Assembly (NCBI GenBank): GCA_965203175.1
Contig: OZ241867.1
Location: 1,888,001-1,952,000, forward strand
Source: Candidatus Latescibacterota bacterium
GTDB taxonomy: Bacteria > Latescibacterota > UBA2968 > UBA8231
Reading direction: 5' to 3'
DNA: 64,000 nucleotides
A program made the translations under genes and the position numbers. Every line of letters starts with the position of its first letter. The first letter of the stretch is position 1. Below, in pieces: positions 1 to 64,000 of the stretch. The notes below the pieces were generated by a model. It did not search any database and had not been told where the DNA came from. It saw only the letters and a program-made list of their open reading frames with translations.

Positions 1-590
1 GATTCGGGGATGCCGCGCGGAACGAAATGGCTGTAGTCCAAAGTCAAGGTCAATCCCGGAACGTCTCGCACCAACCTGGCCGCCGACTTAGGACGGGAAG
101 CCAGCGAGCCGATGTGGGGTTCGATTCCGTAGATAATGCGGTGCTGGCGAGCCTGTTCCACTCGCCAGTTCAACTCGTCTACTGCCCGGCCCCAGGAGTC
201 GCCGCGTTTTTCGTCGCGGAAGTGTACCCCAGGTAGCCCGCTAACGTGCTTGGAACCGCACTCGCGGGCGTATTCCAGGGTTTTGAGAAACCAATCGCGC
301 GCTTTGTTCCGCCGCCTCTTTTGCGGGTTGTTGATGGCATAGGACTCGAAGTCCAGTGCTGTCTGCATGAATACGTCGGCAGCAACCAGGCCCCTAGCCT
401 CTAGTTTCTTCCTCAGTCGGCGGGCCGAGCGCCGCACATTCTCGAATTCGCGCGATGGCTGCAAGTGAGAGCGATCTTCGAAAAGGCCTATATCCACTCC
501 CTTGAGCTTCAGCATTGCAATCAAGTCGAGGACGTGATCGTGGGGCAGAAGCGGAAAAGTGAAGTCGGCGCAGGCCAATTTGAGTCTCAT
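1..590 (-). CDS. Sugar phosphate isomerase/epimerase (xylose isomerase-like TIM barrel), 3' end runs off the window
   Basis: Not in the ORF track. Manual translation from ATG at 590 gives MRLKLACADFTFPLLPHDHVLDLIAML...GIEPHIGS...LTLDYSHF. E-x-H and D-x-x-H metal motifs present, GGAGGAAG RBS upstream. Confidence 0.8.
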   Translation of the reverse strand, partial: MRLKLACADFTFPLLPHDHVLDLIAMLKLKGVDIGLFEDRSHLQPSREFENVRRSARRLRKKLEARGLVAADVFMQTALDFESYAINNPQKRRRNKARDWFLKTLEYARECGSKHVSGLPGVHFRDEKRGDSWGRAVDELNWRVEQARQHRIIYGIEPHIGSLASRPKSAARLVRDVPGLTLTLDYSHFVPRGIPE

Positions 591-664
591 AGTGCTTCCT
601 CCTAAGGTTAGTCTGCATATTCTAAGAGAGTTTCTCTCTGCCCAATGTTCGTTCTACCCCGTGG

Positions 665-1717
665 TCACTCCTCAATATTTACAGAAGACAAATAGACGCA
701 AGACTCTCCATCGGGCGATTCGTAGGTCGAATAGTACGCAATGAGCGCGTGGTCGTCGCCCATGGGCAAGATGCCGGCGTAGCCCGTGTCGCCGCCGCTG
801 GGCAGCACGGCCTTTAACTGGATGTCGCCGTGTTCGTAGAGGAAAACTCCGGTGCGAAGTTGGGTCTGGTCGTGCGGACTGAAGGGTTCGTTGAATCGGT
901 CGGCCGTGGCGCGAATCCCTTCGTTGCTGAAGCTGCGGCCGGTGACGAGTACGTGGCGGCCCACTCGGGCTATGGCCGAGCCGTAGCAGCGCGATTCCTG
1001 CGACAAGGTGCGCTCCCATTGGTCGTAGGGCGGCTGTGCGGTAGAAAGTAGGGCGCAGTAGCCGCGGGCGCGGGTGACGGCCAACAGGCGCTGGTCTTCC
1101 CCAAAGCAAAGGGACGTTTCGCTCGGCGCTTGCACGCCGAATTCAAGGCCGGTCGAGTCGCGGTATTCAGGGTGTGTGGTGCCGTGGATGATCTCGCTGA
1201 CCCACTGCCAGCGTTCCCCGTCGTCGGAGACGAGCAAATCGACTGAATTGTGGCTGGCGTGGGGGGTGTGGCCGACCGTGTCGCAGGCGACCCAATAGCG
1301 GCCTTCGTGCTCCACCGGATGCCAGAAATCGTGGTTCATCACAAAGCAGCGCCGGGGCTGGCTCCAAGTCGTTCCGTCGGTCGTCGCGGCAACTATTTGC
1401 TGCGAGGTGAAGCCGTACTCAGGCTCGGGTTGCCCCTCGGCTTCCTCGCGGCTGAGGCGCACTCCGTACACCAACAGCCGGTTGCCCACGGGCAGCAAGT
1501 TCGGGTCGATGGTCTTCGCGCCTAGCGCGATTTGGCTGGTCCAAGTCTCCAAATCCGCAGACGAACAGACGCGGATTTGCGAATCGCCGCTGCCGTGGCC
1601 GCGGCCATCGACAAAGCATACGTGGTACGCGCCCTTCCAGCGCACCAAGCTGCCGACGTGCCAGCCGCGGCCGCCGCCGAAGATTTTTCTCGTCCAATTT
1701 ACTTTCACCGTGGCCAT
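665..1717 (-). CDS. BNR/sialidase-like beta-propeller protein
   Basis: Asp-box-like repeats (SADLETW, TTDGTTW, SDDGERW) and C-terminal GGDTGYAG...IAYYS. Paralog of 55187..56269. Confidence 0.65.
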   Translation of the reverse strand: MATVKVNWTRKIFGGGRGWHVGSLVRWKGAYHVCFVDGRGHGSGDSQIRVCSSADLETWTSQIALGAKTIDPNLLPVGNRLLVYGVRLSREEAEGQPEPEYGFTSQQIVAATTDGTTWSQPRRCFVMNHDFWHPVEHEGRYWVACDTVGHTPHASHNSVDLLVSDDGERWQWVSEIIHGTTHPEYRDSTGLEFGVQAPSETSLCFGEDQRLLAVTRARGYCALLSTAQPPYDQWERTLSQESRCYGSAIARVGRHVLVTGRSFSNEGIRATADRFNEPFSPHDQTQLRTGVFLYEHGDIQLKAVLPSGGDTGYAGILPMGDDHALIAYYSTYESPDGESCVYLSSVNIEE

Positions 1718-1741
1718 GCTATTAGTCCTTTCGTCGCTTCT

Positions 1742-1779
1742 GTCATGCTGAGCGGAGTGCAGCGGAGTCGAAGCATCTC
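1742..1779. repeat. REP-like extragenic palindromic element (GTCATGCTGAGC...GAAGCATCTC type)
   Basis: Intergenic gtcatgctgagcggagtgcagcggagtcgaagcatctc with ATGCT/AGCAT stem and an internal AGCGGAGT repeat. Confidence 0.5.
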
Positions 1780-1804
1780 ATACTTAACACCCGTGCGAAA
1801 TCTG

Positions 1805-2683
1805 TCAATCCCAATACTTTCCGTAGAGCACCCGAAGCCGCTCCTTCGCCTCTAAGGGAATCACCGCTGGGTCAGTGACAATGGCGCTTTCGGCCGCGCG
1901 CAAACAAGGACAAGCGGATTCGGTCGGTAGGCGCGTGGCAACCTCGGAGACGATCTGCTTGGCTAGGGCACTGTTAGCTCGTAGCACCGCTAGCACTTGA
2001 TCGACGGTCACGTCCTCCTCTTCCTCATGCCAGCAGTCGTAGTCCGTGCCCGTCGCCAGCAGCGCGTAACACATTTCCGCCTCGTGCGCCAGCTTAGCCT
2101 CGGGCAGCGCGGTCATGCCGATCACGGCCGCACCCACGGCGTTGCGGTAGAAATGCGACTCAGCACGGGTGGAAAAGGCCGGCCCCTCCATGCAGAGGTA
2201 CGTGCCACCCTCGTGGACGTTGGCACCTGCCTCCCGTGCCGCCGCGATGACCACGTCCCGCAATCCCGCGCAGAACGGGTCGGCAAACATCACGTGTCCG
2301 ACGATCCCGTCGCCGAAAAACGTCGATGGGCGTTGTCCGCGCGTGCGGTCGAAAATTTGGTCGGGCACGATCATGTCCCCAGGCCGGATATCCTCCTGCA
2401 TGATGCCGCAAGCGCTTATGGCCAAAACGTGGTTCACACCTAATTGCTTAAGCGCGTGGATATTGGCGCGCGAGGGCACTTCGCTCGGCAGCAGCCGATG
2501 CCCTCGGCCATGTCGCGGCAGGAAATGCACTGTGCGGTCGCCGATTCGCGCCTCGACGATGGCGTCCGAAGGCGTGCCAAAGGGCGTATCTAGCCGGTGC
2601 TCGGCAACCGTTTCGACCCCTTCTATGTGGTACAACCCCGACCCACCGATAACGCCCAAGACTGCGGATTGACTCATCATCAT
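1805..2683 (-). CDS. mtnP: S-methyl-5'-thioadenosine phosphorylase
   Basis: GVIGGSGLY, TPFGTPS, LPRHGRGH, EGPAFSTRAES, IGMT, TDYDCWH motifs. Confidence 0.93.
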   Translation of the reverse strand: MMMSQSAVLGVIGGSGLYHIEGVETVAEHRLDTPFGTPSDAIVEARIGDRTVHFLPRHGRGHRLLPSEVPSRANIHALKQLGVNHVLAISACGIMQEDIRPGDMIVPDQIFDRTRGQRPSTFFGDGIVGHVMFADPFCAGLRDVVIAAAREAGANVHEGGTYLCMEGPAFSTRAESHFYRNAVGAAVIGMTALPEAKLAHEAEMCYALLATGTDYDCWHEEEEDVTVDQVLAVLRANSALAKQIVSEVATRLPTESACPCLRAAESAIVTDPAVIPLEAKERLRVLYGKYWD

Positions 2684-2730
2684 CTCCTGTGAAAATGCAA
2701 GTGCCTGCTAGCGCCCCTATATTATACACC

Positions 2731-5106
2731 ATGTCCCCGCGCTTGCTCAAAACCTCGGTGCGCGAACTCGTCGGCTTCGTGCTGCGTTCCGGCGATCTAA
2801 TTTTCGGCGGATTTTCCCGCCCAGATCGCCTAGTGGAAGGAACGCGCGGCCACCAGAAGATCCAGCGCACCCGCCCCGCCGACTATCAGGCGGAAGTGCC
2901 CATCTCCTACCTAGTCGAAACCGACGAGATAACCCTCGAAATAAGCGGTCGCATCGACGGTCTGCTCGTCGAAAACGACTCCGTGCTCGTCGAGGAAATC
3001 AAGACCACCGAGGCCGACCTCGACGAGATCCCTGAAAACCCGGCGCATTGGGCACAGGCCAAGCTCTACGCCTTCATAGTCGCCGAGCAAAGTGGCCTCG
3101 ACGCCATCGACATCCAGCTAACCTATCTTCAGTTAGATACCAATGAGCGCCGCGAGGACCGCCGCACCTTTGCGCACGACGAACTGGCGGCGTTTTGCGC
3201 TGATCTCATCGAGCGCTACCTGCATTGGGCGCGCATCTACCAACAGTGGTGCGCCGAACGCGATCTTTCGCTTGAAGCATTCAAATTCCCCTTCGCCGAG
3301 TACCGGCCCGGCCAACGCGATCTGGCCGCGGCCACCTATCGCACCATCGATGGCCGCGGTCGAGCCTTTGCCCAAGCGCCCACCGGCATCGGCAAGACCA
3401 TCTCGACCCTGTTCCCGGCCGCCAAGGCCCTCGGCTTAGGTCATGCCGAAAAAATCTTCTATCTGACGGCCAAAACCAGCGGACGCAGAATCGCCGAAAA
3501 GGCCATCGACGACCTACGCGGAGGAGGCGCACGCATCAAGAGCCTGACGCTGACGGCGCGCGACAAGATCTGCTTCAAACCCAACGGCGACAGCACCTGC
3601 GATCCCGAGCAATGCGAGTTCGCCCGAGGGTACTACGACCGCATCAACGACGCGCTTGAAGACATTTTTACCCACGACGCCTTCACCCGGTCTCTCATCG
3701 AGGAATGTGCGCAAAAGCACACCGTGTGCCCCTTTGAATTTTCGCTCGACCTCGCGCTGTGGTCCGACGTCATCATCTGCGATTACAACTACGTCTTTGA
3801 TCCGCGCGCCTTCCTCAAGCGCTTCTTCCAAGACACCAACGGGCAATACGCTTTCCTAATTGACGAGGCGCACAACCTCGTCGATCGAGCGCGCGAAATG
3901 TTCTCGGCCGATCTGTGCAAGACCGAGATTTCTGGGCTCAAGCGCTTAGTCGGCAAGACGCACCCCGACTTGAGCAAACAACTCGACGCCCTCAACCGCT
4001 ACTTTGCCAAGCTCGGCAAGAAGGTCGAACAGGAAGGCGACGGAGAGTGCTGGATCAGCCCGCAGCTATCAACAGATTTAATGGCGCTGGTTCACAATGT
4101 CCTCCGCGCCGCCGAGAAGGTCCTAGAGCAGGGTGCGGCCTTGCCCTTTTGGGACGAATTGATCGAGTGCTACTTCCGGTTGCTGGGCTTTGAGCGCATC
4201 GGCGAGCTGTTCGACGAACACTACACCACATATACCGAAAAACAGGGGCGGGATATTCGCTTTCGGATCTTCTGTCTCGATCCAGCGCATAATATCCGCC
4301 AGGCCCTAGAACGCGGTTGCGCGGCCGTATTTTTCTCGGCCACGCTCTCGCCGCTGGCGTACTTCCGCGACCTGCTCGGCGGCGAGGAGGGGGATACCTT
4401 GTTGAGCCTTGGTTCGCCCTTTCCGCCCGAGCATCTACGCCTGTTGCTGGCCGACCACATTGAGACGACGTACAAAAAGCGCGGCGAGAGCTACGACGAC
4501 ATCGCCGAGTCCATCGCCGCCCTCGTCAGCCAGCGCGCGGGCAACTACCTCGCCTTTTTCCCTTCGTACAAATACATGGAGGAGGTGGCGACGCGCTTTG
4601 CCGAGGCACACCCGGACATCGACCTGCTCGTCCAAGAAAGCGGCATGTCCGACCACCAGCGCGAGGCGTTTCTCTCCGCATTCGACGCGGAGCCATTGCA
4701 GGCCGAACAGTACACAGTGGGTTTCGCGGTGATGGGCGGCGTCTTCGGCGAGGGGATCGATTTAGTCGGCGAGCGGTTGGTCGGTGCAGTAGTAGTCGGC
4801 GTTGGGCTGCCGCAACTGTGCTTGGAGCGCGACCTGATCCGCCACTATTTCGACGAGCGCGATATTTCCGGCTTTGCGTACGCCTATGTCTATCCAGGCA
4901 TGAACCGCGTGTTGCAGGCCGCAGGCCGCGTCATCCGCACCGCGAGCGACCGCGGCGCAATCCTCCTCGTCGATCGCCGCTTTGCACAAAGCCGCTACCG
5001 CCAGCTTTTTCCTGCCTCTTGGCACCCAGTGCATTCCGTCCGCAACCCAGCCCATATCGCCCAGTCGCTGGACGAGTTTTGGCGCCATGACCCCGCGCAC
5101 ACTTAG
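2731..5106 (+). CDS. Rad3/XPD/DinG-family Fe-S ATP-dependent DNA helicase with N-terminal PD-(D/E)XK nuclease domain
   Basis: GRIDG/EEIKT/QAKLYA nuclease motifs, Q-motif YRPGQ, Walker A APTGIGKT, four Fe-S cysteines (KIC, TCDPEQC, VCPFE), DEAH, SAT, QAAGRVIR. Start placed at ATG 2731. Confidence 0.88.
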   Translation: MSPRLLKTSVRELVGFVLRSGDLIFGGFSRPDRLVEGTRGHQKIQRTRPADYQAEVPISYLVETDEITLEISGRIDGLLVENDSVLVEEIKTTEADLDEIPENPAHWAQAKLYAFIVAEQSGLDAIDIQLTYLQLDTNERREDRRTFAHDELAAFCADLIERYLHWARIYQQWCAERDLSLEAFKFPFAEYRPGQRDLAAATYRTIDGRGRAFAQAPTGIGKTISTLFPAAKALGLGHAEKIFYLTAKTSGRRIAEKAIDDLRGGGARIKSLTLTARDKICFKPNGDSTCDPEQCEFARGYYDRINDALEDIFTHDAFTRSLIEECAQKHTVCPFEFSLDLALWSDVIICDYNYVFDPRAFLKRFFQDTNGQYAFLIDEAHNLVDRAREMFSADLCKTEISGLKRLVGKTHPDLSKQLDALNRYFAKLGKKVEQEGDGECWISPQLSTDLMALVHNVLRAAEKVLEQGAALPFWDELIECYFRLLGFERIGELFDEHYTTYTEKQGRDIRFRIFCLDPAHNIRQALERGCAAVFFSATLSPLAYFRDLLGGEEGDTLLSLGSPFPPEHLRLLLADHIETTYKKRGESYDDIAESIAALVSQRAGNYLAFFPSYKYMEEVATRFAEAHPDIDLLVQESGMSDHQREAFLSAFDAEPLQAEQYTVGFAVMGGVFGEGIDLVGERLVGAVVVGVGLPQLCLERDLIRHYFDERDISGFAYAYVYPGMNRVLQAAGRVIRTASDRGAILLVDRRFAQSRYRQLFPASWHPVHSVRNPAHIAQSLDEFWRHDPAHT

Positions 5107-5836
5107 CATCCTACTACTCTTGCTCTGCCCCGTGGTGGCAGCGGCCCAAAGCGTGTTCGCCGCCGCTAGCCTAAGTACCGCACTCACAGAACTAGCCACC
5201 CACCACGAGGGGATGCGCCTATCCGTCGCCAGCTCTTCGACCTTGGCCAAACAAATTGCCGCCGGTGCGCCAGCCGACATTTACTTTTCCGCCAATGCCG
5301 AGTGGATGGACTACCTCCAAGCGCGCCAACACATCGAGCAAGATACTCGCGTCGATCTCCTTGGCAACGCCCTCGTGGTCATTGCACCCAAGGAAGCACC
5401 GTTCGCCGTCCGCTTTGTAAGGGACTTTGACTTTGCCGGAGCTTTCGCTGACCGCTTGGCCCTCGGCGACCCCGATCACGTCCCGGCCGGCCAGTACTCC
5501 CGCCAAGCCCTAGATGAGTTGGGCTGGTGGCCGACGCTCAAAAGCCGCATCGCACCCGCGCCCGACGTCCGCGCCGCCTTGGTGTACGTCGAGCGCGGAG
5601 AGTGCGCCGCGGGCTTGGTGTACGCCACCGACGCAACCCAAAGCGACCGCGTAATAACCCTAGCGACGGTGCCGGACTCACTGCACCGCCCCATCGTCTA
5701 TCCGGCGGCCATCGTCAAGGGCCGCGCCAGTGCGCAGACCCGCAATTTGTTAGCATTTTTTAGTTCGGATACGGCCGCCGCCATCTTCCGCAAACACGGC
5801 TTTACCTCTTTGGGCGACCAACGTGTTCAGCGCTGA
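5087..5836 (+). CDS. modA: Molybdate ABC transporter substrate-binding protein
   Basis: Signal peptide from ATG 5087, FAAASL, ASSSTLAKQI..GAPAD, HVPAGQY, VYATDA. Confidence 0.92.
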   Translation: MTPRTLSILLLLLCPVVAAAQSVFAAASLSTALTELATHHEGMRLSVASSSTLAKQIAAGAPADIYFSANAEWMDYLQARQHIEQDTRVDLLGNALVVIAPKEAPFAVRFVRDFDFAGAFADRLALGDPDHVPAGQYSRQALDELGWWPTLKSRIAPAPDVRAALVYVERGECAAGLVYATDATQSDRVITLATVPDSLHRPIVYPAAIVKGRASAQTRNLLAFFSSDTAAAIFRKHGFTSLGDQRVQR

Positions 5837-6497
5837 GGAAGTGCAAATCCTGTTGCTCTCGCTGCGCGTGGCTTTTTGCTGCGTGCTGCTGAGCCTGCTG
5901 CCGGCCGTGTTGTTGGGATGGCTGTTGGCCCGGCGGGAGTTTCCGCTCAAGATCGCGCTCGACGGCTTCTGTCACCTGCCGCTGGTCCTGCCGCCGGTGG
6001 TCACCGGCTATCTGCTCCTGTTGCTCTTTGGCCGCCGCGGTCTCTTCGGTCCAGTCCTCGCAGTCTTCGACCTCCAATTGGCCTTCGACTGGAAGGGCGC
6101 GGTGCTGGCCTCGGCCGTGGTCGGCTTTCCCCTGATGCTGCGCTCCGTGCGCCTCGGGATTGAGAGCGTGGACCCGCGCCTAGAGCGCGTCGCTCGCACC
6201 CTCGGGGCGGGTCCGGTGCGCACCTTTCTGACCGTGACCTTGCGCCTGGCCGCTCCCGGCCTGCTGGTCGGCTCGCTGTTGAGCTTTGCCCGCTCGCTGG
6301 GCGAGTTCGGCGCGACCATCATCTTTGCGGCCAACATCGCCGGGCAGACCCGCACCATTCCCTCGGCCATTTACACGTATCTCAACCAACCAGACGGGGA
6401 AGGCCGCGCGACCGGTCTGGTCCTGCTGTCGGTCGCGCTTTCGCTACTGGCTCTCGTGGCCAGCGAGTGGTCGGCCCGTCGCCTGCGCTCGCATTAG
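5823..6497 (+). CDS. modB: Molybdate ABC transporter permease
   Basis: LPLVLPPVVTGY and FARSLGEFGAT motifs, located between modA and modC. Confidence 0.93.
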   Translation: MFSAEEVQILLLSLRVAFCCVLLSLLPAVLLGWLLARREFPLKIALDGFCHLPLVLPPVVTGYLLLLLFGRRGLFGPVLAVFDLQLAFDWKGAVLASAVVGFPLMLRSVRLGIESVDPRLERVARTLGAGPVRTFLTVTLRLAAPGLLVGSLLSFARSLGEFGATIIFAANIAGQTRTIPSAIYTYLNQPDGEGRATGLVLLSVALSLLALVASEWSARRLRSH

Positions 6498-6499
6498 CA

Positions 6500-7594
6500 A
6501 TGCTCCGCCTCCGCGCTCAACGCCAACTAGGCCCCTTCGCACTCGACATCGATATAGAGTGTCACCACGCCGTCACCGCCATCTACGGCCCGTCGGGCGC
6601 GGGCAAGACCTCGCTGCTCAACGTGGTCGCCGGGCTAGTGCGGCCGGACGCCGGCGAAATATCCTTGGACGGCCAAACCCTCTTCTCCTCGGCCCAGCGC
6701 ATCGATCTGCCGCCAGAGCACCGCCGCATCGGCTACGTGTTTCAAGACGACTTGCTCTTTCCGCACCTGAGCACTGAGGAAAACCTGTGCTATGGCCGCG
6801 ACCTGCTGCCGGCAGCAGCGCGGCGCTTTGCCTTGGACCAGATCGTCGATTTGCTCGAAATCGGCTCCCTGCTCAAGCGCCGGCCAGGACACCTGTCCGG
6901 CGGCGAGCGCCAACGCGTCGCCTTGGGCCGCGCCTTGCTCACTTCTCCGCACCTCCTGCTGATGGACGAGCCGCTGGCCTCGCTCGATCAGGGCCTCAAA
7001 AACCGCATCATCCCCTACTTGTGCCACGTCCGCGACGCCCTGCAGATCCCCATTCTCTACGTCAGCCACTCGGTCGCCGAAATCCTCGAACTCACCAGCC
7101 AAGTCGTCGTCCTCGACCGCGGCCAAGTCATTGCACACGGCGACTTTTTCACCATAGCCGCCCACCCCCAAGTCCTGCCGTTGGTAGAAGAGCACGGCTT
7201 TGAAAACGTCCTCGACGTAGAGATCGCAGCAACCGACGCGGAGCGGGGCGTCTGCGAGGTCTTGTGCCACGGTCAGCAGCTCAAAATTCCCTACTGCGAT
7301 CAACCCGCCGGCAGCCGCCTCTTCATCGGCATCCGCGCCGACGACATCGTCCTCGCCCGCCAGCGCCCCACAGGGCTGAGCGTGCGCAATGCATTGCAGG
7401 GTACCATCAGCGCAATTGCCGATGTGGGAGGGAAACAACTCATCTACGTGGACGTCGGACGTCGGCTGGCCGCCAAGACGACCCCAGAGGCCATCGAGGA
7501 AATGCAACTCGGCATCGGCGACCCAATTTACTGCCTTGTCAAAACCCATTCCATCCGCTTGGGACCGCAGTTGGGCCGGTTGGAAAATCGTTGA
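6500..7594 (+). CDS. modC: Molybdate ABC transporter ATP-binding protein
   Basis: GPSGAGKT, LSGGERQR, LLMDEP, C-terminal TOBE region (LSVRNAL). Confidence 0.92.
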   Translation: MLRLRAQRQLGPFALDIDIECHHAVTAIYGPSGAGKTSLLNVVAGLVRPDAGEISLDGQTLFSSAQRIDLPPEHRRIGYVFQDDLLFPHLSTEENLCYGRDLLPAAARRFALDQIVDLLEIGSLLKRRPGHLSGGERQRVALGRALLTSPHLLLMDEPLASLDQGLKNRIIPYLCHVRDALQIPILYVSHSVAEILELTSQVVVLDRGQVIAHGDFFTIAAHPQVLPLVEEHGFENVLDVEIAATDAERGVCEVLCHGQQLKIPYCDQPAGSRLFIGIRADDIVLARQRPTGLSVRNALQGTISAIADVGGKQLIYVDVGRRLAAKTTPEAIEEMQLGIGDPIYCLVKTHSIRLGPQLGRLENR

Positions 7595-7620
7595 CACGGC
7601 AAATATCCGCCTTTTATACT
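7591..7620 (+). promoter_or_regulatory. Putative sigma70 promoter for the cytidylate-kinase-like gene
   Basis: TTGACA (7591-7596), 18-nt spacer, TATACT (7615-7620). Confidence 0.6.
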
Positions 7621-7674
7621 CTTTACAAATGGTACAAGCTGGGACCTGATCACTTCCAACCTAAGAGACTCGCC

Positions 7675-8355
7675 ATGAATGTCATCACGGTTGCCCGTCA
7701 GCTCGGCAGCTTTGGCGACTGGATCGCCGAGCAGTTGGCCGCCAAGCTAGACTACGAATTCATCGACCGCCGCCTCGTCGAAGAGATCGCCAGCATCACT
7801 GAGACCTCGGTCGAAGAGGTTGAGCGCTACGACGAAAAGGGGGAGGGCCGGCTCAGGTTCTTCCTCAAGAAATTGCTCGTGCCCGAAGTCGCTCCGGGTA
7901 CTTTTCCCCTATCGGCTGCCGCGTACGCGCCCGAGTTTGGGCTCGAGTTTCCCCACATGCGCGAGCACGATGTTAGCGAAGCGACGTATCTCGACCGCGG
8001 CACGTACCAGCTACTCATCACAACCCTCGTGCAGGATTTCGGCGAAAGCGGCAAGGCCGTCGTCGTCGGCCGGGCTAGCCAAGTCATCCTCGCCGAGCAC
8101 CCCAATGCCTGCCACGTCAAAATCATCGCCCCGCTCGAAACGCGGATTGAGCGATTGATGCAGAACCGCGACGTGGACCGCGAGCAAGCGCAGAAACTCA
8201 TCGAACAACACGACCAATGGCGGCAGAGCTACCTGCGCAACTTCCACAACGCCGACTGGAACGACCCCCTGCTCTACGACCTGACGATCAACACCGGCAA
8301 AATAGATCGAGAGGACGCCGTTGATCTGCTTGCCGGGTTCTTAGCCGAATCTTAG
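7675..8355 (+). CDS. Cytidylate kinase-like family protein
   Basis: VITVARQLGS, VVVGRAS, DPLLYDLTINT. Real start probably ATG 7675 rather than 7264. Confidence 0.85.
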   Translation: MNVITVARQLGSFGDWIAEQLAAKLDYEFIDRRLVEEIASITETSVEEVERYDEKGEGRLRFFLKKLLVPEVAPGTFPLSAAAYAPEFGLEFPHMREHDVSEATYLDRGTYQLLITTLVQDFGESGKAVVVGRASQVILAEHPNACHVKIIAPLETRIERLMQNRDVDREQAQKLIEQHDQWRQSYLRNFHNADWNDPLLYDLTINTGKIDREDAVDLLAGFLAES

Positions 8356-9845
8356 AGATCAAACGAGCGCGGCACCGACCGTGCCCGTGCCCCGTGTAAA
8401 AACGCGTCGTCCGGTCGCGGCCAGCGCATTGCGTACTGCCGGCTGCGCTGGCGGCGATAGCCAGCATTGTAGTACGTGCTCGCGGCGAGCCAGCGCAGCA
8501 GGCGGGCCGTAAGCTCGTTTTGCAGCGCTTGATGCTCGGATCGGCCCCAGAGGTTCCACAACTCGTGCGGGTCCTGCTCCAAATCGTATAGCTCGCCCTG
8601 ATCTTGGCCGATGTAATAGACCATCTTGTGCCGCTGGCCGCGCATCATCACCTGATAATTGTCCTCGCAGAACACCCACTCGCGTGGTGCGCAATCCTCG
8701 GCCTCCTCTAAGTATGACTGCAACGAGCGCCCCTCCATGTAACTAGGCACCTCCACGCCCGCCGCTTCTAGAATCGTCGGCCCCAAATCCATCAGCGAGA
8801 CCAAGTCGCCGATCTCGCTGCCCTTTTGCGTCCGACGGCTGTCGCGCACAATCAGCGGCACGTGTACCACCGGATCGTACATCAGCCATTTGTACGCCAG
8901 CCCGTGATCGCCCAACAGCTCGCCGTGATCCGAGCAGAAGAGCAGCAGACTATTGTCCAGAAAGCCCCGCGCCTGAAGCGCGTCGAGGACCTCACCCAAC
9001 TTCTCATCCACCGTGGTAATCTTAGCGTAGTAGTGCCGCCGCATGTGGGCGATGTCCTCTTCGCTGGGCGAGAACATGTCGATCGCGGACTCGTGCTCAG
9101 TCTCAGCGTGCGTCTTTCTCTGCGCCGCGTGCTGGGGCGGTTTGTCGTCTAACTCGCCCTCGCGCAGCACGCGCGGGGGCATTGGACGCTCCGAGTACTG
9201 TTCCAGATGCCTCGGCAACGGGTCCCACGGCTCGTGCGGGCCAGTAAAACCCACTTGCAAGAAAAACGGTTGTTGACCCTTGTAATCGCGGATCCAAGCA
9301 AGGGCTGAGTCGCCGATAAAGACATCCGAGTGAAAGCGCTCCTCCAAGTGCCAAGGGACGCCTTGGTACTTCTGCAGCCAATTGGGATCGGTCTTGTTGC
9401 GGTCGTTGGGCCGCTCCAAGCCGTGAATCCGCAAATAGCGGCCCCAATCGTCGTCCGCCCCACCCATGGCGAGGTTCTTGCTGGTGGGATTCTCCACCAC
9501 GACCCGCTCGTGGAAGCCCCCGGCGACATCGCGCGGAGCAAAGTGCATCTTGCCGATGTTGACGCAGTGATATCCCGCGTCGTTGAGGTCTTGCACCCAA
9601 TTGCGGTGATCGGCCCAGTGGTCAAAGCTGTACACGCCGGTATTGTGCGGGTACATACCCGTGAAGATCGCCGCCCGCGAGGCAATGCAGGTCGCGCCCG
9701 GGCAAAAGGCATTGCGGAAGGAAAGCCCCTCCGCGGCCAAGCGGTCCATCGCCGGCGTAATCGCGTAGTCGTAGCCCCAAGCGCCGATCGTGTCGAAGCG
9801 CTGTTGGTCAGTCATAATGAGGATGATATTAGGTCGCTCTATCAT
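8352..9845 (-). CDS. Sulfatase (formylglycine-dependent, CxAxR signature)
   Basis: RPNIILIMTDQQR, CIASRAAIFTG, GKMH, PHEP, SDHG, ELYDL..DPHE. Start at ATG 9845, overlapping the upstream stop. Confidence 0.9.
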   Translation of the reverse strand: MIERPNIILIMTDQQRFDTIGAWGYDYAITPAMDRLAAEGLSFRNAFCPGATCIASRAAIFTGMYPHNTGVYSFDHWADHRNWVQDLNDAGYHCVNIGKMHFAPRDVAGGFHERVVVENPTSKNLAMGGADDDWGRYLRIHGLERPNDRNKTDPNWLQKYQGVPWHLEERFHSDVFIGDSALAWIRDYKGQQPFFLQVGFTGPHEPWDPLPRHLEQYSERPMPPRVLREGELDDKPPQHAAQRKTHAETEHESAIDMFSPSEEDIAHMRRHYYAKITTVDEKLGEVLDALQARGFLDNSLLLFCSDHGELLGDHGLAYKWLMYDPVVHVPLIVRDSRRTQKGSEIGDLVSLMDLGPTILEAAGVEVPSYMEGRSLQSYLEEAEDCAPREWVFCEDNYQVMMRGQRHKMVYYIGQDQGELYDLEQDPHELWNLWGRSEHQALQNELTARLLRWLAASTYYNAGYRRQRSRQYAMRWPRPDDAFLHGARARSVPRSFDL

Positions 9846-12370
9846 GGTACCTCCTCCAAACCTGCTTCTGCGAGTGCCCCCAGTAGCGATGGCACGCCAA
9901 AAAACACCAAGCTCAACGCAGTCGGGTGCATGGCCACCGCGCCCCGGTAATCCGGGCGGTCGCTCCAGTCCTGTTGGGCAATCAACTCGGCTAGCACCGC
10001 GCGCCCCACCTCCAGATAGCCCTGCTCCCCGGTCAGCCGCCAAGCGTACGCCAGCGAGCCGCAGAGCACGCCGTGGTAGCTTTGGGCGCAAGCAAACTCG
10101 GCGTTGAAGACGCCTTTGCCGCCGCAAAACCAATCGACGGCCCGCACGAAAACCTCGGCCACATCCGCGCGCCCGGTCATCCTGTGTAGCAGTTCCAGTC
10201 CGACCATCAAATAATGAGTCTGATAGCCCTTTTGCTCCTCGTAGGGCAACACCCGCTTTAATGCGGTAAAGCTCCCGCGCAGCGCGAGGAACTCTTCGTC
10301 GCTAAACGGGACCGCTGAACCCATTTCCACCGCGAGAGTCGTGCCCTCAGTGGCCATGCCGTACGGCCCTTGGTCGGGCAGCTTGGTCTCAGTGGATACC
10401 TGGAAGCGCTTGTGCCAGCTACCGTCTTCGTTTTGGCCACGCGCCACCGCGTCGTACACCTCTTCGGCGCGGAGCATAAAGCGCGCTTCGTCGGTCAGCT
10501 CGTACAGGTAGAGCAAGCCCCGCAGCGCATTGGCGATGGAGCGCAAGCTGAAGCTGTAGCGCGGGTCCTCGCTCCAGCGATAGCGGAGAAAAAATTCCCC
10601 GGCCTCGTGCAAGACCTCCCGCGCCCGCTCGTCGCCGCTCAAGTAGTAGTAATCCACCCAGTTGTCGATGAAGGTGTGCGAAGCGCACGGTTCGTCGCCA
10701 AAGTGGTCCATGCTGTGGCGGAAACAGCCGCCGACCATGTAGGGCCGCAACGGGTGATAGTGGCAGGTATCTACGTCCAGCGAGTGCCGGGTCATGGCCT
10801 CGCCGAGTGCGTAGTAGCGCCCCTCGCCCGTGCGCAAGTACTGCAACCACACGGCGTGGCGCGGATCCCATTCGCTGTTGCACCAACCCCAGCGCCCTTT
10901 GAAGCGCCAACCTCCCGCGCTCTCTTCCCAAGTGGCCATCACGTCGCCCCAATCGAAAAACCCCTTCCAACGATAGCGCTCGATGTGCCCTTCCATCCAG
11001 GCGACAAAGCCCGTCAACATGCGGTCGGAGCGCGGGAATTCCGCGCCGGTTGCCAAGCCGCCGACCGCCCCGCTCTGCACCACCCAATCCGGCGCAACGC
11101 TCACCTGTGGCGGGTGCAAAAGGCCCTGCAATCGCTCGCCATCGGCGGACCCGGCGCGGAAAAAATCGACGAAAAACTCGCTGCTCTTCGCCGTGCCCGT
11201 GCCGTCGGCATAGACCCCCTCGCCCTCGTGCCAAGCCACTTCCTCGGCGTAGCGTTTGCAGCTGAGCCGCCGGCCTTCTGGGTCGCGCCAAAAGAACACG
11301 TCGATGCCTTGCGCACCTAGGCCGAGGGCCTTGGGGTACTCCTCGGCCATGTAGCGCAGCGCAACGCCGACGCCAGCGCGGCCATTCTCAGCGCAAATCC
11401 AGCCGGCGGCGCGTTCGCCCTCGGCCCGTGCGGCGCGCTCAACGCCCGCGTACTCCTCCCAATAGAAGTGATTGTCCGACCGCTGCGAGAGCAGTGCATA
11501 GCGCTCGGGAACCCAAGGCCCCTCCATGACTCGCCCCGCCCCGACGCGCCAAGTTCCGCCGCCTTCGGGCAAGATTGGGACGCGCAAGCCCAGCTCCTCC
11601 ACCTCGGTCTCGCGCGGATTACAGGTGACGACCACCGTGTGCACCACCCGCACTTGCGCCTTGCCGGCATAGGCGTAGATCCGGGTCGCAAAGCGCAGCG
11701 GGCGATAACCGGCGTAGTGGTGCATGGGCGCGGTTGACTCGTAGGCTCCTCGGCAGCAGATCACCGCCCGCAAGGGACCCGCCTCTTCGATCTCGACGGC
11801 GTATTCTTCCACGCCCTCTGACGCCAGACACGTGCCTCCCATTCCGTAGATGCGCCGCTGCGTTCCTCCGACGAACTCCGACTCGGAGATCTTGGCCCAA
11901 GCGTCGCCGCCGCCCCGAGGTGCAACTTCTACCTCGGAGACAAACGATCCTTCGACTTGCTTCCCTAGCTCTACTCCGTCAAAAAGCGCGAATGACTTTT
12001 TTCCTATGCCAAATCGCAGGGGTCCGGTACACACCTCAAAGCGATCTTCCCGCTCGGCGATTTCCACGCCTTGGACGTTCCCCTCGGCTTTCTGGTCCGT
12101 GTATCGCAAAGTATACACGGCCTCTTGCCCCGCTTCCACATCGGCCTGAAAATCCACCAGGACCCACTTTGCGCTGCCGTCCGGCCAGCGGCCCAAGACC
12201 CGTAGCTGCACTGGGACATCTTGGCCCTGTGCGTCCTGCAAAGACAGGTTTTCCACGTCTGCCACGGTGCCTTGAGGCAGAGGGACGCCCCTAGTCAAAG
12301 GGTACTTTCGGCGGGTAATGCCCGCGGGCTCTGCTACTTTTAAGGCAATGCCTTCGTCGGGTATGTTCAC
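9842..12370 (-). CDS. Large hypothetical protein, probable PcRGLX/YetA-like (exo-rhamnogalacturonan lyase-like) fold
   Basis: GVPLPQG..GRWPDGSAKW..DF N-terminal barrel motif, beta-sandwich (EAGPLRAV), GFFDWGD/HSLDVD helical-barrel region. GTG start at 12370 after AAGGAG. Confidence 0.6.
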   Translation of the reverse strand: MNIPDEGIALKVAEPAGITRRKYPLTRGVPLPQGTVADVENLSLQDAQGQDVPVQLRVLGRWPDGSAKWVLVDFQADVEAGQEAVYTLRYTDQKAEGNVQGVEIAEREDRFEVCTGPLRFGIGKKSFALFDGVELGKQVEGSFVSEVEVAPRGGGDAWAKISESEFVGGTQRRIYGMGGTCLASEGVEEYAVEIEEAGPLRAVICCRGAYESTAPMHHYAGYRPLRFATRIYAYAGKAQVRVVHTVVVTCNPRETEVEELGLRVPILPEGGGTWRVGAGRVMEGPWVPERYALLSQRSDNHFYWEEYAGVERAARAEGERAAGWICAENGRAGVGVALRYMAEEYPKALGLGAQGIDVFFWRDPEGRRLSCKRYAEEVAWHEGEGVYADGTGTAKSSEFFVDFFRAGSADGERLQGLLHPPQVSVAPDWVVQSGAVGGLATGAEFPRSDRMLTGFVAWMEGHIERYRWKGFFDWGDVMATWEESAGGWRFKGRWGWCNSEWDPRHAVWLQYLRTGEGRYYALGEAMTRHSLDVDTCHYHPLRPYMVGGCFRHSMDHFGDEPCASHTFIDNWVDYYYLSGDERAREVLHEAGEFFLRYRWSEDPRYSFSLRSIANALRGLLYLYELTDEARFMLRAEEVYDAVARGQNEDGSWHKRFQVSTETKLPDQGPYGMATEGTTLAVEMGSAVPFSDEEFLALRGSFTALKRVLPYEEQKGYQTHYLMVGLELLHRMTGRADVAEVFVRAVDWFCGGKGVFNAEFACAQSYHGVLCGSLAYAWRLTGEQGYLEVGRAVLAELIAQQDWSDRPDYRGAVAMHPTALSLVFFGVPSLLGALAEAGLEEVP

Positions 12371-12499
12371 GTGACTTCTCCTTGGTCTCGTCTGTGCGGC
12401 GAGGAAAAATAAGCAAGCGACCAACGCCCCACCAACCCGCATTGACCCACCTCCACCCCCCTCCTATCTTCTCGCTGCCCAAGCCAAAGGAACCATCCC

Positions 12500-13873
12500 G
12501 TGAAACCAGACCAAGACCTGAACGCCCAACAGCTCCTTCCAGCAATCCAGCGCTTTTTAGCCCTTACCGGTGCCAAGATTCTCGATCTCGACAGCACTTG
12601 GGACCCGGATCGCGGCACCCCGGTCTTCACCCAGCAGGGGCGTTACACCACCCGAGGCTGGACCGAGTGGACCCAAGGCTTCCAATACGGCTGCGCCATA
12701 CTGCAGTACGACATGACCGCCGACGCGCGTTTCCTCGCGCTCGGCCGCGACCGCACCATCGCACACATGGCACCGCACGTCTCGCACGTCGGCGTCCACG
12801 ACCACGGCTTCAACAACCTCTCCACCTATGGCAACTTGCGCCGCCTGATGCTCGAAGGCCGCATTCCGCACGATCAGCGGGAGCTGGATTTCTACGAGTT
12901 GGCCATCAAGCTGTCGGGCGCCGTGCAAGCCGCGCGCTGGACCGAGACCGCGTACGGCACGGGCTTCATCCACTCCTTCAATGGTCCGCATTCGCTCTTT
13001 TCCGACACCATGCGCTCGCTGCGCATCTTGGGGACTGCGCACCAGCTAGGCCACGCGCTGATGGGCGAGGGCGACGAGCGCATCAGTCTGCTCGGCCGCT
13101 TAATCGAACACGCCCAGACCAACGCCCGTTTCAACGTGTACTACGGCGAGGGACGCGATGCGTTTGACACACCCGGCCGCGTAGTCCACGAATCCATCTT
13201 CAACGTTCACGACGGCCAGTACCGCTGCCCCAGCACACAACAGGGCTACACCCCATTCTCGACTTGGACTCGCGGTCTGTCGTGGGTGCTTACAGGCTAC
13301 GCCGAGCAGCTAGAGTATTTCGCCACGCTCGGCGAGGCCGATGTCGAGCCTTTTGGCACCAAGGCCGACCTCGTGCAAACCATGGAAAAAGCCGCCCTGG
13401 CCTCCGCTGAATTCCACATCGCCAACAGCTTTGCCGACGGCGTGCCCTTCTGGGACACCGGCGCACCCGGGGTCGCCTCCTTTGGCGCAATAACCGACCA
13501 GCCCTCCGACCCGTACAACGACGTCGAACCGCTCGACAGTTCGGCTGCGGCTATCTGTGGCCAAGGGTACTTGCGCTTGGGCAACTACTATTTGTTCAAA
13601 GGGGACACTACGAAGGGAACGCGCTATCGCGCCGCGGCCTTCACCATTGCCCGCGCTCTGCTAGAGGAACCGTATCTCGCCGTCGATCCCCAACACCAAG
13701 GCATCACCCTCCACGCGATCTACCATCGTCCCAACGGCTGGGACTACATCCCCCAAGGCCGCAAAATCCCCTGCGGCGAGGCGGCCATGTGGGGCGACTA
13801 CCACACAATGGAACTGATGAGCCTGATCAAACGCGAAGCAGAAAACGCTCCTTATCCACTCTTTTTCCAATAG
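12500..13873 (+). CDS. Glycoside hydrolase, GH88 unsaturated glucuronyl hydrolase-like
   Basis: EWTQGF, HDHGF, STWTRGLSW, DSSAAAI, WGDY motifs. Confidence 0.75.
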   Translation: MKPDQDLNAQQLLPAIQRFLALTGAKILDLDSTWDPDRGTPVFTQQGRYTTRGWTEWTQGFQYGCAILQYDMTADARFLALGRDRTIAHMAPHVSHVGVHDHGFNNLSTYGNLRRLMLEGRIPHDQRELDFYELAIKLSGAVQAARWTETAYGTGFIHSFNGPHSLFSDTMRSLRILGTAHQLGHALMGEGDERISLLGRLIEHAQTNARFNVYYGEGRDAFDTPGRVVHESIFNVHDGQYRCPSTQQGYTPFSTWTRGLSWVLTGYAEQLEYFATLGEADVEPFGTKADLVQTMEKAALASAEFHIANSFADGVPFWDTGAPGVASFGAITDQPSDPYNDVEPLDSSAAAICGQGYLRLGNYYLFKGDTTKGTRYRAAAFTIARALLEEPYLAVDPQHQGITLHAIYHRPNGWDYIPQGRKIPCGEAAMWGDYHTMELMSLIKREAENAPYPLFFQ

Positions 13874-13884
13874 CGAGACCCGCC

Positions 13885-15030
13885 GTGAAAATCACCGCCA
13901 TCACCCCCATCATCGCCCGCTTCGGCAACCGCCCCCGCGTCTTGGTCAAAGTCGAGACCGACGAGGGCATCACTGGCTGGGGCGAGACCTACTCCATCGG
14001 CCCCGACCTAGCCGTCGGTCCCACCGTCGATTACTGTTTTGAGCTAATCAAGGGCATCGACCCTCGGCGGATCGAGTTCATAATGATGAAGCTGCACCAG
14101 CAGTTCCGCTTTCCACCGGGCGGGATCGGCCTGTCGGCTATCTCCGGCATCGACCACGCGCTGTGGGACATCTCCGGTAAAGCCGCGGGCGTGCCGGTCT
14201 ATCAGCTTTTGGGCGGCCACGCCCGCGACCGGGTGCGCGTCTATCGCTCCATCGGCGGCCGCGACGGCAAAGAGGCCGCCGACCAAGCCCGGCGTCTGCA
14301 CGAGGAGTACGGCTTCACTGCCTTCAAAACCAGCCCCTATCGGCTCGACCCAGACGCCCATCGCTGGGGCTTAGTCTGCAAGACGTCAGCCAAATACTTC
14401 GAAGAATTGCGCGTTAGCTGTCCGGACGACTGGGAATTTGCCTTCGACCCGCACGCCAAGATCTTCGAGCCGATTCGCGCCTTGCAGCTAGCCAACGCCC
14501 TCGCGCCGTACGACCCCTTTTTCTACGAAGAGCCGCTGCGCCCCGAGCACATTCCAGCGTGGACCAGCCTCAAGTCGCAAATGCAGGTGCCGTTGGCCAC
14601 CGGCGAGAGCCTCTACGCCCGCTTTGAGTTCCTCGATCTAATCGCCAACCAAGGTGCCGACATCATCCAGCCCGACATCTGCGTCTGCGGCGGCCTGCTC
14701 GAAATGCGCAAGATCAACGCCATTGCCGAAGCCCACTACATCAGCATCGCTCCGCACAATCCCATGGGGCCGTTGGCGACGGCCGTCAACCTGCACTTCT
14801 GCGCCTCGGCACCCAACTTCAAAATCCTCGAATACCTCCTGCCGACTGAATCCGAGTGGAACGACTGGCTTGACGAACCCTATCTGCCCAAAGACGGCTA
14901 CCTAGAGCTGCGACCGGACCGGCCGGGACTAGGCGTCGAAGTCAACGAAGAAGCCATCACCGACAACGAATACATCCATTGGGAACGCTCCAGCCCGACG
15001 CGTCCCGACGGCTCGACCGGGTACATCTAA
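13885..15030 (+). CDS. Mandelate racemase/galactonate dehydratase-like enolase-superfamily enzyme
   Basis: GWGE, ALWDI.GK, DPH, EEP, TGE, IIQPD, APHN. GTG start at 13885. Confidence 0.85.
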   Translation: MKITAITPIIARFGNRPRVLVKVETDEGITGWGETYSIGPDLAVGPTVDYCFELIKGIDPRRIEFIMMKLHQQFRFPPGGIGLSAISGIDHALWDISGKAAGVPVYQLLGGHARDRVRVYRSIGGRDGKEAADQARRLHEEYGFTAFKTSPYRLDPDAHRWGLVCKTSAKYFEELRVSCPDDWEFAFDPHAKIFEPIRALQLANALAPYDPFFYEEPLRPEHIPAWTSLKSQMQVPLATGESLYARFEFLDLIANQGADIIQPDICVCGGLLEMRKINAIAEAHYISIAPHNPMGPLATAVNLHFCASAPNFKILEYLLPTESEWNDWLDEPYLPKDGYLELRPDRPGLGVEVNEEAITDNEYIHWERSSPTRPDGSTGYI

Positions 15031-15569
15031 TGCTCAGCCGCGACCACACCGCACTCGTCCTCATCGACATTCAGGGCAAGCTGGCCTCGCTGATGCACGA
15101 ACGCGAGGCGCTCTACCGCCAGCTACAGATTCTCGTCCAGGGCGCGCAGGTTCTCGGGTTGCCCATTCTATGGCTAGAGCAGTACCCCAAAGGGCTTGGC
15201 CCCACCATTTCCGAGGTCGCCGACCTGCTCTCCGACCAAGAACCACTGGCCAAGACCTGCTTTAGCGCCTGCGGCCTCAGCGCTTTCCAAACCCAACTGC
15301 GCCAGAGCGGTCGCCGCCAGATTCTCTTGGCCGGGATCGAAAGCCACATCTGCGTCTATCAGACTGCCCGCGATTTGCTGGATGCGGGCTACCACGTCGA
15401 AGTCGTCGCCGACGCCATCTCCTCGCGTACCGCCGAGAACAAGGAACTGGGGCTGCAAAAAATGGCGTCCGCTGGCGCGCAGATCACGGCGGTGGAAATG
15501 TGTCTATTTGAATTGCTGCAGGAGGCAGGGACGGCGGAGTTCAAGCAAATTGCGGCATTGGTAAAGTGA
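15030..15569 (+). CDS. Isochorismatase-family cysteine hydrolase
   Basis: IDIQ, EQYPKGLG, KTCFS, GIESHICV. ATG overlaps the upstream TAA. Confidence 0.88.
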   Translation: MLSRDHTALVLIDIQGKLASLMHEREALYRQLQILVQGAQVLGLPILWLEQYPKGLGPTISEVADLLSDQEPLAKTCFSACGLSAFQTQLRQSGRRQILLAGIESHICVYQTARDLLDAGYHVEVVADAISSRTAENKELGLQKMASAGAQITAVEMCLFELLQEAGTAEFKQIAALVK

Positions 15570-15728
15570 GGGGTGTTGTTACCTCTGAGGAACAACGTCG
15601 CTTCCACAAGGCAACAGCACGGCGCATACAGCACATAACGCTACCAGAGGGAACGGGCATCTGCCAAGCATGGCCTACCTTTTGCTTATAGGGGGAAGTG
15701 CTTACATTTATCCAGAGAGGACCTTCTC

Positions 15729-16067
15729 ATGGCCGAGCAATCGTCCAATCCCGTCCAACCCACTGAATCCACCCTCGCTCTGAGCTTCCTGCGCGAGGAT
15801 ATTCAGGACCTACGTCAAGACGTGCGCCAAATACACGAGCGCATCGATCAGACCAACGGGCGCATCGACACCCTGCGCACCGAAATGAGTGGCCGCATCG
15901 ACACCCTGCGTACCGAAGTGGGAGAGCGCATCGACCAAACCAACGGACGCATCGACAGCTTAGCCAAACAACTCGACTCGCGCTACGCGCGACTAATGGC
16001 CATGCTCATCGCCTGTACCAGCATCCTCGTCACCACCATGGGCGCAGCCGTCGCCGTGCTCAAGTGA
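15729..16067 (+). CDS. Small coiled-coil repeat protein with C-terminal transmembrane helix
   Basis: RID-anchored 7- and 11-residue repeats, hydrophobic C-terminus, GAGAGGA RBS. Confidence 0.75.
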   Translation: MAEQSSNPVQPTESTLALSFLREDIQDLRQDVRQIHERIDQTNGRIDTLRTEMSGRIDTLRTEVGERIDQTNGRIDSLAKQLDSRYARLMAMLIACTSILVTTMGAAVAVLK

Positions 16068-16125
16068 CGCCCTAAACTCGCTCCGGAAACCGCTCCCGGT
16101 ACTCTCGATCAAATTCTTCGCTGCC
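16046..16125. repeat. 80-bp direct repeat, copy 1 (junction of two convergent gene ends)
   Basis: 77/80 identical to 16416..16495 by manual alignment. Confidence 0.95.
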
Positions 16126-16139
16126 TATAGGAGCCAAAG

Positions 16140-16349
16140 ATGGCTAAAATTATATCTTCTCGAGAGCAATCATCGTTTGAAGTTATCGTGGAAGCCGAAA
16201 CCCTGAGCGAGGCAATAAAAGAAGCTGCGTCATTAGCAGATGATGTGAAGACGCATGGATATGTAATTTTCCAAGTAGAGGAAAATTTTTTCGGAAACAC
16301 CGACGATACTCGGCAATGGCGTCTCAAGTGGTACGGAAAGGAACGCTAG
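16140..16349 (+). CDS. Small hypothetical protein (69 aa) on an AT-richer insert
   Basis: AGGAG RBS upstream, fills most of the 290-bp unique segment between the direct repeats. Confidence 0.6.
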   Translation: MAKIISSREQSSFEVIVEAETLSEAIKEAASLADDVKTHGYVIFQVEENFFGNTDDTRQWRLKWYGKER

Positions 16350-16415
16350 TGGGTGCCCCAAAAACAAGCCTTATATTTCAAACACAACCACTACCCTATT
16401 ATCTTTCTCGCCCTT

Positions 16416-16495
16416 AGCCGTCGCCGTGCTCAAGTGACGCCCTAAACTCGCTCCGGGAACCGCTCCCGATACTCCCGATCAAATTCTTCGCTGCC
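16416..16495. repeat. 80-bp direct repeat, copy 2
   Basis: Matches 16046..16125 and contains the stop and final codons of 16442..17683. Confidence 0.95.
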
Positions 16496-17683
16496 GTCGT
16501 CGAGCCGCACCTCTAGCTCCATCCCCGGTAAGAAGCCCGTCAGCTTGCCAGCGGTGAAATCGCCCCGATACCCTCCGCCCGGTGCCCACAACTCCCGGCC
16601 ATCGGGCCAGCGCACGGCGTGTATTTGGCGCACCGGCACTTTCGCAAAATCCGGCTCGACGCGCAGGCGCTCCACGGCATCCCAGTCCAACTCGACCCCC
16701 AAGCCTGGAGCCTCCGGCACCCGCAAATGCCCGCCCTCCACGGCAAACTCCTGCACCAAGACGTGCGAATAAATGTTGACGCAGGGAATCGCCGGCCAGC
16801 GCGCTTCCTTTAGCACCGCCCCCAAATGCGCCGCAAAGGTTGCTGTCAGGCCGGTGCCGACCATCTGCAACCAGAACGGCATTTGCGCCCGCGCGGCCAA
16901 GTTGCCGTCGCTCAAGACGCGGCTTACCCCACCGCCGATGACAAACCCGTCGCACACGCCCTCGCGAATCGCCGTCATGGGCGGCGGCTGGCCTATGTGC
17001 ATGGCAATTGGACATTGGATCTTGTGCCGCAGGAGTTTGTTGCCCTCCACGTCGTCTTGGGGAATCGGCGACTCGACGATGGCGAGACAGGCATTGTCCC
17101 GCTCTAAGCGCGCAATGAGCGGAGCGGCTTGGTCAACCCCCAGCAACATGGTGTTGAAGTCGGCGTCCAGCTTGAAGTGCTGAGAAGTGGCCTCAGCCAC
17201 GGCTTGCAACTGCGCCGCAATGTCGTACCAAGGCCGCGCCTTGACCTTCATGGTAGTAAAACCATGCGCCTCGGCCGCACGGGCTTCAGCCGCCCACGCT
17301 GCGGGCGGCATGCTTTGCGCCCACCAAGAAACCGGGCAGGCGTCGCGGTGCTGCGGCCCCATCAGCCGGTGGCAGGGTACGCCTAAGTGCTTGCCAGCCG
17401 CGTCGAAAAGCGCCATCTGCAAGCCAGCTCCCAGCGAATCGTCCCACAGCACCTCGAACACATTCCGCCCGCGCACGCGGGCAAACTCCGCTTCGCGCGA
17501 GTGGCCCCACGTATATCCCTGAATCGTCTCGCCAATGCCGACAACGCCGCCCTCAGTCTCCACTTCGGTCAACTCGACGATAGACCAACCCGGCCCATAG
17601 ACTTCCATGGCGTCGGCGCAGCGCTCGTGGAACGGCACGTGTAGCACGGTCCGCACGACGTCTTTAACAACACAATAACTCAT
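16442..17683 (-). CDS. Mandelate racemase/muconate lactonizing enzyme family protein
   Basis: GIGE, MALFDAAGK, KVK, DFN, ESP motifs. Confidence 0.8.
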   Translation of the reverse strand: MSYCVVKDVVRTVLHVPFHERCADAMEVYGPGWSIVELTEVETEGGVVGIGETIQGYTWGHSREAEFARVRGRNVFEVLWDDSLGAGLQMALFDAAGKHLGVPCHRLMGPQHRDACPVSWWAQSMPPAAWAAEARAAEAHGFTTMKVKARPWYDIAAQLQAVAEATSQHFKLDADFNTMLLGVDQAAPLIARLERDNACLAIVESPIPQDDVEGNKLLRHKIQCPIAMHIGQPPPMTAIREGVCDGFVIGGGVSRVLSDGNLAARAQMPFWLQMVGTGLTATFAAHLGAVLKEARWPAIPCVNIYSHVLVQEFAVEGGHLRVPEAPGLGVELDWDAVERLRVEPDFAKVPVRQIHAVRWPDGRELWAPGGGYRGDFTAGKLTGFLPGMELEVRLDDGSEEFDREYRERFPERV

Positions 17684-17701
17684 TATATCCTCTCGCAGGC
17701 C

Positions 17702-20377
17702 CTACTCGGCCATCCGCCTAAGTACTGCGTGTAAGATCCCCCCGTTGCGGTAGTAGTTGATCTCCACGGGGGTGTCTATCCGGCATACCACCGCAAAGCG
17801 CTTCTCGCCCTCGGCGCTTTTAGCCACCACCTCCAACACCTGCCCCGGCTGCAGGTCGTCGTCGAGACCCTCAATATCGAATACCTCCTCGCCGGTCAGC
17901 CCTAGCGAGTGGCGGTCTTCACCGGAGGAAAATTGCAGCGGCAGAATGCCCATCCCAATCAGATTCGAGCGATGGATGCGCTCGTAGGTCTCGGCGATTG
18001 CGGCCTTGACGCCTTGCAGGAAGGGACCTTTGGCGGCCCAGTCGCGGCTCGAACCTGATCCGTACTCCTTGCCCGCGATAATGATCGAAGGCACGCCCTC
18101 TTCGATGTAGCGCATCGCCGCGTCGTAGATGGTCATCTGCTCGCCCGAAGGCAGGTGGCGCGTCAACCCCCCCTCGACGCCGGGCACCAACTCGTTGCGG
18201 ATGCGGATATTGGCAAACGTGCCTCGCATCATCACCTCGTGGTTGCCGCGCCTAGAGCCATAGCTGTTCCAATCCTTGCGTTCGACGTCGTGGTCGGCGA
18301 GATACTCGCCTCCCGGACTGCCTGCGGCGATGGAGCCAGCCGGCGAGATGTGATCGGTCGTCACGCTGTCGCCGAGCTTGGCCAAGACGCGCGCGCCTTG
18401 GATCGGCTGGATCGGCTGGACCTTCTTGGTGAGGCCGTCGAAGAAATTCGGCTTGCGAATGTACGTGCTTTCCTCGGCCCAGGCGTAGCGCTTGCCCTCG
18501 GGCACGGGAATGGCGTTCCAAGTCTCGTTTTGACGGAACGCATTGCCGTATTCTTCCTCGAACATCTTCGGCGTCAGCGAGCGGGCAATTGCATCGCGGA
18601 TCTGGTCCTGCGAGGGCCAGATGTCGCGCAGGAATACCTCGCAGCCCGCTTGGTCGCGGCCCAGCGGCTCGCGCTCAAAGTCGATCGTCGCCCGGCCCGC
18701 GAGCGCGTAGGCCACAACTAACGGCGGCGAGGCGAGGAAATTGGCCCTCGTCAACGCGTGGACCCGGCCCTCGAAATTGCGGTTGCCGCTGAGCACGCTA
18801 CACACCACCAAATCGTTGTCGGCCACAGCCGCGGAGAGTTCCTCGGGCAGAGGCCCCGAGTTGCCGATGCAGGTCGTGCAACCGTATCCGACCGTGTGGA
18901 AGCCGAGGGCCTCTAGGCTCTCGGTGAGGCTGGCCGCGTCGAGGTAGCGCGAGACGACCCGGCTGCCCGGAGCCAAGCTAGTCTTGACGTAGGCCGGGAC
19001 CGAAAGGCCTCGCTCGGCCGCGTTGCGTGCCAACAGTCCCGCCCCCACCATCGCGCTCGGATTGCTAGTATTCGTACAAGAGGTAATGGCGGCGATGAGC
19101 ACGGCACCGTGATCCAACTCAACCGCGCCCTGCTCACCCAACTCAACGGCGACCTTTTTGCCAACGTCTTCCACCTCAAAGCGGTCCGTTAGCGAATCGG
19201 CGAAGGCGGTCGGCACGTCCTTGAGCGCGACCCGATCCTGCGGCCGCGTCGGACCGGCCAAGCTCGGCTCGACCGTAGCCATATCCAGCGCCAAGTGCTC
19301 GCTGAAGATGGGATCGGGGGTTTCGGCGTGGTAGAACATGCCCTGCGCTTCCATGTACGCGCGGACGCGCTCGACCACCGCCTTTTTGCGCCCGGTGAGC
19401 GCCAAATACGCCAGCGTCTCCTCGTCAACCGGGAAAATGCCCATCGTCGCCCCGTATTCTGGGGCCATGTTGGCGAGGGTCGCCCGGTCGGCCAAGCTCA
19501 GCTCGCTCAAGCCTGGGCCGTAAAATTCAACGAATTTGCCCACCACGCCGTGCGCCCGCAGCATCTGCACCACCGTCAGCACCAAGTCCGTCGCCGTCGT
19601 CCCAGTGGGCAAGGCGCCCGTCAATTTGACGCCGACCACTTCGGGCAAAAGCATGTAGATCGGCTGCCCCAACATCACGGCCTCGGCCTCGATGCCGCCC
19701 ACGCCCCAGCCGAGGACGCCGAGACCGTTGATCATCGTCGTGTGGCTGTCCGTGCCCACTAGGCTGTCGGGATAGAACTCGCCGTCCTGCTCCTGCACCA
19801 CCTGTGCCAGATATTCCAAGTTGACCTGATGCACGATGCCGGTGGCCGGCGGGACCACGCGAAAATTGTCAAAGGACTCCTGACCCCAGCGCAAAAACTC
19901 GTAGCGCTCGCGGTTGCGCTCGAATTCGCGCTCGGCGTTCATGGCCAGGGCCTCGCGCATGCCGTAGTAATCGACCTGCACCGAATGATCAATGACCAAA
20001 TCAACCGGAATCAGGGGATTGACCTTCTCCGGGTTGCCGCCCAAATCGGCCACCGCGTCGCGCATCACGGCCAGATCGACCACGGCTGGCACGCCGGTAA
20101 AATCCTGCATCACTACCCGCGCTGGCTTGAAGGGAATCTCTTCCTTGCCCGCGGTCTCGGGACTCCAGCGCGCAATGCGCTCGACGTCCTCGCGAGTAAT
20201 CTCAAACCCGTCGCACTGCCTGAGCGCGGCCTCTAGCAGAATCTTGATCGAATAGGGCAGCCGGCTCACCTCGGCCACGCCGTCTTGTTCTAGTTTTTGA
20301 ATGCGGTACAGGACGCCGCTGCCACCGCTGCCTTCCAGCCGGGTGCGCGCTCCGAATTCGTCTTTTCTCTCTGTCAT
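17702..20377 (-). CDS. acnA: Aconitate hydratase A
   Basis: [59 protein letters not shown]. Confidence 0.97.
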
Positions 20378-20468
20378 GGAAAACCTCTTGCAAATGGAGA
20401 TGTCTCAGAAAGTTGTCTTTAATATATTCAAGACCAACCCGACCTTCCACCTGCCGCCCTAGGCCGCC

Positions 20469-22274
20469 ATGCACAACCTGCGCCAATTTCTCGATTGCCT
20501 GCGCCGCGAAGGCGAGCTTGTCACCGTTGACGCCCCAGTTTCATCTGAACTCGAAATCGCCGAAATCCATCGCCGCGTTCTTGCCGCCGCTGGCCCGGCC
20601 CTGCTGTTTACCCACGTCGAAGGCGCGGACTTTCCCTGCGTCACCAATCTCTTTGGCACGGCCCGGCGCGTCGATCTGGCCTTTGGCCCTAGGCCGGAAC
20701 AGTTTATCCAGCAGCTAGTGCAACTCGCCCAAGACCTGCCCTCGCTCTCGCCGGGCAAACTCTGGCCGCACAAAAACCTAATTCCCGCCGCGCTCAAGGT
20801 CGGGTTGAAGACCGTCGGCAAAGGCCCCGTCGGCGAATGCGTGCAGTCGCCGCCCAACCTCGCGCGCCTACCCCTGCTCAAAACCTGGCCCGAAGACGGC
20901 GGGCACTTCATCACCTTGCCGCTGGTCTATACCGAACACCCCGATACCGGCCATCACAACCTCGGCATGTACCGCATCCAGCGCCACGATTCCCAGACCC
21001 TCGGCGTCCACTGGCAAATCCAAAAAGGCGGCGGCTTTCACTACCACGTCGCCGAGCAGCGGGACGCAGACCTGCCGCTGGTCATCTTCGTCGGCGGTCC
21101 ACCGGCGTTGATCCTCGCGGCAATCGCGCCTTTGCCCGAGGACTTGCCCGAACTGGTGTTGGCTTCCCTATTACAGGGCGAGCGCCTGCGCCGCATGCGA
21201 GGCTCCACTCTGCCCCTGATCGCCGAAGCCGAATTCGCTATTGAGGGCGTGGTGCCGCCGCACGTGCGCGAGCCAGAAGGGCCTTTCGGCGATCACTACG
21301 GCTACTACTCGCTGCAACACGACTACCCAGTGCTCCAAGCCAAGCGCCTCTACCACCGCAAAGACGCCATCTTCCCGGCCACCGTAGTAGGCAAGCCGCC
21401 ACAGGAAGACATGTTCCTCGGCACCTACATCCAGCAGCTCATGGCGCCCTTGAGCAAGCTGGTAATGCCTGCAATCAAAGCCATGTGGAGCTACGGCGAG
21501 ACCGGCTATCACTCGCTGGCGGCCATCGTCGTCGAGGAGCGCTACCCACGCGAGGCCATGAAATTTGCCTTTCGCATCTTGGGCGAGGACGGCGGCCAGC
21601 TCAACCTCACCAAGTTTTTGGTCGTAATTGATCGCCCTTTGGACTTGGGCGACTTCCGGCAGGTGCTCGCGTATGCCCTAGCGCGTGCGCAGCTTGCAAC
21701 CGACCTTTTCGTCATCGCCAATCTCGCCATGGATACCCTCGACTACACGGGACCGGCCGTGAACCAAGGCAGCAAAGGAATCCTCATAGGCGTGGGCGAT
21801 CCAGTCAACGACCTGCCCGGAGAATTCAGCGGCGACCTGCCCGGCGGTGCCAGCGCCGCCGAAGTCTATTGTCCCGGTGCCCTCGCGGTGCAAGGCCCGA
21901 CGTACGCGGAAGATCCCGGCTACGCCCAACACCTCGCCGAAGACCGAGCTGTCGCAGCTTGGCCGCTGGTATTTTTGGTTGACGACGCCAGTGCAGCCGC
22001 CAAGAACGTCACCTTTCTCTGGAGTACCTTTACTCGCTTTGAACCGGCTGCCGACACGTATGCCGCCGCCGTCCAACTCCGTCGCCACCACCCCTGCTAT
22101 ACGCCGCCGATCGTCTTGGATTGCCGCATGAAACCCGGCTACCCGGACGAGCTGATCACGGACGAAGAAACCGCGCAAAAGGTCAGCCGACGCTGGCAGG
22201 AGTACTTTCCCCAAGGCGGCGTCGAAGGCGCAGAAGACCGCCTTGGCTACACCGGATTTTCCCTGTTGGATTAA
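20469..22274 (+). CDS. ubiD: UbiD-family (prFMN-dependent) decarboxylase, long MqnL-like type
   Basis: NLGMYR, EGPFGDHYGYY, GKPPQED, DTLDY. About 600 aa with a C-terminal extension. Confidence 0.85.
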   Translation: MHNLRQFLDCLRREGELVTVDAPVSSELEIAEIHRRVLAAAGPALLFTHVEGADFPCVTNLFGTARRVDLAFGPRPEQFIQQLVQLAQDLPSLSPGKLWPHKNLIPAALKVGLKTVGKGPVGECVQSPPNLARLPLLKTWPEDGGHFITLPLVYTEHPDTGHHNLGMYRIQRHDSQTLGVHWQIQKGGGFHYHVAEQRDADLPLVIFVGGPPALILAAIAPLPEDLPELVLASLLQGERLRRMRGSTLPLIAEAEFAIEGVVPPHVREPEGPFGDHYGYYSLQHDYPVLQAKRLYHRKDAIFPATVVGKPPQEDMFLGTYIQQLMAPLSKLVMPAIKAMWSYGETGYHSLAAIVVEERYPREAMKFAFRILGEDGGQLNLTKFLVVIDRPLDLGDFRQVLAYALARAQLATDLFVIANLAMDTLDYTGPAVNQGSKGILIGVGDPVNDLPGEFSGDLPGGASAAEVYCPGALAVQGPTYAEDPGYAQHLAEDRAVAAWPLVFLVDDASAAAKNVTFLWSTFTRFEPAADTYAAAVQLRRHHPCYTPPIVLDCRMKPGYPDELITDEETAQKVSRRWQEYFPQGGVEGAEDRLGYTGFSLLD

Positions 22275-22294
22275 CCCTGAGCAGAGGTCGCCTC

Positions 22295-23695
22295 ATGGAT
22301 GACACCCTAGCATTTGCCCCCATCGCCGAACTCTCCACCCTGATCCGCCGCGGCGAACTCTCTCCGCTCGAACTCACCGAACTCTACCTAGAGCGCATCG
22401 AGCAATACGATCCGGCGCTCAATGCCTATCTCGCCGTCACGTCTGAGCGCGCGCGCGCCCAAGCCCGCGCTGCCGAAGCGCAAATCGCGTCCGGCACCTA
22501 CCTCGGCCCCTTGCACGGCATTCCCCTCGCCTTTAAGGATCTCGTGGATGTCGCGGACCTGCCCACCACCGGCGGCTCGACCCTGCTGCGCGACAACATT
22601 GCCACAGCCGACGCCACGATTGCCCGCCGCCTTTTTGCCGCGGGCGTCGTGCTCTTGGGCAAGACGCATCTCGTGGAATTCGCTTTTGGCGGTACCGGCG
22701 TCAACCATCACTATGGGACCCCGGTCAACCCCTGGGATCCCGAGATCCACCGCCTGCCGGGCGGGTCGTCCTCTGGCTCGGGCGTGGCCGTGGCGGCTGG
22801 ACTGGCTCCGGCCGCCCTCGGCTCGGACACTGGTGGCTCGGTGCGGATTCCCGCGTCCTTTTGCGGCCTCACCGGCCTCAAGCCCACCTTTGGCTTGCTT
22901 TCCAACACCGGCGTCTTGCCCCTCGACCCCACCCTCGACAGCATCGGGCCTTTGTGCCGCACGGCGCAAGACTGCGCCCTGTTGTGCCAAGCCATGGCGG
23001 ATCCCCTGCCCGGCGATTCGCTTGTGGATCACTTGGAAGGCGAGGTCGCCGGCCTCCGGCTGTGCTTCCCGCGCGAGTATTTCTGGGACGAGGTCGATGC
23101 GGAGGTCGAAGCAGCGGTGCGCGCCTCGGCGAGCGTGTTCGCCGACCTCGGCGTGTACGTCGATGAAATATCGCTCGAAGTACTCGACGATCTAGTCGAA
23201 TGGCGCAGTGGGCCTAGCACCACGGCTGTCGAAGCCTATCTCTATCACCGGCGCAACCTCGAAGCGCACCTCGACCAGTTCGACCCCATTGTCTCGGCGC
23301 GCATACTCGACGGCCGCGATATCCTTGCCGCGGACTTTCTCCAGCAACTCAGAGTACGCGATGAGTTGCGCCGCAAAGCCCGTATGGCCCTCGAAAACGT
23401 CGATTTTCTCATTACCCCGACCACCCCTTTTGCCGCCCCGATTCTCGACGAGATTGACCGCGACGAGGTCTATTTCCCCATCAATGGTCTCTGCCTGCGC
23501 AACACCATCGCCGTCAATCTCCTCGACCTGTGCGCCGTCTCCTTGCCCTGCGGGTTCACGCGCGATGGCTTGCCCATCGGCTTGCAACTCGTCGGCCATC
23601 CCCGCGACGAGGCGCGGTTGTTGCGTCTAGCCCGCGCTTTTGAGCAAGCCACTGACTACAATCTTCTCACGCCCGCACTCGACGCTTTTGCCTAG
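22295..23695 (+). CDS. Amidase signature family protein
   Basis: GPLHGIP..KD, GGSSSGS, GSDTGGSVRIPA. Start at ATG 22295. Confidence 0.9.
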   Translation: MDDTLAFAPIAELSTLIRRGELSPLELTELYLERIEQYDPALNAYLAVTSERARAQARAAEAQIASGTYLGPLHGIPLAFKDLVDVADLPTTGGSTLLRDNIATADATIARRLFAAGVVLLGKTHLVEFAFGGTGVNHHYGTPVNPWDPEIHRLPGGSSSGSGVAVAAGLAPAALGSDTGGSVRIPASFCGLTGLKPTFGLLSNTGVLPLDPTLDSIGPLCRTAQDCALLCQAMADPLPGDSLVDHLEGEVAGLRLCFPREYFWDEVDAEVEAAVRASASVFADLGVYVDEISLEVLDDLVEWRSGPSTTAVEAYLYHRRNLEAHLDQFDPIVSARILDGRDILAADFLQQLRVRDELRRKARMALENVDFLITPTTPFAAPILDEIDRDEVYFPINGLCLRNTIAVNLLDLCAVSLPCGFTRDGLPIGLQLVGHPRDEARLLRLARAFEQATDYNLLTPALDAFA

Positions 23696-23714
23696 CAAAA
23701 TGCGATGGGGCGGC

Positions 23715-23743
23715 TTGCCAATATGTGGGGCTAGGTCTATATT
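23715..23743 (+). promoter_or_regulatory. Putative sigma70 promoter of tRNA-Glu
   Basis: TTGCCA, 17-nt spacer, TATATT, 13 nt upstream of the tRNA. Confidence 0.6.
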
Positions 23744-23756
23744 TTTTGCCCTACGT

Positions 23757-23831
23757 GCTCCCATCGTCTAGCGGTTAGGACCCAGGGTTTTCAACCCTGT
23801 AACCGGAGTTCGAGTCTCCGTGGGAGCACCA
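23757..23831 (+). tRNA. tRNA-Glu(TTC)
   Basis: GCTCCCA/TGGGAGC acceptor stem, CAGGG-TT-TTC-AA-CCCTG anticodon arm, GTTCGAG T-loop, encoded CCA. Confidence 0.96.
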
Positions 23832-23862
23832 TTTTTATGTACGCTACGCTGAGGAGGAATTC

Positions 23863-24732
23863 ATGTTCGACATCGGCATCTTCGCCCCCTTTGGGGCCGA
23901 CCACGATCGCAACATCGCCTATTGCCGCGACGCCGGCGCTAGCCACATCGTCTTGAATACGGGCAACATCTCTTCAGACGACGCGCCCGCGGCCGACTCG
24001 CTCAAGACGCTAGCCGACCAATACGCCGGTGCCGAAGTGGTGCTGGCCGGGCTGACCCCGCCGCGCCTCAGCCTCGACGCCTGCGTTGACAGCGCGTCCC
24101 GCACGCGCGAAGTGGGGTACATGCGCCGCCTAATTGAAAACATGGGCCACGCTCAAATACCTTTCGTGCATTTCTACCTCAGTGCCGACGCAGCCCCCAC
24201 CGACCCAGACGAGCGGCAGCAGCACTGGCAGGGCTTGGTGGAAATCTACCAAGAGCTCGGCCAAATCGGCGACGAGGCCGGCGTGCGGATATCCACCCAC
24301 ACGTTCCACGTGCCCGACCGCCTGATCTGGAACAGAGAGACCTTTGGGAATCTAATGGCCGCTACCGACTCGCCGGCCCATGGCCTGACCTTCTGCCAAG
24401 GCAAGTCGCAAATGGCCGGCGACAGCCTGCCCGAGGTCATCCGCCATTTCGGCGACAAGGTCTTTATGGTCCACGTGCGCGACATCGCCACCAAGGCCCA
24501 AGGGCCGACTACCCCGGAAATCGAGCAGCGGCTGGCGGACTTGGGCTATCTCGAAGTGCCCTTCGGCTCGGGGGAAGTCGATATGGTCGGCACCATCCGC
24601 GCCCTCAAAGAAATCGACTACCAGGGCCAGATTTACCCCGAGCACTTTCCGTCCATCGCCGGCGACCACGCCGCGGGGCTAGCTTGGACTCTTGGCTACA
24701 TCCGCGCCTTAGACCAAGCAGTCGTTGTCTAA
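23863..24732 (+). CDS. TIM-barrel sugar isomerase / mannonate dehydratase (UxuA)-like protein
   Basis: GLTFCQG, VHVRD, GEVDM, YPEH, TLGYIRAL resemble the UxuA C-terminal half. GAGGAGG RBS. Confidence 0.7.
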   Translation: MFDIGIFAPFGADHDRNIAYCRDAGASHIVLNTGNISSDDAPAADSLKTLADQYAGAEVVLAGLTPPRLSLDACVDSASRTREVGYMRRLIENMGHAQIPFVHFYLSADAAPTDPDERQQHWQGLVEIYQELGQIGDEAGVRISTHTFHVPDRLIWNRETFGNLMAATDSPAHGLTFCQGKSQMAGDSLPEVIRHFGDKVFMVHVRDIATKAQGPTTPEIEQRLADLGYLEVPFGSGEVDMVGTIRALKEIDYQGQIYPEHFPSIAGDHAAGLAWTLGYIRALDQAVVV

Positions 24733-24735
24733 TGG

Positions 24736-24763
24736 GTAGGGGCGATTCGCGAATCGCCCCTAC
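24736..24763. repeat. GTAG-type REP element (perfect 28-bp palindrome)
   Basis: GTAGGGGCGATTCGCGAATCGCCCCTAC, 3 nt after a stop codon. Confidence 0.85.
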
Positions 24764-24877
24764 AAGACATCGGCCACTGCGCTCCCTTCGACAGTAGGGG
24801 CTACTACGTCGGCAAATGGACACCCCCTTTTAGCCGCTCTATATTTGCCTTTTCAACCTCATTGGAAAGGTACTGCT

Positions 24878-25630
24878 ATGCCTCATCTCACCTCCGCAGA
24901 CAAGTGTTCCTTTAAGGAAAATGGCTGTCTCATCGTCCGCGGCGCACTCACGTCCGCGCAAATTCAAGCCGCTCAAGATGCCCTCTGGACCGGCATTGAC
25001 GCCGACCGCGACGATCCTGCAACTTGGGTCGACGCTGGGCCGCGCACCCCGGTGCCCGCCCATCACCCGGCTATCCACGCTGCCGTCCACGAGTCGCCGC
25101 TCTTTGCGATGATGGAGGAAATGGTCGGCGAGGGTCAGCTCAATTCCGGCAGCGCTGGTCCCGCGCTGGTATATCCAGCCAAAGACAAGACTTGGTCCCT
25201 GCCCGAGCGCGGTCATCTCGACGGCTACTACACCCCGACCAACGGCGTGCCCGAAGGCACGGTCGGCTACATGACCATCAACGTCACGGTCTACGTCGAG
25301 GACATCGACTCGCAGGGCGGCTGCTTCACCTATTGGCCCGGCAGCCATAACGTGGCCTACGAGTACTTCAAAACGCACTCGCTGCTGTCGGTACAGGGCG
25401 GCGTTTCCAGTGACGTATTTGCGGAGGGAACCTTCCCCCAAGGGAGTGAATTTGTCGGCCAAGCCGGCGATGCCATCTTCTGGCACGGCCAGCTTTTTCA
25501 CACGGGTTCCAAGAACGTCAATCGCAACATCCGCATGGCCCTCATCGGCCGCTTCTCGCGCAAAGACACCAACGATATCCGTTTTGAGACCTGCGACGAC
25601 CAGTGGGCGCATTGGGAGGGGATTAGTTGA
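24878..25630 (+). CDS. Phytanoyl-CoA dioxygenase (PhyH) family protein
   Basis: HLD...PGSH...GDAIFWH..FHTG...R facial triad. Confidence 0.85.
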   Translation: MPHLTSADKCSFKENGCLIVRGALTSAQIQAAQDALWTGIDADRDDPATWVDAGPRTPVPAHHPAIHAAVHESPLFAMMEEMVGEGQLNSGSAGPALVYPAKDKTWSLPERGHLDGYYTPTNGVPEGTVGYMTINVTVYVEDIDSQGGCFTYWPGSHNVAYEYFKTHSLLSVQGGVSSDVFAEGTFPQGSEFVGQAGDAIFWHGQLFHTGSKNVNRNIRMALIGRFSRKDTNDIRFETCDDQWAHWEGIS

Positions 25631-26406
25631 TGCACCTCGTCTTCAGCCCGACCCTCTGCCCAGACCTGCTCTTGCCCAAAGTACTCGACCTCGCCAAGGC
25701 GGCCGGCTTTTCCCGCATCGAACTCTTCCGCGCTTACACTGAGAGCACCCCCGTCCACCGCGACTGGTCCGTACCCATGGTCCGCACCGCCATTGCGAAC
25801 GCTGGCGTGCAACTTGCCGGCTTCAACATCCGCAATCTCACCGGCCGCAAGGCCGACTCCGACGAGCGCAACCTCGCCTACAACCTGCGCCAACTCGAAT
25901 GGGACATCCACTTGGGCCGCGCCCTCGGGGTCAAAACCCTGAACACCAAGGGCGGTGCCCGCACGGACGAGGCCCTCGCCGACCTCATCGAAGGCGTCAA
26001 CACGCTCCTCGACAACATCCCCGATATCGCTCTCAACTTGGGCAACCACAAAGGCAACCGCCTCCAGGGACTGGCCGACTACCAAGCGGTGATGCCCGAG
26101 CTACCCGAGCGGGCGCGCGTGCTCTTGGACACCGGCCACTTGCTCTCGGTCGGCGAGCCGATTATGCCCTTTGCCGAGGCCCTCGCCGGGCGCATTGGTC
26201 TCGTCCACCTGCGCGACCAGCAGGGCGAAAAGCCCGTGCCCTTCGGAGAAGGGGAATTGCCCTTTGCGGAATTGTTTAAACTGTTAGCGGATAGCGGTTA
26301 CGACGGCCCCCTCGTCGTCGAGCTTGAGGAGGTCGATTGGGACGAGCCGCTGACGGCGGCTATTGCCGCACGCCAATACGTCGAGGCCCTGCGGCCCCAA
26401 TACTGA
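25627..26406 (+). CDS. Sugar phosphate isomerase/epimerase family protein
   Basis: LDTGH, VHLRD, FGEGE, YDGPLVVELE. Confidence 0.8.
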   Translation: MMHLVFSPTLCPDLLLPKVLDLAKAAGFSRIELFRAYTESTPVHRDWSVPMVRTAIANAGVQLAGFNIRNLTGRKADSDERNLAYNLRQLEWDIHLGRALGVKTLNTKGGARTDEALADLIEGVNTLLDNIPDIALNLGNHKGNRLQGLADYQAVMPELPERARVLLDTGHLLSVGEPIMPFAEALAGRIGLVHLRDQQGEKPVPFGEGELPFAELFKLLADSGYDGPLVVELEEVDWDEPLTAAIAARQYVEALRPQY

Positions 26407-26417
26407 GGCCGGACAGC
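26391..26417 (+). repeat. 27-bp dispersed repeat element
   Basis: GCGGCCCCAATACTGAGGCCGGACAGC, the exact reverse complement of 57055..57081. Confidence 0.9.
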
Positions 26418-26527
26418 TCTCGGCTGAATTTGGGCGTGGTATTCCGTAGAAGCTGTCAAGTTCTGAGCATTTTACCTGCGATATCTAAAAGGAATTTCCT
26501 ATTTTCTAGGCTAAGGAGGAATTGACC

Positions 26528-26770
26528 ATGCCCATGATAGCTGTGCCCGCCCATTTTGACGGGGAACGCATTTGCTTGGATGAGCCATTTGACCTAGAAC
26601 CGAATGCGAAACTGATTGTCACTATTCTACCAGGAAGAGAATCTGACAGTGAGTATGCAGCTTGGTTGCATTTATCCAGTCAAAGGCTAAAAGACGCCTA
26701 CGGAGAGAACGAACCTGAGTATTCATCGGAGTTGCTCAAAGAGGTGAATCCCGACTATGAAGGAAGGTGA
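26528..26770 (+). CDS. Putative antitoxin (AF2212/DUF104-like N-terminus)
   Basis: AHFDGERI.LDEP.DL motif, acidic, overlaps the downstream toxin gene, AAGGAGG RBS. Confidence 0.6.
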   Translation: MPMIAVPAHFDGERICLDEPFDLEPNAKLIVTILPGRESDSEYAAWLHLSSQRLKDAYGENEPEYSSELLKEVNPDYEGR

Positions 26771-27098
26771 CGTCGTTATTACGCCAGTACCTCAGGCCGA
26801 TGGAGAACTAAAGGACAGACCTACCATTTTCCTACGGGAAATGCCGCCCTATCGCGATTTACTCGTTTGCGGTGTAAGCACGCAGTTACATCAGCATGTC
26901 GGGAACTTTGACGAAACTATTTCTTCTACCGACGAAGATTTCAAGTCGAGTGGTCTGCGATCAACATCTCTGATTCGACTTGGCTTTCTCGCTGTGCTAC
27001 CGCGTCATAGCGTACTTGGCACTATAGGTTCCATTTCGACCGAACGGCACAAACGTCTATTGAGAAAGCTGAGTGATTACCTTACTTACGCTCACTGA
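26757..27098 (+). CDS. PemK/MazF-family toxin
   Basis: MKEGDVV..P.P...K.RP, CGVST, SGL..TSLIR, IGSI. Confidence 0.8.
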   Translation: MKEGDVVITPVPQADGELKDRPTIFLREMPPYRDLLVCGVSTQLHQHVGNFDETISSTDEDFKSSGLRSTSLIRLGFLAVLPRHSVLGTIGSISTERHKRLLRKLSDYLTYAH

Positions 27099-27210
27099 TC
27101 TTTTGCGGCCCCCCAATGCCGCGGCTTGACCTCGCTCCTGCCGTTTGCCCCACCCTGTCTCACCTCATACATTCCCCGCATAGACCCGACCCCCACTCAG
27201 GAGCCTAACC

Positions 27211-29097
27211 ATGAAAAAAATTACCACCGCCGACTTCCGCGACTATCGCCGCGACCGCTTCATCGACGCCCAAACCACCCGCGCCGCCCGCCTCGCCCCC
27301 ACCTATATGATCACCAACGAAATGGGCGTTGACGGCGACATCTGCGAGGAACTCACGCCCGCGCTCTGCGCAAAAGTCGAGTTCGACATCCCCTCGGCCA
27401 AGACCAAAGGAGCCGAACTGCTCTTTTACGTCAACGCCGACAAATCCACGGCCGACAAACCCATGCGGCTCCAAGTCAACGGCCACGTCCTCACTCACCG
27501 CCAAGACCGCGAGCGCATGCTCACCGGCGGTTGGGACCGCAAGAAAATCGCCGCCAAATACCTCAAAGAAGGCACCAACGAATTCGTGTTCTCGCACAGC
27601 GGCGTGTTGCACATCGACCCCTTCCCAGGCGGTCTGGCCGACGCGCCCCCAAGCCGTTCGAGCCGCAGCTTTGACGGTGGCAAGACTTGGCACCAAGGCA
27701 CCTTGGGCGAAGCCCGCGCCATTGAAGGCGAATATCTAGTGCGGCTGCGCGTCAAGGGACATCCGCCTCAAGGGACGCTCTGCTCGCCAGTCATCGACCT
27801 AGCCGACGAAGACGGCCGCGGCCGCATCGCCCCGCGAATGGGCATTCGCCGTCTGCACCTGAAAGCGCGGATGCGCCAGCCGCAGGGGACCCAAATACAC
27901 TTTGAATTGCGCACGGGTTCGACGCCTTCCTTTGATCCGCGCACCTGGACGGCTTGGGAGCGAGGCACCGCCTTGCAGTGGCCCGGGCGCTTCGTGCAGT
28001 GGCGCGCCATCCTCGAAACCGACGCGGCCAACAAGACCCCGACGCTCCAGGCCGTCACCCTCGAAGCCGATATCGAGGAAGACGCCAAGAGCCTCGCGCC
28101 CTTCAAGCGGGCAGAATTCGACCAACCCGAGTTCGTACACAGCTCGTACCCCTTCGCCTATATGGGACTGCATCCGCACCAAGAGCGGCTGCGCAAGCAG
28201 TACCGCCTTGACGAAGTCATCGCCAAAGGCAAAACCGAACTCGAACAACTAGCCCTTTTGCGCGACTGGGTCCACAGCCAGTGGCTGGGCTGGCAATCCG
28301 ACAAATATCCCCACTGCCCCTCTTGGAACCCCCTCGAAGTCCTCGACACCACCAAGGGCGACTGGGGCTTTGGCATGTGTACTCACTACGGGGCGGTGTT
28401 CGCCGGCTGCGCCTCGTCCCTAGGCTGGGTGGCCCGCTCAATCGTCGTCGATCACCACTGCTTGGCCGAGGTCTGGAGCGAGGAGTTGCAAAAGTGGATC
28501 CTCGAAGACGCCGGCCCGGCCCGCGAATTCGATGCCACCTACGAAATCGACGGCGTGCCCATCAACGCCTTGGAACTGCACGAGGCTGCGGCGGACGAGC
28601 GGCGCGAAAAGATCATGGCCAACAAGTTGCCGCAAAAGGTCGTCGAGCCTATGGCCAGCTATATCGACGTCTTCTGCCGCTTCGGCATTCCGTTGCGCAA
28701 CACGCATCTGATCTTTGCCGAGCCGGCCGAGCTGCGCCACGGTGCCGGGCAGTACCACTGGGATGGCTATCTGTGGTGGTCGGACGACGTTGATCCCCGC
28801 TACGCCGAGTACTCCTTGCAGACCTCTCGCATCGGGGACTTCTACTGGTCGGTCAACCAGACGCGGCTCTACCTCCAAGTGGCGGAAAAGGCGCGCACGC
28901 TGCAAGTCGATCTAGAGCACACTGCGCCCAACTTCTCGCACTTTTTGGTGCGCCAAGACGGCGGCTCGTGGCGCGAGGAGCGAGAAGCCCGCTTTGAGTG
29001 GACGCTCGCCGAGGGCGAAAACCTGCTCGAAGCGCGGGCAGTCAACATCTTCGGCAAGCAGGGCCGTATCGCCAAAGCGCACGTCAAAGCGTCGTAA
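27211..29097 (+). CDS. Hypothetical protein with transglutaminase-like domain
   Basis: Putative Cys-His-Asp triad: GMCTHY, HCLAEVW, WILED. Confidence 0.65.
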   Translation: MKKITTADFRDYRRDRFIDAQTTRAARLAPTYMITNEMGVDGDICEELTPALCAKVEFDIPSAKTKGAELLFYVNADKSTADKPMRLQVNGHVLTHRQDRERMLTGGWDRKKIAAKYLKEGTNEFVFSHSGVLHIDPFPGGLADAPPSRSSRSFDGGKTWHQGTLGEARAIEGEYLVRLRVKGHPPQGTLCSPVIDLADEDGRGRIAPRMGIRRLHLKARMRQPQGTQIHFELRTGSTPSFDPRTWTAWERGTALQWPGRFVQWRAILETDAANKTPTLQAVTLEADIEEDAKSLAPFKRAEFDQPEFVHSSYPFAYMGLHPHQERLRKQYRLDEVIAKGKTELEQLALLRDWVHSQWLGWQSDKYPHCPSWNPLEVLDTTKGDWGFGMCTHYGAVFAGCASSLGWVARSIVVDHHCLAEVWSEELQKWILEDAGPAREFDATYEIDGVPINALELHEAAADERREKIMANKLPQKVVEPMASYIDVFCRFGIPLRNTHLIFAEPAELRHGAGQYHWDGYLWWSDDVDPRYAEYSLQTSRIGDFYWSVNQTRLYLQVAEKARTLQVDLEHTAPNFSHFLVRQDGGSWREEREARFEWTLAEGENLLEARAVNIFGKQGRIAKAHVKAS

Positions 29098-29110
29098 AGC
29101 TACCTAGCCT

Positions 29111-30550
29111 GTGAGCGCCTCGCTCTCCCTGGCCACGCGCGCTCTGCGCGGTTTTCTCTGGAACGGCAGCGCTTCTGTTATCCAGCTCGGCGTCATGCTG
29201 GCGCTCTACAAGCTCTTGCCGCTGGAGAAGCTGGGCCATTTTGAGTGGGCACTCGCCCTAGTGATGCTCCTATCGCTGGTCGGCGACTTAGGTCTAGGCG
29301 CGGCCCTAGTCCAGCTACCAGACGCGGGCGAGGAACACTTCGACACGGCCTTCTGGACTTGTTTGAGCTGGGGACTGCTGCTGACCGCCGCAGTCGTCGC
29401 CGCCGTCTCTTGGCTCGCTCCTCTTTTGGGGGGCGAAGACCCACACACCTTCGGTCGCGTCCTGCGCACACTTTGCTTGGCAATTCCCTGCGCTTCATTG
29501 GCGGGCCTGTTGCGGGCCAGATTGCAGCGCGACCTCGATTTCCGCGCCGTGGCCCTTTCCGAACTGGTTTCGGTCCTGACCTTCGGCCTTACAGTGACAT
29601 TCCTGCTTTTCTGGCGACCCGAATTGGGCGTCTTGATCCCGGTTTTCGGCTCGGTCGTGCGCGAACTAGGGCTCTTCAGCAGCCTCGCCCTTTCGGCCCG
29701 CTGGCTTCCGCGCCTGCGCTTCCGGCTCCAAGCACTGCGCCAAATCCTTGGCTTCGCGCTAAATCTCACGGGTTCGCGCGTAGTGGCCCTGCTCAATACC
29801 AAGATCGCCTATTTCTTTATTTTCGTACCGCTGGGGGCCACGGCCCAAGCCTATTACAGCTTGGCCGAGCGATTGACCTTGCAGCCTCTGACCCGGCTGG
29901 CCACGACCATCCAGCGCGTCTCCTTCCCGACCTTTTCGACGATCGTGGACGACGACTCGCTCCTGCGCCGTGGCTATTTGTCCTCGGTACAGGGCTTGGT
30001 GTTAGCGCTGGGTCCAGTTCTCGCGGGGATATTCGTCTTCGCGCCGGAGATTGCCGCCTTGGTCAACACCGAGCCGATGTGGACGGTACTGCGCCTGTTG
30101 GCCGCGGCCACGCTTTTGAAAGTCGCCAGCACCTTGGTCGGCTCGATTTTTATGGCCAAAGGCAAAACCGACTGGTCTTTCTACTGGTCGCTCTTTAGCA
30201 TGGGTGTGCTGATCCCAGCCCTGTACTTCTATGGCCTGCCGCGTGGTGTCGAAGGCGTGGCCAGCGTCATCGCCGCCGCCGCCCTGCTGTTCTTGCTGCT
30301 TTCGCAGTACCTCGTCAACCGCTTGATTGACCTGCCTTTTGCAACCTATCTCGCCGCGTTCAGCCGCCCCGGTCTGGTGGTCGCCTTCGTCTTCACCGTT
30401 CTCCTGCTGGCCCGACCTCTGCTGCCTTGGTCACCGCTCGCCGTCCTCGTCGTCGGTGCGGTCCTCGGCGTCGGCGCGACCTCAACTGCCCTCTTCCTCT
30501 TCGCCCGCGACCTGTGCCGCACCTATTGGGCGAGCCTGCGCGGGACCTGA
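29111..30550 (+). CDS. Oligosaccharide flippase (Wzx/WzxC-like, MOP superfamily)
   Basis: DLGLGAALVQ, RDLDFR, VSFPTFS, many transmembrane segments. Confidence 0.82.
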   Translation: MSASLSLATRALRGFLWNGSASVIQLGVMLALYKLLPLEKLGHFEWALALVMLLSLVGDLGLGAALVQLPDAGEEHFDTAFWTCLSWGLLLTAAVVAAVSWLAPLLGGEDPHTFGRVLRTLCLAIPCASLAGLLRARLQRDLDFRAVALSELVSVLTFGLTVTFLLFWRPELGVLIPVFGSVVRELGLFSSLALSARWLPRLRFRLQALRQILGFALNLTGSRVVALLNTKIAYFFIFVPLGATAQAYYSLAERLTLQPLTRLATTIQRVSFPTFSTIVDDDSLLRRGYLSSVQGLVLALGPVLAGIFVFAPEIAALVNTEPMWTVLRLLAAATLLKVASTLVGSIFMAKGKTDWSFYWSLFSMGVLIPALYFYGLPRGVEGVASVIAAAALLFLLLSQYLVNRLIDLPFATYLAAFSRPGLVVAFVFTVLLLARPLLPWSPLAVLVVGAVLGVGATSTALFLFARDLCRTYWASLRGT

Positions 30551-30628
30551 TTCTGTCCTAGGCAAAAATTGCGCGGGTGCCTGTTTTGGAATATGTTTTT
30601 AGGCAACTGCTCTAAAGGAGATTGCGCT

Positions 30629-31528
30629 ATGAGCGAGATACAAAATGGCCAGACTGGCACCCTACGCCTCAAGACCGGCCTCGCCGAAATGCTCAAGGGC
30701 GGCGTCATCATGGACGTCGTCACCGCCGACCAAGCCAAGATCGCCGAAGACGCTGGGGCCACCTCGGTCATGGCGCTGGAAAGAGTGCCCGCTGACATCC
30801 GCGCCGAAGGCGGGGTGTCGCGCATGTCGAGCATTGAGAAGCTGCGCCAGATCATGGAGTCCACCTCCATTCCGGTCATGGCCAAATGCCGCATTGGCCA
30901 CTTTGCCGAAGCGCAGATGCTCCAAGCCCTCGGGATCGACTACGTCGACGAAAGCGAGGTCTTGACGCCGGCCGACGAGCACTATCACGTCGATAAGTTC
31001 GCCTTTGAGGTACCCTTCGTCTGCGGCTGCCGCAACCTCGGCGAAGCCCTGCGGCGGATTGGCGAGGGCGCGGCCATGATCCGCACCAAGGGTGAGGCTG
31101 GCTCGGGCAACATCGTCGAAGCCGTGCGCCACATGCGCTCGGTTACGGACGAAATTCGCCGGCTGACGATCCTGCGTCCTGAACAGCTAATGACTGCAGC
31201 CAAAGACCTAGGCGCACCGTATGAATTGGTCCGCTGGGTCGCCGAGCACGGCAAGCTGCCAGTGCCCAATTTTGCCGCCGGCGGCGTCGCCACGCCAGCC
31301 GATGCCTCGCTGATGATGCAGCTCGGTGCCGAGGCCGTTTTCGTCGGCTCCGGAATCTTTAAGTCCGGCGATCCGGCCATCCGCGCCAAAGCCATCGTCG
31401 AGGCCACCACCCACTACGACGATCCAGAGGTCCTGATCCGCGTCTCTGAAAACCTCGGCGAGGCCATGGTCGGCATCAACATCGACACCCTCGAAGAAAA
31501 GGACAAACTGCAAACCCGCGGCTGGTAG
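30629..31528 (+). CDS. pdxS: Pyridoxal 5'-phosphate synthase lyase subunit
   Basis: [44 protein letters not shown]. Start at ATG 30629 after AAGGAG. Confidence 0.97.
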
Positions 31529-31556
31529 GACGCCGCACAGATGCAAACGGAAAATG

Positions 31557-31584
31557 CCCCGTCTCTGCTCTGTCAGGGACGGGG
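31557..31584 (+). terminator. Intergenic GC-rich hairpin between pdxS and pdxT
   Basis: CCCCGTCTCTG...CAGGGACGGGG stem. No clear U-tract. Confidence 0.4.
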
Positions 31585-31603
31585 TAATCTTATGGTATAA
31601 GCG

Positions 31604-32173
31604 ATGATTGGAATTTTGGGATTGCAGGGCGACTACGCGGCCCACGGCAAAATGCTCGACGCATTAGCCGTCGAATCCCGCGTGGTCAAAAAGCCGGAGC
31701 AATTGTCCACAGTTGACGGCTTAATCTTCCCCGGCGGCGAGAGCACGACGCTAATCAAGCTCATGGACTCTTGGGAGTTCTGGGCACCGCTGTGGGACTT
31801 CGCCGCAGACGGCAATCCCATTTTTGGCACCTGCGCCGGAATGATCCTGTTGGCCAAAGGCGTCTCCAACCCGTCGCAGAAGTCCCTCGCCCTGATCGAC
31901 ATAGACGTCGAGCGCAACAGCTACGGGCGCCAAGTCGATAGCTTCGAGGGGACGGGCGTTTGGGCGGCGGATGGGCAACCGCGATCCCTGCCGATGATTT
32001 TTATCCGCGCACCCCGCATCGCGCGGTTGGGCGACGAGGTCACAGCACTGGCGACCTGCGGTGACGATGTGGTCGTGGCGCGCCAAGGCCAAGTGCTCGT
32101 CGCCTCGTTCCATCCTGAACTGACCAGCGATTTGAGCATCCATCGCTATTTCGTCGATATGGTTGGGCGCTAG
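31604..32173 (+). CDS. pdxT: Pyridoxal 5'-phosphate synthase glutaminase subunit
   Basis: LQGD, PGGESTT, GTCAG, RNSYGRQ, FIRAP, FHPEL. Confidence 0.96.
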   Translation: MIGILGLQGDYAAHGKMLDALAVESRVVKKPEQLSTVDGLIFPGGESTTLIKLMDSWEFWAPLWDFAADGNPIFGTCAGMILLAKGVSNPSQKSLALIDIDVERNSYGRQVDSFEGTGVWAADGQPRSLPMIFIRAPRIARLGDEVTALATCGDDVVVARQGQVLVASFHPELTSDLSIHRYFVDMVGR

Positions 32174-32227
32174 GAAATCGAAAGCAGTCGGTATTGAGAG
32201 ACTTCTAAATCCTCATAGGAGGCAATC

Positions 32228-34504
32228 ATGCGCCTCGCACTGACCTTATGCCTGCTCTTGTTCAACCGCACCTTGGCCGACACCCCACTCACCATCGTCG
32301 AGCAAGGACAGAGCCAAGCCCGCATCGGCGTCCACCCCGAAGCGGACGAGTGGGAGCGCCACGCCGCCAGCGACCTAGTGCGCTATATCGAGGAAATGAG
32401 CGGTGCCCGCCTACCGCTCATTGACCAAGCCGACGCTCTGCACCAAGCCCTAGCCGAAGCCACTCCACTCATTCTGGTAGGCCGGGCTGCCCTCAAAGCC
32501 GAGCCATCCTTAGTACCCCGCCTACAAGCCCTGCAAAAACCCCGGCCCGTCCTGCGCAGCGACGCCATCATCGCCCAGCGTCAAGACAACCGCATCTACT
32601 TAGCTGGGACCAACGACGAATCGCACTACTATGCCGCTGTAGAATTGCTGCACCACTGGGGCTGCCGTTGGTATCTACCCACCGACTTCGGCGCCAGCAT
32701 CCCCCAGCAATCCACCCTGTCCATCGACGCCCTCGACGTGGCCTATGCCCCGCCCTTTGAGGTGCGGCGCTACTGGCTCTCTTGGCACGGCGACAACAGC
32801 GGCCGCGCCGAATTCATGCGGCGCAATCGGCTCAACGACCTATCCGTGCCGGCTGGCCACGCCTTGGGCCACTACGTCGACGATCTGCCAAGTGTAGGGT
32901 CTTCGGCCCAGGCCATCTGCCTGTCCGATCCCGCTACGGCCCACCACATTGCCGCGCAAGTCATGGAGCGCTTTGCCGAGGGAGCCCGAGCCGTATCTCT
33001 AGGCATGGACGATGGCCTCTACGATCTGGCTTGCGCCTCCGACTCCGTTTTGGCCGCTGGCCTATGGGACAAAAACTTCATGGCTCCGGCTCTCACCGAC
33101 CCCTTCATGGCCCTGTACAACAACGTCGCCGAGATAACCCAAGTCCGTTTCCCCGACCGTCGCATTGGCTTCCTAGCCTATTCCAACATCACCTTGCCGC
33201 CCCAACGCCACACGGTGGCTGCCGAGCCTCTGGTAGCGTACCTGGCACCCATCGACGTCTGCCCCATCCATGGCATGGACGATCCCGCTTGTCCACCTAG
33301 CCAAGAGTACCGCGACGTCATGTATCGCTGGGCCCAAACCATGCAGGGCCGCCTCATCATCTACGACTACGACCAAAGCATGCTGGTCTGGCGCGACATC
33401 CCCAACCCCTCCATCCAAGCCATCCGCCAAGACATCCAGCACTACCGCGCCGCTGGCATCCTCGGGGTCGATACCGAGAGCCGGGGTGCCATGGCCACGA
33501 CGTTCCTCAACCTGTATTTGAGAAGCCGTCTCTATTGGGATCCCGATGTGGACGTCGAAGCCGTGCTGGAAGAGTTCTATCCCCGCTTCTTCGGACCAGC
33601 CGCCGCGCCCATGCGCGCCTATTGGCAGGCCATCCACCGCGCTTGGGAACAGACTCCATCCCACGAGCACGAATTCATGCTGGCCCCCACGGTGTACACG
33701 CCAGAGTTGGTGCAAATGCTGGCTCCCCGCGTCGCCGAGGCCGAAATCCTAGTCGCCGATTTACCCTCTGATGACTTATTCGTCCAGCGGGTGCGCTTTG
33801 TCAGGGCTGGTTTTGGCGTTTTGCAAAACTACATGGACATGGTCGCCCAAGCCGTCACGCAGGTAGATTATCCAGCCGCCGTACAGGCCGGCGAACGGGG
33901 CCTCGCTTGGCGCGACAGCCTGACGCAAATGCACCCTACATTCACCACCACCCGTCTAGAGCAAGGCGATCCCTGGTGGACCGGAGAGGTCGAACAGTAC
34001 CGGGATCTGAGCAAATTGACGCACGGACCCCAAGGCCACCTAGTGCAAAAGCTCCCTCTCGAATGGACCTTCCGCACGGATCCGCACGACGCTGGCCTGC
34101 ACCAAGGATGGGGACGTTCCGATCTCGACCTATCGTCGTGGCGACCGCTGCGCACCGACCTCTACATGGAAGTCCAGGGAGTTGCTGCGGCCGATGGCGG
34201 CGAGTACAATGGCTTTGTCTGGTACCGCACGGACATTGAGATAAGCGCAACTGAGGCCGGCCAAACGCTCCACATCCGCTTTCCCGGCCTGTTCGGCAAA
34301 GCTTGGCTCTACGTCGATGGTTACTTGGTGGGGCACCGCGCCTGGCGTCCCATGTGGTGGCACAACGACTATCGCTTCGAATGGGATGTCGATCTGAGCG
34401 AGGCCCTGTCTCCCGGCACCCACACCCTAGCCTTGCGCCTGCACAACGAGCATCACATGGGCGGCATCTGGCGCCGTCCTTTTCTCTATGAGAAGCGCAT
34501 GTAG
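32228..34504 (+). CDS. Secreted DUF4838-type protein with C-terminal galactose-binding-like domain
   Basis: Signal peptide, GH20/GH67-like N-terminal domain, WGCRWY, CLSDP, LAYSN..PP, C-terminal W.FRTDP/WYRT/GGIWRRP. Confidence 0.65.
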   Translation: MRLALTLCLLLFNRTLADTPLTIVEQGQSQARIGVHPEADEWERHAASDLVRYIEEMSGARLPLIDQADALHQALAEATPLILVGRAALKAEPSLVPRLQALQKPRPVLRSDAIIAQRQDNRIYLAGTNDESHYYAAVELLHHWGCRWYLPTDFGASIPQQSTLSIDALDVAYAPPFEVRRYWLSWHGDNSGRAEFMRRNRLNDLSVPAGHALGHYVDDLPSVGSSAQAICLSDPATAHHIAAQVMERFAEGARAVSLGMDDGLYDLACASDSVLAAGLWDKNFMAPALTDPFMALYNNVAEITQVRFPDRRIGFLAYSNITLPPQRHTVAAEPLVAYLAPIDVCPIHGMDDPACPPSQEYRDVMYRWAQTMQGRLIIYDYDQSMLVWRDIPNPSIQAIRQDIQHYRAAGILGVDTESRGAMATTFLNLYLRSRLYWDPDVDVEAVLEEFYPRFFGPAAAPMRAYWQAIHRAWEQTPSHEHEFMLAPTVYTPELVQMLAPRVAEAEILVADLPSDDLFVQRVRFVRAGFGVLQNYMDMVAQAVTQVDYPAAVQAGERGLAWRDSLTQMHPTFTTTRLEQGDPWWTGEVEQYRDLSKLTHGPQGHLVQKLPLEWTFRTDPHDAGLHQGWGRSDLDLSSWRPLRTDLYMEVQGVAAADGGEYNGFVWYRTDIEISATEAGQTLHIRFPGLFGKAWLYVDGYLVGHRAWRPMWWHNDYRFEWDVDLSEALSPGTHTLALRLHNEHHMGGIWRRPFLYEKRM

Positions 34505-34568
34505 GAGCAGGTCAAAGCATTCAGATCGCGGAAATCCCAATCCTCGACCAACCTGAAAGGAATCGTCC

Positions 34569-35408
34569 ATGATCGTCGATACCCACGTACACATCTGGGA
34601 AATGTCCGAGAAATACCCCATCGGACCCACCGCCCCTAACTGGACCTCCGAGCCGGACGAACCCGCCACCGCCGACGAGCTAATCGAGGACATGGACCAA
34701 AACGGCGTTGACCGCAGCGTCTTAGTGCAGACTAGCTGGTCCACTTGGGACAACGGCTATATCGCCGATTCGCAGGCCCGCTTCCCCGACCGCTTTATCG
34801 GCCACGGCATGCTCGACCCGCAAAATCCAGACAATGCCGACCAAGCGCGCTACTGGATGGAGGAGCGCGGCTTGCTCGGTTTCCGCTTCCACCCCATGTA
34901 CTACCCGGACGAAAAAGTCCTGACCACGCCTCAGAACCGTCCCATGTGGGAAGTCCTAGCCGCAATGGGTGCCGTCATCCAGTTCCATCTCAACGCCGCT
35001 TGCGCCGATCAAGTAGCTGAAATCGCCCGCCGCCATCCGCAGATGCCCCTGCTGTTGGACCACATGGGCTATCCCAACCTCGACGAACCGCCCGAGGCTT
35101 TTCAGCCCATTGTCGAGCTAGCCGGTTTCGACAATGTGGCAGTGAAAATATCGGACGTCCACGGCCGTTCAAAGCAGGCTTTCCCCTATGCCGACGTGCA
35201 TCCCTTCATCCAGCGCCTGCACCGCTCCTTTGGGGCCGAGCGCATGCTGTGGGGCACGGGTTATCCGGGGCACCACCGTACCAAGCACAACTGGCCAACC
35301 CTAGGCGAAGAGTTGCGTTTAGTACAGGAAGGTTTCGACTTTCTCAGCCCGCGCGAAAAAGACCAGATGCTAGGCGGTACAGCCGCCCGTATCTGGGGAC
35401 TGATCTAA
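34569..35408 (+). CDS. Amidohydrolase family 2 protein
   Basis: DTHVH, GFRFHP, LDHMG, RMLWGT.YP. Confidence 0.85.
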   Translation: MIVDTHVHIWEMSEKYPIGPTAPNWTSEPDEPATADELIEDMDQNGVDRSVLVQTSWSTWDNGYIADSQARFPDRFIGHGMLDPQNPDNADQARYWMEERGLLGFRFHPMYYPDEKVLTTPQNRPMWEVLAAMGAVIQFHLNAACADQVAEIARRHPQMPLLLDHMGYPNLDEPPEAFQPIVELAGFDNVAVKISDVHGRSKQAFPYADVHPFIQRLHRSFGAERMLWGTGYPGHHRTKHNWPTLGEELRLVQEGFDFLSPREKDQMLGGTAARIWGLI

Positions 35409-35451
35409 CCGTTACAAGTTCGTCCATACATAATCCAAAAGGGAGACCCGC

Positions 35452-36969
35452 ATGACATTGGACACCAACGACCAAAACATATATCAAGCCATTGGCGTCG
35501 AACCCATCATCAACTGCCGTGGCACCTTTACCATCATCGGCGGCTCGGTCGAACTCCCCGAAGTTGTGGCGGCCATGGAAGCAGCCTCGGGCTACTTCGT
35601 CCAATACGACGAACTGGCCGAAGCCGTCGGCCAAAGACTCGCTGAGATTACCGGTGCCGACTGGGGCCTGATTCCGGCGGGCTGCGCCGCTGGCCTCAAG
35701 CACATCACCGCAGCTTGCGTCACTGGCGGCAATCCCGAAAAACTGATCCGCATCCCGGATTTGACTGGCTTGGACAAAACCCAAGTCATCATCCCCCGGT
35801 ACTCGCGCAACGCCTACGACCACGCCCTGCGCAGCATCGGCGTCGAAATCGTCATGGTCGAGACCCGGGTCGAATTGGAGCAAGCCATCAATCCCCGCAC
35901 CGCCATGATCTACATAACCACGGGGGCAGGTTCCGCCACCGGCCAACCGCTTTCCCTAGAGGTTATTGCTGAAGTAGCCCGCCCGCACAACATTCCCATC
36001 CTCGCCGACTCCGCGGCCGAAAACCTCACCATTCCCAATGTCCATTTGCAAAGGGGAGCTACGGTCGTGGCCTACAGCGGCGGCAAAGCTCTGTGCGGGC
36101 CCCAGTGCGCCGGCTTGGTTCTGGGCGACAAAGCCTTGCTCCAGTCGGCGTGGCAATTCAGTTCGCCGCACCACGGGCCGGGCCGCGATAATAAAATCGG
36201 CAAGGAAGAGATCATGGGGATGCTAGCGGCAGTGGAAGCCTGGGTGCGCCGCGACCACGCCGCCGAATGGCAGACTTGGCTGTCCTATCTCGACCACATC
36301 GCCCAGCGGGTGCGCGACATTGACAGCGTATCGACCGAGGTCAACGATCCCACTGGCCTGTCCAACCGCGCTCCGGTCCTCACCATTAGCTGGGACCCGG
36401 CTGTCTTGCACATTACCGGCGCAGAGGTCGCCGAGGATTTCGCCCGCAACAAACCCCGCATTGCCGTGGCCAGCGGCGATGCCAATGGCCGCACTTCCAT
36501 CGGCATCACGCCCAACCAGATGCAGCCGGGCAACGACGAAGTGGTCGCCGACCGGATCCACCGCATCTTATCGGCGCAACGGAGTCCCCAATCGACCGAG
36601 CTAGCCCCTCCGTCAACTGATGTCAGCGGTTCCTGGGATCTGACCATCAACTATTCGAGCAGCAGCAGCCAGCACCAGCTATTCCTCGAACAGGAGGGGC
36701 ATTGGATCGGCGGCACCCATATAAGCGATTTTTCTCAACAGCAAATCGCCGGCGTCATCGAAGGCGATCAGGTAAAGCTGCGCAGCCAAGTGAGCCGCCC
36801 AGGCGATAACATCCCCTTCCTATTTGCGGGCCGCGCTGCGGCAGACCGCATTTCGGGATTCATTCACCTAGGCGAGTACCGCAACGCCGATTTCATCGCC
36901 TGCCGCTCCCAGTACGCAAAAGCGCCGATCTCCATTGCCATACCCGGCGGAGCGCCGCTGGCTACCTAG
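35452..36969 (+). CDS. SelA-like PLP-dependent enzyme with extra C-terminal beta domain
   Basis: IINCRGTFT.IGGS, DSAAE, YSGGKAL.GPQ, GRDNKIGKEE. Confidence 0.75.
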   Translation: MTLDTNDQNIYQAIGVEPIINCRGTFTIIGGSVELPEVVAAMEAASGYFVQYDELAEAVGQRLAEITGADWGLIPAGCAAGLKHITAACVTGGNPEKLIRIPDLTGLDKTQVIIPRYSRNAYDHALRSIGVEIVMVETRVELEQAINPRTAMIYITTGAGSATGQPLSLEVIAEVARPHNIPILADSAAENLTIPNVHLQRGATVVAYSGGKALCGPQCAGLVLGDKALLQSAWQFSSPHHGPGRDNKIGKEEIMGMLAAVEAWVRRDHAAEWQTWLSYLDHIAQRVRDIDSVSTEVNDPTGLSNRAPVLTISWDPAVLHITGAEVAEDFARNKPRIAVASGDANGRTSIGITPNQMQPGNDEVVADRIHRILSAQRSPQSTELAPPSTDVSGSWDLTINYSSSSSQHQLFLEQEGHWIGGTHISDFSQQQIAGVIEGDQVKLRSQVSRPGDNIPFLFAGRAAADRISGFIHLGEYRNADFIACRSQYAKAPISIAIPGGAPLAT

Positions 36970-38074
36970 AGTCCGGCGCGACCGCCTTCCTGCGCAAGGT
37001 CTGCGCCGCCAGCAGCTCGGCATCCGGCGTCGGCAGATCGCCAGTCGAGGGCTTGAAGACGCAGCCCTCGGCCAGTTCTAGGGGCGGTTGCGACAGGTCG
37101 CGGCGATAGAAGCGGGAGGAAGGGAACAAGTCGCCTGGGTAGGTGAAGTTCTCCAGCGTCGCCAGCTCCACGCAGATCGATCCCCCCAGAGCGCTTTCGA
37201 GCATGCCCCCGACCCACACCGGCACGCCGGCGTCCCTGGCCATATCGTGCACGGCGAGGGCATTGGTCAAGCCGCCGATCCTTCCCGGCTTGATGTTGAT
37301 GTAGCGACAGGCGCCGATGCGCAGCGCCTGCTCGGCGGTGCGCGGATCGATGATGCTCTCGTCGAGACAGATGGGCGTGCCGATCTGTCTCGCGAGCTCG
37401 GCGTGATCGAGCAGGTCGTTGTACGCAAGTGGCTGCTCGATGAAGGCGAGCCCCATGCCGTCGATAGCCTTGAAAAATGGCAGATCGTCGAGGGTGTACC
37501 CGCTGTTGCAGTCGATGTGGAAGGTGGTGTCGGGGAAGGTGCTGGTGACGATTTGCAGCATTTCCAAGTCCCAGCCTGGGGCCGCTTTCAGCTTGATGCG
37601 CGGGAATCCGGCGTCGACGGCCTTCTGAATATTCCCGAGGAGCATGTCGTAGGAGTCCTGGATGCCGAAATCAGCGCCGGCCACCACGTCGCGGGTCTGG
37701 CCGCCGAGAAGCCGATGCAGGGGGGTGCCAGTGATGCGGCTCTGCAGCGTCCACCAGCCGATCTCCACGGCCGCCTTGGCGAAGCTATTGCCCTTGAAAA
37801 TCGCCAGCCGCTGGTTGAGCTCGGCGGCCGTGTCGTACTCGCGCCCCACGACCCAGGGCCCTATCACCTCGGAGACGTGGTAGAACGCGGACCCGGCGCT
37901 CTCATTGAGATAGGTGGGTGCGAAGAAGGGGGTGCTCTCCGACCAGGCTTCGTGCTCGCCGCTGGTCAGCTTGACGAGTACCGAGTGGATGTCGGCGTCT
38001 TCCCCATACGCCGTGCGCCAGGGATAGATGAGCGGCATCACCACGTAGTACACGTCGAGTCTGTCGATTCGCAT
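36962..38074 (-). CDS. menC: o-succinylbenzoate synthase / N-acylamino acid racemase (NSAR/OSBS subfamily)
   Basis: IKLK, IDCN, IEQP, LDES, NIKPGRIGG, GGMLE, PGD. Confidence 0.8.
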   Translation of the reverse strand: MRIDRLDVYYVVMPLIYPWRTAYGEDADIHSVLVKLTSGEHEAWSESTPFFAPTYLNESAGSAFYHVSEVIGPWVVGREYDTAAELNQRLAIFKGNSFAKAAVEIGWWTLQSRITGTPLHRLLGGQTRDVVAGADFGIQDSYDMLLGNIQKAVDAGFPRIKLKAAPGWDLEMLQIVTSTFPDTTFHIDCNSGYTLDDLPFFKAIDGMGLAFIEQPLAYNDLLDHAELARQIGTPICLDESIIDPRTAEQALRIGACRYINIKPGRIGGLTNALAVHDMARDAGVPVWVGGMLESALGGSICVELATLENFTYPGDLFPSSRFYRRDLSQPPLELAEGCVFKPSTGDLPTPDAELLAAQTLRRKAVAPDSR

Positions 38075-39214
38075 CTATCGCCTCGCCTCCCCGGCCAGCG
38101 TCGTCACCGCTTCGACCAGTGTGTCCAGCTCCGCGTCGCTGGTGTAGAAAGCCACCGAGATCCGCACGCCGGTCGGATCGGTCATGTACGTGCCCCGTTG
38201 GACTATCTGCCAGCGCTGTCTGAGGGCAGTGGAGACCTCGTCGCCCTCCATCCCTGCGATGGCGAATGTGACGATGCCACTCCGGGTCTCGGGGCGGCGT
38301 GAACTGACTACCTGCACACCGGGAATGGCATCGAGACGCGCCCACAACCCCTCTGCCTTGCGGCTCGCCTCCGCGGCGATGGCCTGAGAGCCGCCGATGC
38401 AGGTCAGGAAGTCGAAGCTGGCACCGACACCCAAGTAGAGCACGCTCGCCGGACTCCCCATCTCGTACTGTCGCGCTGAGGCGGAGGGATCGTGCGGACG
38501 CCGCAACGGCCTGAGAGTCTGCTGCGCATCTTTGCGGACGTAGAGGAACCCCGTGCCGATCGGCGCCAGCAGCCACTTGTAGCAGTTGGTAGCGTAGAAG
38601 TCGCAGCCCATGCCATGGAGGTCCACCGGCAGCTGCCCCACCGCCTGACAGCCGTCCCACAGCGTGAGGATTCCGCGGGCCCGAGCTAGGGCGCAGATCT
38701 CCTCAGCCGGTAGCAGGGTGCCCGAATCGGTGGTGACGTGACTGAAGCAGATCAGCCGGGTGCGTGGCGTGATGGCCTGTTCCACCCGTTCTAGGATCAC
38801 GTCTTTGTCATGGTCCAGCTCGACCTCCTTGATGACGGCCCCCTCCCGGTCGGCTAGTCCTTGAACGGACTGAAGCGGTACCGGATGCTCCTCGCTGGTG
38901 ATCAACACCTCGTCACCCGGTTCCCAGCGCAGCCCCCCCAACACCATGCCAAAGCCGTCGCCGGTACTCATGGTCAAGGCGATCTCCGTCGAGTCGGCCC
39001 CTAAGAAGTCGGCGATCTTCGCAGGAATCTCGGAAGCGGCCTTGCTCATCGCTTCATACCAGTCGATGGGACTCAGTCTGCCATCGGCCATTAGCTGGTA
39101 GCCGGCGGTGATCGCCTGACTCACGCTGGCGGGTGCCTGGCCGACCCCGCCGGTATTGAGATAGACGCCAAACCGCAGACCCGGGATCTGATCTCGAATC
39201 TCAGCGACATCCAT
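38075..39214 (-). CDS. Aminotransferase class V PLP enzyme (isopenicillin N epimerase/cysteine lyase-like)
   Basis: YLNTG, EEHP, FSHVT, DGCQ..G, YKWLLAP.GTG, RIS. Confidence 0.85.
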   Translation of the reverse strand: MDVAEIRDQIPGLRFGVYLNTGGVGQAPASVSQAITAGYQLMADGRLSPIDWYEAMSKAASEIPAKIADFLGADSTEIALTMSTGDGFGMVLGGLRWEPGDEVLITSEEHPVPLQSVQGLADREGAVIKEVELDHDKDVILERVEQAITPRTRLICFSHVTTDSGTLLPAEEICALARARGILTLWDGCQAVGQLPVDLHGMGCDFYATNCYKWLLAPIGTGFLYVRKDAQQTLRPLRRPHDPSASARQYEMGSPASVLYLGVGASFDFLTCIGGSQAIAAEASRKAEGLWARLDAIPGVQVVSSRRPETRSGIVTFAIAGMEGDEVSTALRQRWQIVQRGTYMTDPTGVRISVAFYTSDAELDTLVEAVTTLAGEARR

Positions 39215-39237
39215 TGGCCTGTTCCTCTCTGTGCTGA

Positions 39238-40500
39238 CTATTGAACGCGCACCCCGGCTTGAAAAACCGCCCTGACGTCGCTGAAGGCGGCCACATCTGC
39301 CGTCGGATCGCTCCCAAAGGCGACGAGGTCCGCAGATTTGCCGACCTCGATGGTCCCCACCTCATCGGCAATACCGGCCGCCTCGGCCGAAACCCGGGTC
39401 GCCGCGACGAGGGCTTCGGCTGGGGTAAAGCCGCATTCGACCAGTAGTTGAAGGTCGTAGTCTAAGTGGCCGAATTCGAGGCTGCCCACTCCCGAATCCG
39501 TGCCGGGCACCACGCGCTCCTTCAGACAGTAGTCGAGCATCTGCCGCATCACGTCCAGCCGCTTCTCCGCTCGTTGTTCGAGATGGGCGAGCGCTGTCTC
39601 CTCTTTGGCACTCATAGCGCCCTCGTCGCGCAGCTTGCGCAGGCGCACCATCTCCGGATAGTTGGTCCACGCCTGCAGCGTGGGGCTCAGCCAGATGCCG
39701 GATTCGGCCAACATCTCGGCTACTTTCGGGTCGAAGCGCATCACGTGGTCCGGTTCAAGAAACTCGACGTGCTCGATCAGGTCGATGCCGGCCTCGACGG
39801 CCCGCACCATCGATTCCTTGGCGCGGCAATGGGCGACAGTGAGGCGGTGAAACTGGCGCGCCTCGCCCACCAGGGCCTGCAGTTCTTCAGTCGAATAGGA
39901 GGCCAACCCCGGAATCGTGCCGGTCGTCCCTCCCCCGGAGGCCATTACTTTGATGTAGTCGGCTCCCTCGTGCACGAGCTGGCGCACGGAGCGGCGGATC
40001 TCTTCTACTCCGTCGGCGATCTCGTTGCACATGTGGAAGTGGCCACCCGTGCAGGTGATCGGGCGACCGCTGACGAGCAGCCGCGGCCCGGAGATGTATC
40101 CGCGTTTCAGACCTTGCTTGAGGATGAATCCGACTCGGTTGCGGGCGCCGTGCTCGCACAGGGTGGTGATACCGGCGCGCAGGTGCTTGCGCATGTTCAT
40201 GGCCCCGATGAGCACCATGGTCTCATCGCTTTCCCGGAATGTCTGATCGTAGGGCTGGCCGTTTCCCGGGAGGCTGAGGTGGGTGTGGCCATCGATAAGA
40301 CCGGGGGTGAGGCAGCAGCCGTTCAAATCGACGGTCGGGGTATCGGGAGGCGTCTCCTGCTCCACCTGTGCCAGTGGTCCGACCGCGGCGATCTCGCCAT
40401 TTCGTACGAATACCGCCTGCCCGGCCTTGGCGCTGCCGCCGAGGCCATCGGCAAGCAGTCCTGGGCGAATCAGTACCGTCTGTGAATTCGCTTTAGACAT
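39238..40500 (-). CDS. Metal-dependent amidohydrolase (prolidase/Xaa-Pro dipeptidase-like)
   Basis: PGLIDGHTH, IKVMASGG, AHC, IEH, GTDSG, G.SADLV. Confidence 0.87.
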   Translation of the reverse strand: MSKANSQTVLIRPGLLADGLGGSAKAGQAVFVRNGEIAAVGPLAQVEQETPPDTPTVDLNGCCLTPGLIDGHTHLSLPGNGQPYDQTFRESDETMVLIGAMNMRKHLRAGITTLCEHGARNRVGFILKQGLKRGYISGPRLLVSGRPITCTGGHFHMCNEIADGVEEIRRSVRQLVHEGADYIKVMASGGGTTGTIPGLASYSTEELQALVGEARQFHRLTVAHCRAKESMVRAVEAGIDLIEHVEFLEPDHVMRFDPKVAEMLAESGIWLSPTLQAWTNYPEMVRLRKLRDEGAMSAKEETALAHLEQRAEKRLDVMRQMLDYCLKERVVPGTDSGVGSLEFGHLDYDLQLLVECGFTPAEALVAATRVSAEAAGIADEVGTIEVGKSADLVAFGSDPTADVAAFSDVRAVFQAGVRVQ

Positions 40501-40619
40501 AGTTTGTCTCCGTTGTCGCGTTCAAATTGTGCATCGGTCAAATTCGGTTCATATTTTTGGGCCAACCCAATATAGAGCCTTGCGGCTACAATGGCCCGTC
40601 CTGCACTGGAGAACCTATC

Positions 40620-41426
40620 ATGCTTTTCACCGACGCCCAAATCGAACACTACAAAACCCAGGGCTATCTGTCCGGCCCGCGCGTTCTATCCGACGAGCAG
40701 ATCAGCGCGCTCACGGAACGCATCGACGACATTCTCCACGGTCGCATCCCCTTCCCCAAACACCTGATGGGCGAAACCGTCGAGCAGTCCCGGGCCAAGG
40801 GTCAACTACCCTCAGTTAAGGTGGTCAACATCTTCCGCCGCGACCCGACCTTTGCCGCTCTCATAGACAACTCGACCATCAGCGCCCTGGCACACCAGCT
40901 CATGTCCGGCCCGGTGCGCATGTGGGAAGACCAGATGATCTACAAGCCGGCCTACGACGCGGAAACCGCCTTGGCCTGGCACCAAGACTACACCTTTTGG
41001 AATCACGTTGGCCCAGCCGATATGGGCACCTGCTGGATTGCCCTAGACGACGCCACGGTCGATAACGGCTGCATGCACGTCATCCCGGGCAGCCACCTAT
41101 GGAGGATGCGCTATAACCGCGAAGACGCCGTGGTTGACGATCCGCACTGGCTGTTACAACAGGAGGGCATTCCCGCCGGGGCCGACCTCACTCCAGTGCC
41201 CTGCGAGGTCAAAGCCGGGCACTGCCACTTCCACCACTGCCGCACCTTCCACGGCTCATACGGCAACAAGACCGACAACCCACGGCGCAGCTATATCATG
41301 CATCTCATGCCCGGCTACACTCGGCGCTTGGGCGACAATTGGAACGAGCGCATGGGCAACGTCGAAACCGTCGGCGTGGGCGAAGTTCTCCAAGGGGCGG
41401 ACTACCCAGAGCTGATAGCCGTGTGA
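40620..41426 (+). CDS. PhyH-family Fe(II)/2OG dioxygenase
   Basis: WHQD, WIALDDA..DNG, PGSH, FHGS..N...RR. Start at ATG 40620. Confidence 0.9.
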   Translation: MLFTDAQIEHYKTQGYLSGPRVLSDEQISALTERIDDILHGRIPFPKHLMGETVEQSRAKGQLPSVKVVNIFRRDPTFAALIDNSTISALAHQLMSGPVRMWEDQMIYKPAYDAETALAWHQDYTFWNHVGPADMGTCWIALDDATVDNGCMHVIPGSHLWRMRYNREDAVVDDPHWLLQQEGIPAGADLTPVPCEVKAGHCHFHHCRTFHGSYGNKTDNPRRSYIMHLMPGYTRRLGDNWNERMGNVETVGVGEVLQGADYPELIAV

Positions 41427-41435
41427 AAAGCTTCC

Positions 41436-42158
41436 CTAGGCAAAGGGAAAGGTGCCGTCGTACCCCCTAGGCCGCGACACGTGCCAGACGCCCTCGTGCA
41501 TGGGCGTCATCTGGTAGTGGCACACCACATTGCTGCGTTCCATATCGTCGCGCTCTTTGGCTCCTTGGTGCGGTATGTGGCTCAAAAAGACGACGCAGTC
41601 GCCCGCCTTGGGGTAGAGGACGACGTGCTCCTGGGCGTCACACCAAGCCGCGAATTTGGGGCGGTCCTTGGGGTAGAGATGGGGAGGCTCCTGCAAATGG
41701 CCGTTTTTGACGTATTTGAGGTGGCCGTCTCCCGGCCCGTTGTCCTGCAAGTAATAGGTCGTATTGACTCCTACGGGCTGGGCCGCCAAGCGGTATTGCT
41801 CGACTTGCCGCTTTTCTTCCCAATAGCCGTAGAAATCCATGTGCCACTCCTGTAGGTACGGCCCCGGATTGATGTGCGCCCGCAGGCTGCGTAGCTGGCA
41901 TTGCTTGCCCATCATGCCCTCCAAATAAGGACGCACGCTCGGATGGCCTACCAACGGGGCGAAGGTCTCAGGCTCGCGGTCCAAGAGCGAATCGAACCAC
42001 ATATTGCCCACGGCATTCAAGCCTTCCTCCCAACCCATTTCGCGCGCGTAGTCCACCCGCTGCCGCACCAATTCCGTCTCTTGGGGACTCAAGGCCCCTT
42101 CGATCAAGACATAGCCGTCGCGCTCCAACTGGTCTAGTTTATTCGCCACATCCTGCAT
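41436..42158 (-). CDS. PhyH-family Fe(II)/2OG dioxygenase
   Basis: RDGYVLIE, WHMD, AGDCVVF, PHQG...R. Start at ATG 42158. Confidence 0.82.
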   Translation of the reverse strand: MQDVANKLDQLERDGYVLIEGALSPQETELVRQRVDYAREMGWEEGLNAVGNMWFDSLLDREPETFAPLVGHPSVRPYLEGMMGKQCQLRSLRAHINPGPYLQEWHMDFYGYWEEKRQVEQYRLAAQPVGVNTTYYLQDNGPGDGHLKYVKNGHLQEPPHLYPKDRPKFAAWCDAQEHVVLYPKAGDCVVFLSHIPHQGAKERDDMERSNVVCHYQMTPMHEGVWHVSRPRGYDGTFPFA

Positions 42159-42651
42159 TATTTCCATTCTCCTCTTCCTGTGGGTCGGCACTATCCTCGC
42201 CCGCTTCGACGGTGGATTTGTCGAGGGTGGTCAAGGCACCTTCCCAAGGGTTAATGACGTCAACGTCTATATCTGCGAAGTCCCCGACGTTCCGCGTCGC
42301 AACAGAGAGATCATGAACTTTGGCTGTCCCGGCGATCAGCGCATCTCCCAAGTCCAGCACGCGACCACAGCGATGCGCCTGCGCCCGGAATTGGGCCGCC
42401 CGCTCTGCCCCGGTCCTCTCCAAGGGCAAGATGCGATCCTCATACGCCGCAATGAACTCTGACAGCACCGACCGCAACCCGTCGCGACGTTGTCCCGGCG
42501 GCAGCAGTTGCAAGCCGAATTCCAACTCATGCAACACTAGCGCGGATAACCACAAGTCGTCTTGTTCGGTCAGGAATGCGACAACCCGCTGATTGGGCGC
42601 GTCTTTCGTCAACTCCGAGACCACATTGGTGTCTAGCAGAAACCCGCTCAC
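42139..42651 (-). CDS. vapC: VapC PIN-domain toxin with C-terminal read-through tail
   Basis: LLDTNVVSE, EL..G, DALIAGTA, ATRN..DF, INPW. Confidence 0.9.
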   Translation of the reverse strand: MSGFLLDTNVVSELTKDAPNQRVVAFLTEQDDLWLSALVLHELEFGLQLLPPGQRRDGLRSVLSEFIAAYEDRILPLERTGAERAAQFRAQAHRCGRVLDLGDALIAGTAKVHDLSVATRNVGDFADIDVDVINPWEGALTTLDKSTVEAGEDSADPQEEENGNNAGCGE

Positions 42652-42932
42652 CCTGTGTCTCCAGACGCGAATGGGATTTCCCGCCGGGACTCTCTATTTC
42701 TGGTGGTCTCAAGGTTCGCGCCACGGGGCATGTTGGCTACCAGCCACTGGCCCATGGGTTGGCGCTGCGATTCTTTCTCGGCCCATACGTGGGCGGGAAC
42801 TACAACGAAGGACTTCCGCGTACCGATGTGTTGAGGCCCTTCCTCTTCGGCACGACGCAGGACTTCAGACAAACGCGCCTTGGCCTCGGCGACGGTCCAA
42901 ACGCGATGGGGTGCTGAGTATCGGGTGGTCAT
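42648..42932 (-). CDS. Phd/YefM-family antitoxin
   Basis: WTVAEAKARLSEV...EGPQHI. GTGA overlap with vapC. Start at ATG 42932. Confidence 0.85.
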   Translation of the reverse strand: MTTRYSAPHRVWTVAEAKARLSEVLRRAEEEGPQHIGTRKSFVVVPAHVWAEKESQRQPMGQWLVANMPRGANLETTRNRESRREIPFASGDTG

Positions 42933-42955
42933 AGTTCCTCTAGCTGGGTTGCTGT

Positions 42956-42980
42956 TATAGTCCAATATAGACTATATTGG
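42956..42980. promoter_or_regulatory. Palindromic operator upstream of the antitoxin-vapC pair
   Basis: CCAATATAG-A-CTATATTGG (42962-42980) overlapping TATAGTC-N7-GACTATA (42956-42976). Confidence 0.65.
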
Positions 42981-43014
42981 CTGTCGCATCAATGCTTTGT
43001 TGCGATCTGAGCGC

Positions 43015-43818
43015 TCAAGGAACGGCGGGCAGTTCGAAGTACCCAAGCTCAGCCATGCGCCGCAGCCAGCGCCCTCGCTTGAGGCTACCGGAAGGGTTCC
43101 GCAGCCATTCGAGTGGGTACATAGACTGTTCCGATCTCCCGAAGTGCGCGGGTGTCTTCTTTGAGTTGACGGCGCGTTCACGAGTAGCGGCCTCTTCGAC
43201 TTCGCCCTTGGGATTGTTGTAGTACACACAGGTGCACATGCGGCGGCCCGCAGCGCCGCCACTACTGGCGTGCCAGCAGCGCATGTCAAAGGCCACCACA
43301 TCGCCCGGTTCCGACTGGCAAACGTAGGCGGGGACGTCGGCCACGTCGAGCTCGAGGGTGTTCAGGGAGTCGTGCAACTGATCGTGGAACTCGCGCCGGT
43401 GCGAACCGGGGATGAGCCGCAGGGCGCCGCTCTCGGCATCGACCGGATCGAGGTAGAAGGCGAACTTGACGCCGAAACAATCCGCGGATGGATCGGCCCT
43501 ATGATCGGGATGCCAGCCCGTATCGCCGACATAGCGGTTGGCATCGGTGCCGATGCCGATGACGTCGTCGCCGTAGAGCTGCTCGGCCACGCCGCATAAG
43601 CGTTCGTCTTCGAGCAGGCTGGCGTACAGAGGGGTGCGCGGGTGCAGCATCATCGTCCAGTAGCGCGTCTCCCCCGTGAAGGGCTGATCGGCGTACACGT
43701 GATCTAGCTCGGTCTCGTACTCCTGGCTCAGGACCTCGACCTCTTCCGGGGTGAACAGCTTGTGCAGGGTGACGAAGCCGAAGGTTCGGAAGTGATGCAG
43801 TTGCTGGTCGGTCAACAT
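43015..43818 (-). CDS. PhyH-family Fe(II)/2OG dioxygenase
   Basis: F.TFGF, WHPD, IPGSH, PGDVVAFD..CWHAS...RR. Start at ATG 43818. Confidence 0.88.
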   Translation of the reverse strand: MLTDQQLHHFRTFGFVTLHKLFTPEEVEVLSQEYETELDHVYADQPFTGETRYWTMMLHPRTPLYASLLEDERLCGVAEQLYGDDVIGIGTDANRYVGDTGWHPDHRADPSADCFGVKFAFYLDPVDAESGALRLIPGSHRREFHDQLHDSLNTLELDVADVPAYVCQSEPGDVVAFDMRCWHASSGGAAGRRMCTCVYYNNPKGEVEEAATRERAVNSKKTPAHFGRSEQSMYPLEWLRNPSGSLKRGRWLRRMAELGYFELPAVP

Positions 43819-43979
43819 GGGGTTCCTCCGATGCGCTAATGCGGCCATTGGAAAGGGTTGTCGTGTGCTTGGGCCAAATTAGAACGCATCCCCCGGTTGG
43901 GCAAGTTCAGTCCTTGATCCAGCTACCGATGACACCTTATTCTTCCCATTCACACCCCCTTCGCGGCATGGAGTGAGAA

Positions 43980-45125
43980 TTGATCGTCGACAGCAAAAAA
44001 CTGCTGGATGCAGGCTACCTCATCGTTCCCGAGTGCGTCCCACCAGATCGACTGGAGTCGATGCGGACGCACTGCGAGCAGATGGTGGAGCGGCACAAGA
44101 CGTGGTGGGCAGAACAACGCACCCCGGACCAACCGCCGGGCGGCGAATGGGAGGTCGGCAAGCAGCCGCGCGTCCTGTTCGACAGGGTGATCGACCGTCA
44201 GAATCACGAGTCGGTGGAGTTCCTGTTTCACGAGAACACGTACGGCATCAGCAAGCAGATCATGCAGACCGAAGACGTGGTGCCAACGCAGTTCGGCATG
44301 TTCTGCAACCCGCGCATTGACCACGGGCCGTCAGACTGGCATCGCGACATCAGCCCGCCGGCACACGGTCCGGTCGAAGCCTACTACACCGACTTCCTCA
44401 ACAACCCCCCGTGTTACACACAGTGGAACATCGCCCTGTACGACGACGACGTCTTCTGGCTGGTACCAGGGAGCCATCGCCGCTTCAATACGGCAACCGA
44501 AAACCAACAGCTATCCATTAGCGAGCACGCGCCCATTGACGGCGGTATGCCGATCGAACTCCGAGCTGGCGACGGCATCGTCTATCTCACGCCGATTCTG
44601 CATTGGGGCAGCAACTACAGCGCGAAATTGAGACGGACCATCCAATTTGCGTACCGCGCCTTCAACAACGGCAGCCTCACCGGAGCCTACGTCGTTCACT
44701 GGCCATCGGATATCGCCGATAGGCTGCCAGAACATCTAGCAGCCCGGTTCCGGCATTTCGGCGAGTTGCTGGCCACAGAACACGACACCATGGAGCGCAT
44801 GTTCCGCGCGATGATAGCCAGAGACGACGAGACGTTTCTCGAAGGGCTTGCCGAACTTCATTCGGGTGCCGTGGGCAAGATGTCCTGCGTGGTGCAGCTA
44901 TCCAAGGTGGCGAAAGGCTCTGTTCTCCGCACCCGAGGTCCGGTCGGCAGCCGCTTTACCCAGGAGGAAGCAGACCTTCTGTGGCAGCGTTTCGCCGAGT
45001 TCGACCGGCTCCTTCAAGTGGACGAGCCGCATCTCGTCCCCGGTTTCCAGTGCAAGGAGCCCACCACGTACCGCTTTGAGGAAATGCCGGCGATGGACGT
45101 CGACGAATTCATCGCGAGTTGGTAA
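43980..45125 (+). CDS. PhyH-family dioxygenase with helical C-terminal extension
   Basis: WHRD, VPGSH, AGDG, LHWG...RR. TTG start after GGAG. Confidence 0.82.
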   Translation: MIVDSKKLLDAGYLIVPECVPPDRLESMRTHCEQMVERHKTWWAEQRTPDQPPGGEWEVGKQPRVLFDRVIDRQNHESVEFLFHENTYGISKQIMQTEDVVPTQFGMFCNPRIDHGPSDWHRDISPPAHGPVEAYYTDFLNNPPCYTQWNIALYDDDVFWLVPGSHRRFNTATENQQLSISEHAPIDGGMPIELRAGDGIVYLTPILHWGSNYSAKLRRTIQFAYRAFNNGSLTGAYVVHWPSDIADRLPEHLAARFRHFGELLATEHDTMERMFRAMIARDDETFLEGLAELHSGAVGKMSCVVQLSKVAKGSVLRTRGPVGSRFTQEEADLLWQRFAEFDRLLQVDEPHLVPGFQCKEPTTYRFEEMPAMDVDEFIASW

Positions 45126-45156
45126 AAGAATCGGCCCGCTCGTACCCATCACCTTC

Positions 45157-46032
45157 TTAGCAGACGGTGGCGGTTTGCATGGCTGCGAGCAAGTCGGCCG
45201 GGCTCATCAGAACACCCAGAACAGAGTGCTCGCTACCCCGTGGTATTTCCAGCCCGGTGGCGGTAGCCATTATGCCGTCAAAATCGCGCGTGGGGTGTAC
45301 GGGGATCTTGCGATTGGGTCGGTCGATGCTGAGATGGGCATACAAGGTGATCCCCAAGGGGCTTTCCAACATCACTTTACTAGGGTCCAGGTCTAGCCTG
45401 ATCTTGCCCGTGGCTCCTGCGTCAATCTTCCTGAACCCGTCGAGGAAGAGGCCGATCGGATAGCCCAGTGGACCGTCGAAGAGGTAACCTCGCGTGGCGC
45501 CGTCCGGGAGCAGAAAATGGGTCACCAACTCCGCTTTGCAAAGGAGGCGTTGGTCTGGCACCGTCATGTCAAAGTTGTCAAACGCCGGCGTCTTGAGACC
45601 GAGCTGTCGGCCGAGTGCGGTGCCGTAACTGTAGACACATCCAGTAAACGACTCGCCCCACAACTCCAACTCGGTGGTCTCGCAATCGAGCTGGTGACCC
45701 TTGTCGGCTAGCTGCGACGAGAACGAGTCGGTCAGATCCTGCCTGTACTGCTCGGGGTCGATCCCGTCATACCACTCGGCGCGGAGCTCGACAACGCGGT
45801 CGTCACCGAGTTGTTGCTTGGCATAGGCGAGGATTTCCCGACCCCCGTCGAGCTGAGCGTAAATCGCATCCGGCCCCAGTTGACGGATCGCCGCGCGCCA
45901 ACGTCGTTCGCACAGCAACTCGCGCTCGAGATATATCCCGGCGTTCGTGTTGCGCAAGGTTTTCGGATCAGTGGCGGCTAGGTCGCTGTAGAGCATTGAG
46001 TGAATCAGATAGACGATCTTTCTCACCTTCAT
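45157..46032 (-). CDS. Hypothetical protein
   Basis: Long ORF filling the gap with globular composition. GGAG before ATG 46032. No family recognised. Confidence 0.6.
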   Translation of the reverse strand: MKVRKIVYLIHSMLYSDLAATDPKTLRNTNAGIYLERELLCERRWRAAIRQLGPDAIYAQLDGGREILAYAKQQLGDDRVVELRAEWYDGIDPEQYRQDLTDSFSSQLADKGHQLDCETTELELWGESFTGCVYSYGTALGRQLGLKTPAFDNFDMTVPDQRLLCKAELVTHFLLPDGATRGYLFDGPLGYPIGLFLDGFRKIDAGATGKIRLDLDPSKVMLESPLGITLYAHLSIDRPNRKIPVHPTRDFDGIMATATGLEIPRGSEHSVLGVLMSPADLLAAMQTATVC

Positions 46033-46207
46033 TGACGCAGTCTCCAATTATCGCTAATACCGTCGCTTCCCTTCTCACCACTGTATAGCGAATCAAGGTG
46101 CTCATGTCCACCTCTCGTCAGGCACGTCGGCAATTTGTCTCGTCCCGACTCGATGCCTACTTTAACGCCGCAGACGCACGGAGAAATCACTCCCGAGGAG
46201 ACGAAAA

Positions 46208-46606
46208 ATGGCCAAGCGAACATCGCTGCGTCCGGCCGGGTGGACCTGGGCGGACAATCTGAGCCACGACATAGGAATCCAGATCGACGACACCATCTGG
46301 GTATCGGGCATGGTGGCCTTTGATCCCGAGGGCCATATCGTCGGGCAAGGGGATATGCGGGCCCAGGCGGACCAGGTCTTCGCCAATATCGCCGCAGTAC
46401 TGGCCGAGGCCGGCGCAACCTTGGACGACGTGGTCAAAATTACCGCCTGGCTGACCGATATGAGTCAGTACTCGGGCTACAACGACGCCCGGGCCGCGGC
46501 CTTCACCAGTCGCCTGCCTGCTAGCGCCACCGTGCACTCACCCCAGTTGGTGCGCGACGGTCTGCTGGTCGAGGTCGAGGCCGTGGCTGTGCTCGGTGCC
46601 GACTAG
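46208..46606 (+). CDS. RidA/YjgF/UK114 family protein
   Basis: WVSG, QVFANI.AVL.EAG..LDDVVK, PASA, LVEVEA. GAGGAG RBS. Confidence 0.9.
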   Translation: MAKRTSLRPAGWTWADNLSHDIGIQIDDTIWVSGMVAFDPEGHIVGQGDMRAQADQVFANIAAVLAEAGATLDDVVKITAWLTDMSQYSGYNDARAAAFTSRLPASATVHSPQLVRDGLLVEVEAVAVLGAD

Positions 46607-46671
46607 TCGCGCAGAGATTCTTCATTTCGCCGTGCGATGCACGAGTATGCCTCTCCCAAGATCCTCTTTCA

Positions 46672-46782
46672 AGCTAGCCAGACAAAGGATCTTGATCATT
46701 CCCTATTCAGCTAACTCCCCTTTTTTCAACAAAGCCGGCTCCACATCTCGAGCTCGCCAGACAAAAGGCCTTGATCATTCCC
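46672..46782. repeat. 32-bp imperfect direct repeat (46672-46703 / 46751-46782) at the 3' end of the XRE gene
   Basis: agctagccagacaaaggatcttgatcattccc vs agctcgccagacaaaaggccttgatcattccc, 28/32 identical. Confidence 0.85.
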
Positions 46783-47471
46783 ACCAGAAGTAATCCGTCA
46801 TTCTCTTGCAACCGATAGCCATCCTTGTCTTGCACCAACAGCCCCGCTTCAATCAGTTTGTCAAGTACATCCGCCAGTGCCTGCGAAGACTCGGCCAGAT
46901 CTGCTGCCAACAGTGCAGCAAACTTTTTAGGGCCTCTCAGCAGGAAGAAAACGAGGGGCCAGCACTCGGGCGCGAAGAGGGTGCGAAGAATATCCATCAT
47001 ATCGGCCGATGGGGTGTCGTCTTCCAAAGCGTCGCCGCTAGCAAAGCATACTAAGCCGCTGCTACTCCAAAAGCTGAATCCCACAAGTCCCTTATCCGAA
47101 TCCGACAGTTGATAGGAGATATTCTTATTCCGGTTCCTCATATCATAGGGAGGAATTAGAAATCCTAGTGCCGTCATCAGAGCGGCGTGTCGTTCTTCTT
47201 CGTTTCTGAGGTCGCTAATGCGCTGACCCAATTTGGTGCCGAGCGTTTCAATGCCGAGTTCACTGTCAATTCCCAACAGCGCATCGGCCGAAGTGCCCAG
47301 CGTTTTGCACAAGGCTGGAAACGTCCCAATATCGGGCAGCGACTCGCCGTTCTCCCACTTGGAAACGGCCTGCGGACTAACAAATAGGTCGTTCCCCAGT
47401 TGTTCCTGTGTGAGTCCCTGCTGCTTCCGTCGCTCCTGTATCCTTTGTCCAAGCTCTACTGGGTCAATCAT
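46707..47471 (-). CDS. XRE-family HTH transcriptional regulator with possible C-terminal winged helix
   Basis: GLTQEQL...VSPQAVSKWENG.S.PD. AAGGAG RBS. Confidence 0.88.
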   Translation of the reverse strand: MIDPVELGQRIQERRKQQGLTQEQLGNDLFVSPQAVSKWENGESLPDIGTFPALCKTLGTSADALLGIDSELGIETLGTKLGQRISDLRNEEERHAALMTALGFLIPPYDMRNRNKNISYQLSDSDKGLVGFSFWSSSGLVCFASGDALEDDTPSADMMDILRTLFAPECWPLVFFLLRGPKKFAALLAADLAESSQALADVLDKLIEAGLLVQDKDGYRLQENDGLLLVGMIKAFCLASSRCGAGFVEKRGVS

Positions 47472-47515
47472 CGCGCGCTATCTCCTTTGTTTTGGGTATG
47501 TACAGCACACTGCTA

Positions 47516-47610
47516 TCAAGCGATGGTTGTTGTTGTCTGCACAACCAAAATAGCGCATTTACCCATTTGTCGGCATTGAGGAACGCGCAATCCGATCAAC
47601 TGCTGGTTGA
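47516..47610. promoter_or_regulatory. Two related 15-bp putative operators upstream of the XRE gene
   Basis: TCAAGCGATGGTTGT (47516-47530) and TCAACTGCTGGTTGA (47596-47610, TCAAC-N5-GTTGA palindrome). Confidence 0.5.
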
Positions 47611-47624
47611 GCTTTTCCCCTAGA

Positions 47625-49025
47625 TCAGAGAAGCGGCCGTTCGTGGCTCCAGGGGGCGAGCTGTTCGAAGGCACGGGCGGCGCGCAACACGGTGAGGTCC
47701 TGCCGCCAGCCGCCGATAATTTGCAGGCCCACGGGCAGGCCATCGACGCGGCCGCAGGGCACACTGGCAGCGGGCAGGCCGGTGAGGTTTACCGGGTAGG
47801 TGAAGGCCGTCCAGCTCAGGTAGGTAGTAGCGCGGCCGGCGACCGAGCCGGGGTGGTCGTCGCCAGCGGCAAAGGCGGTGACCGGCAGCGTCGGCGTCAG
47901 CAGCAGGTCGTAGTTCTCGTAAAACTCCCGCCATAGGTGGTAGTACGCGTTGCGCTCTATGTAAGCACCGGCCACATCCGTGCCTCGGAACTCAAACCCC
48001 TCTTCGACGACGGCGCGCAGGCCGGGATCGAGGCGATCGGCGATCTGGTCGAACTGGTCGCGGAAGTTGGCGGCGAAAGCCGTGGACCACAGAACGTGGA
48101 CGAGACGCCACGGATCTTCGCCAGCCGGGTGAGCCTCCTCAATGGTGCAACCGAGATCCGCGAAGCGACGGGCCGCCGCTTGTGCGGTCTCGACGACCTG
48201 GGCATCGACGGCCGCGTACCCTAGGTCGGGCGACCAGGCCACGCGCAGCCCGTCCACGCCAGCTTCGACCTCATCAAACGCCAACGGTTCCGCCGGCATC
48301 GAGGTGCGATCCCGTGCATCGGGGCCGAGCATGACCTCAAGCATCTGCACGGCGTCGCCGACGGTGCGGGTAATCGGCCCGGCGTGGGACAGGGTCTCCA
48401 CCACGCTAGCCGGATGCTGGGGTATCCGTCCCCAAGAGGGTTTGAAGCCGAAGGCCCCCGAGAAACCGGCCGGGATGCGGATCGAGCCAGCGCCGTCCGT
48501 GCCTTGGGCCAACACGCCCATGCCAGCGACCACGGCCGCCGCCGCTCCGCCGCTAGAGCCACCCGCCGTGCGTCCGTGCCGCCAAGGGTTGTGGGTTGGC
48601 CCAACGACGCGGTTGCCCGAATCGCCCTTCCAGCCGACCTCCGGCGTATTCGTCTTGCCGAGCAGCACCATTCCAGCATCGCGCAACCGTTCGGCGAGGG
48701 GCGCGTCAAAGTCCGGGATCCAGTCGGCAGTCAGCAGCGACCCCCGGGTGGTGCGAATCCCGCGCGTCGCCGTTAGATCCTTCAGCGAGCCGGGTATGCC
48801 GGCTAAAGGAGGCGGGTCCTCAGCGCTGGCAAAGGCGGCTTCGGCAGTGCGCGCTTCGGCCAAGGCCCGCTCCGGCGTGACCGTGACGAAGGCATTGAGC
48901 TTTGGGTCGAGTGTTTCGATGCGGCGCAGTACAGCTTCGGTGACCTCCACTGGGGACAGCTCGCGGCGCTCGTACAGGCGGCGCAGTTCAACGCCGGAGA
49001 GATAGCACAGATCGGTATCGTTCAT
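47625..49025 (-). CDS. Amidase signature family protein
   Basis: PLAGIP..KD, GKTNTPE, GGSSGG, GTDGAGSIRIPA. Start at ATG 49025. Confidence 0.9.
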   Translation of the reverse strand: MNDTDLCYLSGVELRRLYERRELSPVEVTEAVLRRIETLDPKLNAFVTVTPERALAEARTAEAAFASAEDPPPLAGIPGSLKDLTATRGIRTTRGSLLTADWIPDFDAPLAERLRDAGMVLLGKTNTPEVGWKGDSGNRVVGPTHNPWRHGRTAGGSSGGAAAAVVAGMGVLAQGTDGAGSIRIPAGFSGAFGFKPSWGRIPQHPASVVETLSHAGPITRTVGDAVQMLEVMLGPDARDRTSMPAEPLAFDEVEAGVDGLRVAWSPDLGYAAVDAQVVETAQAAARRFADLGCTIEEAHPAGEDPWRLVHVLWSTAFAANFRDQFDQIADRLDPGLRAVVEEGFEFRGTDVAGAYIERNAYYHLWREFYENYDLLLTPTLPVTAFAAGDDHPGSVAGRATTYLSWTAFTYPVNLTGLPAASVPCGRVDGLPVGLQIIGGWRQDLTVLRAARAFEQLAPWSHERPLL

Positions 49026-50011
49026 GCTTTGAGCTCCACTTCTCTGCCGAGGCGGGACGACTCCATACACGCCGTCAGCACCGCCACCATATGGCGGGCG
49101 TATTCAGCCGTCACCGGTGGCTCCGTTCCCGCGTCAATCGCCGCGACGAACGCGCCCAACTGCTGCGTCGTGGAGTGGTGGTCTTCGGTTACCTCAACCT
49201 GTTCCCACTCCCCGTCCCGGCCGATGAAGAGATCGTTCCTTCCCGAGTGGATTCCATTGCGCAGTTGGAGCATGCCGTCCGTGCAGACGAACTCCGTGCT
49301 AAAGCGACTCCCCCCCGTCCGCCACCACACGTGAATTAGCGTCGAGTACACGCCGTTTTCGAATTGCAAAAGCGCCATGGCCACATCGTCGGCTGAGAAC
49401 TCGAAGAACCGGCTGTCGATCAGGGCCTTGACGGCGACGACGCGACTGCCCGTCCACCAGCAGGAGCGGTCGATTAGGTGGATGCCGTTCTGATACCACA
49501 AGCCCCCGTGCGTCGCCTTGTCGAGGTACCAAGCCGGCCTGTTCGGGTTGAAGGGGCGGTAGGCCTCGTCGCAGAGACAGACCAGATCGCCCACGGCCTG
49601 CTCGTGCAGCAGCTTCTTCACGGCTCGGTTCGTCGGCGAGAAGCGGTGCATGTGGCCGACGGAAAGCTGGTTGCCGGTCCGCTGCGCGGCTGCGATCATG
49701 GCGTCGCACTCTTCCACGTTGACGGCCATTGGTTTTTCCACCAGCACGTGCTTGCCAGCCTCCAACGCGGCTACGGTTACTTCGCAGTGCAGGCCGTGGG
49801 GCAGGCAGACGATGACGAGGTCAACCCCGTCGTCCGCGAGCAGATCCTCATAGGAAGCGTAGCCCTGGCAGCCGTGTTCCGCGCAGACGCGGGCTAGGCG
49901 TTCCGCGTCGGCATCGGCAACCGCCTGCAAGTGCGTAGATTCAAGGGCCGCCACCGCTCGCAGATGTCCTGGGGATACGCTGCCAGCACCGATGATTCCG
50001 ACTCCGTGCAT
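49022..50011 (-). CDS. Gfo/Idh/MocA family oxidoreductase
   Basis: GIIGAG, GKHVLVEKPMA, GG....GIH.ID. Confidence 0.9.
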   Translation of the reverse strand: MHGVGIIGAGSVSPGHLRAVAALESTHLQAVADADAERLARVCAEHGCQGYASYEDLLADDGVDLVIVCLPHGLHCEVTVAALEAGKHVLVEKPMAVNVEECDAMIAAAQRTGNQLSVGHMHRFSPTNRAVKKLLHEQAVGDLVCLCDEAYRPFNPNRPAWYLDKATHGGLWYQNGIHLIDRSCWWTGSRVVAVKALIDSRFFEFSADDVAMALLQFENGVYSTLIHVWWRTGGSRFSTEFVCTDGMLQLRNGIHSGRNDLFIGRDGEWEQVEVTEDHHSTTQQLGAFVAAIDAGTEPPVTAEYARHMVAVLTACMESSRLGREVELKA

Positions 50012-50092
50012 TTCATCCTCGATTCAGAAGGACAGAAGTATAAAAGGGCATTTGAACCTTGGTCAACTTCGATGCCGGCGAGTTGTAATCCC

Positions 50093-51034
50093 CTACGGTT
50101 TCTGAGCTCCGTTCGTCTCGACGTACACCGAGAACAGCGACTGCGAACAGGTTATGAACAGCCGGTTCTTTTTCGCGCCGCCAAAGCAGAGGTTGGCGCA
50201 GGGCGCTGGCAGGTGGATCTTGCCGATCAAGGTGCCGTCGGGAGCAAAGCAGTGTACGCCGTCGTAGCCCTCGCCCCCCCAGCAGGCCCCCGACCACAGG
50301 TTGCCATCCACATCAGTGCGGACCCCGTCCGACGAGCCAATCCCCATGTCCGCGAACACGCGCCCGTTTGCGAGGCAGTCGCCGTGGACGTCGAACACGC
50401 GGATGTGGGTGGGGTATTCGGGGCCGTCGGAGCGTCCGGTATCGACGATGTAGAGCAGAGACTCGTCCGGGCTGAAGCAGAGGCCGTTGGGCCGCTGGAA
50501 ATCCCCGGCCACCACCGTCGCTTCCCCTGTGTTCGGATCGAGACGGTACACATTAGCGGCATTCTCAAACTCGTCCCGATGTCCCTCGTAGTCCATCAGA
50601 ATGCCGTAACCGGGGTCCGTGAACCAGATCGATCCATCCGACTTTACCACGATGTCGTTGGGGGCATTCAACGGCTTGCTCTCGAATTGGTCCATCAACA
50701 CAGTGATCGAACCGTCGTATTCCGTCCGCGTGACGCGGCGCGCGTCGTGTTCGCACGACAGCAATCGCCCTTGGAGATCTCGCGTGTTGCCGTTGGTGTT
50801 GTTCGATGGCTTGCGAAAGATCGAGACCTCCCCGGTCTCTTCTTCCCACTTGAGAATGCGGTTGTTGGGGATGTCGCTGAACAGTAGATAGCGGCCGTCG
50901 CCAAACCACACAGGGCCTTCGAGCCAGCGGCCGCCGGTCCAGAGCATTTCAAGGGCGGCATTGGCCAGCTTGTACTTGGCGAAGCGCTCGTCGAGCACTT
51001 CGATGCGGCGGTCTGGATACCTCACAAGTTCCAT
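50093..51034 (-). CDS. SMP-30/gluconolactonase family protein
   Basis: EGPVW, SDIPNN, PND, FTDP.YG, PNGLCFSPDE, DG..D.DGNLW. Confidence 0.92.
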   Translation of the reverse strand: MELVRYPDRRIEVLDERFAKYKLANAALEMLWTGGRWLEGPVWFGDGRYLLFSDIPNNRILKWEEETGEVSIFRKPSNNTNGNTRDLQGRLLSCEHDARRVTRTEYDGSITVLMDQFESKPLNAPNDIVVKSDGSIWFTDPGYGILMDYEGHRDEFENAANVYRLDPNTGEATVVAGDFQRPNGLCFSPDESLLYIVDTGRSDGPEYPTHIRVFDVHGDCLANGRVFADMGIGSSDGVRTDVDGNLWSGACWGGEGYDGVHCFAPDGTLIGKIHLPAPCANLCFGGAKKNRLFITCSQSLFSVYVETNGAQKP

Positions 51035-51268
51035 ATCATCTTCCTGGTCAAATTAACGGATTGCGGCGGATTGCTGATGAAAGTTCTGGTTTTGTCCAGC
51101 CGCAAGCAAGGTTTTGAGTAAAAGCGCCCAAATGGCTTGATTCCTGCACAAATGAACACTATCTTTTTGTTCAGGTATTAAGCCCCACAACCATGGGTCG
51201 GATCGGTCCGCAGTCCACATTCACTATGAAAGTGGGGTTTGAACTAGTTCCCCCGAAAGGAGACCACT

Positions 51269-52147
51269 GTGGAGTCTATTCTGTTGGATCTGCACATCGC
51301 TGTCGGAGTGACCGTTTTACTGGCCATCGTCTTTTTGCTCAACTTCCTGTCCAGTCGTCGTCGTTTGGGCTGGCTTCACCTCTTCTGGCGCACGGTCGGT
51401 ATCGGCATGCTCGTCCTGCTAGTGGCCTTGGTGTCGCTCCCGGAAATTACGGCCAGCGCACAGGTAGCCCCATCGGACCCGGGCGCGTCCCAAGATAGTA
51501 GCGTGGCCACTGATCCGGCGATCTCTAGGCTGTCCAATCTGCCCACCGCTATGAATATGGGCGACGCCGACCGCGTGAGACAGCTAACCAAAGAAGGCCG
51601 ATGGCACATAATCGAGGGAGATAGCGCCGATCTTTTCGACGGCGAAACTCTGAAGGGGTGGTGGGCGCTATCCGACCAGTGGACGGTTCAGGATGGACAG
51701 ATCATATGCCCTACCTCCGAGCGAATACATTTCGCGATCTCGGAAATCGTCATCGACGAGCCGTTTCAACTCCGCTACGAGGTATCCCCCCTAGAGCGGT
51801 CACACGGAGACGGCAAGATGGTGGGGTTCGTGGATGCCGCCGGTTACAACATGCTAGTCGCCCTCGACGACGACGAGCCGCATACGATACAGATAGACAG
51901 CGGACGCAAATTCTTCGATGAGTCCGGAATTTACGGCCCTTGGCAGCGGGAAGTAGCTGCCGACCTCCAGATGCAGATTGGAAAATGGTACGACGTCGTC
52001 TGCACGGTGGATGGGTCCAATTTCACTGTCTCCGCCGGCGACGTGGAACTGAGCCATCCCTTTGAACCGGAGTTTCCGGTCTTCATCTGGCTCGAGGTCC
52101 AGCGCACGGGTGCAAAGTATCGAGGACTGCGGATTTCGAAACTGTAA
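51269..52147 (+). CDS. Membrane-anchored protein with DUF1080/ConA-like beta-sandwich domain
   Basis: Two N-terminal hydrophobic helices, LFDGETLKGW..W.VQDG.I motif. GTG start after AAGGAG. Confidence 0.6.
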   Translation: MESILLDLHIAVGVTVLLAIVFLLNFLSSRRRLGWLHLFWRTVGIGMLVLLVALVSLPEITASAQVAPSDPGASQDSSVATDPAISRLSNLPTAMNMGDADRVRQLTKEGRWHIIEGDSADLFDGETLKGWWALSDQWTVQDGQIICPTSERIHFAISEIVIDEPFQLRYEVSPLERSHGDGKMVGFVDAAGYNMLVALDDDEPHTIQIDSGRKFFDESGIYGPWQREVAADLQMQIGKWYDVVCTVDGSNFTVSAGDVELSHPFEPEFPVFIWLEVQRTGAKYRGLRISKL

Positions 52148-52157
52148 GGAGATCGCT

Positions 52158-53336
52158 ATGACTACTCAGGTCATGCCCCTGAACATGGCCGACATGAGCG
52201 ACGAGAAGTTGGCAGACTTCTTCTTCGCCAAGGCCCTTACAGATGATGAACCAGAGGGCGAACCGCCCACGATTCCCAAGGAGAGATGGCGGCTAACTCC
52301 CACCGAGCTCGAGTTCATTCGGGCCGCGGCCTCGCCAGCGGAGCGCCAGCGAAAAGGTGGACGTACTATGGTCGACAGGTGGGCCGGGATTTGCGACATC
52401 GGCCACATGGCCGAATTGGTGCGGCGGGAACCTGCCTTACTGCAATCGGTGGGACCTCTACTCATCCGCGCCACGGTTGCAATGCGAGGATGCGCCCCAT
52501 CGACCAAGTTTCTGCTAGACCACGGCGTCCCAATGCTCGTCTCCGAGACGGGCTACAACTGTCTACACGAGGCCGCTTGGACCGGGACGTGCACCGAGAA
52601 TCTCCGCCATGTCTTCGAGTCCGGTGCCGCCGACGCTGCTGGGGTCTCGATCCTCAAACCCCACACGGGGTGGCCGGACAATATCTCACTCCTGTATTGG
52701 GCGGCAGCATCCCGCAACGGCGCAGACCTGACAAAGCTTTTGTTGCAATATGGTGCCGACCCGGAAGTGAAATTCAAGGGAAATGGCGAGCGCGGAAATA
52801 CCGCCCTGCAGGAGGCGGTTGCCCCCGGTGGCTCCGAATGGATTCGCGGGAAGCGCCAGACGGCACGCGTACTGATCGAGTGGGGCGCGCACTACGACGT
52901 GCTCTCCGCCTGCGCCTTGGACGACCTCGATCGCGTCCGCGAATGTGCAGCAGACTTAGACCTAGCCTCGTTTGCGGGAGAAGCGAATATGACGCCCCTG
53001 CATTGGGCCGCCCGAGCCGGGTCGCTCGCCTGTGCGGAATGGCTGCTCAAACGCGGTGCCGACGTCAACGCTGTGACGACGAGCAAACGCACACCCCTCC
53101 ACCTAGTTGCCGAAAGAGGAGAGGTTGATTCCATCTGGTTGCTGAGCGACTACGGCGCAGACTTAAATGCCCAAGACACCAAGGGCCGGACCCCATTGCA
53201 TCGCGCGACCTATGAAGGCCAAGTGGACTCGGCAGAAGTACTCATTGTACTTGGCGCCAGTACTCGAGTCCAAGGGAAATCGGGCAAGAATCCACTGGAG
53301 GTGGCACGCCTGGATTGCAAGTACCTGCGGTCGTAG
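52158..53336 (+). CDS. Ankyrin repeat protein
   Basis: TPLHWAA..G, TPLHLVA..G, GRTPLHRA, GADVNA/GADLNA. Start at ATG 52158. Confidence 0.9.
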   Translation: MTTQVMPLNMADMSDEKLADFFFAKALTDDEPEGEPPTIPKERWRLTPTELEFIRAAASPAERQRKGGRTMVDRWAGICDIGHMAELVRREPALLQSVGPLLIRATVAMRGCAPSTKFLLDHGVPMLVSETGYNCLHEAAWTGTCTENLRHVFESGAADAAGVSILKPHTGWPDNISLLYWAAASRNGADLTKLLLQYGADPEVKFKGNGERGNTALQEAVAPGGSEWIRGKRQTARVLIEWGAHYDVLSACALDDLDRVRECAADLDLASFAGEANMTPLHWAARAGSLACAEWLLKRGADVNAVTTSKRTPLHLVAERGEVDSIWLLSDYGADLNAQDTKGRTPLHRATYEGQVDSAEVLIVLGASTRVQGKSGKNPLEVARLDCKYLRS

Positions 53337-53355
53337 AAGATTGGACTAGAGACTA

Positions 53356-53396
53356 GTTCTCTCTACTCGGGGTGTAGGTGACCGAGTAGAGAGAAC
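53356..53396. terminator. 15-bp perfect stem-loop between convergent genes
   Basis: GTTCTCTCTACTCGG, 11-nt loop, CCGAGTAGAGAGAAC. Confidence 0.7.
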
Positions 53397-53406
53397 AATT
53401 CGGCTT

Positions 53407-54255
53407 CTAAACGCGGCGGAACTTCTGCACCCTATCGTGCAGGGTGGCTACTTCGCCGGTGTACAGCGAGCCTTCCTCATCTACCCAAATGCTGTGCGGA
53501 GAGTCGGCGAATTGTCCCGGAGCCGAGCCATCCTCGCCCCAGCGGGCTAGCAACTGCCCCTCTATGTCGAAGATGCTGACGCGCGACGGAGCCTCGACGA
53601 TGTACACTGTATTGTCCGGGGTAATGAAGAGATCCATGGGCATTACCAAGTCGGTCCACTCGTCCAAGTAGCGGCCCTCGGAGTCAAAGCGCTGGATGCG
53701 GTTGTTTTCGCGATCGACGGCCCAGACGCGCTCGTCGCGGTCCACCCACAAACTGTGGGGCAAGGCGAATTGACCCGGACCCGTGCCCGCAGATCCCCAC
53801 GAATGGACCAACTTTCCCGCGTCCGAAATGCGGTGGATGCGGTATTGGCCGTACCCGTCGGCCACGTACAAATCCCCAGAAGGGCCGCGCATGGCTTTGG
53901 TGGGCTGGTTAAAGGGCTGATCGGGCGCGCCCGGCACGCCCGGCGTACCCCACGTGTGGACCACTTCCCCCTGCGGATTGAAGCAGCGGATGGTGTGGTC
54001 GTCGGTGTCGGCTGCGTACACTTGGTCCTCGCCGTCAACCCACAGGAGGTGGGGATTTCTTAGCAGGTCGGCTCCCCAAGTGTCGATATAGGCCCCGTCG
54101 CGGTCGTAAACCAGCAGAGCGGGGGGGTGACGGCGGCCCACAAAGACCCGGCCCTGACTATCGGCAGCCACTCCGGGCACGACGCCGCCCATGGGACGGC
54201 CTTGGGGGCCTAAACCCCAGCGTTCGACGACTTCGTAATTATAGGTAGCGCTCAT
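53407..54255 (-). CDS. NHL-repeat peptidyl-alpha-hydroxyglycine alpha-amidating lyase (PAL)-family protein
   Basis: NPH, VADGY, LPH, DREN, SPH motifs in a six-bladed NHL propeller. Start at ATG 54255. Confidence 0.82.
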   Translation of the reverse strand: MSATYNYEVVERWGLGPQGRPMGGVVPGVAADSQGRVFVGRRHPPALLVYDRDGAYIDTWGADLLRNPHLLWVDGEDQVYAADTDDHTIRCFNPQGEVVHTWGTPGVPGAPDQPFNQPTKAMRGPSGDLYVADGYGQYRIHRISDAGKLVHSWGSAGTGPGQFALPHSLWVDRDERVWAVDRENNRIQRFDSEGRYLDEWTDLVMPMDLFITPDNTVYIVEAPSRVSIFDIEGQLLARWGEDGSAPGQFADSPHSIWVDEEGSLYTGEVATLHDRVQKFRRV

Positions 54256-54383
54256 GGCATTCCTCGCGGTTAGAGGGCAAATGTCAATGTATATTGGCAA
54301 TATGGACGGCGGCCTGCAATAGGCACGGAGTAGCTTTGACCGTATAATCTAAGCGCAAACAAAAACGCAGCGGAGGAGGGAGC

Positions 54384-55190
54384 ATGAAACTAACAGACGA
54401 TCATTTCCAGACTTTTGTAGAACAGGGTTTTGTCGTAGTAGAAGATTTCTATCCAGAGGAACGCCGGGCTCAGATCGCCGAGGGCATCCGCCGGACCCTT
54501 CCTCCTTGGGAAGTGATCGCCGCCGATCCGCCCGAAAGGCGGCTCTTAAGGGACGACTTTCCCTACGCCGATATGCTCTTCAATGAATTCATCCTCGACT
54601 GGGACCTCATCGCGTTCGTCCAACGGGTGCTCGACACCGAGGACATCTTCTTCCGCTACGCCCACAACTGGGCGCGCTACCCCGACCCCGGAGCCGAGCA
54701 GCCGAGGCTGCACATCGACAATGGCAACAACTCGCTCCTGCCGCCCACATCCGACCGGCGCTACGGGCAGATCAGCACCTGGTACTTCCCCGAAGCCGTG
54801 GACGAAAACCAAGCGCCGATGCAGATCGTGCCCAAGCCCTATGGCCAGGATTTGAGCAAGCGGGTTTTGCTGACCGTACCGGCGGGCACGATCATGATCT
54901 TCAACACCCACCTCTGGCACTCGGCGACCGTGTTCAAGGGCCGCGAAGGGCAGCGCTATTCCGCCACCCGGATCTACGGCCGCGCCGACCACTACTGGGA
55001 GGGCGTGAGCAGCTTTACCAACCGAGGGATGCAAGATCACTTCCGGGCCTTTATCGGCCGGCTTTCGGCGCGCGAACGAGCACTTTTCCGCTTTCCACCC
55101 CCCGGCCACGAATACTACACCCAAGAGACGCTGGCCCGCCTCGAAGAGCAGTATCCGGGCTGGAATGCGCGAGGAGAGTACAACCTATGA
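54384..55190 (+). CDS. PhyH-family Fe(II)/2OG dioxygenase
   Basis: F.EQGF, LHID, PAGT.MIF..LWHSAT...R. GGAGG RBS. Confidence 0.82.
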   Translation: MKLTDDHFQTFVEQGFVVVEDFYPEERRAQIAEGIRRTLPPWEVIAADPPERRLLRDDFPYADMLFNEFILDWDLIAFVQRVLDTEDIFFRYAHNWARYPDPGAEQPRLHIDNGNNSLLPPTSDRRYGQISTWYFPEAVDENQAPMQIVPKPYGQDLSKRVLLTVPAGTIMIFNTHLWHSATVFKGREGQRYSATRIYGRADHYWEGVSSFTNRGMQDHFRAFIGRLSARERALFRFPPPGHEYYTQETLARLEEQYPGWNARGEYNL

Positions 55191-56269
55191 GCGACGAGAG
55201 CCCCGATCTCCCTACTGCGGATATCACTGCACTGCGCACCGTAGTCCGCGACGGCTGGTACAACGCCTTTACGGATCTGGCCCTGTGGAAGGATATGTAC
55301 TGGCTGTGCTACCGGCGCGGCACCAGCCATGTGGCCGGCAACAGCGTTGAGGTCGTCCTCCGCTCCGACGATCTGCGGCGGTGGCATCCGGTAATCGACT
55401 TTGAATCGCCCGCTGGCGTCGCCGATGGCTGCGCTGCTGCAGACGGGCACTTTTGTATCACGCCGGATCGATTGTATCTCTTCATTGGCACGCGCAACCC
55501 GATCCATTCTTACGTCTCTTGGACCGACGACGGTGTCCACTGGTCGCAGCCCGCACTGCTCTCCCTCGGCGACGACCATCCCTACACTTGGCGGGTACGC
55601 TGGCGCGAGGGGCTGTTCTACTCGGCCATTTGCCACCTCCACCACGAGGAGCGGCCCTTTGAGTTGATCGTCTCCGAGGACGGCGTCCACTGGACCCAAC
55701 GGGCCGAAATTGTCACCCGCGCCGAACTGCCGGAGTTCACTGAAGAGTCGGAACTCTACTGGCGGCCCGATGGCGAATTGTGGTGCATCGTTCGCGCCAA
55801 CAACGCCTCGATGTACTGGTCTCGACCGCCCTATACGGCATGGGAAGGAGGCGACTTGCGGGTCAAATGCGATGCACCGGTAATTTGCAGGACTGCCGAC
55901 AGGGAGTACCTAGCTGGCCGCGTCCGTCTTCCCAGCGCAGAGTCCGGCGGCGATCCGACCCAGTTCCAAGGCGGCGAATGGGGAGGCGTCGGCAACGGCA
56001 CCACGGGTCTCTACTACCTCACCAAGGGCAAGGCCGAACTGATCCGCTACTTCTCGCAGGGTGGCGATGCCTCTTATCCAGGCCTAGTCTCCCCCGAGCC
56101 CGGCAAGCTAGTGATCTCGTATTACTCCGACGTTGCGTACTGGACGGGTTTGGTCAAACCCCAGCATTTTGCCGAGTTCCGCTACAAATCCTCGGAAAGC
56201 GATATCTACTTGGCCGAAATCGAGGTGCCGAAGATTTCCGATGCGCCCCAAGCGGAGGACACCAACTGA
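55187..56269 (+). CDS. BNR/sialidase-like beta-propeller protein
   Basis: YNAFTDL, SDDLRRW, TDDGVHW, SEDGVHW, GGDASYPG, ISYYS. ATGA overlap with the upstream phyH. Confidence 0.65.
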   Translation: MSDESPDLPTADITALRTVVRDGWYNAFTDLALWKDMYWLCYRRGTSHVAGNSVEVVLRSDDLRRWHPVIDFESPAGVADGCAAADGHFCITPDRLYLFIGTRNPIHSYVSWTDDGVHWSQPALLSLGDDHPYTWRVRWREGLFYSAICHLHHEERPFELIVSEDGVHWTQRAEIVTRAELPEFTEESELYWRPDGELWCIVRANNASMYWSRPPYTAWEGGDLRVKCDAPVICRTADREYLAGRVRLPSAESGGDPTQFQGGEWGGVGNGTTGLYYLTKGKAELIRYFSQGGDASYPGLVSPEPGKLVISYYSDVAYWTGLVKPQHFAEFRYKSSESDIYLAEIEVPKISDAPQAEDTN

Positions 56270-56287
56270 GCAAAGCTCCTAGCCCCA

Positions 56288-56689
56288 TCACTCCGCCACG
56301 TGGCTGAGGACGAGATCGCGCAAAGTCACCATGCCGAGTGGGTGGCGCTCGTAGTCGACGACCACGGCGCGGGAAAGTTCAAAGCGCACGAGCAAGCGCA
56401 CCGCGTAGCGGGCGAGCATGGCCGACGGCAGGGTCAACACCGGTTTTGACATAATTTCGTACACGTTGACGCGTTCGGGTGCGCGGTTTTGGGCGATCAC
56501 CTCGCGGGCGATGTCCGCGACCACGAGCAAGCCGAACTCGTCGTCGTCGTCGCGCCGGTCGACGGCGAGCGAACTGACCTCGTACTGCTTCATGAGTGCC
56601 ATGGCCTCGGCCACGGTCGCAAGCCTGTCGATAGTGTAGAGTTTGGAGCCCATGACGTCTCCGACCCGGATGGTGCGTTTCTCGCTCAT
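56288..56689 (-). CDS. Stand-alone CBS-pair protein
   Basis: VGDVM, TVAEA..M, V.EIMSKPV, GMVT.RDL. Confidence 0.9.
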   Translation of the reverse strand: MSEKRTIRVGDVMGSKLYTIDRLATVAEAMALMKQYEVSSLAVDRRDDDDEFGLLVVADIAREVIAQNRAPERVNVYEIMSKPVLTLPSAMLARYAVRLLVRFELSRAVVVDYERHPLGMVTLRDLVLSHVAE

Positions 56690-57036
56690 ATTTCGTCGTC
56701 CACTTCTTCGAGGATGGTGGGGAGTTGGGTGGTGAGACCGACGGCGTCCTCAATCGGGATCTGAAAGGCAATGCCAGCGCCGGGCTCTTGCTCAAAGCGT
56801 CCGGCATCGCGAATGCGCTCCAAAATGTCGCGCGCCCGCGTCTCGACCACCAAGAACAGAACAACATCGCGTTGGGCCGCCAAGTCGAGACCGAAAAAGG
56901 TCTTCTGTGGTTTCAGCCCTTCGCCGCGCACGCCAGTAATAATTGTCGCACCGGTCGCACCGCCGGAGCGCGCAGCATCGACCACAGTATCGGTCTTGTC
57001 GTTGCTGACCAAGGCGACGATCAGTTTCAGTTTCAT
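56686..57036 (-). CDS. P-II-like family protein (non-canonical)
   Basis: KLIVALV, GATGATI...RGEG, PGAGIAF.IP.EDAVG. Confidence 0.85.
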   Translation of the reverse strand: MKLKLIVALVSNDKTDTVVDAARSGGATGATIITGVRGEGLKPQKTFFGLDLAAQRDVVLFLVVETRARDILERIRDAGRFEQEPGAGIAFQIPIEDAVGLTTQLPTILEEVDDEI

Positions 57037-57039
57037 GGC

Positions 57040-57879
57040 TCAAGTCTCCTCGGTGCTGTCCGGCCTCAGTATTGGGGCCGCGCTGTCCGGCCTCAGTGTT
57101 GGGACCGCATGGTTGGCGTTCCGCCGGCGACTCATCCAGGACACCACCATAGCATAGCCCAGAACGGACATGATGGGAAAGACGCTGGCGAACGCGATGA
57201 GGCCAAATCCGTCGATCAGCGGGCTGCGCCCAGGAACCGTGGCGGCGAGTCCCAAGCCCAGCGCGGCGACCACTGGCACTGTGACGGTGGATGTGGTGAC
57301 GCCGCCGCTGTCGTAGGCGAGCGGCACAATGGTCCGGCTCGACCGGAAGGTCTGGGCGATCACCACTAAGTATGCGGCAATGATGTACCACGGCAGGGGC
57401 GTACCCGTGACAATGCGAAAGCAACCCAGCGCCACCCCCGCGGCCACCCCGACCGCCACGGCGATTCTGAGGCCCCAGGCGTTGATCGCGCCGCCCGAGA
57501 TCTCCTCGGCCTTGAGCGCGACCGCAATGAGCGAGGGCTCGGCCACTGTCGTCGCAAAGCCGATCGCCGCGGCAAAGGCGTAAACCAGCAGGTAGTCGTA
57601 CCAGTCGACGCCGTCGGCCAGGCTCGCCTGCCCAATGGTCTCGGGCGCAGTGAGTTGGCGCGCCATGGTCTCGCCGATGGGGAAGAGCGCCTCCTCCAAG
57701 CCAATGAGGAAGAGCGTGAGTCCCAACAGGACGAGGACAAACCCGGCCGCGATCCGGCGCAGGTTCGGCAGGTTGCGGCGCAGCACCACAACTTGGAACA
57801 GAACGAGGACGCCGACAATGGGCACCACATCGAGCGCGGTGGAAAACGCGGTGCTGGCAATAGTGCGCAGAAATTCCAC
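57040..57879 (-). CDS. DUF1538 family membrane protein
   Basis: [33 protein letters not shown]. Confidence 0.87.
   Translation of the reverse strand: MEFLRTIASTAFSTALDVVPIVGVLVLFQVVVLRRNLPNLRRIAAGFVLVLLGLTLFLIGLEEALFPIGETMARQLTAPETIGQASLADGVDWYDYLLVYAFAAAIGFATTVAEPSLIAVALKAEEISGGAINAWGLRIAVAVGVAAGVALGCFRIVTGTPLPWYIIAAYLVVIAQTFRSSRTIVPLAYDSGGVTTSTVTVPVVAALGLGLAATVPGRSPLIDGFGLIAFASVFPIMSVLGYAMVVSWMSRRRNANHAVPTLRPDSAAPILRPDSTEET
57055..57108 (-). repeat. Tandem 2 x 27-bp repeat inside the DUF1538 3' end
   Basis: 57055-57081 and 57082-57108 (2 mismatches), encoding AVPTLRPDS-AAPILRPDS. Same element as 26391-26417. Confidence 0.9.
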
Positions 57880-57880
57880 C

Positions 57881-58615
57881 TCAGATCACCATGCCATAGG
57901 CCAGTACGAAGATCATGGGCGTCAGGCTGGCAAACGCGATGAGCCCAAAACCGTCGACCATTGGGTTGCGCCCCCGGATTGACGTGGCGAGCCCAACGCC
58001 CAACGCGGTGACGAGCGGCACTGTGATCGTGCTGGTGGTGACGCCGCCGGAATCGTAGGCTACGCCAATGATCTCTGCGGGCGCAAACGCGGTCATTGCG
58101 GTCACCAGCACATAGCCCCCGATGATCAGCCGGTGGATCGGCCAGCCCTTGAGGATGCGCAGCACGCCGAGCACGATCGCCATGCCGACCGAGACCGCCA
58201 CCACCATGCGCAACTCAAAGGCGTACGCAGCGCGCACCTCATCGTCGTTGGCAATGGCACCGGCTTCCGCGGCGACTTCGGCCGCCTCTGCAGCAACGGC
58301 GATCAGGGCCGGTTCCGCAACCGTGGTACCAAAACCCAAGCAAAAGGCAAAGGCCAACAGCGCGGTCGCGCTCCCCTTGCGCGCAAAGGCCTGCGCAATG
58401 GCCTCGCCGAGGGGAAAGAGACCGCTTTCGAGCCCTTGGATGAAGAGCGTCAGGCCGGCGACCACGCAGACCAAACCAACGGCGACGCGCCCTAAGTTCG
58501 GAAAGGGCTGCTGTAACACCACGAGTTGAAAGAACGCGATGACGATGATGATGGGTGCCAAATCGCGCAGCGCATCGACGATCCGCCGCAATATCGCGCC
58601 CAAAGCTCTAATCAC
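57881..58615 (-). CDS. DUF1538 family membrane protein
   Basis: [40 protein letters not shown] overlap with the receptor stop. Confidence 0.87.
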
Positions 58616-61600
58616 GGCGTCCTCCTCCCCGCCATGCCCCCAAACCTATAAGTAACCGCCAGCTTGAACCGCCGGCCTTTGGAACTATGGGTCAAGCCAT
58701 CGTGGGCGAGTTCTCGATTGACCAAGGGCGGCTTAGCGTCGGTCAGGTTTAGTGCCGAGAGGGTGAGGCCGAGCCCATCGGACAAGTTGCACAGCAGGTT
58801 CAGGTCCCAAGTGAAGAAGGGATCGATAGTGCGGAAATCGGAGTCCACGGCCTCCCGCTGGTCTTCGTAGGACGAGATGTAGTTCAGGTGCTGGACTAGA
58901 CTGTAGGTCCCCCAGTGGTAGCCGGTGGCTAGCCGCCATTTCCATTGCGGAATCGGCACCGCAATCGGAATGGACTCGTTCAGGTAGCCAGCGGCCTCCT
59001 GTGCCGGTTGGAGTTCGAGCCCGTTCAGGAGCAGCGCCCGCACCCGATACTCGCGGGTGTAGGTGCCATCCAAGCCACTGGAAAGTTCGCCCGCCCCAAT
59101 CGGGAACCGAGTGCTCAAGTGCCAGTCGAAACCAGAGGTCTTGAGGCCGGGCCAATTGACGAGGTTGACCTGCACCCGTTCAATGGTAGCCGGATCGCAG
59201 GTGCCAGTGCCCACCCCATCCGCGCAGCCGATGTATTGCTTTACGGCTTCTCTGGTCGCCTCTTCACTGTACAGGTCGGCGATCCGGCTGTAGGGCAGGA
59301 CATCAATCACGTTTTCAAAGTCGTAGCTCCAGTAGTCGAGCGTCAGGCTGGCGCGCTTGAGCAGGAGGACGAGACCAGCGTTATACGTGAGGGCCTGTTC
59401 GGGCACGAGGTCGTTATTGCCGCGCGTGTCGATGGCCTTCCAGCCGCCGGTTGAGGCCACCCAGTTGGAGGATGTGCGCTGGTCCTCGTTGAGATCGTCC
59501 ACCGAGGGGGTGCGAAAGGTCGTTTGCACCGAGCCGCGCCACTCCATGGAGTGGCGCGGCGACTCCGAGAGGCGATAGCTGACGGCGAGTTTGGGATTAA
59601 AGCTGCTGGCGACGTCGTGGAACTCGTAGTTGGCGGCAAACTGGGCGTCGAGGTTGCCGCCGAGGCTCAGGGGCAGTTCGCCAAAGAAGCGGTGTACCGT
59701 TTGGGCATCCTCGTACGGATAGTACCCAGCCGTGAACGTGAACGACCCCGCCTTCTCCGCGCAGTCTTTGCTGCCCAGCACCGCGCAGGGGTTGATATCG
59801 AGGTTGCCCGGCTCGTTGGGGAACGCCGATACGTCGAAGTGACGGAACTGGTAGCCGACGGCGTAGCTGGCCACGTCCTCGATCCACGTGCCGGTCAAGG
59901 TGGCATCGACGACCTCCAGCGTGGCTGTATTGTCCAGATTGACCTCTTGGTTGATCCAAGCGAGCAGTTCGGGGCTGTTTGCAAGGCCGGGAGCGTAGGT
60001 GGGATTGACCTCGTTCTCGAACGCCGCGCCCGGCTGCTGCGCGTACTGTAAGGCGTTGCTGAATGGATTGTAGTACATGCAGTCGCCGGTGCCGGCGACC
60101 TTGTCGTGGTCGGCAATCGCCATGTCGGCCGGAGCATTCGCATCCGCCACCACATCGACGCCGCAGTCCGGGCCGCCAAAGCCGCGGAAGGCGAGGAACT
60201 TGCGGTAGTGATATTCCGCCGGGAAGTTGATGTTGCCGGTAGCGCGGGAGTAACTGGCCGCCAAGTCGAGGCGGATGTTCTTGCCCAAATCGCGGTCGAA
60301 GGCGGCGGCGATCCGCTGAGTGCGGGACTGGCGATTCAGGATCCGCTCGGGACCGCTGTTGCCCACTAGCCGCCCAAAGAAGTACCAGTCGTCGGCCAGG
60401 CAAGCCTCTTGAGAGTCAAACCCCACCGCCTCCCAAGAGGCCGCGCAAAACGCCTGCCGCCCCGGATGGCCCGACTCGACCAAATGGGTGCCGTCGTAGG
60501 GCGAGATGGGCGGGAAGGAGGGCGTGGTGTACCAATCGGGGATGGCCGCCTCGGCCCACAGACCCTCAAAGTGGTAGCTCGACTGCTCGTCCCACTGGCC
60601 GTTGATTTCGGCGAAGGCGCGGGTGTGGGTGCTCTTTTCGATGAGGTTGTCCCACGCCTGATAGCGGAAGCGGCAGGTTTCGTCCTCGACCTCAAAACCG
60701 CCAAAGTTCGTGCAGCCGGGATCCACAAAGCGCCGACCGGCTGCGCCGTAGTGCTCGTCGATGAGCGCCGAGGCAAATTCGGCCCTGCTCTCGTTGCCCG
60801 ACAGGTTCGGCATGAGGAACGCACCCGGGTTGCCGTAGTACGACCAGCCACCGGCTGCGCCCGGGATATACGAGCGCAGTGTCCAATCTCGCTCTTCGGC
60901 TTTGAGTTCTTGGCGGCTCATCCGCTCCACTGAAAGGACGGCGTGGGCATTGCCGAGCGCTCCGCCCCAGATTGCGCCGAGGTTGGAATCGCCGGCCTGG
61001 GCAAAGTGGTCGTAGGAGCCGGTGACTTCAAAGCCGGCAAACTCGTCCCGGGTTACGAAGTTGGCCACTCCGGCCACTGCATCCGAGCCGTAGATGGCCG
61101 AAGCGCCCTCCTTGAGCACCTCAAGGCGGTCAATGGCGATGGAGGGAAACGCGTTCACATCGACGAAGCGCCCGCCGATCAGGCGCGCCGGGACGTAGGT
61201 ATGGCGGCGGCCATTGAGCAGCACCAAGGTCCGCGAAGCTCCCAAGCCGCGCAGGTTGACATTGGCCACCGTCTCGGGCACAACATTGCCGGGGATGGCA
61301 TTGTACCAACTGTTCGCCTCGCCGATCACACCGTGGCTCGCGCCCAAGTTCTTGAAGAAATCAACCGCCTGCGGCGACCCTTGTTCCGCCATCTGTTCCC
61401 GCCCGACCACCGTCACCGCATAGGGCAGGTTGATGGGCGATTTTTCAAAGGCCGTGCCGGTCACAGCCACTTCTTCGAGGAGGAACGCGGAGGGCTTTAT
61501 CCGCAACTCGACGGTCGCGGTCTGTCCGGCCTGCACTGCGACGACCGCGGTCTCGGTAGAGTAGCCGATCAACCCGGCCTGCACTTCGTGTCCGCCCACC

Positions 61601-61797
61601 GGCACATCGGCAATAGTGAATCGGCCCTGCGCATCCGACATCCCGCCCACATCCAAGGCCGGGATGTAAACCAAGGCCGTTTCCAGCGCGTCACCGCTGC
61701 CGTCGTCAACCACCGTGACGACGATGGTTCCGGTCGCTTGTGCCTGCACCGATGCGGCCCAGAGCAACATCGCAAGGCACGCGTTCCAAAGTCTCAT
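58612..61797 (-). CDS. TonB-dependent receptor with N-terminal carboxypeptidase-regulatory-like domain
   Basis: Signal peptide, LEEVAVTG TonB-box region, [36 protein letters not shown] plug, NLTD..PP, terminal beta strand VTYRF. Confidence 0.92.
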
Positions 61798-61832
61798 AGC
61801 ATCCTCCCCCTTTTAAACGTCCGTCTTCTTCG

Positions 61833-63383
61833 TCAGCGAATCCGTTCGCTGCGCAGCCCCATCCAGACGCAGACGGCCATTCCCAAGAGGACAAGAGCGA
61901 ACGGAAAGCCGGTTGCAAGCGAGGCCGCTTGCAGCGAATCCAGCCCTCCCCCAAGCAGGAGCGCGATAGCGACTAACCCTTCAATAGTACACCAGAAGAC
62001 GCGTTGCGCTACTGGGGCATCAACGTTGCCGCCGGCTGCAATGGTGTCCAGAATCAACGAGCCGGAGTCCGACGAGGTAACGAAAAATACGATGGTCAGC
62101 AGGAGCGCCACCGATGAAAGTAGCTTGGTCAGCGGTAGTTGGTCGAACATTTTGAACAATGCAATTTCCAGCTTCCACGCCGCAACATTCTCCGTTACAC
62201 CGGTATAGCCCTCAACCATATTCTGGTGGAGGGCCGTGCCGCCAAAGGCACCAAACCACAGCAAGCATAACAGCATCGGCGGAATGAGGACAAAAATCGT
62301 GAATTCGCGCACAGTGCGGCCCTTGGAAATGCGGGCAATGAACGTACCGATAAAGGGTGCCCAGGCAAACCACCATGCCCAGTAGAAGGTCGTCCAACCG
62401 TGCAGGAAATCCACATCCTCGCGCCCTACCCAGTTACTGAGCGGCACGATATTGGCGAAATAGCTGCCGAGCGTGGAGAACATACTGCGAAAAATGTAGA
62501 GCGTCGGACCGAGTGCAATAACCGCCAGCAGTAACAACAACGCGACAATGATGTTGAACTGGCTAAGGCGCTTGATCCCGACATTAATACCCGCCAACAC
62601 CGAGGTCAGTGCGATGGACGTAATCACCACAATCAGCACCACCATAGTGGTATTCGTCGCGGGGATATCGAACAAATAGTTCAGACCGGAGGTTAGTTGT
62701 TTAACCCCCAAGCCAAGCGAGGTCGCAAGCCCGAACAGACCGGCGAAGATGGCGAACGTATCAATGATGTGGCCGGGCCAGCCCCAGATGCGGTCGCCGA
62801 ACAAGGGATAGAACGCCGAGCGAATGGTGAGTGGCAAGCCCCGATTGTAGGCGAAGTACGCGAGCGCGAGCCCCACGACGCCGTAAATACCCCAACCGTG
62901 CAACCCCCAGTGAAAAACGGTTGCCGCGATGCCAACGGCAGCGGCTTCTTCTGTGCCGGCGGGAAGGCCGAGCGGCGGCTTCTGGAAGTAGTAGATCGGC
63001 TCTGCCACCCCGTAAAACAGCAGACCAATGCCCACGCCAGCCGCAAAGAGCATGGCAAACCAAGTCGCGTTGGAGTACTCGGGTTTTGCATCGGCTCCCC
63101 CGAGGCGCACCTTGCCGAGCGGCGAGCACGCTACATACAGGCAAAAGAGCAAGGTGAGATTGGCGGAAATCAGGAAAAACCAATCGAGGTTTGTCGTGAG
63201 CCACGCGCGGGTATTTTTGAAAACTTCCGTCGCGGATTCCTGGAAGACGAGTGCCCCAGCGACAAAGGCGACGATGGTTATACTGGAGATTGAGAATACG
63301 GGAGTCAGATAGATATCTAAACCGAATAGCTTCCGGTACTCTCCGTCATCCAGCAGCTGTGGTTGTTTTTTATTTTTACACAT
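61833..63383 (-). CDS. BCCT family (betaine/carnitine/choline) transporter
   Basis: WFAMLFAAGVGIG, FHWGLHGW, WT.FYWAWWFAWAP, ARISKGRT.RE, FFVTSSDS. Confidence 0.93.
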   Translation of the reverse strand: MCKNKKQPQLLDDGEYRKLFGLDIYLTPVFSISSITIVAFVAGALVFQESATEVFKNTRAWLTTNLDWFFLISANLTLLFCLYVACSPLGKVRLGGADAKPEYSNATWFAMLFAAGVGIGLLFYGVAEPIYYFQKPPLGLPAGTEEAAAVGIAATVFHWGLHGWGIYGVVGLALAYFAYNRGLPLTIRSAFYPLFGDRIWGWPGHIIDTFAIFAGLFGLATSLGLGVKQLTSGLNYLFDIPATNTTMVVLIVVITSIALTSVLAGINVGIKRLSQFNIIVALLLLLAVIALGPTLYIFRSMFSTLGSYFANIVPLSNWVGREDVDFLHGWTTFYWAWWFAWAPFIGTFIARISKGRTVREFTIFVLIPPMLLCLLWFGAFGGTALHQNMVEGYTGVTENVAAWKLEIALFKMFDQLPLTKLLSSVALLLTIVFFVTSSDSGSLILDTIAAGGNVDAPVAQRVFWCTIEGLVAIALLLGGGLDSLQAASLATGFPFALVLLGMAVCVWMGLRSERIR

Positions 63384-63397
63384 ATCGTGAGGAGCAA

Positions 63398-64000
63398 TTA
63401 ATACTCTCCGACTACAGCGTAGTTAGCCTCACCCTCGACAATGCGCAAGAGGCGGTTGGCAGGCACTCCTTCCCAAATCTGGCCTTTGCCGCTGGGCCAG
63501 CGAACCTCCAACCGCTCCACTTGGTCAGCCCGACCCAACCCCAAGTGCAGAGCCAGAGCGTTGCTCGAACCAAAACCGTAGCCGCTAGCCACTTGGCCAT
63601 GGACTTGTCGGTCCTCGCAATAGACTACGACCCGCGCCCCAATGGCGTCGCGATTACTAGCTGTACCCACCAGTTTCAGCCCCAGATAATTGCCGACAGG
63701 TCCGTCGTTGCGATAGAGACTATTGGGCCAAACATCGGCGTCGTAGTGGCCGCCCAAGCCCGCGTACAAATCTATATCGCCATCGGCGTCAAAATCGGCA
63801 AAGGTAGCGCCGTGTCCCTTGCCTAAATTGCCGACTCCTGCGGCGGATGTCACTTCGACAAAACGACCGTCACCCTGATTGAGAAAGAGGGCATTAGGTT
63901 CGAGCCGGTACATCTCAGGGCCGCCATTAGCCAAGTAGATGTCTGGAAAACCATTGTTGTCGACGTCGCCTAGGCCAATGCCCATCGAGCCGAACGAGCG
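63398..64000 (-). CDS. CRTAC1-like FG-GAP repeat protein with ASPIC/UnbV domain, 5' end outside the window
   Basis: GDVDNNGFPDIY, ADFDADGDIDLY, SNRDAIGARV, LHLGLG, VRWPSG. Confidence 0.88.
   Translation of the reverse strand, partial: RSFGSMGIGLGDVDNNGFPDIYLANGGPEMYRLEPNALFLNQGDGRFVEVTSAAGVGNLGKGHGATFADFDADGDIDLYAGLGGHYDADVWPNSLYRNDGPVGNYLGLKLVGTASNRDAIGARVVVYCEDRQVHGQVASGYGFGSSNALALHLGLGRADQVERLEVRWPSGKGQIWEGVPANRLLRIVEGEANYAVVGEY

Follow-up and report, generated by a model that had tools for sequence, protein, structure and literature searches.

A duplicated convergent gene junction in a Latescibacterota genome as a probable scar of homology-driven insertion-duplication

An 80-nt direct repeat flanks a small orphan gene at the junction between a coiled-coil gene and a convergent enolase-family gene in an uncultured Latescibacterota bacterium. 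The repeat is probably the scar of a homology-driven insertion-duplication between two allelic layouts of the junction, made either by a single crossover of a recircularised fragment or by one-sided homologous recombination. The interval between the two genes appears to be a hot spot where genes are gained and lost, and the empty, occupied, and differently occupied states of this one junction are all kept in one genus. Insertion-duplication is a known process and is not in itself a new route. The locus preserves, in nature, a clean record of a way in which tightly packed genes can receive accessory and defence genes between them with no mobile element and with neither gene damaged.

The Locus and the Repeat

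The source genome (G000) is one 6.58-Mb contig. The window, which is the whole 64,000-nt stretch of DNA that was analysed, lies at 1.89–1.95 Mb of this contig. The junction was checked in 29 congeners, and the cargo was counted in a genus set of 31 genomes. Contigs from the public runs X1, X2, X3, and X17, but no raw reads, were also compared with the locus; X3 comes from another study. The features of the locus are collected in Table 1.

Table 1. Features at the coiled-coil/enolase-family junction, in positions of the window.
Feature	Position	Strand	Description
Coiled-coil gene	15729..16067	+	ORF and translation; 112 aa, C-terminal hydrophobic segment
Repeat copy 1	16046..16125	none	Functional coiled-coil 3′ end, 4-nt spacer, dead enolase-family end
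Cargo	16126..16415	+	290 nt, G+C 0.43; from alignment with 10 other copies and segment BLAST
Orphan gene P0001	16140..16349	+	69 aa; AGGAG (16129–16133) 6 nt before ATG
Right arm of inverted repeat	16347..16395	none	Partner arm missing from window
Spacer, unit to repeat copy 2	16397..16415	none	19 nt; from alignment of copies
Repeat copy 2	16416..16495	none	Orphan 22-nt coiled-coil 3′ end, 4-nt spacer, functional enolase-family 3′ end
Enolase-superfamily (MR_MLE) gene	16442..17683	−	413 aa; Pfam MR_MLE_C 2.2e-23

The coiled-coil gene gives only weak coiled-coil matches in Pfam, NCBIfam, and PADLOC. It has paralogues elsewhere in the source genome and occurs as tandem copies in G001 and G023. 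Rfam gives no match at E up to 1 for 15000–17500, and a promoter and terminator scan of 15500–16700 found nothing.

The two repeat copies are identical at 77 of 80 nt (96%), start 370 nt apart, and contain the stop codons of both convergent genes, in agreement with the preliminary description. The first 22 nt of the repeat are the final 22 nt of the coiled-coil gene, with its TGA stop at repeat positions 20–22. The TAG stop of the enolase-family gene follows 4 nt later at positions 27–29. Copy 1 retains the last 17 codons and the stop of the enolase-family gene as a non-functional remnant of 54 nt, whose TAG (16072–16074, minus strand) terminates no ORF of 40 aa or more.

The copies differ at repeat positions 42, 54, and 60 (16087/16457, 16099/16469, and 16105/16475). 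All three differences are third-position transitions that are synonymous in the enolase-family frame (F/F, Y/Y, and R/R), and the reading that first drew attention to them is correct on this point. Three random positions of the 80 would all fall on enolase third positions with a probability of 0.008, or 0.033 when restricted to the 51 coding positions. The pattern is thus nominally unlikely by chance, but it was picked after the fact. In G022, which has both junctions the same, the copies differ at positions 1, 45, 54, and 60, and each of these sites is once more a third codon position in the gene that spans it.

As a general rule of repeat differences, restriction to synonymous change is largely contradicted across the genome. 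The preliminary description had proposed that the copies of other such repeats be compared by codon position, and the result goes against the rule: 11 other repeat pairs of the source genome at gene 3′ ends have 34 coding differences, which fall at codon positions 1, 2, and 3 in 15, 7, and 12 cases and are synonymous in 12 cases and non-synonymous in 22. Synonymous-only differences between a gene end and a dead copy are by themselves no evidence of a special mechanism.

It had also been proposed that the extra copy diverged while still coding and came from an allele of a related strain. Variation within the genus agrees with part of this, as sites 42, 54, and 60 are standing third-position polymorphisms in 18 other functional alleles, and the copy-1 haplotype A-G-T is the functional haplotype in G010, G011, and G007. 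However, changes in the still-coding copy 2 or recombinational imports would suffice, and in the source genome itself one copy may, but need not, be foreign. At position 31, both copies in the source genome and in G022 carry a lineage-specific, non-synonymous A that is present in no other aligned copy. The donor was therefore a very close relative, or the copies were homogenised later. Between these two genomes, copy 1 differs at 1 of 58 non-coding nt, which is low against the pS of 0.20 in the adjoining gene (Poisson P 0.0001) but not unusual against the 4.5% divergence of the cargo non-coding tail (P 0.27).

Junction Layouts among Congeners

Empty sites and other cargo, both of which had been suggested as things to look for at this junction, are present in the genus. 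Ten of the 29 congeners (G012, G014, G006, G020, G001, G013, G023, G005, G019, and G042) have one junction copy, and the 80-nt repeat of the source genome is the single junction of these empty sites. The same small gene lies at the junction in 8 of the 29. In G002, a 13-kb Dnd/Pbe defence island sits between 111-nt repeats, and in G004, G007, and G008, a SocA-like, toxin-antitoxin-like pair sits between repeats of about 142 nt.

The right joint, in which the small-gene unit is followed by 19 nt and the repeat, is common to nine genomes. It occurs without the 80-nt repeat in six of them (G021, G010, G003, G011, G009, and G008), which indicates that the event joined two pre-existing layouts. Among the nine, the 80-nt left copy is found only in the source genome and G022, and the left copy of G002 is 111 nt long. 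In G021, G010, and G003, the coiled-coil gene ends in a TAA of its own and is followed by sequence of its own; in G011 and G009, this gene is missing.

The limits of the repeat differ between the three kinds of insert. They run from position 1 to 80 in the source genome and G022, from 1 to 111 in G002, and from about 34–36 to 95 nt beyond the repeat in G004, G007, and G008. In the source genome and G002, the repeat starts at the exact point where the cargo and empty layouts become homologous. The left copy of G002 is of allele type I at positions 97–111 and its functional gene is of type II, so its two copies stem from different alleles. The 3′ 200 nt of the enolase-family gene in the source genome are a mosaic of these two allele types, both of which occur in the genus, with type I to about position 130 and type II beyond. 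Compared with G011, the cargo of the source genome is closer (8 differences in 290) than the adjoining gene (46 in 505; Fisher p 0.0004). The source genome and G022 have the truncated joint in common and different cargo haplogroups.

Proposed Origin of the Duplication

Two layouts present in the genus would supply the parts of the duplicated locus. The empty layout consists of the coiled-coil gene, the junction, and the enolase gene, and the cargo layout of the small-gene unit, the 19-nt spacer, the last 22 nt of a coiled-coil gene, and the enolase gene. A cell with one layout would receive DNA of the other, and the two would be joined by one homologous exchange within the common junction and one non-homologous joint. 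The likeliest route would be a fragment trimmed at both ends, closed into a circle, and inserted through a single crossover by RecA. The same result would follow from one-sided homologous recombination of a linear fragment, or if a larger insert flanked by repeats, like the one in G002, later underwent an internal deletion. The outcome would be a doubled homologous piece between two neighbour genes that both stay whole. The layouts, the empty sites, the variable limits of the repeat, the lack of a recombinase, and the allelic mosaic are observed; the order of events, the circle, the part of RecA, and the mode of DNA entry into the cell are what we infer.

This reconstruction would account for the details of the repeat. 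Its cargo-side limit would mark the start of homology between the layouts, whereas the opposite limit, like the left end at which the cargo is truncated, would be an arbitrary fragment end. The three differences are standing synonymous variants of the functional gene, which would have been either imported with a foreign allele or acquired later in the coding copy or by further recombination. The repeat copies consist of sequence of the target itself and have the length needed for homologous exchange. A point against this origin is that the non-homologous joint, where the end of copy 1 meets the start of the cargo, shows no microhomology. Ku (PF02735), which would serve end joining, was not found in the source genome. 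ComEC and DprA domains were found there, although controls show both in most bacteria and their presence is therefore weak evidence.

The preliminary description had offered a circle of roughly 370 bp as an example of the inserted molecule. Such a circle is not needed, and the contigs of the four runs contain no corresponding joint that goes back by about 290–370 nt and none that skips 370 nt. Neither a donor nor an excision product is seen in the run contigs. Contigs drop rare variants, so the null result for an excised form says little. One joint in X1 goes back by 320 nt (16064 to 15745, depth 2.1); it fits a tandem coiled-coil gene and not a cargo circle. Direct insertion of a 370-bp circle and deletion from a larger insert are indistinguishable here.

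There is an experimental precedent for a homology-driven route. In Escherichia coli conjugation, linear DNA with homology at one end was mostly recircularised and then inserted by a recA-dependent single crossover, according to one study (PLoS One 2011;6:e28876, PMC3240628). There, 56 of 60 clones had duplicated the homologous gene end (109–950 bp in the 14 sequenced), and the other 4 arose by homology-facilitated illegitimate recombination (HFIR), whose joint usually has 3–10 bp of microhomology (PMC3240628). This Campbell-type insertion-duplication resembles the present locus in three respects: homology on one side leaves a duplicated gene 3′ end that flanks the insert, the length of the duplication tracks fragment trimming (109–950 bp there; 80, 111, and about 142 nt here), and the target gene stays whole with no element-encoded recombinase involved (PMC3240628). 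The present case differs in being a natural event in an uncultured Latescibacterota lineage, with shorter homology and a circle that is presumed.

HFIR has been proposed to leave arrays of "orphan 3′ ends" in T6SS effector-immunity clusters and Rhs loci, as set out in a second study (Sci Rep 2017;7:45133, PMC5361080). The present junction is similar in its one homologous anchor and one non-homologous joint, in its displaced 3′ ends left as scars (the 22-nt coiled-coil and 54-nt enolase remnants), and in the reuse of one locus by different cargo. Strict HFIR usually shows the 3–10 bp of microhomology reported in the E. coli work (PMC3240628), unlike the joint seen here. HFIR proper also replaces recipient DNA, whereas the product here is a duplication.

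Alternative Explanations

Duplication within one lineage, by replication slippage or unequal sister-chromosome exchange, would require no foreign DNA and would place the differences after the event. The shared A at position 31 in both copies of both genomes favours this explanation, as does the fact that at least two differences (position 42 in the source genome and 45 in G022) are seen nowhere but in the functional copy 2, which selection lets change only synonymously. It is nevertheless unlikely, as three things stay unexplained: the exact coincidence of the repeat start with a joint that the cargo layout already had, the fusion of copy 1 to the interior of the unit, and the different allele types of the left copy and gene of G002. 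Position 60 also speaks against it: the T/C difference is present in both the source genome and G022, copy 1 on the X3 contig likewise has T, and both states are common functional alleles.

The repeats could instead be the attachment sites of an integrase-less, cis-mobilisable remnant served by a tyrosine recombinase encoded elsewhere, much as prophages that insert into a gene's 3′ end bring a substitute for that end. The e14/phage 21 insert of E. coli icd is flanked by two copies of the icd 3′ end that differ mainly synonymously, and its direct repeats restore the gene, which stays functional; the present locus is alike in these features. Different cargo has repeatedly entered the same junction, and the source genome has four PF00589 genes, which lie at 3.39–5.48 Mb with the nearest more than 1.4 Mb from the window. 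However, e14/phage 21 insertion depends on an integrase of the phage and on a fixed attachment core. At the present junction the repeat limits vary by event, so there is no common att core, and on its left the cargo breaks off within the unit and not at a conserved element end. The right joint without a long repeat in six genomes is a further objection.

The search for recombinases points the same way, and attachment sites are a quite improbable explanation. Among 52 ORFs of at least 90 aa in the window, Pfam gives no match to a recombinase or transposase family, in keeping with the earlier remark that the window holds no recombinase gene. No recombinase family was matched by the insert genes scanned, namely the nine large ORFs of the 13-kb G002 island, the two genes of the G004-type pair, and the 69-aa gene; the G008 insert holds a further ORF of 226 aa. 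Across the source genome, there is no match to PF00239.

Integrase-free defence hot spots between core genes are known. The present junction is comparable in that it contains, in different genomes, a Dnd/Pbe island, a SocA-like pair, or nothing. It differs in that a long duplicate of the junction itself brackets each occupant and records its splicing.

A third explanation concerns the cargo, which has a G+C of 0.43 against 0.62 in its flanks. The AT-richer segment, first described as a mini-cassette, does contain the 69-aa ORF and ribosome-binding site ascribed to it, but it is not a self-contained cassette: its 290 bp belong to a unit of about 340 bp that has been truncated on the left. The full unit consists of the 69-aa orphan gene bracketed by inverted repeats of about 48 nt, and in G002 it folds at −118.3 kcal/mol (z −5.97). 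Alignment with 10 other copies shows that the cargo of the source genome is without the left arm of the inverted repeat, together with about 14 nt more. The 19-nt spacer is present in all nine unit copies at this junction and is missing from the empty sites and from the G013 copy at another locus.

The small gene and its inverted repeats might form a non-autonomous transposable cassette (MITE- or MIC-like), with the 80-nt repeat as an unusually long target-site duplication from widely staggered cuts. In its favour, full copies have arms of about 48 nt, and the arm forms of G011 and G013 match each other as perfect complements over their outer 21 nt. The same end bases stand beside three left flanks (G002, G011, and G013) and two right flanks, and unit copies occur at other loci in G013, G006, and G041 and on two metagenome contigs. 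A metagenome scan for the small gene found only these 2 loci, both elsewhere and both with a truncated right arm.

Most properties of the unit argue against such a cassette, and this explanation is very improbable. The left arm is absent in the source genome and G022, so the 80-nt copy abuts a truncation, and on the right the 19-nt spacer lies between arm and repeat. Full copies stand at the junction without the 80-nt repeat in G011 and G003. The unit is a single copy per genome in all 12 carriers among the 31 genomes of the genus; in the source genome, searches for further copies of the cargo or its protein returned the single copy only, and an arm search at up to 4 mismatches returned none besides the known one. 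By eye, the unit alignment has no compensatory changes between the arms, and the changes seen break pairs. There is also no consistent short target duplication: a 6-nt match on both sides of the G002 unit, with a 1-nt offset, is absent in G011, G013, G003, and G008 and was rejected.

The 69-aa gene (210 nt) is intact in all 12 genomes, with a pN/pS of 0.42. Its protein forms 31 protein clusters, all at least 81% identical, and has only 3 representatives among 1.84 billion proteins. It has no family in Pfam (E up to 1), NCBIfam, or PADLOC, and its best protein-atlas score, 0.76, is a lead only. The structure model is of low confidence (pLDDT 64.4), and the best Z in a fold search with it is 5.7. 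Three dodecin entries score Z 5.1–5.5 (rmsd 3.4–3.5, 60–61 residues aligned) and are tied with unrelated folds, so no fold is assigned.

The duplicated layout is no assembly artefact: a chimera of two strains, for which several related strains in the same samples and a loose end before 16126 in X1 showing the full left arm of the unit might be cited, has a negligible probability against a source genome in a single contig, an identical layout in G022, and contigs that bridge the joint of copy 1 and cargo in X2 (record 15, covering 16057–16445) and in the separate study X3 (record 21, covering 15968–16349).

Occurrence in the Genus

Similar repeats are found elsewhere in the source genome, which has 12 isolated repeat pairs of 68–165 nt that duplicate gene 3′ ends around cargo of 0.06–6.3 kb. 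This cargo includes abortive-infection and restriction-like genes, a zeta-toxin-like kinase, and extra enolase-family genes. Tentatively, this Latescibacterota genus may gain genes regularly, and not just by rare accident, through recombinase-free insertion-duplication, although this remains doubtful. If true, near-spacerless convergent junctions would be hot spots for defence and accessory genes, and their contents would be swapped between species through homologous anchors alone. The repeats would also permit clean loss of the cargo.

At the three loci examined, the genus shows empty, cargo, and cargo-with-repeat states. Two of these are other loci of the source genome, L050 (68-nt repeat) and L052 (101-nt repeat), which lend support to the proposed origin of the duplication in that they follow the same three-state pattern as the present junction: an empty site, cargo with another left flank, and both together with the repeat.

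Architecture of the Duplicated Junction

The junction between two convergent genes occurs twice in the window, as 80-nt copies identical at 77 of 80 positions by sequence comparison, on either side of a 290-nt cargo. The positions of TGA and TAG leave 4 nt between the two stop codons, and each copy contains both stops. The copies differ at repeat positions 42, 54, and 60; each difference is a transition that falls on a third codon position in the enolase frame (F/F, Y/Y, R/R). G+C content is 0.43 in the 290 nt between the copies versus 0.62 in the flanks. The preliminary description of a duplicated junction spanning both stops, with three synonymous third-position mismatches and an AT-richer segment carrying one 69-aa ORF and a ribosome binding site, is borne out.

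Features of the locus and of related sites
Feature	Coordinates	Strand	Remarks
Repeat copies 1 and 2	16046-16125; 16416-16495		one two-copy family, 80 nt, 96% alike, 370 nt apart (repeat finder)
Copy 1 in G022	L005:1946-2025
Coiled-coil gene	15729-16067	+	TGA at repeat positions 20-22
Enolase-superfamily gene	16442-17683	-	MR_MLE_C, 2.2e-23; TAG at repeat positions 27-29
69-aa ORF	16140-16349	+	in the cargo; AGGAG 6 nt upstream of ATG
Truncated unit	16126-16395		counterpart of full unit of G002
Full unit of G002	L026:15042-15376
226-aa ORF of G008	L021:2520-3200	-	between small-gene unit and displaced enolase 3' fragment
Tandemly doubled coiled-coil gene	L015 758-1500 (G001); L017 2086-3071 (G023)
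Coiled-coil paralogues in G000	C1:5124887-5125364; 3123062-3123702		two other sites, 72-80% identical
L050	G000:C1:1827606-1829032		68-nt repeat of convergent junction; 1.29-kb insert with MR_MLE gene
L052	G000:C1:2037735-2040158		101-nt repeat of aspartyl-tRNA synthetase 3' end; Abi_C gene and 317-aa gene
1160-nt direct copy	G000:C1:3555777-3556936		identical copy 10600 nt further on; long ORF in each
PIN-domain gene	42139-42651	-	among several PhyH-family genes
Ankyrin-repeat protein gene	52062-53336	+

An assembly artefact is ruled out. The source genome (G000) is one 6.58-Mb contig, G022, another species-level genome, shows the two joints at identical bases, and the joint between copy 1 and the cargo is bridged by contigs from public sequencing runs of different studies (X2 record 15, 16057-16445; X3 record 21, 15968-16349).

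The Junction in Related Genomes

Window positions 15600-17000 were compared with 24 + 5 congeners (n = 29), with the locus segmented for BLAST. Both an empty site and other cargo at the same junction, which the preliminary description proposed to look for, are found. Ten congeners have the coiled-coil gene, one 80-nt junction, and the enolase gene in succession (G012, G014, G006, G020, G001, G013, G023, G005, G019, G042). The small gene lies at the junction in eight (G022, G021, G010, G002, G011, G003, G009, G008), and G004 and G007 carry a 1.1-kb two-gene insert without it. The enolase gene has a different left neighbour in G043, G044, and G045, while six genomes (G015, G016, G017, G018, G024, G046) give distant or partial matches only.

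The products of the two-gene insert are 190 aa (SocA_Panacea, 3.6e-20) and an overlapping 125 aa, and the insert is flanked by repeats of about 142 nt from the enolase 3' end. G008 contains both this insert and the small gene; its 226-aa ORF is a candidate insertion sequence. The small gene of G002 forms the right end of a 13-kb insert bounded by 111-nt repeats, which extend the 80 nt by 31, with DndA-like, DndB, DndC-like, DndD-like, DndE, PbeA, PbeC-like, and GmrSD-like products.

The early remark that the window holds no recombinase gene stands: its 52 ORFs of at least 90 aa gave no Pfam match to recombinase or transposase families. Genome-wide, G000 has four PF00589 matches, each more than 1.4 Mb from the window, and no match to PF00239. 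Pfam likewise finds no recombinase family among the insert genes scanned, namely the nine large ORFs of the G002 island, both genes of the G004-type pair, and the small gene.

Origin of the Repeat

The right joint (unit, 19-nt spacer, repeat) is identical in all nine genomes with the gene here, while the left sides vary. In G000 and G022, the coiled-coil gene and its 80-nt copy are fused to the middle of the unit, and in G002 the coiled-coil gene and a 111-nt copy are followed by the island. In G003, G021, and G010, the coiled-coil gene ends in its own TAA, the downstream sequence is likewise its own and contains by eye a G+C-rich hairpin and a T run, and the unit follows. The coiled-coil gene is absent from G011 and G009, where the unit comes after the flank of an upstream isochorismatase gene. 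The shared right joint and varied left sides indicate that the cargo layout (unit, spacer, repeat, enolase gene) already includes the orphan 22-nt end of a coiled-coil gene, and genomes lacking the long repeat have this layout.

The 80-nt repeat of G000 starts exactly where homology between the cargo and empty layouts starts. Its other limit, 54 nt inside the enolase gene, is arbitrary, and so is the position within the unit at which the cargo starts. Such limits are as expected for one homologous exchange and one non-homologous joint, by which a piece of one layout, trimmed at its two ends, would have been joined to the other layout. Neither a transposon-type staggered cut nor a fixed attachment site would give these limits.

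The feature is genuine, and a known process accounts well for its anatomy. An E. coli study (PMC3240628) describes linear DNA with homology at one end as mainly recircularised and then integrated by a recA-dependent single crossover. The homologous gene end was duplicated in 56 of 60 clones (109-950 bp in the 14 sequenced), and homology-facilitated illegitimate recombination accounted for four of 60. Another source (PMC5361080) attributes 3' ends left orphaned in T6SS and Rhs arrays to the latter process. The G000 scar differs from its strict sense: no microhomology is seen at the joint, so the scar is filed as an insertion-duplication in the broad sense. G000 has ComEC and DprA domains, and Ku was not found; by controls, these observations carry little weight. 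The original proposal of homology-driven acquisition involving another allele is thus partly supported; the 370-bp DNA circle is not needed to explain the anatomy, nor is the synonymous-site reading.

Third-Position Differences and Allele Exchange

Positions 42, 54, and 60 are all polymorphic among the functional alleles of the 18 other genomes, which vary at 23 of 51 coding positions, including 14 third positions. The copy 1 haplotype of G000, A-G-T, is the functional haplotype of G010, G011, and G007. The G022 copies differ at positions 1, 45, 54, and 60, third positions throughout. Position 60 is T in copy 1 and C in copy 2 in both G000 and G022, copy 1 of the X3 contig being unchanged from T, and the states of position 54 are swapped between the two genomes. 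The variants at positions 42 (G000) and 45 (G022) are private to copy 2, the coding copy, in which selection leaves room only for synonymous change. With at least five events counted, all at third positions, the probability is 0.0004 for random placement over the repeat and 0.004 when placement is confined to coding positions, which marks the pattern as real. Its sources are ordinary, namely change in the still-coding copy and recombinational import of standing variants; divergence of the extra copy while still coding, as first suggested, need not be invoked.

Recombination at the locus is evident. The enolase 3' region (3' 200 nt; 16416-16700 and its counterpart in 18 congeners) has two sharply different allele types that are shuffled between species. 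In G000, the type changes from I to II at about position 130, and at positions 97-111 the left copy of G002 is type I versus its type II gene. The G000 cargo differs from that of G011 at 8 of 290 positions versus 46 of 505 in the neighbouring gene (p 0.0004). G000 and G022 share the truncated joint, yet their cargo haplogroups differ. Position 31 is A in both copies of both genomes, which gives V rather than A as the final residue; this state is absent from the other aligned copies, which counts against a distant donor for G000.

Between G000 and G022, copy 1 differs at one of 58 non-coding nt, with a gene pS of 0.20; this is not unusual against 4.5% in the non-coding tail of the cargo. A near-unchanged copy 1 fits homogenisation between copies or repeated recombination, and some constraint could also be the cause.

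The Cargo Unit and Its Gene

Alignment with ten other copies shows that the G000 cargo is part of a unit of roughly 340 nt, truncated on the left. This 290-nt cargo may have come in at its present size or be the remainder of a bigger insertion. Imperfect inverted repeats of ~48 nt bracket the gene in G002, G011, G013, and G041, and partly in G003 and G008; their ends fall at the same bases despite differing flanks. G000 and G022 are missing the left arm plus some 14 additional nt, G021 and G010 lack the arm owing to a different deletion, and part of it is also missing in G009 and G006. Among 31 genomes of the genus, 12 have the unit, always as a single copy, and it sits at other loci in G013, G006, G041, and two metagenome contigs. 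No further arm copies were found in G000. The full G002 unit folds with both arms paired (-118.3 kcal/mol, z -5.97); between-genome changes break pairs rather than compensate, and a conserved RNA structure is therefore not claimed. The arms may be a relic of a mobile cassette or a long-range stem.

The 210-nt ORF is intact in 12 of 12 genomes, with a pN/pS of 0.42 and 11/10/21 variable columns at codon positions 1/2/3. Its protein family is tiny, comprising 31 clusters that are all at least 81% identical, and it has three representatives among 1.84 billion proteins, including one diverged 78-aa form. No profile library searched gives it a name. The structural model is weak (pLDDT 64.4), and its best structural Z of 5.7, like those of three dodecin entries (5.1-5.5), is within the tool's noise. 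In an RNA library (X17 record 9), a 1.9-kb contig of G021/G010-type layout extends over 15500-17056, crossing both convergent genes and the small gene, with 82 other letters replacing 16066-16125; it may be DNA carry-over.

Similar Repeat Pairs in the Genome

Isolated direct-repeat pairs, with repeats of at least 40 nt less than 20 kb apart, number 60 in G000. In 12 of them, including this one, a repeat overlaps a stop codon belonging to a flanking ORF of 100 aa or more. The other 11 have 34 coding differences, distributed 15/7/12 over codon positions 1/2/3, of which 12 are synonymous and 22 nonsynonymous; two of their ORFs (105 and 118 aa) are doubtful, and a hand count excluding both gives 8/6/12. 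The genome-wide scan proposed in the preliminary description thus yields no general synonymous-only rule.

The same architecture does recur elsewhere in G000. L050 has an empty site in G001 and its cargo beside another left flank in five genomes, while L052 has empty sites in G013 and G019. Further inserts of this kind carry DUF4365, NUDIX, and zeta-toxin-like genes. Separately, the identical 1160-nt copies may be an insertion-sequence pair around a segment.
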